A stretch of 44,118 bases of DNA from Pseudogymnoascus verrucosus (Eukaryota). Made by a program: the position numbers and the translations under genes. The notes beneath the pieces were generated by a model, which was given only the letters and a program-made list of their open reading frames with translations, was not told where the DNA came from and did no database searches. The stretch lies in assembly GCA_001662655.1 (NCBI GenBank), contig KV460246.1. One strand, given 5' to 3'. Below, piece by piece: positions 1-44,118 of this stretch. Within the stretch, counting starts at the first letter, position 1. Each line of letters opens with the position of its first letter.

Positions 1-242
1 CTGCCGTTTGCGTCAGCTAGATACAAGACCGAACTTGAAGGAGCGATCCTGTTCATGAACATGACACCCAACTTTCCCCCAGTAGCCGGGCCGCGATGAA
101 AGGAGGCTCCCGAAGCCACGTGAGAGGTTTCTCTCTCCGCATACGGGCAACCTCCTTTCTTGGTCGACGTTGACGCATAGGGGCAGATAGCCAGGGCTTG
201 TCCCACGGCAAAGCCAAGAAGTGACACTGTGGAAAGACGCAT
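1..242 (-). CDS. 5' part of a secreted TolB-like/beta-propeller protein (runs off the window)
   Basis: Not in the ORF track because it has no stop inside the window. ATG at 242 reads MRLSTVSLLGFAVGQALAICPYASTSTKKGGCPYAERE...GVMFMNRIAPSSSVLYLADANG. It has a signal-peptide-like N-terminus, two CPYA motifs, and an MNRIAPS-x-S-x-LY-x-A-x-A-x-G motif that I recall from fungal TolB/PD40-like proteins. Confidence 0.7.
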   Translation of the reverse strand, partial: MRLSTVSLLGFAVGQALAICPYASTSTKKGGCPYAERETSHVASGASFHRGPATGGKLGVMFMNRIAPSSSVLYLADANG

Positions 243-479
243 TTTCTTTCTCCGAGTGATGCAACAAGAACGAGAGACGAGGTCTACTTACTAGCAATAG
301 AGGTCCAATGGATCTCATATATACTCCGTATGCGCTTAAACAAGAAACCCCCACCAGACGCGTGGATGTTAGACCCTGCGCTTTATATGGCCAAATATTC
401 ATGTAGCGTCCGGAGTATTGCCAAGTAAGGAAGTTATCTGCCGATCGAAGGGAGGTGTTTTAGCAAAGATGGCACTATA

Positions 480-1320
480 GTATGCAAGGCACTTTAAACC
501 AGACAGGGCTAAGCATTTCTACTAAGCCTATAGCATTGCGCAAAAACTAAACGCTGCATTAACTGCACTTTTAAACCTAGAACGCGATTTGTGGTCCGCT
601 GTATTACCAGGACATATCGCCGAAAATTAGCTCATTTTAGGGTCCAAGGGTCCAAGGGTCCACTGGGAATGCGCTATTATTTAGAGTTCAAGGTTAGCTC
701 CCCACAGTGGCTATTGTGGAGAGCTAAGGACACTGGCTGTTTTACATATCGTAGTTGTGTGGGGACGATGGTTATTGGCCTCCAGCAATTAGCCATAGTG
801 TTGGAAATTCTAAGGAGCGCCGTGGGATTTCAGCATAACTGTATAAATTTGATGTTGTTCCCGTAATTCGGTATTTGCCTAATTGGTAGGCATCTGTGAT
901 CTAGGTATGTGGCGAGTTTCGGGTTACAGCTCGCTGGCGTTGATATCCATAACAACTAGGTCATCAGCAGCACGTAGTGTAAGCTCCTATTCATTAACCA
1001 AGGCAACATATAGGCAGGCACCTCGCTGAAATGTATATAGATAGAACTCCATCTCTATGCAGTACTATTTCGGGCCCGATTCATAGGTGGAAGGAATAGC
1101 TGTCGGAGATAATATTACGATCAGATCCATGACAAGTGGGCGACAAGCAATTGCCATAACAAAGGCAGTTGGCGGAGCTGCTGTTCGAAGGGAAAGACTC
1201 CAAAACACTCAGAGTACGAATCATTATTGCTATCACTTTTAAGGGAAGCCTCGGCGTGGATATCTGTTGTTATTTCGTCGATCAGCTTCCAAGGCAGGGG
1301 CAATGAACCCTAAACACTCC
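480..1320 (-). pseudogene. Possible heavily decayed gene or repeat relic
   Basis: Minus-strand stretches read protein-like but are broken by many TAA/TAG stops. No family recognised. Confidence 0.2.
639..662 (+). repeat. Tandem 8-mer (AGGGTCCA)x3
   Basis: Read directly from the sequence. Confidence 0.85.
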
Positions 1321-1436
1321 TGATATTTATCATATTTGAGAGACGTCCCCAAGGCACGTTCTTTCTAGCTACTACTGTACGAATCCCAAAGGTTCTCGTT
1401 AAGCCTACGTACCAACTACAGCATGCAAGTACTCTA

Positions 1437-2180
1437 TCACCACACTCGGTCTCTGATCCATCCCTTAATCCCCTCGACATTCACCCCTATAGACTCTCTT
1501 GCCTCCAAAAACGGCAGAAAGACTTCCTTCACAATAACCTCAGGATCTAACTTAGTCAGCCATCCTCCTTCTTGGTTGGGGATTATAGGCTGAACCACCA
1601 ATGGCTGTCCTACTAAAATATTATGCTCGCTAGTTAGAACTTGAGAGAACTGATCTGTCAGGTTCTGCGACGCGGACTTTGCAGCAGACAGCGACGAGTA
1701 CGACGGCATTGGGTTTTTATCCAAAACTCCTCCTGTCACGAGGAGTAGTGGATACTCCCCTGTTGGGATATGGTCTTTGTTGGCGTGCTTTGGGAACCAT
1801 TGGCCAGCGACCAATAGACCGACAGCGGCGATCTTGAAGTCGGCTGTCAGGACTTCAGGAGTAAGACTCATAAGGTCAGTTGGTCCGACGACAGCAGCGT
1901 TGTATCATAGGACGTCAACTTTGCCATCTAATTGAGACGCTGCCCAGTCGAGAGCTGAGAGGATGCTCGAGGGGTCCGATGCGTCGGTTGTGCGGATGAG
2001 CACTGGCGGAGCTGAAGGGTACAGTTCTGCAGTTTCAGCGGCATAGGCTTGGAGCGTCTGCTCAGTGCGGGATATGAGGACGATGCGCCAGTTTTAGCTT
2101 GCGAGGTAGTGACTGAGAGAGCGGGATATGAAGGGCCCGGCGCCCACGATGATTATATGACGGTTGCGATTGGGAGGCAT
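1437..2180 (-). pseudogene. Short-chain dehydrogenase/reductase pseudogene (247 codons, 2 internal stops)
   Basis: ATG 2180 is in frame with the 1437-1871 ORF: MPPNRNRHIIIVGAGPFISRSLSHYLAS*NWRIVLISR...VDVL*YNAA...LLVTGG...YSSLSAAKSA. Rossmann GAGP motif, NAA and a catalytic-region Lys are present. Stops are TAA 2096-2094 and TGA 1907-1905. Confidence 0.85.
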
Positions 2181-2630
2181 GATTATGGATCGAGGGATAG
2201 AAAGTGTAGATAAATAGACTTGGTGGGTATGTTATTACGTGTTGGTGGGACTATGGTATGTATATATATGTTTGCTGACATGTACGTCTGAGAAAATGTT
2301 ATAACCTGCAGCCGCATGGTATGTTGGCAAGAGGAATGTTCAGCTGGACCTGCTGACATGAGATTTGACTCAATCAAGTCATCTCACGTCAGATGTCTAA
2401 CGACGCAGACAAACCAAAGAATTTATAAAGAGGGCCAAGAAAGCTTGTTATATTGGATCGTCCCACTCGTGCTCCTCCAACGGGAGCGTTCCGTTGTGAG
2501 AAATAAAACATCCGCCTTCGTTAGGCAAAAGAGTCCTTATGTTCGCATTATTAAATCCCGCAAATCCAAATCTACATGGATATGATTCGCTCGGACACTA
2601 TTGACATCTAAATTATCCTAAAATATAGGT

Positions 2631-4484
2631 CTAGTTCAAATATGTCCATCGCGCATTAAACCAGCTGATTTGCTCGCTCCTAAAATCATCCTTCTCAACA
2701 TGCAAGTTGAGTGTATCGTCCAACGTCGCGTTATACACAAAGTTCTGCGTGCTGCCAGCATAGGCTGGCCATTTCGGGATCCAGTTTAGGTGATGTGCGT
2801 TGGGGTCCCCAGTAGCTGCAAAAGCAACGAAGTGTGCTTGCATAGCGTAGCTAACGTTTCTCATAGCTGGAACATCTGGGATGGGTGGATATGCTGAGCC
2901 GCTGAGGAAACAAAATTGTAAGCAGATGAGCGTGGGTTAATAAAAGACAAGAAAACGAGACAACGAGATATGAGATGGGCTCACCTGACATATGGCAATC
3001 GGAACTCAAAGCTCAACTCGGCGCCATGTTCGGCAAAACCAACACCCAACCCTGGGGTGTAAACAAGCGGCAACCTGGTCGGATCCACGTCCCAACGGAA
3101 GGAGTATGCTTTCTTGCCCGTCAGGGGTGTCCATGACGCAGCAGTGAGTCTCCTTCCTGACATCATAGCAAAATCATTGATAATCCCATAAACCCTTCTC
3201 GTCTGCGTGCCAGACTGGATTCCCAATGCCGCCGTCAACGCGGGCCAGTCCAGTGTCATTGGCTGGGAGTATGGCGGATACTGCGCATCTTCAGGGTATA
3301 AGGTCAAGATCTCATTGGCAACGGTAGAATCAACACCTAAGCCAGCAGTGAGGAAATATTCGACCTCGGCCGAGGTGTTGAAAGGCGTTTGGGCACCTAG
3401 TGCCTCAGACATGCCTTCATCCGTGTTACAGCCAGTGATGATATCCACCGGGGCGATAAGAGGTGGGTTTTGGGCGTAGGCGAAAGAAGGAGAATTGCGG
3501 AGTATGTCGCCGTCGAGTATTGGCTGGAAGCCAAGAAGATTAGCCGGGAGATTGGTTATGGTTGTATTCAAGGTTTCGAATGGTACTGCCATAGATATTA
3601 ACAACACATCTCTTAGAGTGCAAGAAGAACTTACGTTCTCGTAGACACTGGAGTGAGTCAATGGCATGGTTACACCCGGTATCATTCGTGAGAGCGTTGT
3701 ATGTTGATTGAGCAAAAACCGGATATCCGGAACCAACTCCAAACGACGTTCCGCTCACCATAATCGCTTTTTGGAAAAGGTTGGAATTTTGTCCTCCATA
3801 AGCAACTGTAAGCCAACCAATGGAGAAGGCTCCTGCACTCTCACCCCAAACTGTTACCTGCTTCGGATCTCCGCCAAAGCCCGCGATGTTCTCATTGATC
3901 CACTCTAAAGCTTTCCACTGATCTCGAATGCCTAGATTCGTGGCTCCCTTTGATTGAACTTCTTTACTGAAAAGAAATCCAAAGGCGCTGAGACGGTAAT
4001 TAATAGAGACAATGATCACGGGTTTTCCTATTTGAACAGACGTCTCGACCATATAGCTTGTGTTGAACTCTCGATCATTAATGCTTCCCTGTCGGAATCC
4101 ACCACCATAGATCCATACCATCACTGGCAACTTTGCATTTGTCTTAGTTCCTGACGGCCGAACAACATTAAGATTCAGGCAGTCTTCTCCGACCTCCAAA
4201 CCGAGGAGGTTATTAGAGCCATATCCGCTGCACGTCAGACCTGGTTCGACTGCTTCATGGGTGCCGCTCCAGGACGAATTTAGTGACTGTGCTAGTTCAA
4301 AGCGTGGTGCCTGCGCAAAGGGGATACCATGAAATATGTCTTGAGATAGCTGCGGAACTGCGAGACCAACGTAGGTTCCATTCCTAGTCTTCGCTGTTGG
4401 GGCCTTGGCAGGGTGAACGGTGAGTTCTGGAACCCCAAGGACAGCTAGAAAGAAGGAAAAATGAACAAATATTGAGAGATGCAT
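2631..4484 (-). CDS. Secreted carboxylesterase type B / lipase, 3 exons (4484-3635, 3585-2985, 2901-2631), about 573 aa
   Basis: Signal peptide, EDCLNLNV, WIYGGGF oxyanion motif, GESAG nucleophile, NTDEG and HGAEL. Introns 3634-3586 (GTAAGT..CAG) and 2984-2902 (GTGAGC..CAG) join the three ORFs in frame. Confidence 0.93.
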
Positions 4485-5177
4485 GATTGACCGGAAAACG
4501 GGCTAAAGGGAGCCAATGTCTTACTGGCATTGGAATATGGCGGCCATTGGAGCATCTTATACTCCGCTTGGCGGGTAGGAACGTGGAGGTGGAGCTCATT
4601 CCCCGCCTACGACCTATTCCCACAGTTCGTAACTCACCAATTTAGTGCGCGTCATATCAAATGACGGGATGAAGAACAATAAGCACTACCAGTGCATAAA
4701 AAGAGTCCGTAGTACAGCCGAGTGATCCTTCGACGCGTGTGGAAACCTAAACCTCAAGCAACCGAACGACGGACCGAATAGGAGAACTCTACAGCATCAC
4801 GCAGATATTTTATTCACTTTAGTGGCGTTATTCAGGTGATTTCATGGCAGAATTTTGCCGATTTAGTAAAGTAGATGAGAAGCTACTCAAATAATCAATA
4901 CTCCAATGTAACGTGTGCTGTTTTCTGTTTTGATACCTGGGGATACGATAAACGATAAACATAAGCACTGGGCTCGGATCTCGGGAATATAGTATCCCCG
5001 ACTAGTGTTAACGCACCACCTAAAGTAACCTCGCTTCCATCCGCAGCCTTGCAGGAACACCCCTGTCGAAAAACACTCTCCTCGCAGCCTCGTCTCGCCT
5101 TCCAAATCCCAACGTCAACAGCATAATCATATCAACAACCAAAACCACCCTCACCAACCCACCTCAAATCCTCCAAA

Positions 5178-5947
5178 ATGGCCGACCGCCCCCCACCCTC
5201 TGCTACGGCGATCATAATCGGCACTGCCATCCTCTCTCTCATCACAGGCTACATGATCGGCACCGCCACCTCGCTCAACCTGCTCCCATCGCCCTTCTCC
5301 TCCGCCCCCGCGAAGACGCGCTCCCGCTCTGATACCACCGGCTACGACGACGAGGAGGAGAGCAGCGAAGAGGAGATTGAGGCCGGCGAGGTGCTCGACC
5401 ACGCGCCGAACTGGGCAAATGGGCCTGAGGCGGATAAGCGCGATGGGCTTACCGTGGCCGCGCCAGCGCCGACGAAGAAGAGGGAGGTGGTGGATGATAA
5501 TGAGGAGTGCAAGTTGGTTCTTGTTGTGCGCACGGATCTGGGGATGACAAAGGGTATGTTCCATTTCTCTCCCCTCCGCGCATCCGCCGCCTGACGGCCA
5601 TCTCTTCCCCACCATACTTGTTGTGGCAGTCGCGCTAACACTTCCCAGGCAAAATCGCTGCCCAATGCGGCCACGCGGTGCTCGCATGCTACAAGTCTTC
5701 CCTACGCACGAACCCGTACCTGCGCGCCTGGGAGCGCGGTGGCCAGGCCAAAATCGCGGTGCAGATCAACAGCGAGGCGGGGATCGAGGAGCTGGCTGCC
5801 AAGGCGAAGGCGGCAGGGTTGGTGGCGGAGGTCGTGTGCGATGCGGGGCGGACGCAGATTGCAGCTGGGAGCATGACGGTATTGGGTGTTGGGCCGGGGA
5901 AGAGGAGTTTAGTGGATCAGGTGACGGGGGGGTTGAAGCTATTGTAA
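5178..5947 (+). CDS. PTH2: Peptidyl-tRNA hydrolase 2, 2 exons (intron 5554-5648)
   Basis: N-terminal hydrophobic anchor. ECKLVLVVRTDLGMTKG|KIAAQCGHA, W...GQAKIAV and DAGRTQIA..S.TVLGVGP motifs. Intron GTATGT...CTAAC...CAG. Confidence 0.95.
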
Positions 5948-6156
5948 TGAAAGCGAAATAGAGAAATACATGTTTTTATGATGGTATTGGGTGCGCGTGT
6001 ACGCGTTTGATTATCTAGCTGTCATATTCCCTCCGTGACTCTTATGTTTCCCCTTGAACCTCTAAGCAACATCTATCGGAGCCACTCTGCTCTTCCGCAT
6101 CTCCAGATACCATTAGCCCCAGGTCACTTCGTCCCATCACAACACAACCCACCCAC

Positions 6157-7150
6157 CTATACCAGCCCAGGCAGCGCCGCCCATCTCCCCTCCACTCCAG
6201 GAAATCTCTCAACATACCACTTCCTCGTTGCTATCGCCCTCGGCAACATCGTTGACACCTCGGCAGCCACAAAGTTCCTCGCCGGTAGCGCCCCGCCTGT
6301 CGCGATATAGAACCCAACCCACTCGATCCACTCGCAAAGGTAATGTGGGCTAAGCACCCATCTGAACAGCCCTCCTGATGGTAAGACGTAGGTCTTCTTG
6401 CCACCATGGCCATCAGGGACCGTGTGGGTGGTTTCGGCTTTTGCGGGTGCCCCCGGTTTGGACGCGGCGCGGCGGCCACAGCGTAGGATCTCGTCGTGCG
6501 CGATTGTGCCCGCGAAGCCGAGGGCCCAGATGGGGAGGCCGAAACCAAGGCGCGTGGTCAAGGTAGGACCGAGGCCGGCGAGGTGGCCGCCAATGGAGAC
6601 TGCGTTTAGCAAGTTAAACACCCAGGCCCCGAGGAGGATGATGGGATGGATGGGAGACATGGAGGGGTTGAGGAGGGGCGCAAGAAGCGCGCGGTAGATG
6701 TAGTGTGTTACCTTTCGGAGGTTAGCGGGCTTGGTAATTAGGAATCGGGGGTCGGGGACAAACGTAGATGCCTGCTAGGACGAGATTTTCCCTTGGAGGC
6801 TGTGGGAGAGTGGCACGCAGGCCGGTCATGGTGTATACCAGCAAAAGAGGTGCGGGGAGTTCCATGAGCATCCAGGCCAGCTTCCCTGGAATATTCAGGC
6901 ACGAGGTCGTCGACGTCTTGCCCATGGGATAGTACGCAGTGAGCCATTGGACGGCAGTCACCTGGGGACAATCATTAGCTAAGTTGGCGGTGGGGGTGGA
7001 ATTAGAGTAAAGTCAGGGTCAAATTGGTGTGAAATTGAAGTGAATGAGGGGTAGGGGAGGAGAACGCACGACAGGAAAGTAGGTGAAGGTGTTGACGATC
7101 AAGGTCCAGTTCCCTGGCGAAGGCGGAAGCCAGTCTTGGAGAAGAGACAT
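6157..7150 (-). CDS. 3-oxo-5-alpha-steroid 4-dehydrogenase (steroid 5-alpha-reductase) family membrane protein, 3 exons (7150-7070, 6961-6764, 6711-6157), about 277 aa
   Basis: MSLLQDWLPPS..., MGKTS, AWMLMELP, HYIYRA, HDEIL, P.GGLF.WV.SPHYLCEWIEW and MLPRA...WY motifs. Both introns are GT..AG with branch sites. Confidence 0.9.
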
Positions 7151-7455
7151 ATCTGACAGAGTCGTATATAAGCTTTATTGAAAAGAAACTCTTTGGGTTC
7201 GTCACTTCTCGTCTTATCAGCAACAGCTGTATCTTCTTGCAGCCTATCTCGAATGGTTGACGGAACGACACCACAGTTCTCCTGAAAGCAACTATTTGCC
7301 AGTCTGACGACTTAGCGTCTTGACAACAACAACAATAACAACAAAACAACACTTCACTCTGTGAATTGTTACGTTACTCTGCAGTTACACAATATTACGC
7401 CCTCAAATCGCTTGCAAATACCACGCAATCATATACGGATAGATTTCGGCACAAG

Positions 7456-8471
7456 ATGCAAGGTGGAGCTATGGAGAACGATCTGCAGTGTGATCCGTTA
7501 CCGAACGGGTCGCTGCTGGTGGGCGCCACTCCACGATTTAAACCCTGCAGGTGCTGCACATTTGACCCCAACGACTGGCCCCAAAGTGACGCCAAAGTCA
7601 AAATACGTTCGTGCATGACGACCTGTCCATATTGCGGGGTTAGGTTTGGCAAGGTATCGCATCTGCGGAAACATATCAGGGTCTCAGCGCTGCATGGGCC
7701 ACAACGACTTACAGTTGTGGCTACGAGGGTTAGGAAGTGAGTTGAACTCTTATCATGGTAACAATAGCTAATTCATTGAGCAGCCTCTACCAGGCCGCCT
7801 ACGATTCTTCGGTGCGCCTCTTTAGGCCATGTCAATGCTGCGTGCTTGACCCTGATGACTGGCCTCAGAGTAATGCTGAAATTGTCATTCGCCCATGCAT
7901 GACGGCCTGTCCATATGACGGGCATGTATTCCAGAGCTCTTGCAAGCTCCGAAGACATATTGCAGAGTTCCAGGCGCATAAAGCGCGGAATCTCACAGCC
8001 AGGGCTATGGTCGGTCGGGATAGGAAGTGAGTCAATCTCTTACCGATCGTGGCTACAATAGTTAATTTATTGAGTAGGCGTCCCAGCACGGCAGTGGCGC
8101 AGAACGAGGCCCACAACGCTAGCAACCAAGGATCTCCTCTGGACGAAGACTCCGCAGACTCTGGGGATGATAGTGGCAATGACGGCGACTTTGTCGAGAA
8201 CATCCTCCCGGGTCTTTCAGCTGCATCGCAGAACAATTCCCACGAAACTGGCAACCAAACGTACCCCAGGAGTCAAAGCCCCCTTCTATCTATCCAGGGC
8301 AAAAACGACCATGTTCACCTCACCGGTAGCCTAAGTTCAAGCTTCTCCTCAACCGCAGTACAGAACGGCGCGCTCGACACTGTGAAGGAAGAATCTCCCA
8401 TCAAGCACATATCCTCCATAGGACGAGGAAAACCCACTTTGCAGGAAAAAATTATGGGTACTTTGACTTGA
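7456..8471 (+). CDS. Hypothetical protein with two tandem Cys-rich/C2H2-like zinc-finger modules (introns 7737-7783, 8027-8077); 3' end uncertain or disrupted
   Basis: Three ORF-track ORFs join in frame through two similar phase-2 introns (GTGAGT...CTAAT/TTAAT...AG). Module: F[KR]PCxCCxxDPxDWPQSxAxxxIRxCMTxCPY[CD]GxxFxxxxxLRxHIxxxxxH. Confidence 0.6.
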
Positions 8472-8582
8472 ATTGTCTCAAAATCTGCGCACGATTTCAT
8501 ATCTCTTATATTTTTGTATAAGCCAAGTTCCAAGGCCACTGCTGAACACCCTGAACCTGTCCTACCAAAAAATCACGTCTGC
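8425..8582 (+). repeat. Left arm of a degenerate 158-bp inverted repeat (partner 12003-12160)
   Basis: Ungapped hand alignment to the reverse complement of 12003-12160 gives about 124/158 identities (78%), starting GAGGAAAACCCACT[T/G]TGCAGGAAAAAAT. Confidence 0.9.
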
Positions 8583-9226
8583 TTCCATTCAACCCAGACA
8601 GGGTGCTCAAAACTATACTAAAGCCCCTCGCTCAATTAACCATTCCGCAAGCTGGTGACATGAAGGTGGGTTCTTGTCTGCAAGACGAGGTACTAAAATC
8701 GCCTGTGACTCTAGTGTTAGCAGAGGCTCTTACGTCGCTGCATAATCTGATTAAAGAGGATGCTCGTACGCTTGATGGGATGAGTACACAGCGCCAGCAA
8801 AGGCGTGTACAGAAGCTTGCCAATGCCGCCCAAATATCCTTTGCCGAAAATGCCCTTCTTCGGGATTAAAATCAAATCTTGACCACAATAAGCAACGAAG
8901 TCAAAGTTCGCAGATCGGTCAGGTCAATAGTACTGGGGAAGGCCAAGGTGATGAGCTATGGGGACATCGAGGAGGCACGAGCAAAGCGTGCAGCGAAAGA
9001 GATAATAAGGGGCAAGGGAAAACGTGGCCAGAAGCGTAAGAGTGCTGCACTAGAGGCAGGTAAGCCAGAGCTAGAACTAGAGCCAGAGCCAGAAGTGGAG
9101 AGTTCTGCGAAAGAGGCCATAAAGAGCAAGGGAAAAAGTGGTCGGAAGTGTAAGAGTGCTGCGCTGGAACAAGAGCCAGAGCCAGAACTGGCGCGGATGA
9201 CGGCACTAGTGGCGCGGATGATCTAA
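8582..9226 (+). mobile_element. pogo/Fot1-type (Tc1/mariner superfamily) transposase C-terminal remnant
   Basis: LPFNPDRVL...PVT...AEALTSL...VQKLANAAQISFAENALLRD*NQIL...NEVKVRRS..S.VLGKAKVMSY.DIEEARAKR matches the C-terminus of fungal pogo-like transposases. Premature TAA at 8867-8869. No DDE core or HTH is present. The AKE..KGK.G.K.KSAALE..EPE block is duplicated. Confidence 0.85.
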
Positions 9227-9268
9227 GCGCAGGTTGAAATGACAGTTCGTTGCAAAACAATCAGGCTC

Positions 9269-11119
9269 TTAATGTAAGACAAATATTGATAATTCCATTG
9301 AAGTCCAGAGATCTTTCCAGAAGTCCATTGCATAGTGTGTGTAGTGACTTGAATTGACAAAGGCCTTGGAGAAATGCTCTTGCGGCGTATGTCCTATAAT
9401 ATGACATTCCCCTATGCAGATTAAATTTAGAATCCTTTCCTTACGGTTGATCCAGTGCTGGTTTTTGGATTTCTCTAGTTCTCTTTCCACAAGGTAGTCG
9501 GTTTTGCGCTCGTTGTCCGAAATTATAACAGGTCGAAAAATAAACAGTCGTTCAATTCCATGACCACTTGGGTGTTCGGGATGATTGCGAGGCAAGTAGC
9601 CGACAACGTCACCAACTGCTGTCTCATCTAAACAAACCCCAAAATATGGCGGTTCAGGTGAAGTGATGCCACTGAAGTGGTTATTACACCTAAAGAATGC
9701 CTGTCTTGACATTACACTTGTGCGTCCGTACGACTCATTGCACGCCATATCCCACAAGGGACTCCTTAGTTCTTCATCACTAAACAGGTCTGAAGAGTTA
9801 ACACTAAAACTTGAAACCGTTCCAATTGGACAGCCCTGTGTCACCAGCAATGACGCTTCTGGAATCACTACAGGACCCCATACATGCAAGATTTGGTTGG
9901 GCATAGGTACAGGCCATCCGGTATAGCCTTCCCTTATGTTAAAGCACTTTAAGCTCTCCCAATGTAAAATGGAGGTATCTTCCATTTGGGGTTGCCTAAT
10001 ACTTGATGACCAGTTTGGTACCCAAGAAGGCAGACCAGATTTGGAGCCTACTATGTTCGTCTCTGTGGCCAAGGCAATCAGTAAGGATGTATCGGAAAGG
10101 AAGGCTGTAGCAGCCTCTATATAAACATCCCTGCATGACTTTGAATAATCAACCATGATAGAACGCGACATCTTAGACGTGTTTGCAATACCTAAGAGTG
10201 CAAATATTTGATCTCTAGGATCTGATGCCTTTGACTGTCTCCGATGCGCAGCTAAGAGAATTTCTCTCAAGTCTGGCCTTTCCCCTGCAGCATGGGCTTT
10301 CCTTGCCTGTTCATATTCGATAAAGCTTCCCCATAGACCCTCATAGCCATGAGAAGACGTATCATCCAAATCCCAGCAGTTGTACATATCTCTCCACCGC
10401 ATTTTCAATCTTCCACACTGGATCCAGGGATCTCGAGACGCAATCAGCTCTTGTAGTACCCAGGTCCTTGTGAACCATTCCCGACTCAAGATACCCATCT
10501 TAAAGTCCTGCTTTCGAACTATCCACTCAGCGTCATCAGGATAGAGGAAGTTAACTTCGATAGCTTGGTCATGCTCTGATTTGAGAAATAACTTATGTAG
10601 CTTTTGAAGAACTCTGATTGATCCTGCTGACCGTTCATTACTCTCGCCAAGATAAATGATTGTGTGGGTTGCGGCATTGTAAACGCGTAACATCTGGCTG
10701 ACTTGATGTTTTCGCTCATCTATATCATGCTGATTAATGCAGATGGAATCTATCCATAGCGAAAGAACTCGTGTTGTGTCTCGGACACTTCGCAGAACTG
10801 ACTCTGCATTTTTTGTCACTTGATAGTCCCTATCATTCACCGATATTGATGCCATTTGACTACGAGTACCCCAACAATATGACACAGCAGTAAAATGCTC
10901 TATCAGTTCGTTCTCATATTCTTGAAGGCGCTTTTCCTCCAGCACACCATAAATTCTGCTTGTGGGATTCTCAGAAGGTTGTAGATTGAATACTCGAAAG
11001 CTGTCTTCATGGTGGAGAGCACTGGGATTCCAGTTTTGCGGGATTGGCTGGACAATAACATCGCCGGTGCGCGTCATTCGATCATATGTGGTTGGCGGTA
11101 TCCTCGTTTCTGCCATCAT
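9269..11119 (-). CDS. HET-domain (heterokaryon incompatibility, HET-6-like) protein, intronless, about 616 aa
   Basis: FTAVSYCWG, LWIDSICINQ.D..ER..QV..M..VY..A, WFTRTWVLQE, SDPRDQIFALLGI and LPSWVPNWS motifs. The first ATG is at 11119 (the track start at 11308 is not an ATG). Confidence 0.93.
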   Translation of the reverse strand: MMAETRIPPTTYDRMTRTGDVIVQPIPQNWNPSALHHEDSFRVFNLQPSENPTSRIYGVLEEKRLQEYENELIEHFTAVSYCWGTRSQMASISVNDRDYQVTKNAESVLRSVRDTTRVLSLWIDSICINQHDIDERKHQVSQMLRVYNAATHTIIYLGESNERSAGSIRVLQKLHKLFLKSEHDQAIEVNFLYPDDAEWIVRKQDFKMGILSREWFTRTWVLQELIASRDPWIQCGRLKMRWRDMYNCWDLDDTSSHGYEGLWGSFIEYEQARKAHAAGERPDLREILLAAHRRQSKASDPRDQIFALLGIANTSKMSRSIMVDYSKSCRDVYIEAATAFLSDTSLLIALATETNIVGSKSGLPSWVPNWSSSIRQPQMEDTSILHWESLKCFNIREGYTGWPVPMPNQILHVWGPVVIPEASLLVTQGCPIGTVSSFSVNSSDLFSDEELRSPLWDMACNESYGRTSVMSRQAFFRCNNHFSGITSPEPPYFGVCLDETAVGDVVGYLPRNHPEHPSGHGIERLFIFRPVIISDNERKTDYLVERELEKSKNQHWINRKERILNLICIGECHIIGHTPQEHFSKAFVNSSHYTHYAMDFWKDLWTSMELSIFVLH

Positions 11120-12002
11120 AGGAAATACTGGTTTCTTGCTAAAGGATATGCTCGAGTTAGCCCATGAAGAAGTAATACTCAAGTAGTTACCAGAGCGGAT
11201 GAAGTAAGTTACAAGCACTGGCAAAATATTACGAACCAAAGTTTGACCAGTGAGAGCAAGCAGCAACGTCGTCGTGAGGCAACTCTTAGATTGGCTAGGT
11301 CGCAACACAGATCGATACTAATGCGAGAGTATCTGTTGATGTTACTGTAGCCACCGGAGAGCTTTATTTGACTGTCGCATGCGAAGTTATTAGCTAAATG
11401 GGGGTGGATGTGGGATCCAGGCTAGCGTTTATTTCGGAGAAGAGCGGGGGACTCAGCCGTTAAAGGTTTCAGTGGGCAGGCTGTTGTCGTCACATGAAAA
11501 GAGGATGAGATACACGAGCGGGAATGCCTGGATGCACATGAGAACATTGCGGATGGTTTGAAACCTTATTCTCACTGTCACTTCGGTCCCCAATTTCGTT
11601 GCACAGTCTCTCCTAGTATGGCTCACACGTTTTGTTACATTAGTAGTTTAGCCTCGCATAGCCACAGTCCTAATGAGCCACAATCTAGCCGAATGACATG
11701 ATGACACAAGCGAAATTACATCATAATTATTAAAGGACGTGGGGGTCACTGTACACTAACCGAAAATTGTTAGTTGTATTGAATTAAAGTATTTATCTCA
11801 TGGCGACTATGCTATGAATTTGCATAGACACCCGCCACAAGGCTAATGACGATCTCCCGCTTTGTAGTGTGGCCCTAGAGCTTAGATAATACCGTTTTAT
11901 AAGTATTAGAAGTGATAAGGGCTTGATAGTGGAGCTATTATGGAGGAACTCTGTTACTCTATAAATGGAGATTCTCCGCAAATCAGTCGTGAGGGTAACG
12001 AT

Positions 12003-12160
12003 GCGAACGTAATTTTCTAGTGGGAGGGGTTTAGGGTGCTCAGGAGTGGCCATAGAACACGGCTTATGCAAATATTTAAGAGATGTCGATGTGTACACAG
12101 ATTTTGGAATGATTGAAGTCAAAGTACCAATCATTTTTTCCTGCACAGTGGGTTTTCCTC
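12003..12160 (-). repeat. Right arm of the inverted repeat; lies within a decayed minus-strand ORF (11793-12146)
   Basis: Translates QEKMIGTLTSIIPKS...KPCSMATPEHPKPLPLENYV versus left arm QEKIMGTLT*IVSKS...KPSSKATAEHPEPVLPKNHV. Confidence 0.9.
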
Positions 12161-12340
12161 CACGAAGGGAGGGACGTTAAATGGCTAGATCTTTCTATTA
12201 CATTCAGAAACGGATATAATGTATTACCTGCAACGAAAATTTCCAACCTATAAAAATAATTTGGCCAAAGAAATATATTTATTTTCGGAAACAATATGAG
12301 TTATTATATAAATATATATAAATATATTTACAATCCTTCC

Positions 12341-12410
12341 CTACAATTTCCCATCTTTATTAATAAGCTTATTAATCTCATTTACACGAATTAATATCCA
12401 TCTGCACACA
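12341..12410 (+). repeat. Degenerate direct repeat copy 1, containing the perfect 18-bp palindrome ATTAATAAGCTTATTAAT (12359-12376)
   Basis: Core 12352-12384 matches 13952-13984 at 29/33, and all four differences are C/T. Confidence 0.8.
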
Positions 12411-12568
12411 CATCCAAGAGCCACCCTAAACCCGTTAGGCTGACTTCCCAAGATGGTTACACTCTTCATGTAAGATTGTATTCTAAAACGTGACAACAAC
12501 ACCATCTACTCTAACGAATCGTTAGTAACGATCATAAGCCTTAGCTAAATTCCCACTCTACCTTTAAC

Positions 12569-13449
12569 ATGACAACTACGCCGGATCCCCGCCAACTTTC
12601 TCCGGACCCTCGCCTCTCCTCTCCAGCCACCTACTCACGCGAAGTCGCCATTTCCAGCATCATATCTCTGTACCAGAGCATACCGCACATTGACCCTGCT
12701 GACATCCAGTTTCCGCCACACGGCGGATGGCCGGAAATCACCACTGCTTCCCTCGCGGAGCGGGGGCTACACAAGACCGACGAGGTAGTGGAATTATTGC
12801 AAAACATACCTTTCATTGCGGGCATCCGTCCGTGGGTAGCGCCTGACTCGTTTGCCCTTGACTACCGTCGCGTTCTAAAGGAGAAGGGGAGAGCAGCTGT
12901 GTTCGTATGGGAGTTGGCCGGCTACGATGACAGTGAATCTGTCCCGCCGTGGGTGGTTCAGATTACCACTGGTAAGAGTTAATTGGTCTGCGATGCTGTA
13001 TTGTTTGTCCCCTTGCTGACGCCGAGACAGGCACCGATCAAATGTTAGCGGCTTACATGCTAGACACCTCGGATGGCACGTTTACAAGGTACATGCAAAT
13101 AGTCGTGTACCCCGAGCCGACTAGTTTATACAGCACGGACGACCCGCGCTGTTGGCGGAATGTGTGCGACGATCAGACTTGGCCAGTTGAACAGCTGGTA
13201 CAGGAATGGCAAGCCAAGTATCGCAGCCTAGAGTGGTTAGGTTTACCGGGGAACATGAAATGGCCAAGCGTTCTGGTGTACGACGGCGAACCAAATGGTT
13301 GGTTATCTAAAGAGTGTATTAAGATGCAGGAGATTTACCGCGAGCATGGATGGCCTCACAACTACAGGGGCGGCGAGTGCCGCGCGGCCGTTCAGAGTTA
13401 TTGGGACAACAGGCATAATACAGCGCATGCCCCGCCGCCAACCCTTTAA
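12569..13449 (+). CDS. Uncharacterised fungal protein, 2 exons (intron 12972-13030), about 273 aa
   Basis: Two ORFs join in frame through GTAAGA...GCTGAC...CAG. YSRE.AI..I..LY, I.FPP.GGWP, KTDEVVELL..IPFI, LDTSDG and IYREHGWP resemble a widespread fungal family of unknown function. Confidence 0.8.
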
Positions 13450-13507
13450 CCACTGAAGCAAATATCTCGGCCGTAGCGTCAGATGCCCTACTAATAAGTA
13501 TCGGACG

Positions 13508-13612
13508 GGAGGCTGCGACGACGAGGAAACAGAGGTGGTCCAGGACACTAACAACCACAGCGAGAATGGCGACCAGACGTGTACGGGAGGTATTCAGAGC
13601 TACTGCTGCAAG
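13508..13612 (+). pseudogene. Isolated Cys-rich gene fragment resembling repeats of large fungal GH18 (killer-toxin-like) chitinases
   Basis: A frame not listed in the ORF track reads GGCDDEETEVVQDTNNHSENGDQTCTGGIQSYCCK. No start or catalytic domain is nearby. Family assignment is from memory of the motif. Confidence 0.55.
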
Positions 13613-13940
13613 AGGAGCTTCCTTTCGAGAGCTGTGCTGATGAAACCTGCTCCCGTGAGATAGAGGCGCTTGAAAGAGTGGTTCAAGCTATGAGGGAGCA
13701 GGCCGAGATTGATGCTACGCCCCTAACGTCGCCATCTGAGGTTTCTGTTGAGTTGGCGACACCTGTTACAGGAAATGATGCCTTGGTTGCACCGACTAGT
13801 CAGCCTAAGTCGGGGTCTGGGAGATACTTGGCTCATCCGCGACAGACGGGGGTTTCTTATGTGTAAAAATATAGAGAATGTAAGAGGGTAGTCTCTCTAT
13901 ATAAGAGGGAAATATAACGTTATATGTTATAATTCCCTGT

Positions 13941-14010
13941 CTATATTTTTTCATCCCTATTAATAAGCCTATTAATCCCATTTATTCATATTACTACCTA
14001 TTTTCGTACG
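13941..14010 (+). repeat. Degenerate direct repeat copy 2 (offset 1600 bp from copy 1)
   Basis: CATCCCTATTAATAAGCCTATTAATCCCATTTA at 13952-13984. Confidence 0.8.
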
Positions 14011-14109
14011 TAGTTTAAGAGAGCTTCGTGCTCAGCCCAGCATAGTATTTTGTTACATACAATAACCACGTTACTCGACGCTTATTTGTCTAATCGCATG
14101 TGAAACACG

Positions 14110-15102
14110 TTATACTGGATCGTCTCTCATCTTCCTTTGCACCTCGAACACTCCATTTAGTGCCACATCCCGACCCGTATACTGAGCAGGTTTTGGGCTA
14201 CCATATGCCTCAGCCACTTGCGCAATAATCTTTCCCTCCCAGTCGTCGCCACTCCTTTCTCCTAACGGGTCCGCAAAGCTCATTGGCACGCTGCTATCCC
14301 AAACCCCCTGTATCGTGCCTGATAGATTCTTCAAAAAGCTCGCTAGACCGCCTGCGCCCCCACCCATATTGTATGATTTGAAAGGACCTTGCACGGCCCA
14401 TCTAGGGCCGATACTAGCTTCGACGAGGAGATCTAGATCCTGGGCACTGATAATATCGCGATCGACTAAGTAGCATGCTTCGCGGAGGAGAGCGAATGCA
14501 AGTCTATTCCCGACGAAGCCTGCAATCTCCCGTTTGAGGACGATTGGCTGATGGCCGGATGCCATCTCTGTGAAATACTTTTTGGCGAAGTCCACCTCTA
14601 TTGATTTCGTCATTGGGGAAGGTACAATCTCAATAAGTGGCATGACATGAGGAGGGTTAAATGGATGGACAACCAAAAGTCGAGTCTGGTCATTCATATC
14701 CTGGACCTGAAGCGAGGCTGCGATTCCCGAGGTCGAACTCCATAAGTGAGTCTTATCGGAAACTAATTTTTCCACTTGGGGCCAGATAGATCGTTTGAAA
14801 GATAGGTTCTCTGGCCCTTGCTCTTGGACGATTGTAGCATTCTGGCACGCTTCCTCCAAGGACGAACAAATCTTCAAGCGGCGTGTGAGGCGAAGTTGAG
14901 ATAGACTAAGCGCAGCGTCTTCGGAATCAATGTAGCCAGGTAGGACTGAATTGATGTACTCTTCAAGATCAGGCCGCGTATCGTATACAGAGACAATTGC
15001 ACTTGTGTGTTTAATATGGAGGGCAGCGAAGGATATACCAATAGTTCCGAGACCGATCAAGGCGACATTGTGCTGAGCGTCTGACGACGATGCTGGTGTC
15101 AT
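14110..15102 (-). CDS. 3-hydroxyacyl-CoA dehydrogenase family protein (L-carnitine/L-gulonate dehydrogenase-like), intronless, 330 aa
   Basis: GLGTIG NAD motif, VQEQGPE...K, SSTSG, HPFNPPH..PLIE, GFVGNRL..ALLREA and G.RWAV.GPF. Confidence 0.92.
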   Translation of the reverse strand: MTPASSSDAQHNVALIGLGTIGISFAALHIKHTSAIVSVYDTRPDLEEYINSVLPGYIDSEDAALSLSQLRLTRRLKICSSLEEACQNATIVQEQGPENLSFKRSIWPQVEKLVSDKTHLWSSTSGIAASLQVQDMNDQTRLLVVHPFNPPHVMPLIEIVPSPMTKSIEVDFAKKYFTEMASGHQPIVLKREIAGFVGNRLAFALLREACYLVDRDIISAQDLDLLVEASIGPRWAVQGPFKSYNMGGGAGGLASFLKNLSGTIQGVWDSSVPMSFADPLGERSGDDWEGKIIAQVAEAYGSPKPAQYTGRDVALNGVFEVQRKMRDDPV

Positions 15103-15454
15103 ATTGTTCTGCTTTTATGGACAGACCGACAAAAATGAGGTAGACTACAATCAATGAGTGGTAGGTTTGGTATATCTAGACATATTCATCACGACCCCGC
15201 ACCGCCGGCCGCTAAAATAACCCAATTCAGGGCCCTGGTACCACCCCCTCGGGTCCCGAACCATCGACGTCACAGCCGAATCAACCTACCACGCCTCGGG
15301 GTACACCACTCACTTACAGCACATGGCGTCCCGAGTATCACATTGCATCCTCCCAAGTCTTCGCAAGCACTTTCTCGTTTTCTCATCTTTAAGACTCTCT
15401 GTTTTCCACAGTACAATATATCCACCCCACCACCGCCGCCACACACAACAAACA

Positions 15455-16246
15455 ATGTCCCCCTCCCCTCCCTCGCTTCAAATCCTCACCCCTACCCCCC
15501 CACCATCTACCCCAAAGCCAAAAACCCTCTTCATCCTTGACTCCTCCTTCAACCCCCCCACAGTCGCACACCTGCACCTCGCGCGCTCAGCGCTTTTCTC
15601 TCGGGATGAGGAGAGGTACCCGCATCCACGGCGGGTGTTACTGTTATTGGCGACGAAGAACGCCGATAAACCCGATGTCGAAGCAGGGCGGGAGAATAGA
15701 GTGACGATGATGCGGGTGTTGGCTGGAGATGTGGTGGGGTACCGGGGCGCGGGGAAAGGGAAGGAAGGAGGGGAAGAAAAAGATAGGGAGGGTGTCGACA
15801 TAGCCCTCACGCCCCACGCCCTCTTCATCGACAAAGCGCGCGTTATCGCAGAGGAATCGACATATTCCGGCGCGAAGAAAGTTTTCATCCTCGGTTTCGA
15901 CACGCTCAAACGGCTACTGGAGGTGCGGTACTACGACCCCCCCAGTCTATCGGGGTTGGGGCCACTGTTTCAGGGGGGTGTGAGGGTGCATTTGCGCGCT
16001 GGTGGTGAGGAAGAGGAGGGGGAGCAGAGGAGGTGGATTGAGAGTCTTGGGGGAGAGGGGGGAGAGATGGAGAGGAATGGGGGGAGGAGGGAATGGGTGC
16101 GGGGGATGGAGGTGGTGGAAGCCCAAGAGGGGGAGGTAAGTTCGAGTGAGGTTAGGAGGAGGGTTAAGGCGGGGGAGGGGGTGGAGGGGTTGGTTACGGA
16201 GGGAATAGAGGAGGTTATTGAGAGGAAAGGGTTGTATAGGGCGTAG
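15455..16246 (+). CDS. POF1: Cytidylyltransferase-like nucleotidyltransferase (POF1-like NMN adenylyltransferase); alternative upstream in-frame ATG at 15323
   Basis: LDSSFNPPTVAH (HxxH-type motif), LLLATKNADK, FIDKA, GFDTLKRL...YY and SSSEVR. Confidence 0.87.
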   Translation: MSPSPPSLQILTPTPPPSTPKPKTLFILDSSFNPPTVAHLHLARSALFSRDEERYPHPRRVLLLLATKNADKPDVEAGRENRVTMMRVLAGDVVGYRGAGKGKEGGEEKDREGVDIALTPHALFIDKARVIAEESTYSGAKKVFILGFDTLKRLLEVRYYDPPSLSGLGPLFQGGVRVHLRAGGEEEEGEQRRWIESLGGEGGEMERNGGRREWVRGMEVVEAQEGEVSSSEVRRRVKAGEGVEGLVTEGIEEVIERKGLYRA

Positions 16247-18215
16247 AAGAGGAGGTTGAGATATGAGGGTTGTATAAAGAAGGTTTATAGGAGGAGAGAG
16301 GGGAAGGAGTAAGAGAGAGTTACGAGAGAGGAGTACATGAGAAGGGAGGGAGTTACTGTATATAAGAGGAAGGAGCCCGTAGACGAGCGACTGATATATG
16401 AGAAGGGCCTGGCAGATAATCAATAGTGAGGCACCCTGCCATTGAAGTTACCCATCATCGAGTGTCCCTCCTGTATGTACAGCATGCCAAATGATGAAAT
16501 CGTGATGCGCCGTATCGCCGTCGCCGTGCCCGTAAGAAAATAGTCCATAGTACTATGCTCTGTGATGTATACCCGGACATTATGTTGTATATTATATCAT
16601 CTTGCATTGGCACGGAATTGGTGACAGAAGTGATAAAAAGTCTGGATGAAGAAGGGACAAATAGTCGAATACGATGAGCAGATAGACAGGGCCGAAAAGC
16701 GTCTCGCAGTTTCGGAGGTTATATGGATTTTTCACTACCGTGTGCGCAATACAGGATCCATATGGTCGGTCGTCAATGGTCAAAGTCCTTTATATTATGT
16801 TATGCCCATCTTGCTGACATATCCACTCAATCTCGTTTACAAGCAGACAGAATAAAGCCAATCCAACCGGAACTCCTATACGGACCCATACTATACTCGG
16901 ATACGCCAGTTAAGTCCGTAGTGCGCCTAGCCATCACCCGTACCCGCACCATAACACTAACATAACCCACAGAAACACCCACGCCCATACAGGAACCTTA
17001 GATGGCCCACGGCGGAAGGCGGCGGACGAACATGTCTCGCCAATTTCGCGCCCACAAGCCCACAACATCCCAGCCGCTGAGTCACTCGCCGTGGGCGGCT
17101 AAACCCTGTTCGTCGTCTCCCATTTTGCGGGAGCGCTCTTCGCTTCTCTCGCCGTCGCAGGGCTTCGAGCGCCTTCCCCCGTCGGCGGCGGAGGACGGTG
17201 CGAGGCTCCAATGCCCATAGTAAATTATCGAAGGGTCGGTGGTGACGGTCCTGTCGCAGCCTCCGCATCCACAGACCTGTGCCGATCTAGATGCGGAGAG
17301 AGGGATGAAGACTCCTGCCTTATACGTTCCTTTCGGTGAGGGAGAGCACGACAACGCTGTGCGGCGGCCTGAAACTCGACGCTCGGTGGGTGGTGATAAC
17401 GGATTGGATTGATTGTACTGAATGTACTCTACATGTTGTACTCCCCGATGCATGCTTTTGATGCAAGGAGTCAAGAGTTTTACTTTGTGAGTTATACGGT
17501 GAGTAACAAGTTCATGGGTTTATGGAGTTATGGTGTTATGATGGCTTTACCATAGATCTCCATATGGGTCTAAGATTCGGAGATAGGAGTGGATGCTCAG
17601 GGCTGACACAACCACACCATACTTAGTCACAATTCCCTTCTCTCTGTCTCCATCGCGACGACATAACGCGCTAAGTTAAAATAAAAATACAGGCAGTACC
17701 GCATTGATAGTACTTGCATTACAGTAATATTCTCACCTATACGACATGTACCTCCAATGCGGAATTCCTGTACAGTTGTACAAATAATGAGCGAGCATGA
17801 GTGATGGTGACTAGTAGTGGATCATAGTGGGGCCGTCGTCCCTCTCCTTCCTCTCTTTTCAACACCATAACGGATCCGCTGAAAGTGGTTCTTACATCCA
17901 ACAAACTCTATTTTCAAATTGTACTTCTAGTGGCAGGACGAGTACCGATGTACTCTATTCCATAGCTGAATATGATGGATGGCAGGTCTATCTATATATA
18001 TGTAGGTCCTCTCTCCTTTGTCATATTCTTCTCTTTCTTCAATATAATTCTCACATTCGAGCTTCGACCTCTCCTCCACCTCCTCTCCTTCCCTCCCCTT
18101 TCTTCACAGCCCCCACTTTACCTGCCTCACTCTCTATTACTTTTCATTATCACATCATACAACAAAACACAACACCGCACAACCTGGCAAAGCTTCCACT
18201 CCACCAACACCCTCG

Positions 18216-20029
18216 ATGACCGAGCACATACCCTCCTCGGCGACCTCCATGGTCGACGAAGAGAAAATGGAGAAGAAGCTCGCCGAATCCACCACCGACC
18301 GTCCAACAAGCGGCAGCGAGGCATCCCTCAAGGATGGCCTCTCCGCCGACAATGCAGTCCCCGAGACCGTCTACCCAACCGGTTTCCGCATGGCCGCCAT
18401 CGTCGTCGCTCTCGCCCTAGGAATCTTCCTCGTTGCCCTCGACATGACCATCGTGGCGACCGCCATCCCCAAAATCACCGACACAAAAGGCTTTGAGGGG
18501 CTTGATCTGATCGCCTGGTACAGCTCTGGCTTCTTCCTGACGCTTGGTTCCTTCCAATCTACATGGTATGTCCTCCCTCCCGCCTCCTCTTCCCACCCCT
18601 GGCTCTCTAAACAATAACTAACATACTCCAGGGGCAAAATCTACAAATACTTCCCCTTAAAAATCTCTTTCCTAATCTCCATCGCCGTCTTCGAGCTCGG
18701 TTCCCTAATCTGCGGCGTCGCGCCCAACAGCACCGCCCTGATCGTCGGCCGCGCCATCGCCGGTGCAGGAGGTGCCGGTATCGCCTCGGGAGGTTACACC
18801 ATCATCGCCTTCTCCGCCTCTCCTAAGATGGCGCCTGCATTTACTGGACTCCTGGGTGCTAGTTACGGAGTCGCTAGTGTGATTGGTCCGCTCCTTGGTG
18901 GTGTCTTCGCTGATCATGCGACGTGGAGGTGGTGTTTTTATATTAACCTGTAAGTCGCCCCCCCCCCCCCCAAAAACACCCCTCTGCCAGTTCACGACAC
19001 TAACCCCAACCCAGACCCATCGGAGGCGTAGCAGCAATAATCATCTTCCTCTTCTTCCAGACTCCCCCCGCCGCGATCCCCGCCGCGGCCCCTCTCCGCG
19101 AAAAGCTCCTCCAAATGGACCCCCTCGGCAACCTCATCGTCCTCATCGGCGTCGTCTGCTACATCCTCGCCCTGCAATGGGGCGGCGTCACCAAATCTTG
19201 GTCTTCTGGCCCTGTCATCGGGACGCTCGTCGCTTTCGGGCTATGCATCTTCCTCTTTATTGCCGTGGAATACTACCTGGGCGAGCGCGGGATGGTCGTC
19301 GGTCGTCTGCTGAAGAAACGCACAATGTGGGTCCCAATGTTGTACTCCCCGTTCCTGGGGGGTGCGTTCTTCGTCCTGCTCTACTACCTCCCTATCTACT
19401 TCCAAGTTGTCGGCGGAGTTTCGCCGTCGGAATCTGGGATCAGGAATCTGGCGATGATTATTGCTACTTCCATTGCTACGATCGCTTCGGGGGCGCTGAT
19501 TAGTATGTTCGGACACTACGTGTACATCCTCATCGCCGGCGGCGCATTCACCGCCATCGGCGCAGGCCTAATCTACACCCTTGGCCTCGACTCCCCCGCC
19601 TCCCAATGGATAGGGTACCAAGTCCTCGCCGGTCTCGGTGTAGGTTTATCAATCCAATGCGCCATCATCGTCGCGCAAAGCACCTCCGCGCCCGCCGACG
19701 TCTCCTCCGCCACCGCAATGGTGCTCTTCACCCAAACCATCGGGGGCGCATTTTTCGTCTCCGCCGGCCAAACAGCATTCACCAACATCCTCCTCAAGCG
19801 GGTTCAGATCTACGTTCCGGGAATTGATCCCCAGAGAATCCTGGCTGTTGGAGCTGGGCAGATTAGAGAGGCGTTTGAGGCGGATGTGGTGGAGGGCGTT
19901 ATTAGGGCGTATTTGGATGGCCTCAGGGGGGCGTTTGCGATTGCGGTTGCGTGTGCGGCGATTGCGACGTTGGTTGGGGCGGGGGGGAAGTGGGTTAAGC
20001 TTGCGGGGATGGCGGGGGGGGCTATGTGA
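18216..20029 (+). CDS. MFS drug:H+ antiporter (DHA2, 14-TM toxin efflux type), 3 exons (introns 18566-18631, 18950-19014), about 560 aa
   Basis: [72 protein letters not shown] and QTIGGA motifs. Splice phases are consistent. Confidence 0.95.
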
Positions 20030-20728
20030 GCTCGTGTCTGCTTGATCGGTTGCAAAACGGGGAAGAGTTGTTTGATAGAGAGAGAGTGGAGGGGGTAATG
20101 GTATAGACCGACTTGTGGTGCAAAGATTGGACCACAACTAGATATGGGTGGATTCTTCTCTGGCGTTTTTTTGGGGCGGGCATTATTGGGTATCCTATAC
20201 TCACTTAGCATTGGCGAGGCGTTCTCTTACGGATGGGTAATAGATTGATAAATAGACGGATGGGACAGGACAGGAAGGGACGGATATACAGGCTCGACCA
20301 ACTCAGCAGCTGCATATTCAAAAAGACATATCTTGTATACCAGTGCTTTCTTATTAGCTTTCTGGGTTAATACTACACTACTCTATACTTGGCTGTTTCG
20401 TCCACTTCTGTATGATATATATCTCCGGTGGGGCTTTTCTGCCATGTTCTGTATAACGTAGGCTGGTCCCGATATCAAAAGTGGTCGAATACTCGTACTG
20501 GTTTTCGAGTACAGATGTCGCTGTCATGCGCTCAGCTCTCGGGGTATCTCCATATCTCGCGCCTGTCGGGTAGCTGGGGTATCTCCATATCTCCGCATCG
20601 CCTCCTGTGACGCCAGCACCATGCTGAAGCGTCCATCACCTCATCAACACCCCAACCATTAATACTTGATCCTCGCAGAATCTCTCGATCCTTATTAATA
20701 ACCCATCATCATCCACAACCCCCCCCTT

Positions 20729-22126
20729 TCACCCCCCAACCCTCCCCCCCTTCACAACCCCTCCACTCACCCCCCCCTCCCCCGTCATCCATCCTGGCAT
20801 CTTCTCTCCCTCCACAACCCCTCGTTCCACCAACCCCCTAACCCCCTTAAACACATCACTCCCCCTGAACACAACCCTAACACTCGGGCACCATCCCCCT
20901 TCTTTCTCCCCAGGGAACGGGTCTTCAATCCTCACATCCACCAATTCAAGCGGGGCACTGGGCACATCCCCGAACCGCGCCTGGGCAATGAGACGCCGGC
21001 GTTTCGCTGTTTCCGCACCAGGATCAAGGGGGCGCTTCATTCCCTTCCCTCTCCCTTCGGGCACCTCGTGTAGCAGATCCACCTCCTCCCCTTCCTCCTC
21101 TTTCCCGTCCTTCTCCCCTCCTCCGACGAGTTTACCCACTTCCCCAGCAACATTCCTATTCGTCCCCCCCACAACCTCGCGAAGCACAGGCGCCACAGAT
21201 TCCAACGGCGTATCCCCCGCTTTCCTCCCACTAAGCGCATACCCCCCCCATCCACCCTGCGCCTTCCCCGTCCTTCCCCCGCCACGAAGCGCGATCATCG
21301 CTTCGAGACTGCGGGCGGAGAGGTTGGTGGATGCTAACGTGTAGCGTGCTCGCGGCCGCGAGAGGGCGGTGGGGAGACATGCTATGAGTGTCCTCCTAAG
21401 ATCGCGGGCCGTGTTTTCATTTGCCGTGGTGGCTGTGCCAGTAGTCGGGGGTGATGATGCGGCGGAGAGGAAGATATGCGGACTTGCGTCTGGGAAGGCG
21501 ACGTAGACTACCTTTGCGCCTGAGAGGGAGGGGGTCGTGGCATATGGTGTGTCGAGGAGCATGACTCTTAATAGTAGGAGTGGGAGTCCGGGGGGTCGGT
21601 CGAGGTTATAATGCGCTTTGATATCTGGCGGGAGGGCGCGCTGTAGTGCTTTGAGGAAGGTGGGTGGGTGGAAGCGCGGGATTGGAGGCGCGGAGGGGTG
21701 GGAGGGTGTGAGTGCATAGGCGGACCATTTCTGCGATGTTGGGTGCGTTTGTAGGATCAGCGTGTCGGCCATGGCGAGTTGGTAGAGTGTGAGGCCATGA
21801 CGATAGTCTCCTGTTAAGAGGCGATCGAGTAAGGCGGTGCGAGTGCCGCGCGTGGATTGGAGGTCGGTATAGAATTCGCGCAAATCCTCCAAGCTGGAAT
21901 GAGGAGGGTAGAAGTCCCCAGCGTGTAGGTCATCGGAGGAGTCATCGGCGGAGGCGAGGTAGGGCGCGCTAAGGGGCTGGTTGCGGTCGTCAAGCCAGTC
22001 GAGGGTTAGGGAGATGAGGGCGGGGCGGGAGAGTTTGGAGAGGATGCGGGGGATGGCGGGGTCGGTGGAGGGGATGAGGAGGGAGGGGGAGAGGGCGGCG
22101 GAGGTGGGGACGGAGAGGGGTGGCAT
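20729..22126 (-). CDS. CHL4: Kinetochore protein CHL4/Mis15/CENP-N, intronless, 465 aa
   Basis: LSKLSR..LISLTLDWLD, DR.L.GDYRHGLTLYQLAMAD, RFHPPTFL..LQ..LPPDIKAHY, YVAFPD.SP and F.GSDVF.GVR.LVE.GVV....MPGWMTGE.GVS.G.V motifs. Confidence 0.88.
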   Translation of the reverse strand: MPPLSVPTSAALSPSLLIPSTDPAIPRILSKLSRPALISLTLDWLDDRNQPLSAPYLASADDSSDDLHAGDFYPPHSSLEDLREFYTDLQSTRGTRTALLDRLLTGDYRHGLTLYQLAMADTLILQTHPTSQKWSAYALTPSHPSAPPIPRFHPPTFLKALQRALPPDIKAHYNLDRPPGLPLLLLRVMLLDTPYATTPSLSGAKVVYVAFPDASPHIFLSAASSPPTTGTATTANENTARDLRRTLIACLPTALSRPRARYTLASTNLSARSLEAMIALRGGGRTGKAQGGWGGYALSGRKAGDTPLESVAPVLREVVGGTNRNVAGEVGKLVGGGEKDGKEEEGEEVDLLHEVPEGRGKGMKRPLDPGAETAKRRRLIAQARFGDVPSAPLELVDVRIEDPFPGEKEGGWCPSVRVVFRGSDVFKGVRGLVERGVVEGEKMPGWMTGEGGVSGGVVKGGRVGG

Positions 22127-22357
22127 TGTCGGCTTTGGGTGTGGAGTTTGTGTGGTTATTGTGGTGGCATTGGCGGGTTGTGATTGCCCCTCGGTGGTGG
22201 TGTTGATGTTGTGTTTCTCTGGGGAATTGGTTGATGGGTTTTGCTCCTGAGAGCTGGTTGTTGAATAATTCGCTTGTCACGAGTATGAGAACAGCGTGTT
22301 CTAGGTGGTGGTGCCGTGGCTCACCCGTGGATCACCTCGTTGGCATATTGTCGCGGT

Positions 22358-22728
22358 TTGTTTACGTCGTCGACAATTTCAAGCTCGGGCAGTTATCATG
22401 ATCGCGTCAGGGTGCATATTTATTTTATCCTAGTATGTAAGGCATACTCACTGATTGTTGGTGGATCCATATCACGTGGGTAATTATGGCCAAGCCTGTC
22501 AGGCATCCAAATAGTAGTCCGTGATTGGTGACATGGTCTAGACTTCTCGTTGACGTTTGTGCCACGATAACCAATGAACGACACTGCGCAATATCACCCA
22601 AGGCGCTCTGTATGCCCAAACCCAGTGAGATATTCCGTGAGATGACATGGAGGAATTTAGTGCCTGATGTAGATCTAAGACATGTATTTATCACGTGTTA
22701 GGAGTTTTCATAGTTACCTTGTCAACAA
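22358..22728. promoter_or_regulatory. Divergent CHL4/Aurora promoter with forkhead-like and CACGTG motifs
   Basis: GTAAACAA on the minus strand at 22358-22365, GTCAACAA at 22721-22728, and ATCACGTG at 22471-22478 and 22690-22697. Confidence 0.4.
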
Positions 22729-22831
22729 ACAGCTCAATAACCACTATACACAACTTCCGCCAACACCCACCTAACTAGGCCATTTATTGCCTTGCGACAA
22801 TATTTAATTAGAAAATCTTGTACCTCTCAAA

Positions 22832-24281
22832 ATGGCAACTCGCACCCTGGAGGCTAGCTTCAAGGGTATGTCTGTCAAAGATCAGCATGACTCTAGTGAT
22901 GAAAAGACGGTGTATCCTCAAGACTAAAGTTTGTACCAAAGCTCACTCTATAATATAAACAAACATATTCTAATATAGTTAGGTTGCAGCCTCCTTAAAC
23001 TCCCAATTATCGAGGAACTCAGCTAGCGATCAGAACGGGTCTAGTTATGGAAAGAAATCATATTCCAAGTCCATAGTTTGTTTACCAACTTTCTCTATGG
23101 AGACATACTCTATTATGATTAGACCGTGACTTCTGCGGCCATGCGATTGTCGAAAGCATCACTTACTAATCACTCGAACCTTCGCAAGGTTGCCTTAGAG
23201 AATCAAAGCACTATGTCAAAGACTACGGCAGTCCCTTCGCAAGTCGTGCAACTGTCAAGCTCGAGCGAGTCGGTTGTGTCCGAACCACCACCGCAAGAAG
23301 CCGCTGCCGAATCATCAGAAGGGTCACAAAAATCACGGCCCTCCACAATGCAAAAACAGCCTAATGCCCCGAAACAATTCCATCTCGGCATGTTCGAAAT
23401 TGGCCGCCCTTTAGGAAAAGGGAAATTCGGACACGTGTATTTAGTGAGGGAACGGAGCAGTGGATTCATCTGTGCTCTCAAGGTTATGCATAAAGATGAA
23501 ATCAAATCAAACGGTGTTGAGAAGCAGGTCCAAAGAGAAGTTGAAATCCAGTGTAATCTTCGGCATCCAAATATCCTTCAGCTTTACGGCCATATCCACG
23601 ACAGCAAGCGAATATTCTTGATTTTAGAACTTGCTAAAAAGGGAGAGTTGTATAAGCATCTTCGTCGCGAGCGCCGGTTCCCAGAATGGCAGGCTGCGGC
23701 GTACATTGCCCAGATGGCCTCGGCGCTAAAGTTCTTACACAGGAAGCATGTAATACATCGAGACATCAAGCCGGAAAACATCCTGGTCGGTGTCCATGGT
23801 GAGCTTAAGATTGCTGATTTTGGATGGAGTGTGCATGCGCCTTCTAACCGACGTAAAACAATGTGTGGAACTATGGACTACCTTGCGCCAGAGATAGTCA
23901 ACCATTACACCTACAATACAGCCGTCGACTTATGGAGTTTGGGGGTCTTAATGTATGAACTTTTGGTAGGGGAAGCGCCATTTGAGGATACGCCAGTCCT
24001 CACATACAAAAGAATAGTTCGTTGTGAAATGACAGTGCCGAGTTTTGTGTCTCCGGAAGCTAAAGATCTAATTAATAATGTAGGTCAATATTCTATGCGA
24101 TCAGCGTTCAACGTTAATATTATAGCTTCTGGTTGTCAACCCAGAGAAGCGTATGCCACTTGAGGACGTTCAAAAGCACCCGTGGATCATCAAGCACTGC
24201 AAGAAGGGAGAATTCGATAATGTAAAGGAGTTGAGATTAAGCAAACAACAACGCAAGTCGGTGCTTGATAGCGCGAAATGA
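22832..24281 (+). CDS. IPL1: Aurora kinase (Ipl1/Ark1 family). Exons about 22832-22928(?), 22983-23075, 23123-24079, 24126-24281; exon 1 has a frame problem
   Basis: [65 protein letters not shown] and HPWI..H motifs. The N-terminus [14 protein letters not shown] resembles filamentous-fungal Aurora kinases. Confidence 0.9.
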
Positions 24282-25325
24282 ATACGCTACTTCACAGGGT
24301 GCTGAACGGACCGCAGGATATGAAGCCTTTCACAAGTAGCACCATGAGGAAGGCGGATGGCACCCATGCATCATATAGAAGTGCTGGCAGTTTGTAAAAT
24401 ATCATCCTTCGCCTTATACAGCATGGTGAACAATAAGAGCTGAGTATGCATGACTTAGGCCATACAAATATAAATCGCACTAAAATAGATAGCAATTAAT
24501 CCAACGCCGTTTAATATTCACGGGGACGTTAACTTGATACTCACGGTCAGCTCTAAAATCCATGCTATAAAAGCCATATCTAGCCGGTCTAGGAATATAG
24601 ATTTTTATTAATTTATACTTCAATTTTTCAATTATCAAACAGTTTGTAGTATTCTCAGATTTCAAGCGTTATTAAGTGGCCAACCTATTTATATTGAAAG
24701 AACGACTAAATGAGACAATAACGTGCTAAATGAGTGTACCCCAACTACTTAACTCGACAAAAGAAAAAGAAGAAAAACAGAACCGACCCCAAGATTCTGT
24801 CTATGATTGCTTCCTTATATAGCCGTCACATGGCCTCTATGCCTGTTGTGGTCGTCATCATCATCATAGCCACAGACGCAAGCAAGCTGCATCTTCTTAG
24901 CGAAGAAGATTCCCAAAGGACTCTATGAAATCACTATATTAAGGATCGACAATTGGGCTCAACTTCTTGTCTGCATCCTTTAGGAAATTGAACTCATATG
25001 GATGGAAAGTGCCAGCAGTAGCATGGGATGGTAGGCCGTCGTAGTCAGAGGAGGAGTAGGTCGGTGAGCGCCATCACGGGAAACCCCCTTTTTCGATCGA
25101 TCGATCAATCTGTCCTGTTGTGTTAAACTGAAAAATATGATCCGTGCTCTGTAAGCATAGACGGCAAATAGCCTACGGTAAAGTATCGGAAAGGGCGCTC
25201 TATGATCTCACCACGGCCACAAATGTAACCGCATCATACCCCAAAGAGGAAACGAGGCAATGCACGCACGGCCTCGGATGTACTTTAGTGGGATGCTTAA
25301 CAATCACGATCACTCAACATGGGAT

Positions 25326-25335
25326 GTCACGTGAC
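25326..25335. promoter_or_regulatory. Palindromic E-box GTCACGTGAC (Cbf1-type) upstream of metR
   Basis: Perfect 10-bp palindrome. A second CACGTG lies at 25900-25905. Cbf1 co-regulates sulfur genes in budding yeast. Confidence 0.45.
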
Positions 25336-25595
25336 GGGTTAACCCCACGAAAAAAAGAAAAGAAAGGGCAAGACAGTAAGACAGTCGAATCAAGGGAGGG
25401 AGAGAAGTAGCTAAGCCGGGTAATTACGCCGTGATAATTAATTTGGGGTGGGATTTGTGCGTATATTCCGTTTACTGATATTTCCGTTTACTTGTATCTG
25501 TATCGTGTATGTAGAGTCAGTGAGGGGTATACTGTTTTTCGTCTGAAGTAGAGTAGAAATGCGCAATAGGGTGAGGATGGCATAGTTTTATTATT

Positions 25596-25639
25596 CTCCT
25601 ATTATACTCCTCCTATTATACTCCTATTATACTCCTATT
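25596..25639 (+). repeat. Tandem minisatellite (CTCCTATTATA), 3 full copies plus a partial copy
   Basis: Copies at 25596, 25610 and 25621, partial at 25632. Confidence 0.85.
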
Positions 25640-26458
25640 CCTATAGCCGAGTTAAATACTGACGGATATTCTCTTTCCCCTACCCTTTTCCTAGGTGGCA
25701 ACGCGATTAATAGTCCCTGATTTGATAAATAACGTTCCTTGGCACCTGAGCCTCGATAAAAAGAGGGCTTTTCTATTTCCCCATTAGGATTAGCGCGCAC
25801 TCCACCGGCGCAGGTTAAGGCAGGTTATCGGCAGCCGACGCCCATCATTTTGTATTTTCGTACTGTAATACTGGTAATAAATCGTAAAATAATCACTCAC
25901 ACGTGGAAATTCCCCCCCCACGTCCCCCAAACTGCCCACCACCCACCCACTGCCAGCCACTGCCAATCCTGCCCACCACCCACCACCCACCACACATTCC
26001 CGGTCAATAATCAATCCGTACATGATCGTTCCCTCGATCCCTCGATCCCTCGAAACAAAGGAAAACCCCCAACAACAACTTCTGCCGCCACCATCACCAA
26101 CCACACTTCTATAACAAACTCGACTCTCAGAAATAGTCGACACTTACAACAACTACAATTTAATCGCCGTCAAATATCGACCCGGCGTAACCCATTGGCA
26201 AGAAGGGTGGACCGGCTTACCACATCGAGTCATAGTGCCCGCATTTCCCCCGGCCGGCTACGGAGACAAAGAGCCTTCATCGATACTAAGACCACACATC
26301 TCCAGCGTCACCTCGACTTTCCTCACCCCACAACAAAATAACCGCGAAGGCAACAGACTTCGATCCCGCGCAAGACACAGAAACAACGCAAACACCTCGA
26401 TCCCCTCTGCGGACAAACACTCGACAAACGGAGATCACCTCCGATCAACCCCTCCATC

Positions 26459-28810
26459 ATGGCGAGCAACCCATATCACGACGGCCAGCGGGGTCCAAAC
26501 GTGGCCGAGTTCATCGCGAACCTGAATGCCATCCCGTCGGCACAGGACCTGGCTGCGCAGCAGCAGCAGGACTTCAACTTCGATGACGACCTGGCCATGT
26601 TCACCAACGCCACCTTCTTCGACTTCGATATCGGACAGGACGCCGACCTCCAGCCCGCCGCGCTCGGGTTCGACGGCCAGCAGCGCGGCGGCGACGCGCA
26701 GCTGCAGAGCTCACAAGACATGGCAAAGGCGAACATGGACTTTCTACAGGGTGAGTGACGCTTATTTTACATTTTTACACGGTCTATCTGTTTTGCGCAT
26801 TGTCCTGTCGTCGCCTCTACCTCGCCGTCGCCTCGCCATATTCCACCACCACACACGACCTTTCAAAGTCTTCTGTGGTTGGGTGCTAGGTGGCGAGGCT
26901 ACAGCTACCGGAGAGTGCGAGCGCTACCCCCACGGGCCCTCTGGTGCAGCGTGCAGGCCTGTTGTGCAGCTGAGCAGGGGCGAGACCCTTACTCCTGGGC
27001 CGGCTCAGCTCCTGAGCACGGGTATTTGCCCTCTGTTGGCCCTTCCCTGAGCACCCCAGTACGGGTTTTCGCGGGTTTCCAGTGCTGGTTTTTTCCCAGC
27101 TAGCCATTTGCAATCTGGTCGATCTTTCCGCGCTGTACCCTGTCCCAGACTCTGCCCTGGCGCGGCCTTGCTTTGTTCAAGCGACGAGCGAGGATTGGGC
27201 TGTGTCGACTGAGTGGGGGGTCAGTACGGGGGGGTGGCTGGCTGGTGGGCGGGCTCTTTGTTGGTTACGAGTGCTTTTGGTATGGGGCAGATGAGTTTGT
27301 TTGCATGGGCGATGGTGTGATGGGCGGCACTATGCGACACGCTATGGCTGTTCAACCCACCAGCGCGAATCAGCAGCGCCAGTAGCGCACGTAGTGCGTA
27401 TAGTGCGAATAGCATCACCTCGCAGCGGAGTGCAAAGGGAATAGCCTGCAGATAGTTTCTGCAGGTTTCCACCTTGCGGTTTCGATAGTCAGACAGTGGA
27501 CAGCACTGCTGTACTGTACTGTGCTGTGCTGTAATTTGCTCTACTGTACTGTACTGTATTGTACTGCATTGCACTGTACTTCACTGTCTCTGTACTCTGT
27601 ACACCAGAAACCCACGACTTCCAGCCAGCGCAATCAATGTTAATCAATGACAATCAATCATCCTCGGTGCAACTCCAATGCACCTAATCTATCCGGCGTC
27701 GGGGCACTTGTCTCTTTTTATCTTTTATCAGTGAAAAGATACGAGAGACAGGCCTCGGAAAGAGACCTGGGTGGATTGCGAAGACTGGGAAGACTGGGAA
27801 TATCGGGAAGGTGTGCGAGGAAGTGACGCGCCGAAGCCGATCCTGCCACAAACAAGTCCAAAACATCCCAAAACACCCCACGACCCCCAATCTTCCTATT
27901 GCTCAATTAAGTCACCCCCCTCATTTCCGACGTGGGAGTCCCGGCAACCGTGCGATTGCGTGCTGTCGCTGCTCCTGCGGGATGCCACAGGCCCAATTAG
28001 CGTCGGTCAGCCTTAGCACGTCTTTTCACGTGATACACCATCAAATATCCCCCTCCCGAAATACCACACATCTCTTATTATGAGAAGGCGTTCTCCAGTT
28101 CTGGAGTTCCCCCTCCCCCTTCCGCCCCCCCGAAAAAGCCGTTTCCAAAAAAACCCCACGTTTGCTCCAGCCAAAGGGCTTCTCCCGTGTTGCGCCACCA
28201 TCGTGAACCTCAACCGATCGTTTTTGCTGACGATGTGATGGCTCGAGTAGGCGACTTCGCGTTCCCGGACTTCAGCTCCTTCTCGCAACAGCACCAGCAC
28301 CCCAACGACGGCTACGCCGTGAACGGGGCCCAGCACGGCAACGGCCCGCAGCAGCACCAGCAGCTGTACCCAGCATCGGGCGACTCCAGCTCGTCACCGC
28401 CCTCGGGCCTCACCAGCCCGCAAAACGGGGAGAAGCGCAAGGCCTCCGACGCCCTCCTCGACGGCAATGGCGCCTACAGCGCGGGCTTTGAGGACTCGTC
28501 CCGCGTCGCGGCCGAGGAGGACAAGCGCAGGCGCAACACGGCTGCCAGCGCGCGCTTCCGCGTCAAGAAGAAGCAGCGTGAGCAGGCGCTCGAGAAGTCG
28601 GCGAGGGAGATGAGCGATAAGGTCGCCGCGCTTGAGGGGCGCATTGGTCAGCTCGAGACGGAGAATAAGTGGCTCAAGAACTTGGTCATGGAGAAGAACG
28701 ATGATAAGGAGGATCTCGCGGCGTTGTGGAGGAAGTATAGCCAGGAGACCGCCGACAGGAAAGGTGACACGCGCAGGAAGGGTGTCGGAACATCGGAGTC
28801 GTCGGCTTAG
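26459..28810 (+). CDS. metR: bZIP sulfur-regulatory transcription factor MetR/CYS-3, 2 exons (26459-26750, 28251-28810) with a 1,500-nt intron, about 283 aa
   Basis: Exon 1 has PNVAEFIANLNAIPS...DDDLAMFTNATFFDFD. Exon 2 has G|DFAFPDFS...SRVAAEEDKRRRNTAASARFRVKKKQREQALE...LETENKWLKNLV.EK. Donor GTGAGT at 26751, branch GCTGAC at 28226, acceptor TAG at 28250, and phase 1 matches on both sides. Confidence 0.92.
27505..27602 (+). repeat. Degenerate pentanucleotide microsatellite (ACTGT/CTGTA-like) inside the metR intron
   Basis: ACTGCTGTACTGTACTGTGCTGTGCTGTA...CTACTGTACTGTACTGTATTGTACTGCATTGCACTGTACT. Confidence 0.85.
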
Positions 28811-29405
28811 GCTTGTTCGCGCCTGTGAAGCTACTCGACTGTCGATTACATAGGGGTTGTCTTCTTTTTGGGGGGCACCCCACACACGATCGAATCAAAG
28901 CAACAAACCACATTTTCTCCGAGCCGATATTTTCGAGAACGACGATGGGATTCTATCACTCGCCGTCCTTGCATACTTCGGGTTTATCTCAAATCTTGTC
29001 TATATAGTGCTTTTGTTGTTGCTGCCATGTTATGATCGTGGATTTTTTTCCTTGGGATCTATTCGTCGAGTTTGGGATTTTAGAACTTGTTTCTGGGGTG
29101 CCGGCTTGGTGGTGGATGGGGGTAGGGGTCAGGTGTTGTCATTTTTTTGGCGGGCCTGGCTTGGCTGGGGGAGGGAGGGCGGTGCATGCATGAGTGGATG
29201 AATATATGATTTTTCAAGTTATGTTCGTTGTGTTCTGTCTGTCTATATACCGTGATGTGAGATGCCTGTAACGCCTGTACTCTATATACACTCTATCGCT
29301 TGCGTCTATCCTCGCATATCCAGCCCACGGTCACCTTCATCTAAATCTATCCCTCTATCCTTCTATACCAACACCCATAACCACCCCGCCACAATCTCCA
29401 ACCCC

Positions 29406-30577
29406 CTAAACCACCTCCTCCTTGAACCCAAACATCCTCCTCGAATTCCCCCACGCCGCCTCCGCCACCTCCTCAACCCTCACCCCCTTAATCCTCGCCA
29501 CAGCCACCACAACCCGTCCAATCAAACACGGTTCATTCCTCCCCTTCACCAACGCCCCTTCGACCCACTTCTCCTTCTTAACCCACCTATACCCCGCCTC
29601 CCTCTCCAACACCTCCTTCGCTACCTCATCCTCCTTCCCCGGCCCGTCGTAACTAGGTCCTACGAACGCGGCGGATGCGTGAGTAGGTCGCATCTCGCAC
29701 CACGGGCCGTCGGTCTCGACGTGCAGCCGCTCAAGGGGGAGGGCGCGCACGACGTCTATGCCTTCGGCGGCGCGGATGCTGCAGCCGTTTATACCGACAT
29801 CCCAGCCTGCTGCGACGAGTTCTTGCATTTCTGCCACGGTGCCGGTGAAGCTGTGCACCACCCCCCTCTTGGGAAGTTTATCAGCACGCAACGTCAACTC
29901 GTGTAAGAAATCCTCGTGCGCGGCGCGGGAGTGCAGGAATAGTGGGGGGGGAGAAGGTAGAGAGGCTGCGAGGTCGAGTTGGGTGCGGAAATGGGTGAGT
30001 TGTGTCTCCTTGGGGGAGAGGGTGAGGCGGTCGTAGTCGAGGCCGATTTCCCCGATGGCGACGAAGGCTTCTTTGGGGGCTGAGAGGAACAACTCGCGCA
30101 GTTCGTCGAGGAGACCCTGCGGACCAAGGGGGTGCGTGTCGAAGGCCTGCGTGGAGCAGGGGTGCACACCGATTGTGCAGGAGAGGAGGGTGGGATGCTC
30201 TGCACATAAGTCCAGCGCGGCGTGCGAGGTGGGGAGGTCAGAGCCGGTGAGGAGGAGGTGTGTGAGGCCGGCGTCGCGGGCGCGTGAGAGGACGGCGGGG
30301 AGGTCAGGGGCGTGCCGCGGGGTGCCGTGGTGGATGCCGTTGTAGACGGGGTCGGTGAGGTTTATTCCGATCTTGGGAAGTGTTAGAATTGGGTTTTGTG
30401 GGGAGGGGGGGAGGGGCATACGTCGATGAAGCGGGGTTTGTAGGGGGTGGAGGGCGGGGGTGGGGGGGTGGAGGAGGTCATTGTTGTGAGTGTCCGGAAG
30501 GCGGAGGGGATTGAAGGTTTTTGGTGATAGAGAGGGCGCGTGGGGAAGCGCGAGAGGGTGCGCAGGGTGATGCGCAT
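29406..30577 (-). CDS. tatD: TatD family deoxyribonuclease, 2 exons (30577-30422, 30371-29406), about 373 aa; second in-frame ATG at 30481
   Basis: RFID|IGINLTDP, TIGVHPC, AIGEIGLDYDRL, LFLHSRAAH, GVVHSFTG, ETDGPWCE and KGRNEP motifs. Intron 30421-30372 is GTATGC...CTAAC...AAG. Confidence 0.95.
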
Positions 30578-30955
30578 AAGGATAAGTGAGTGATCTTGAA
30601 ATTATTCCCCGGGTATAAACACAACGTTCTCGAACATATAAAAAGCCCGGCCCACCTAAAGGCGTGCCTGGGCGCGGAAGCGGATCATTACCTCCTCCGA
30701 ATCCTTATCCGCAGGGTCCTATGGATCGGTGAATCGCGGGCCCAGGAAAAAAAGTGTTGAGGGGTGGCGCGGCCGGTGTCGGGAAGTGCCGAGGCGCCGC
30801 GACGGCGAGGACGGATTAAATTTCTTGTATCGGCCGCGCATGTGGACGAGTCGTGTCGCTATTGACGAGAGAACAAAAACCAACCGGGCGGCACTTTTGT
30901 GTGATTTTTTTTCCTCTATGGAAGGGCGATTTGTGGCCGGTTAACGATTGATAGG

Positions 30956-32738
30956 ATGAAAGGGCTTAATTTTGCGCAGGGCTTTGCCAGGGCGCCCTGG
31001 ACGTGTCGCGCTTGCACGAGGCAGATAAGACAGCCGCTGCTGAGGGCGACGGGGAGGAAGGGTTATGCGACGGCTGCGCCGACGGCGAGGAGGGGGTTGA
31101 GTACGGGGACTATTCTGGTTACGGCGACGGTGGGGTCGGCGATTATTACGGCGGCGGTGTATCCGAATGATGTGAAGCATGCGTACCAGGCGTGTCAGAG
31201 GTCGGGGAGGGTGGTGGTTGCGCTGGCGAAGTGTATTAATGAGTAGGTACTCCAATGGAAGATGGGATGGGGGGATGAGAAGATGCTAACCTGGGCATAG
31301 TTATCGCGTTACCCTCAACCACAACGAGAAGACACCTGAGGACGAGGATGAGAATACAAAGAGGCTGAAGGCTTGCCACCAGCGATGCGCCAGTCGCACA
31401 CTCAGGGTGCTGGAGCAGAATGGAAGCATATTTATCAAGTTGGGACAGCATTTGTCGTCCATGAACTACCTCTTACCCGAGGAATACTGCAAGACGATGC
31501 TGGTTCTCCAAGACAGGTGTCCCGTCTCATCTTACGAATCGATAGAGGAGATGTACCTCCACGATACAGGCGGAAAACTTCTCGACTACTTCTCCGAATT
31601 CTCGCCTGAGCCCATCGGCGCTGCGTCTCTCGCGCAGGTGCATCTGGCTACCATAAGAGAGACGGGACAAAAGGTCGCAGTCAAGATGCAACACCCGCAC
31701 CTGGCTCAATGGGCAAATCTCGACATGAAGCTCACCGCCTACACCTTCTCCGCGCTGAAGTACTTCTTCCCCGAATACGACCTCGAGTGGCTCTCAAGCG
31801 AAATGGAGGTCTCCCTCCCCCAAGAACTCGACTTCAAGCTCGAAGGCCAAAACGCCCTCCGCACAAAAGAATACTTCTCCCACATCCCCTCTCTACCTCT
31901 CCTCATCCCCGACGTCCTCTGGGCCAAAGACCGCATCCTAGTAATGGAGAACATGTCCGGTGCCCGCCCCGACGACCTCGCCTACCTCGACGCCCACGGC
32001 ATCGACCGTGATGAGGTCTCAGCCGCGCTGGCGCGCATCTTCAATGAAATGATCTTCGGCACTAACGCGCCCCTACACTGCGACCCGCATGGCGGCAATC
32101 TTGCTGTGCGCCCGAGCACACGCCGCGGCGGACCGAACTTTGAAATCATCCTCTACGACCACGGTCTGTACCGCGACATCCCACAGAATCTACGCCGCGC
32201 GTATGCCAAGCTGTGGCTCGCGATCCTAGACGCCGACGAGGCGGAGATGCGGCGCTGGTCGCACGAGGTGGCTGGCGTGACCGATGACGATTTTCAGCTC
32301 TTCGCGTCTGCGATCACCGGCCGTGACTACCGCGCCGTCGGCACAGGGGTAGCGTCCGCGGTGCGCACGGCCGAGGAGAAGCGCGAGATCGGGGATCAGT
32401 TGGCGGAAGGGATGCTAGCGCAGCTGGTGCAGATGTTGGGGAAGGTTCCGCCGATTATCCTCTTAATTCTAAAGACGAATGATTTGACGAGGAGCTTGGA
32501 TGAGGGGTTGCAGACCAGACAGGGGCCGGTGAGGACGTTTCTTATACTGGCGAGGTATTGTGCGAGGACGGTGTGGGAGGAGCAGGTGGAGCAGATTAGG
32601 GAGGCGGGGAGCTTGTTGAGGCCGAGGAATTTGGTGAGGCTTTTGGGGGCTTGGTGGGGGTATTTGAGGGTGGAGATGAAGTTGGAGGTGTTTGAGAGGT
32701 GGTTGGGTGTGAAGAGGGTGCTGGGCCTCTCGCTGTGA
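30956..32738 (+). CDS. ABC1/UbiB atypical kinase (ADCK1/Mcp2-like), likely mitochondrial, 2 exons (intron 31243-31300), about 574 aa
   Basis: Arg-rich presequence. NGSIFIKLGQH, LQDRCP, PIGAASLAQVH, VAVKMQHP, ELDF..EG.N, HCDPHGGN and YDHGLY motifs. Confidence 0.93.
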
Positions 32739-32999
32739 AAGATGGTATATAAAACTTGAGAAGCTGGGAAGATGATGGGCTAAGGATAGGGGTGTTCGGA
32801 TAACTTGTAATATTAGCGTGCATTATAGAGCAAACATAGAAGCAACCTAGTTGCAGGGCAGCCATCATATAGAATTGGGTAAATATTATATAAACTAGCG
32901 TACGCCCAAAATGCTCATATCCATTATGCCAATGTAGTGCTCCACCATAACTCCATAACTCCATCTCATAAGTCCCTCCCAATTGCTTATAGAAAGTCT

Positions 33000-33444
33000 T
33001 CATGATTTTTGTAGACTCCCCCATTCCTTCAGCTTTGCCACACAGCGTGTATGATATGACTCAATCGCCTTCTTATAATCCCCCTCCAAGTCTCCCTCTA
33101 GCGCCTTCTCAGCTAGCTCACTGGCCGCGCGAAAATCGTCGTAAAAGTATAACTGCTCGATAGCATGGATGATGCTCTGGAACTGCTGCTTCGAGGGGTT
33201 GTTTATAGGGAGGTCGAGAGTTTTGTAGATCTGTAGTCCGTTAGCTTTTGAAACGTAGAAAACATAAAGTATATCTTACCTCTCCATTGTCGATCGTAGG
33301 CTTCCATGACGCCTTTTGCGCCTCGTAGTCCTCCTGCGACTGAAAATCGCGGGGTACCTTCACCTCCGGTGCAGCGCCGGACTCAGAGTCTGAGGACCCA
33401 AGGTCCATAGCTAGAAAGCCGCCATCATCTCCGTCTTCCGCCAT
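33000..33444 (-). CDS. Small hypothetical protein, probably conserved in fungi, 2 exons (33444-33280, 33230-33000), 131 aa
   Basis: Intron 33279-33231 (GTAAGA...CTAAC...CAG) joins ...QSQEDYEAQKASWKPTIDNGE to IYKTLDLP...IIHAIEQLYFYDDF...YHTRCVAKL. Exon 2 is missing from the ORF track. Confidence 0.8.
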
Positions 33445-33672
33445 ATCTTGAACTTGGACACGTCCTGTCGTATAACTGCGAGGGTGGACGTCGAGCAGTG
33501 TGGTTCAGAGTCGCATCATCTGGAAAATAAGGTAAGAAAGCTTATCGTGCAGCGGGCACTAAGTGAACCCGCGTTACACGCCTATCTTACCCCGCCAAGG
33601 TCCCCCGCACCTACTCCGACTCAGCTGCGGCTCCGTTCTTGTTTCAACGTTGCGACGTAAATATAAGACGAT

Positions 33673-34508
33673 ATGGAGGAGCAAATCACTCGTTTGGTAG
33701 ATAAATTAAAAAGTATGCATACCCCGGATATTTAAAGGCCGAGCCACAGCTAACAGACCGCGGCAGACAAGGTCTCGGAGCTCCAACCGGGCTCCCGATA
33801 CCTCGTAGCCATCTCTGGCATCCCAGGCTCTGGTAACTATTCACAGCCTTATCCAACCCATTATGACTACAAACTAACCACACTCACACAGGCAAGACAA
33901 CTCTAGCCTTGGCCATAACCGCACGCCTCAATGCCTCCCACGCCGCCTCCAACCCCTCTTCCCCCCCTTTAGCTGTCTATGTCCCCATGGACGGCTTCCA
34001 CCTCACCCGCGCCCAGCTAAGCGCCATGCCCAACGCCGCGGAAGCTCACGAGCGGCGCGGCGCCCCCTGGACCTTCGACCCGCAAAAACTCCTCGATTTC
34101 GTGCGGGCGATGAAGGACCCAGCACGGGGCACCGTATTCGGGCCGTCGTTTGACCATGCGCTCAAGGACCCGGTGGAGGATGATGTGAGGGTCGATGAGA
34201 GCGCGCGGGTTGTGGTGCTGGAGGGGCTGTATCTGAGTCTGGAGGTGGGGTTGTGGGGGGAGGTGGGGCGGGAGATGGATGAGCGGTGGTTTGTGGATGT
34301 GGAGAGGGAGGTTGCGACGGGGAGGGTGGTGGAAAGGCATGTTAAGAGTGGGGTTTGTGCGTCCAGGGAGGAGGCGGTGGAGAGGGCGACGGGGAGTGAT
34401 GCGTTGAATGCGGAGGAGATTATAGCGGGGAGGGGGGAGGTGGAGGAGGTTATTAGGAGTGTGCAGGATGAGAAGTGGGCGGGGTTGAATGTTGAGGATG
34501 ATGAGTAG
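33673..34508 (+). CDS. YFH7: P-loop kinase, phosphoribulokinase/uridine kinase family (YFH7-like), 3 exons (introns 33713-33766, 33833-33891), 240 aa
   Basis: Spliced Walker A ISGIPGSG|KTT, then PMDGFHL, RRGAPWTFD, PSFDHALKDP and EGLYL. Confidence 0.88.
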
Positions 34509-34611
34509 GGAGGGTGCAGGGCGCGATATTAGACGGTGTTTCACTACCAAGGCTATCGTAGATGAAGCGATATGATATTTATTGGAATTCGGGGTATCAG
34601 TTTCAAAGGGG

Positions 34612-35844
34612 TTACTTGCTCTCGGATTCGGCACTACGGAGTAATCGCAGGACGTCAGAGACAAGATATAAACTCCCTGCGATAACCAGGGGCCCACCTG
34701 CAGCAGTATCAGCCGCCCAGCGCAGTGCTCCCGAGACATCGCTGCCAGCGTCATGCTGCTGTGAAGTTTCCACACCAGCGCTAGAAATACTGCTGAGGAT
34801 ATCCTTCGATGACATTGGTTGTACCCACGGCATCCCATCAACGGCCCCGAACTCAGTCGTCACCACGTTGTCGCCAGGCTGCACAAGGGGCTTCAGAATG
34901 TTATCGAGCTCTTTCCCAGCTGATGCGGCGAGGACCCATGTCACTCTAGAGGACTTTGAGCGCAGTTTGCGATCGACGAAAGCTCCGAGGGCTGCTGCTG
35001 ATTGCGCATTGTGTGCGCCATCCAGTGTAGTCAGCTCCTGACGTCCGGTAATGGCGCCGATTCCTATTTGTTGCAACCTTCCCGGCCATTGCAATTTCCG
35101 TACAGCAGGCAGGATCTGATCCAAGGGGGGGTTGGGGTTCCTGGTTGCTATCTGAAATGCGTTGTATGCGCACGCAAGATTATCCAACTGGTGCGGCTCG
35201 AAATTAGCTTCTGATATCTCTTTAGCGACTTCAGAACCCATTGCGCTCAGAGCGACCTTGGTGCCAATGTCCCGAGCATGCTTTTCCACTACTTCCCTCA
35301 CAGAAGGGGGGTTGGTGCTGTCTAGCACACAGGGTACTCCTGGTCTCATGATGCCTGCTTTTTGCAGTGCGATTTCTTCGAGAGTATTTCCCAGGAATGA
35401 CTGGTGGTCAATTCCCATCTTGGATATGACAGTGACAGCTTTATTCTCTAGGATATTTGTCGCATCCAGTCTCCCACCCAACCCAACTTCTATCACGCCC
35501 ATCTCGATCTTCTCTCGCGCAAAGATTTCGAATGCAGTGGCGGTCAAGAGCTCAAATTCAGAGGCACCAATCCCCTCATCCTTGTTCCGGTTGTTGACCA
35601 GGCGCTCAGCCTCGAGAAATACCGACTCCTGCACCGCCTTATCGTTGATCGTGATGCAGTCCCACCTGTCGATGAGATGCGGGGATGTGAAACGGCCGCT
35701 TCTGACGCCGCTTGCCTGTAGCATGGCGGAAAGGTACGCGCATATTGTCCCCTTCCCATTGGTACCCGCGACGTGGATCGCCTTCCAAGTCTGAGGCGTG
35801 TGTTGAACCAGGCGCGCAATGCGCATCAAGCCAAGCTCTATCAT
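34612..35844 (-). CDS. FOL3: Dihydrofolate synthetase (FolC family), intronless, 410 aa
   Basis: MIELGL.RI..L, IHVAGTNGKGT, FTSPHLIDRWDCI, EVGLGGRLDATN, WPGRLQ, DGAHN and GSLYLV. Confidence 0.92.
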   Translation of the reverse strand: MIELGLMRIARLVQHTPQTWKAIHVAGTNGKGTICAYLSAMLQASGVRSGRFTSPHLIDRWDCITINDKAVQESVFLEAERLVNNRNKDEGIGASEFELLTATAFEIFAREKIEMGVIEVGLGGRLDATNILENKAVTVISKMGIDHQSFLGNTLEEIALQKAGIMRPGVPCVLDSTNPPSVREVVEKHARDIGTKVALSAMGSEVAKEISEANFEPHQLDNLACAYNAFQIATRNPNPPLDQILPAVRKLQWPGRLQQIGIGAITGRQELTTLDGAHNAQSAAALGAFVDRKLRSKSSRVTWVLAASAGKELDNILKPLVQPGDNVVTTEFGAVDGMPWVQPMSSKDILSSISSAGVETSQQHDAGSDVSGALRWAADTAAGGPLVIAGSLYLVSDVLRLLRSAESESK

Positions 35845-36422
35845 ATTCCAGCTGCTGTCGCTCGCATTTCGAGCAAACGAAACTTAGAATTCACCTCCGA
35901 GTCATCGCAGTCGCCAAGATACCAGGCTGCTGTCGTCGTTGTTGCAGCTGTTGCGGTGCTGCTGGTTATATTTCAGACGTGAGTCAGTATCTCTAGAGCA
36001 CTGAGGTCGTATCAATCTATAGAATCGATGATGATGTTCCTGAAATATTTTAGCGCGAGTCCTTAGCGCGATTTCGGAACAAAAGCCACAGGTACAACAG
36101 GGTACTTTTAGTGCTCTACTGGAGCATTGTTACCTCGTGGGGGCGCACGATCTGATTGGCTGAGGAATTGTGTCACCCCGTCACGCTTGGCTTTCCCTCC
36201 GATCTCCAGACATCGCCCGCCCGCCTCCCCAATAATCCGTCGCTTCAGGCATTATCTCATCTCAAAATCAATTGACGCCGTCGACCCCGACGTCTAAGAA
36301 TATTATTTGAAATCTTTTTGAATCTATCGCGATTTCTATAACCTCAATTCGCGACCGTCCTTCACTCCAGAAATCCAAACTCTTGTCGAACTCTACCCCA
36401 GAGTTGACGCGCCACATCTGAC

Positions 36423-37900
36423 ATGGGCCTGCCGTAAGTTGCCTTCGCGATTAGCCCCAATCAACACGCTCTACGGTTGCTAACATGAATTCGCCAACAG
36501 ATTATTCGTAACGCCTGCTGATAACGGGATATCGCCGAGGCCTGGCGACAAGGAAACTTCCAATGAGCGAACTACCATTCGGAGACAACGCCCCGCCCGT
36601 CGGGGGCGCACTATCTCCAGCAGCGAGCGCCTGCGAGAGCACTGGGTCCGAAATGGAGGCAGATTCTCTTTCCAGGAGCCACCGAGCATAACTTCGCAAA
36701 TGGAAGAAAGCGCTGCCGCTGCTTTAGAAGAAAGAATCACCAGGACTACCATGGAGGAGCGCCGCCGGCGCGCGCAAATGCAGGGCGCACCCGTCGCGAT
36801 TCCTTCCCCTTGGGCCGACCGTTCCACGCCCCCTCTACCTTCATCAACGACAGAGAACCCTGCCCCCCGCGTCATGCCGCCGAATCCTTGGGGCTGGAAC
36901 TCGCAACCCGATGGACCACTTCTTCCTCCAGCGCCAGAGTCTCCCCCTCTATTCGCGGCCCGGGCAGCTTGGAGGAGTGCGCCATCCAGAGGATTTACCC
37001 AGCGAGTAGATATCCAACAGCTCTACAATGATCGTGCACACGCCCGCCGCGCAAGGATTGCTATTGCCGCCCGGAACCACCCTTCGAGAAGCATAAGGCT
37101 GTCTGTTGCTGAGCAAAATGCATTTCTAGAAGCACAGAATGAGTTGCTGAATTCCCTGACGGAGGAACAATTGATGGCTTCGGATGCTGACCCTTTGGGG
37201 ACGCCGCCTCCTTGGATGAACAGCTCAATCCTATCCCAGGTCAGTCCGCCATACTCATCGATATAATTTGGTTTTCTAACGTGACATCTAGCTAAGAGAT
37301 GAACCAAGTGCAAGCGCAAATGCCTTGCCGCCTTCAGAGAACAACTCTACAGAGAGGCGCCGGTTCCGTCTACCACGCGTCGATGGCCTTGGCGACCGTG
37401 AGCGAAGCTTAAGCCCTGACGGAGACGGAGCATGGGACACTTTGCTCACAACCATCAGTCCCGATCCCCAACCGCCAAGTGCAGGGTCGTCTTTTGCATC
37501 GACGTCCGCCTCTGAAGCCGCCTCGTCGGTACCTACTTCCACGTCTTCCGCTACATCAATAGGACCACCGATAGAAATCGACTACGGTGCCTCGTTCGAG
37601 AACATTTGCGAGTATGTTGAAGCTAATTCGCCATCATCGGATCCAGACGAGGAGGAGCAGGAGATGTTGGATTTTTTTGATGCCCGTGAAGCTGGAGAGC
37701 GATTCTGGCGTGGCTACACAGATGTTGTGGCAGCGCGAGCTGACCGAGTCGCTAGACACGCGAGTCAAGCTGATGGGGAGAGTATGGGAGGCATGCAACG
37801 CATTGTCCGGCGACTGGCTCGCAGACAGGACATTCCAGATGAGTGGTGGGCAGAAGTTGGGCTTAGCCGGACTATTCCTCACGAGCTGGTCCAGTCATGA
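36423..37900 (+). CDS. Hypothetical, largely low-complexity protein, 3 exons (36423-36433, 36501-37239, 37292-37900), about 452 aa
   Basis: 11-nt first coding exon MGLP|LF. Blocks DGLGDRERSLSP, WDTLLTTISPDPQPPSAGSSFAS and GGMQRIVRRLARRQDIPDEWWAEVGL resemble a conserved Pezizomycotina family. Both introns are canonical and in phase. Confidence 0.85.
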
Positions 37901-38853
37901 TAAAAGCAGGAAAAGTCTCACTTTTGTTGAAATAGGGGAAAGGGCGCATCGCTGATATTCTCGCTTCTGGGGTGTCCAGGCCATGGGCGGCGTTAGAGAG
38001 GAGGAAGTTCCATTATGGAGGCGAAGATTTGATATCACGGTCAACAACGTATGTAATACACATGTAAAGTAACTTGCTTTAACTGCAGAAAAGCACGATA
38101 TCCACGGCGACCTCTCGTTATTATAATAGCTTAGTTACTTCGCAGACCAGGGGAAGCTGGTACTTGCCTTGGTTGTACGATAGCCGACATCTTGCATCAT
38201 TAATTTTAAGCAGATAGAAGGTTATCATAAATGGACACTCAATTCCACTGTGAAAACAAACTTTATAGAAAACTGCAGCTTACTTGAGTTTGTGTATCTT
38301 TCAATTTCTCGAGTCCTTTGATATTATCCCCAGAGTGTATTTGTGTGGTTATCCCTTGGCTCCACTTCGGCCTCCGGATTAACATGTATGGGTCACGACC
38401 ACGATCAGAGGACCATCCCTTTTCGGTAGACGCAAGCCACATCCTCAGCCTTACCTGGTGAGACCCCTGCAACCAAGTATACTGGCCGTTTGCCAGCTCA
38501 ATTTCGGAATCCAGCTCGTACAGACCGGCCAATGCGACTGACTCCCTAACCGATCCTCCCATAGCCCTTCAAGCTTGAGGCTACGACCACCAGACCACGA
38601 AATCCCACGACAAGAGCCCGAAGAAGCCGTGCGTGCTCCTCCAAGACGAACTGCCCCCGATCCCGTCGATACAGCCGCGACCCTTGCCTATAAGCCGGGC
38701 CCCTCCTCCGAACTGCCATAGGTGAAACGCAAAGACGAGTTTCGTGGATAGAGGACTGAGGCAGGGCAGATGATGTGATGAGACGTTCTCCAGCACGGCT
38801 TGCTTCGTTTCTCTCTACCGGCATACAATAGTGTTGCTGCCACCGCGAGACGC

Positions 38854-41800
38854 ATGGTCATGGTTTCCCATGCGCCATCGTCAGGGGAGCGGCAGGCGAA
38901 CGGCAGAGCTGGGGCACAGGGACGCGGAAATGGAAGAGTCGAGAGGGCACATGGGACACCGAGGAAGGAGGGTGCGGTGAAGGAGAAGGCGGTGCAGGAT
39001 CCCGGGTTGAAAGACTACGTGAGTTTCGGCGGTCACACAACAAGGGCATATATGGGCATTGTCTGACTTACTGTGCTTTCAGCGTTTAGGAGAGTGTCTC
39101 GGAAAAGGCGCGTTTGGGTCGGTTTATAAAGCATTCAACTGGGGAACTGGGGAGGCGGTGGCCGTGAAGCAGATCCGTATTGCGGACTTGCCCAGGAGTG
39201 AATTACGCAACATCGAGGTATGCTCAGAAGTGACTATGCCTCAGACTGAGCTGACATTAGCAGGCCGAAATCGATTTATTGAAGAACTTGAATGTAAGTC
39301 TTTGTCCACGGTGGCTTTCGTCCCTGTGGACGGCAAGGGCCGAGCCGGTACTAACTGTCTCAGCATGATAATATTGTCAAGTATCTGGGTTTTGTGAAGT
39401 CGCCAGAGTGTTTAAACATCATTCTCGAGTAAGTCTTGTTGCTCAATTGGCCATAAAACGCTTTCTAAATATGTTAGATATTGTGAGAACGGCTCTCTGC
39501 ATTCGATATGCAAGAACTTCGGAAAGTTTCCCGAGAACCTGGTTGGAGTGTATATGGCACAGATACTGCAGGGGCTCCTTTACCTGCATGACCAGGGTGT
39601 TATTCACAGAGACATCAAAGGTGCCAATATTCTGACCACCAAAGATGGGAAGGTAAAGCTTGCGGACTTCGGTGTGTCCACGAGTACACTGGCCGCAACT
39701 GGAGACAAGGAAGCTCAAGTTGTAGGCACGCCTTACTGGATGGCGCCAGAAGTTATCCAGCTTTCAGGGGCAACTACTGCTTCTGATATATGGAGCTTGG
39801 GCTGCACTGTTATTGAGCTTCTGGAGGGAAAGCCACCGTATCATAAGCTTGCACCAATGCCTGCATTGTTTGCCATTGTCAATGACGACCATCCTCCTCT
39901 TCCAGAGGGTGTCTCTCCTGTAAGTTGCTCAATCCCTCATACGTTGTTGAAGTTTCTCACGGCGAGTATAGGCGGCCCGCGACTTCTTAATGCAATGCTT
40001 TCAAAAGGATCCCAATCTCAGAGTTTCAGCGCGCAAGCTACTAAAGCATGCATGGATTGTGGGATCTCGTCGAAGTGATGCGCCGATACCTAAGCCTCCA
40101 GCGAACTTCAATGAAGCCGTTGAGGAGGTTAAACAATGGAACGAAGCTCTGCGATCTCCGAACAATGGATCTTTGAAGACGTCTACCAGGTCAAGTGTTG
40201 CAAGCCCTCTTCCACAAAGAAGAGATGCCCCTTTGAGGAATGTGCACAACGAGCAACAACCGTCTGCATTGGGAGTATCTGCCAAGGGCCCCTTAGTATT
40301 AGCAAAGCCTCGGATTTACGCTGAGGCTTTTCGGTCTCCTGAGGCAATCGGTAAGTTGCTTGTTTACTGCCTCGCCTACTCCCACTAATAATATTTGAAT
40401 AGGTGATGATAATTGGGACGATGATTTTACCACATCAATCTCGCCAAGCTCTCTCCACCTTCCACACCTCAAACCACACGACAATTTCGGAGGATTGTTT
40501 TCCTCAGACAAGTTGAAACTGCTTGCTTCTGCTGACATGGGATTTGATTCCGGCAGTGATAACTGGGATGAAAATTTCGAAGGCGATTTGATTACTATCA
40601 AGGGACCTCGCCGCTTCGCTGAGCCTGACTATCAAGAGCTCGAGACCATTCGCCCTTATCCTATCAAACCAAAGACGAACCACGATCTGAAGCCTCCCGC
40701 TCCTACAAACCTAGTTCGCAAGCGTTCCATGACGCTCCCTCAACCCCCGAAGACAGCTAACAAAAACCAACCTACTTCTAAATTTGCCTTGCCTGCGCGA
40801 CCAGCAGCGTTGTTCCGGGAACAGACTATCGAAGATTATTCTGACCTCTATTTCGAGAACGAAAGCGTGTTTGATAGAAGGATGAGTGCTACAAAGGTAA
40901 CTTTCTACTTTGAATCATACGTATATGTTCTAAGCATCACTAACGGCCATTCAGGACGACTTGCTTTCCCCAAAGCTATTTCATCCATCTGACTTGACAC
41001 GCGCACCGAAATCCGGTTCGCCCGTCATCGGTGGGAGTGTCAGGAGACACATTACGCCACGACAAGATGTAGACGAACTGTCTATTCGACGCGCAAACTC
41101 TTCCGTTGAAATCCAACGTTATGCTGAGGATGAAGAGGATGAAGATTTCTCTGCTTTGTTCGCGAACGGCCCCGCCGTCTCAGAGCGCGATGTATCCGAT
41201 CTTGGCTCTGAGGATGGCGCACTGATGCTTCACTCGAAGCTTTCAAACAACTCCTGGCTTGGAGATGAGGATGATGAAGATGACCCATTCGCGTCCTTAG
41301 AGCAGGGCTTCGATGAGATGGACCTGCAGGCAAACATTGCGCGCGACAAACACGCGCGTCTTTCTACCTTGGTAGAGGGCTTGATTAGCTCGCTGAAGAC
41401 AACTACTGGCGAGGAAATCCTGACTGACAAGTCCGAAGAGCTACTCGATGTTCTATACGAATCTCCAGAATCGAAGGCCATGATCATCAGCGCTCATGGT
41501 ATGCTTCCAATCCTTGAGATCTTGGAGCCATGTACCGTCAAGACTCGCGAAAGCTTGATTCTCTGTCTCCTGAAGGTTGTAAATGCCATCATACTCGGCA
41601 CTGTTGACATCCAAGAGAACTTGTGCTTTGTCGGAGGCATCCCAATCATCACCAAGTTTGCTGCTAGACAATACTCAAACGAGATCAGACTCGAAGCTGC
41701 AGCTTTTGTCCGCCAGATGTATCAGACATCTACCTTGACACTTCAAATGTTTGTCAGTGCCGGTGGTCTCAATGTTCTGGTTGAGTTTCTAGATGAAGAC

Positions 41801-43569
41801 TACGACGAGGCTCGAGACCTTGTCCTGATTGGTGTCAATGGCATTTGGAATGTATTTGAGCTACAGGTAAAGAAATATCGCTCTCGTTTTGGAATAACAC
41901 AAGCTAATGAAGCATATAGGGGCCAACTCCAAAGAACGACTTCTGTCGCATATTCTCCAGGAGCAAGATCCTCTATCCTCTTTCTTTGGTCCTTAACAGG
42001 GTCCTGGATGAAGAAGGAGAAATCCCCGAACTCATTGAGGGACGCATTGTGAACATCTTCTATCTATTCTCTCAAGCTGAGAACTACGTCAAAGAAGTTG
42101 TTGCAAATCGCATAATGCTCAAGGGTGTCTTGAAAGATCTTCGCCGAATGTCCCCGATTCATCAGATCACTATGCTCAAGTTCATCAAGAACTTGTCCAT
42201 GTTGTCCACGACACTGGATGCGTTGCACTCTTCGAACGCCATCGAACTACTCATTGATCTCCTTGGCTCTAGCAGAAGGAGGAACCAAGTTCATTTCCGA
42301 GAGATCTGCAACCAGGTCCTAAACACAATGTATAACTTGTGTAGGTTGAGCAAGGTTCGACAGGAAGACGCGGCAGTAAATGGGATAATCCCACTGCTCA
42401 AGAAGATCATGGAGGGCGACAGACCACCAAAGGAGTTTGCACTCCCAATCTTGTGTGACATGGCTCACTCTGGAAAGGTTGGACGAAAGTATCTGTGGCA
42501 AAACCAAGGTCTTCAGTTCTACATCTCTTTGTTGGCAGACCAGTATTGGCAGGTTACGGCGTTGGATGCCATCTTTATATGGTAAGTACAAAGGATTATA
42601 TTCAATACATTGTTACATTGTGCTAATCGTACTAGGCTCCAAGAAGAGACAGCTCGAGTCGAGAAATGCCTTCTCGATGGTCATTTCACAGAAGCAATCG
42701 TCAAATGTTTCAACACTCCGAAGGCAAACAACTTCGACTACAACCTACTCGAGCCACTTCAAAAGCTTCTTCGACTGTCACCACCAGTTGCCGCTTCACT
42801 CGCCCGCTTTGATATGTACTCCGGTATCCTTCAGAAGCTAAACCACAAAAAGGCCGTCATCCGTCTCAACTTGCTGAGGATCGCCCGCAGCATCTGTGAA
42901 CCAAGCGAAGAATGCGAGCAGGATATCAGATCCCACCATCTCTTCGAAGCCATTGAGGGATTGGCAGATCACGATGGTGCAGTGTTGGTGAGAAACATGG
43001 CAAGCGAGCTTGTCAGGTCCACGTTTGAGACCACAGGTGTCCGTGAACAAGACGTGCACAGCAGTGCCAGCAAGAGCCGTAGGAACGTTAGAAGGCAGAG
43101 CTCGTTTCCTACGCCGAGCCAGAGAATGGCGAGCCCCACTACTCCTACACACGGTGGCCGTGCCAATATCAGCTTTGGAACCTTGATGGATTCGTTCAAC
43201 TCACCAAGGCGCCCTGGTCTGAGTGGAGAAGGCCGTTCTCGCCCAAGCAGCAGGGATGGCCCACAGATGCTGAGCAAAATGGCAAGTTCGGAGTCTATGG
43301 TTGGGACTCCTGTTATCAAGAGCCGCCTTCCTAGGACCTCAGCTGCGTTGAGAACTTCCAGGGCATCCCTGGCTGGACCCATCCCACGGGATTCAAGGGT
43401 TGAGCCAACATTCAGCCCCAGGAAGAGAGGAGACAGCGGTGGAAGCCTGACCAGCAGCAGCAGTGGAGGGAGGGTCAAGAGCGACCCGAAACAACCAAGT
43501 GCCAGTATGAGCCACCTGGTGTCAAAGAGAAGGCCAAGGGCCCCAAGCGGCGACATCAAGTGGTCTTAA
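38854..43569 (+). CDS. sepH: Septation initiation network kinase SepH (S. pombe Cdc7 / S. cerevisiae Cdc15 family), 10 exons, about 1405 aa
   Basis: [27 protein letters not shown] and GTPYWMAPE, plus an ARM-like C-terminal region ([33 protein letters not shown]). Introns: 39019-39082, 39218-39263, 39294-39363, 39429-39477, 39920-39971, 40351-40402, 40897-40954, 41867-41919, 42582-42635. Confidence 0.95.
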
Positions 43570-44118
43570 ACCGGGAAAACTCGATGATAGCTCCAGCGGC
43601 ACAATCTGCTGGCTAGTTATCATGTCGAAACCAAAAGCAACAATTCGGAATATGGGAGCGGATGATGCTCCCATGGGTCTGGTGGGTATAATTGTTTTTA
43701 CGCCATGTTCGCCAGGGGCGTTTGTATTATGGGATACGCTTTTTGCTGCATAGATAGCGGAGAGGGACGGGGATGGATGGCCTCAGTGTTATGGATCACA
43801 GACTTATGGATCAGAGAAACTTGTTATGCCGGTGTCTGTTCAAGCAAAAGACGCAATGAGATTATAGGAATTAGCTAAACAATCCTATAATAAATGACTA
43901 TTTAAATTCAATCTTTCGATCTCACAAGGGCAAGTAAGAATCATGTTTTGGGGGCAAGTCCTCACTAGGAAGATGTAGCTCAGCCAAACCAGGAGAGGAC
44001 AGAGCATATTCATTACTTGACCAAGTCATATACTGCGCACATATAGACCTCTGTCCGTTCTTAAGCATTTATAGAATATATAACCTACGTGTATTTATCC
44101 AGTGTTGCCCGAGTACTA

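Follow-up and report, generated by a model that had tools for sequence, protein, structure and literature searches.

The 1,500-nt intron of the metR/cys-3 gene of Pseudogymnoascus verrucosus is likely, on comparative sequence evidence, to harbor a second promoter that responds to MetR and makes a short isoform of the regulator. Several fungal pathogens of plants and humans depend for virulence on MetR/CYS-3, the master sulfur activator; to our knowledge, this regulator has been treated as one protein expressed from one promoter. Judging from the orthologous loci, the two-promoter arrangement is most likely common to many other filamentous fungi.

The locus lies on the plus strand of the window, i.e., the whole 44-kb stretch of DNA that was analyzed, and is identified as a MetR/CYS-3 bZIP sulfur regulator by its C-terminal bZIP domain with the basic region of the family. 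Exon 1 (26459..26750; 97 coding codons plus 1 nt) encodes a conserved N-terminal block, acidic/aromatic in character, that belongs to the long isoform, and matched no family in the Pfam search; exon 2 (28251..28810) matches Pfam bZIP_2 with 48.5 bits (cut-off 22.3). Proteins named cys-3 or MetR are among the protein matches, the tree includes groups with named orthologues, and a single close copy of the gene was found in the P. verrucosus genome. The GT-AG intron between the exons (26751..28250) has donor GTGAGT, branch site GCTGAC (28226..28231) and acceptor TAG. It interrupts the reading frame in phase 1 and, as a preliminary description of this DNA had proposed, parts the N-terminal block from the bZIP exon, which is the layout of the MetR/CYS-3 family. 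Joined, the two exons encode 283 aa with a single terminal stop.

The intron, predicted in the preliminary description at exactly this position, is real. The exact 1,500-nt skip at the exon joint is present in contigs of three of four runs (X1, X7 and X6), which come from three studies; it is absent from the contigs of run X19, which cover 30/30 bins of the locus. It should be noted that the RNA status of these runs was guessed, and that assembled contigs can show neither transcript starts nor transcript levels; with this reservation, RNA-like contigs over exon 1 begin at ~26066–26087, and the depth in run X7 is 308 for exon 1, 323 for exon 2, and 15 and 22 for two intron contigs among the pieces listed. 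Among the contig pieces listed for runs X1 and X6, 28020–28170 is without cover. Introns of Aspergillus nidulans have a median length of 59 nt, with 95% of them within 46–228 nt (PMC4046813), so that the metR intron is an outlier. Long metR introns as such have already been published (PMC3757043), in agreement with the preliminary description.

Comparison with orthologous introns, a check that had been advised earlier, did reveal conserved blocks, namely, MetR/CYS-3 sites and an in-frame ATG at the 3′ end; by this comparison, the conserved part of the intron is its last ~400 nt. The orthologues form 36 groups, 19 of which have introns of at least 330 nt and 17 shorter ones; the 330-nt cut was picked after inspection of the data, and eight intron ends were placed by hand. 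The 19 long-intron groups amount to ~4 clades and are hence not independent. In 19/19 groups with long introns, versus 1/17 with shorter ones, the 40 nt next to the acceptor include an in-frame ATG (19/22 versus 1/14 at a 200-nt cut; Fisher p = 3e-6), the background being 0.16 per frame. The distance from this ATG to the acceptor differs by clade (−7, −10, −13, −25, −31, −34), the frame is constant, and a purine occupies position −3 in 17/19 long-intron groups. In database calls that consist of exon 2 only, the initial Met lies at most nine residues from the exon-2 start in 65/76 and 53/57 cases, with a conserved short peptide.

In P. verrucosus this ATG is at 28238, 13 nt before exon 2, with a purine at −3 and a G at +4. 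It opens a predicted 190-aa ORF (28238..28810, plus strand) that comprises four intron-encoded codons followed by exon 2 and thus carries the bZIP domain without the exon-1 block. An out-of-frame start-stop, ATG-TGA (28233..28238, plus strand), overlaps the ATG with its stop, which it shares with a 52-codon uORF from 28080. Out-of-frame ATGs between the motif described below and the in-frame ATG are present in 14/19 groups, this start-stop included, and could dampen translation.

The second line of evidence is a sequence motif. An unguided Gibbs search found a single 20-nt motif in 19/19 long introns, 108–289 nt upstream of the acceptor, with an information content of 21.2 versus 13.3–13.7 in three shuffled sets; the composite motif lies on the plus strand, at a promoter-like distance, in every one of them. 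When published motifs alone are used (PMC8550094, PMC10790779), an exact MetR/CYS-3 site is found in 14/19 long introns versus 0.31 expected, in 0/17 shorter introns and in 0/13 exon-1 upstream regions of long-intron loci. The in-frame ATG is not found where the MetR/CYS-3 sites are lacking, and the trait recurs in four distinct regions of the tree. The other 18 long introns measure 333–871 nt and have only short motifs and the branch/ATG end in common; the three-module layout of the earlier description is not conserved.

The promoter-like character ascribed earlier to the 3′ half has held up: promoter-type elements are present in it and are backed by conservation in orthologues. The MetR/CYS-3 site AGCACGCAAT (27955..27964, minus strand) is the sole exact match to the 10-nt core in the window, and also the sole match there, at up to one mismatch, to the 11-nt Fusarium graminearum ChIP motif GAKCACGCMAT. 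The composite (28014..28033, plus strand) joins a degenerate MetR 10-mer (28015–28024), through 1 nt, to the E-box TCACGTGA (28026–28033). Its strand and place match those of the orthologues' composites, and it scores 18.1 bits with a matrix trained without this locus, a score equaled by no match in a 140 kb control. Its 10-mer violates the RYMAT core, the 5-mer reading GTCTT. Upstream of the composite is an ACCCCRC motif (27875..27881, plus strand), which we take to fit the CreA consensus; in 11/19 long introns, the 250 nt that precede the composite include such a motif, with 0.06 expected per 250 nt. A CCAAT box (27887..27891, plus strand; second copy at 27993) has counterparts on either strand upstream of the composite in 15/19 long introns, a weak signal since 0.54 are expected per 250 nt.

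Perfect ATGRYRYCAT and ATBRCGCCATC do not occur in the window, and the strict composite ANSRYGCMATNDCACGTG has no match genome-wide. The pattern RYMATNNCACGTG gave 104 matches in the genome versus 47 for its reversed control, an excess for which enrichment of CACGTG alone may account; none of the 100 places listed is in the six sulfur-gene regions examined. A post-hoc pattern fitted to the site in the window was found at two places in 30 Mb, the other of which has no evident sulfur gene nearby, and lends no support. The intron-trained 10-mer occurs upstream of sulfate-assimilation family genes with 8 matches in 12 kb versus 1.6–1.7 expected (P = 3–5e-4). This enrichment is spread over 4/6 sulfate-pathway family gene regions of the P. 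verrucosus genome; none was found in 2/6 sulfate-transporter-family regions. Genes for Cys/Met PLP enzymes have sites in 3/7 regions, and a near-composite of 16.4 bits lies upstream of the PAPS reductase gene.

These features suggest the following model. A promoter P1 upstream of exon 1 would give rise to the 283-aa MetR, the splicing of which is observed. A promoter P2, located within the final ~400 nt of the intron, would be built from MetR/CYS-3 sites, including one that has an E-box attached at a constant spacing, and from CCAAT and ACCCCRC elements upstream of these; its transcript would be read from the ATG at 28238 into the 190-aa bZIP protein that lacks the exon-1 block. Under sulfur shortage, long MetR from P1 would be stabilized and bind P2. 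The short isoform would then serve as an activating amplifier, either by itself or in a pair with the long form, giving the known autoregulation. Given P2, we put the chances that it works in this way at about even. The intron would stay long because P2 must fit inside it, and its length would thereby be explained. That the short isoform is an autoregulatory amplifier is probable, in our opinion; this role leans in part on the title of a 1992 paper by Paietta, according to which CYS3 production is reportedly sufficient for sulfur gene induction. The CYS3 of that title would be the 236-aa form discussed next.

Neurospora crassa cys-3 (NCU03536) is an orthologue with a ~300-nt first exon, a long first intron and autoregulation, and its two database entries, of 333 and 236 aa, correspond to the predicted long and short forms. 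The Swiss-Prot CYS-3 entry P22697 (236 aa) aligns to the 333-aa RefSeq protein XP_956815.2 from the exon-2 junction, with 233/234 residues identical, and has three N-terminal residues of its own that the RefSeq protein lacks. Because exon 1 measures 301 nt and the entry has these three residues, its ATG is placed within the intron at −10, which is also its position in groups L030, L032 and L062, versus −13 in P. verrucosus. By sequence, then, the 236-aa entry is the counterpart of the predicted short form; the cys-3 literature consulted does not treat the two entries as two-promoter isoforms. A self-activated intronic promoter would explain why both entries exist. If the short isoform is real, differing mixtures of isoforms have been measured in cDNA complementation, with C-terminal tags and in partial knock-outs.

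Published N. crassa data bear on the model in two ways. In a mutant without exon 1, 447 nt upstream of it and part of the intron, the rest of cys-3 is still transcribed (FPKM 70–79 versus 59–66 in the wild type on sulfate), which lends indirect support to a start inside the intron, and induction is lost. This mutant keeps exon 2 and is a functional null; the basal short form is therefore insufficient. The RNA that remains could also stem from read-through that begins in the cassette or at P1. CYS-3 DAP-seq detected no site in the cys-3 “promoter”, and NCU03536 is not among the entries of the DAP table, whereas older footprinting reportedly placed a CYS-3 site there. The DAP-seq filter discarded every peak that was not upstream of the annotated start codon, and an intronic site would for this reason have been dropped; thus, a self-activated promoter in the intron would explain the discrepancy.

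Two rival explanations accept the conserved sites and differ from the two-promoter model in what they do. The sites may act as an intronic enhancer of P1, with no second transcript and with the ATG as a remnant or a side effect of the branch-site surroundings, which we consider improbable. An enhancer would be consistent with conserved sites that are lacking from exon-1 promoters, with the frequency of out-of-frame upstream ATGs near the branch site, and with the lack of a short transcript among the contigs listed, although contigs are uninformative on starts; it would not account for an ATG whose frame and −3 purine are constant across clades at varied distances and on both sides of the branch site, and which does not occur without the sites, or for a motif that keeps its strand and promoter-like distance in 19/19 introns, and transcription of exon 2 persists in the Neurospora exon-1 deletion. 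The second rival keeps P2 and its short isoform but casts this bZIP protein as a brake which, lacking the exon-1 activation block, would exert negative feedback by competing for sites or through weak heterodimers; as a mode of action, this is rather unlikely. The location of the acidic/aromatic block in exon 1 and the null phenotype of the mutant that retains exon 2 would fit a brake, but the curated database entry for CYS-3 represents the short form, CYS-3 is described as a self-activating activator, the 1992 title mentioned above points to activation, and exon 2 opens with a conserved acidic/aromatic motif of its own. Yeast proteins provide arguments for both sides, as short Met28-like bZIP proteins are without N-terminal activation domains, but Met28 of Candida parapsilosis alone sustains methionine synthesis (PMC11502921).

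Two further explanations are regulation through RNA and neutrality of the intron. The 5′ half of the intron had been described as GC-rich and stem-rich. Its GC content does exceed that of the 3′ half, modestly (0.58 versus 0.53; window 0.51, exons 0.63–0.65), and three strong hairpins are present in the intron, but the halves fold alike (mean z −0.99 versus −0.98). Windows with z ≤ −4 number 3/23, one in the 5′ half, one entering the microsatellite and one in the 3′ half; the structures are an inverted repeat at 26807..26923 (z −4.6 on the plus and −5.9 on the minus strand), a region at 27385..27528 that runs into the microsatellite (z −3.6), and a hairpin at 27690..27770 (window z −3.6). Regulation through RNA, whereby a structured element or ncRNA sets splicing or retention by sulfur status, could invoke these hairpins, which exceed shuffles and compare with 1/129 windows at z ≤ −4 in orthologous introns, as well as the stop met two codons into the intron when exon 1 is read without splicing. 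It is nevertheless very unlikely. The Rfam covariance search of 25000–29500 returned three weak matches, all far below threshold (best 24.9 bits versus 110, on the microsatellite); the hairpins have no alignable counterpart in the introns of the other 35 groups, for which no similarity to the intron was found beyond the branch/ATG end; the strongest hairpin is more stable on the non-coding strand; and contigs from three studies show the joint spliced. Of the regulatory options offered in the preliminary description, the internal promoter is supported by the comparative evidence, and splicing control and an ncRNA are not supported. That the whole intron is neutral, having grown by repeats or insertions, with motifs due to chance or inheritance, is an extremely improbable reading. 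Intron length does vary from 53 to 1,500 nt across loci, the intron is seemingly absent in three, and the (CTGTA)n microsatellite (27509..27602; ~17 copies; TRF score 76, TRF span 27509–27596/27602), confirmed at the center of the intron where it had been noted, is of a type found at 27 places in the genome; however, neutrality explains neither the number of exact published sites in long introns nor an ATG in all 19 of them when they otherwise do not align. Neutrality probably does apply to the first ~1.1 kb, which, with its hairpins and microsatellite, neither of them found in orthologues, is in our judgment likely to be mostly lineage-specific filler. Rfam, repeat and self-similarity searches of the intron indicated neither an ncRNA nor a mobile element such as a MITE or introner, 26760–28000 matching itself alone in the genome in a search that skips simple repeats.

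Comparison with yeast points to a further, more tentative reading. The Met4-Met28-Cbf1 site of Saccharomyces cerevisiae consists of RYAAT (or RYCAT), a 2-bp spacer and CACGTG (PMC3737730), the same geometry of 5-mer, spacer and E-box as in the intronic composite. An exact CACGTG 2 bp after the 5-mer is found in the window and in 5/19 groups (12/19 with up to one mismatch), and a RYAAT/RYCAT 5-mer in 14/19; RYMAT and an exact E-box coincide in 4/19 groups only. The composite of the window, which has the exact E-box, was rejected as a member of this site class on account of its GTCTT. Yeast also pairs a long activator with a short bZIP-only partner, Met4 with Met28 (PMC11502921), mirrored by long and short MetR; unlike metR, these are two genes, and Met4 is without DNA binding, whereas metR is a single gene, and its bZIP site comprises the full 10 bp. 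Trichoderma reesei has weak or absent orthologues of yeast regulators, including CBF1, and few CACGTG sites (PMC4536894). It is conceivable, though we rather doubt it, that one metR/cys-3 gene supplies both halves of the Met4/Met28 pair, with the long activator coming from P1 and a Met28-like partner from a MetR-induced intronic promoter with RYMAT-NN-CACGTG, in Leotiomycetes and Sordariomycetes as well as at least two other lineages. If so, filamentous fungi would have an unrecognized Cbf1-type partner, and the classical Neurospora CYS3 and its self-bound “promoter” would be the short isoform and the intron.

Among the known fungal systems, Aspergillus metR/metZ differs in that exon-2-only calls of MetR begin inside exon 2, with no intron-encoded start; thus, not all metR genes with a long intron share the intron-start arrangement. 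It differs also in gene number, given the one close copy found in P. verrucosus. A 2015 study of metZ by Pilsyk et al. reportedly describes conserved intron motifs and possibly a short transcript started in the intron, and may already cover part of the arrangement. The second transcription unit of A. nidulans brlA begins inside the intron of the first and serves feedback, the isoforms differing by a short N-terminal piece. Like metR/cys-3 in the two-promoter model, brlA (alpha/beta) is a master regulator of a fungus whose two transcription units overlap (PMC3741515); unlike it, brlA encodes a C2H2 developmental factor, and the metR short form would drop a conserved block of ~97 aa. The features that suggest a brlA-like pair of promoters, i.e., conserved intronic promoter elements and a conserved in-frame start for a shorter protein, are both found in the metR sequences.

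Judged by its sequence, the gene is the metR/cys-3 orthologue; its nearest named relatives are Pseudogymnoascus proteins with 97–98% identity across exon 2. It comprises exon 1 (26459–26750), a 1,500-nt intron (26751–28250) with canonical donor, branch site (28226) and acceptor, and exon 2 (28251–28810), and the spliced product has 283 aa. The intron, proposed in the preliminary description, is real: exactly these 1,500 nt are skipped in contigs of three of four public runs (three studies), and contigs of the fourth cover the whole stretch without the skip. RNA-like contigs begin near 26066–26087, 5′ of exon 1, and the 5′ leader is therefore at least 370 nt long; no ATG lies between 26022 and the start codon. 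None of four neighbors, CENP-N/Chl4 (20729–22276, minus strand), a protein kinase that we read as Aurora-like (23123–24281, plus strand), TatD DNase (29406–30704, minus strand) and ABC1 kinase (31290–32738, plus strand), is a sulfur gene.

Orthologous introns, whose comparison had been proposed in the preliminary description, were collected from metagenome contigs. The analysis used the best 80 of at least 208 confirmed relatives, so that the sample is biased to close relatives. Twenty-nine of the 80 were removed: 17 single-open-frame loci treated as spliced transcripts, though genes without an intron may be among them; 3 loci (L064, L077 and L078) in which the intron has apparently been lost, the frame being open between N-terminal block and bZIP; and 9 lacking exon 1. 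The retained 51 loci and the window form 36 groups at <85% exon-2 identity, eight intron ends having been hand-corrected after reading the DNA. The shortest intron measures 53 nt and the longest, that of the window, 1,500 nt; the second longest has 871 nt.

This comparison identifies two features shared by all 19 long introns, an in-frame ATG and a 20-nt motif, and the pattern of conservation marks the 3′ ~400 nt of the intron as a conserved regulatory unit. An open in-frame ATG ≤40 nt from the acceptor is present in 19/19 groups with introns ≥330 nt, a cut picked post hoc with the data already seen, vs 1/17 shorter ones. At a 200-nt cut, the counts are 19/22 vs 1/14 (p 3e-6), a value that overstates independence because the 19 groups belong to roughly four regions of the tree (which excluded L028): a Leotiomycete clade, a Sordariomycete clade, a further clade, possibly Pleosporales, and the single locus L034. 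As background, the chance of an ATG in a given frame of a random 38-nt intron segment is 16%. The distance from ATG to acceptor varies between clades, the frame is constant, and a purine occupies position −3 in 17 of the 19 groups. In the window, the ATG at 28238 opens a 190-aa, bZIP-only ORF. The lone short-intron exception, L072 (64-nt intron, ATG at −7), lacks the motif. Exon-2-only database calls place a Met ≤9 residues from the exon-2 start in 65/76 and 53/57 cases; the weight rests on the DNA count, because a gene call of this kind is necessarily in frame and may mask a GTG or TTG start.

Several observations count against a short isoform. Out-of-frame ATGs lie upstream in 14/19 groups; in the window an out-of-frame start-stop (28233–28238) overlaps the ATG at 28238, as does the stop of a uORF that spans 28080–28238, and a uORF stop likewise overlaps the short-isoform ATG at the L003 intron end. 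In the last 40 nt of the long introns, 11 of 12 out-of-frame ATGs share one alternative frame; either translation may be damped in a conserved way, or the branch-site consensus may produce the pattern. Aspergillus MetR calls lack the intronic start. In some aspergilli (P0485, P0492 and P0495), a Met lies a few codons into exon 2 and could yield a short form with no need of an intronic ATG; A. niger has not retained this Met.

The 20-nt motif was found by an unguided Gibbs search in 19/19 long introns, 108–289 nt 5′ of the acceptor, with an information content of 21.2 vs 13.3–13.7 for three shuffled sets. Its first part is a bZIP-type site of 10 nt; in many copies a TCACGTGA-like E-box comes next, 1 base further on. 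When the matrix is trained without the window, 28014–28033 (plus strand) scores 18.1 bits, unequaled in 140 kb of same-genome control DNA; the top score in the 17 shorter introns is 6.0. In the window, the composite is without a RYMAT core, which counts against the best reading. RYMAT and E-box are both exact in only 4/19 groups, and the E-box is missing in most of the clade that is possibly Pleosporales. Further upstream, CCAAT occurs in 15/19 and ACCCCRC, which fits the CreA consensus, in 11/19 long introns; in the L046 intron this part is repeated by a ~115-nt tandem duplication, real or an assembly artefact.

A matrix-independent check used published motifs only: ATGRYRYCAT and ATBRCGCCAT(C) from N. 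crassa (PMC8550094) and the F. graminearum ChIP-seq motif GAKCACGCMAT (PMC10790779). Exact 10-nt matches occur in 14/19 long introns (0.31 expected) vs 0/17 shorter ones, and 5′ of exon 1 in 0/13 long-intron loci. The single exact match in the 44-kb window is at 27955–27964 (minus strand; 0.37 expected window-wide). The intron-trained 10-mer also matches 8 times 5′ of this genome's sulfate-pathway genes (1.6–1.7 expected), in 4/6 regions. Upstream of the PAPS reductase gene (L097, G000:C8) are three MetR-type 10-mers and one near-composite with an exact E-box.

The remainder of the intron fared less well. The preliminary description had proposed a modular regulatory intron; the internal-promoter part of this proposal agrees with the conserved sites and in-frame ATG of the 3′ ~400 nt, whereas the 5′ hairpins and microsatellite are probably incidental. 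With a GC content of 0.58 vs 0.53, the 5′ half is only slightly richer than the 3′ half, and on average it is no more structured (mean fold z −0.99 vs −0.98). Three hairpins are stronger than shuffled sequence; none could be aligned to an orthologous intron, and for the strongest the non-coding strand gives the better fold. The microsatellite exists, but its repeat type is found at 27 genomic places (39 overlapping matches). A noncoding RNA, also suggested earlier, finds no support in an Rfam search of the intron region, which gave nothing near threshold; a genome search found no second copy of 26760–28000.

For Aspergillus metZ, Pilsyk et al. in 2015 reportedly described intron motifs that are conserved and possibly a short transcript. 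A long metR intron, as the preliminary description stated, has already been published for A. fumigatus, with the statement that it is conserved (PMC3757043). The literature covered, which leaves the most pertinent papers outside, contains no description of an intronic promoter or short isoform for metR/cys-3. brlA is a fungal regulator with two overlapping units (PMC3741515). In its geometry the composite matches the site of yeast Met4-Met28-Cbf1, where RYAAT or RYCAT is separated by 2 bp from a following CACGTG (PMC3737730), and the proposed long and short MetR resemble in outline the yeast pair of long Met4 and short bZIP-only Met28 (PMC11502921). Nevertheless, because both halves are rarely exact, the E-box is patchy and few CACGTG sites were reported for T. 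reesei (PMC4536894), we do not assign the unit to this type; a Cbf1 partner is hypothetical.

In the N. crassa CYS-3 cluster, a RefSeq protein of 333 aa stands beside Swiss-Prot entry P22697, of 236 aa. The two agree from the exon-2 junction onward, before which P22697 has three residues not shared with the longer protein. Given a first exon of 301 nt, the P22697 ATG lies 10 nt inside the intron, like that of three Sordariomycete loci in the sample. By this alignment, the curated CYS-3 is the predicted short form; it is no proof of a short protein, since the entry may be an early gene model lacking exon 1. According to PMC8550094, a mutant that has lost exon 1, together with 447 nt of upstream DNA and part of the intron, continues to make RNA from what is left (FPKM 70–79 vs wild-type 59–66 on sulfate and 137–162 starved), without induction, and behaves as a null. 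These data fit a second promoter that depends on the long form for priming; read-through likewise fits the residual RNA. In the same study, the cys-3 promoter yielded no CYS-3 site by DAP-seq, contrary to older footprinting; only peaks 5′ of a start codon were retained, so an intronic site would presumably have been discarded.

The 3′ unit is best read as a second, MetR-responsive promoter (P2) for a bZIP-only isoform, and we consider it likely that both exist. CYS-3 is a self-activator and, according to published work, is presumably degraded via an SCF complex under plentiful sulfur. The promoter 5′ of exon 1 (P1) would supply long MetR, which on starvation would bind P2 within the intron; P2 would then make the short bZIP protein, which would amplify the sulfur response. 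Granted P2 and the isoform, such amplification is an even call against a brake or a passive partner.

In the window, the DNA 5′ of exon 1 contains a perfect GTCACGTGAC palindrome (25326–25335) and a second CACGTG (25900–25905), but no published MetR site. P1 may be E-box-driven and not autoregulated. L023 and L035, with introns of 57–60 nt, have an exact MetR site 5′ of exon 1, as if autoregulation had shifted to the first promoter in this one clade.
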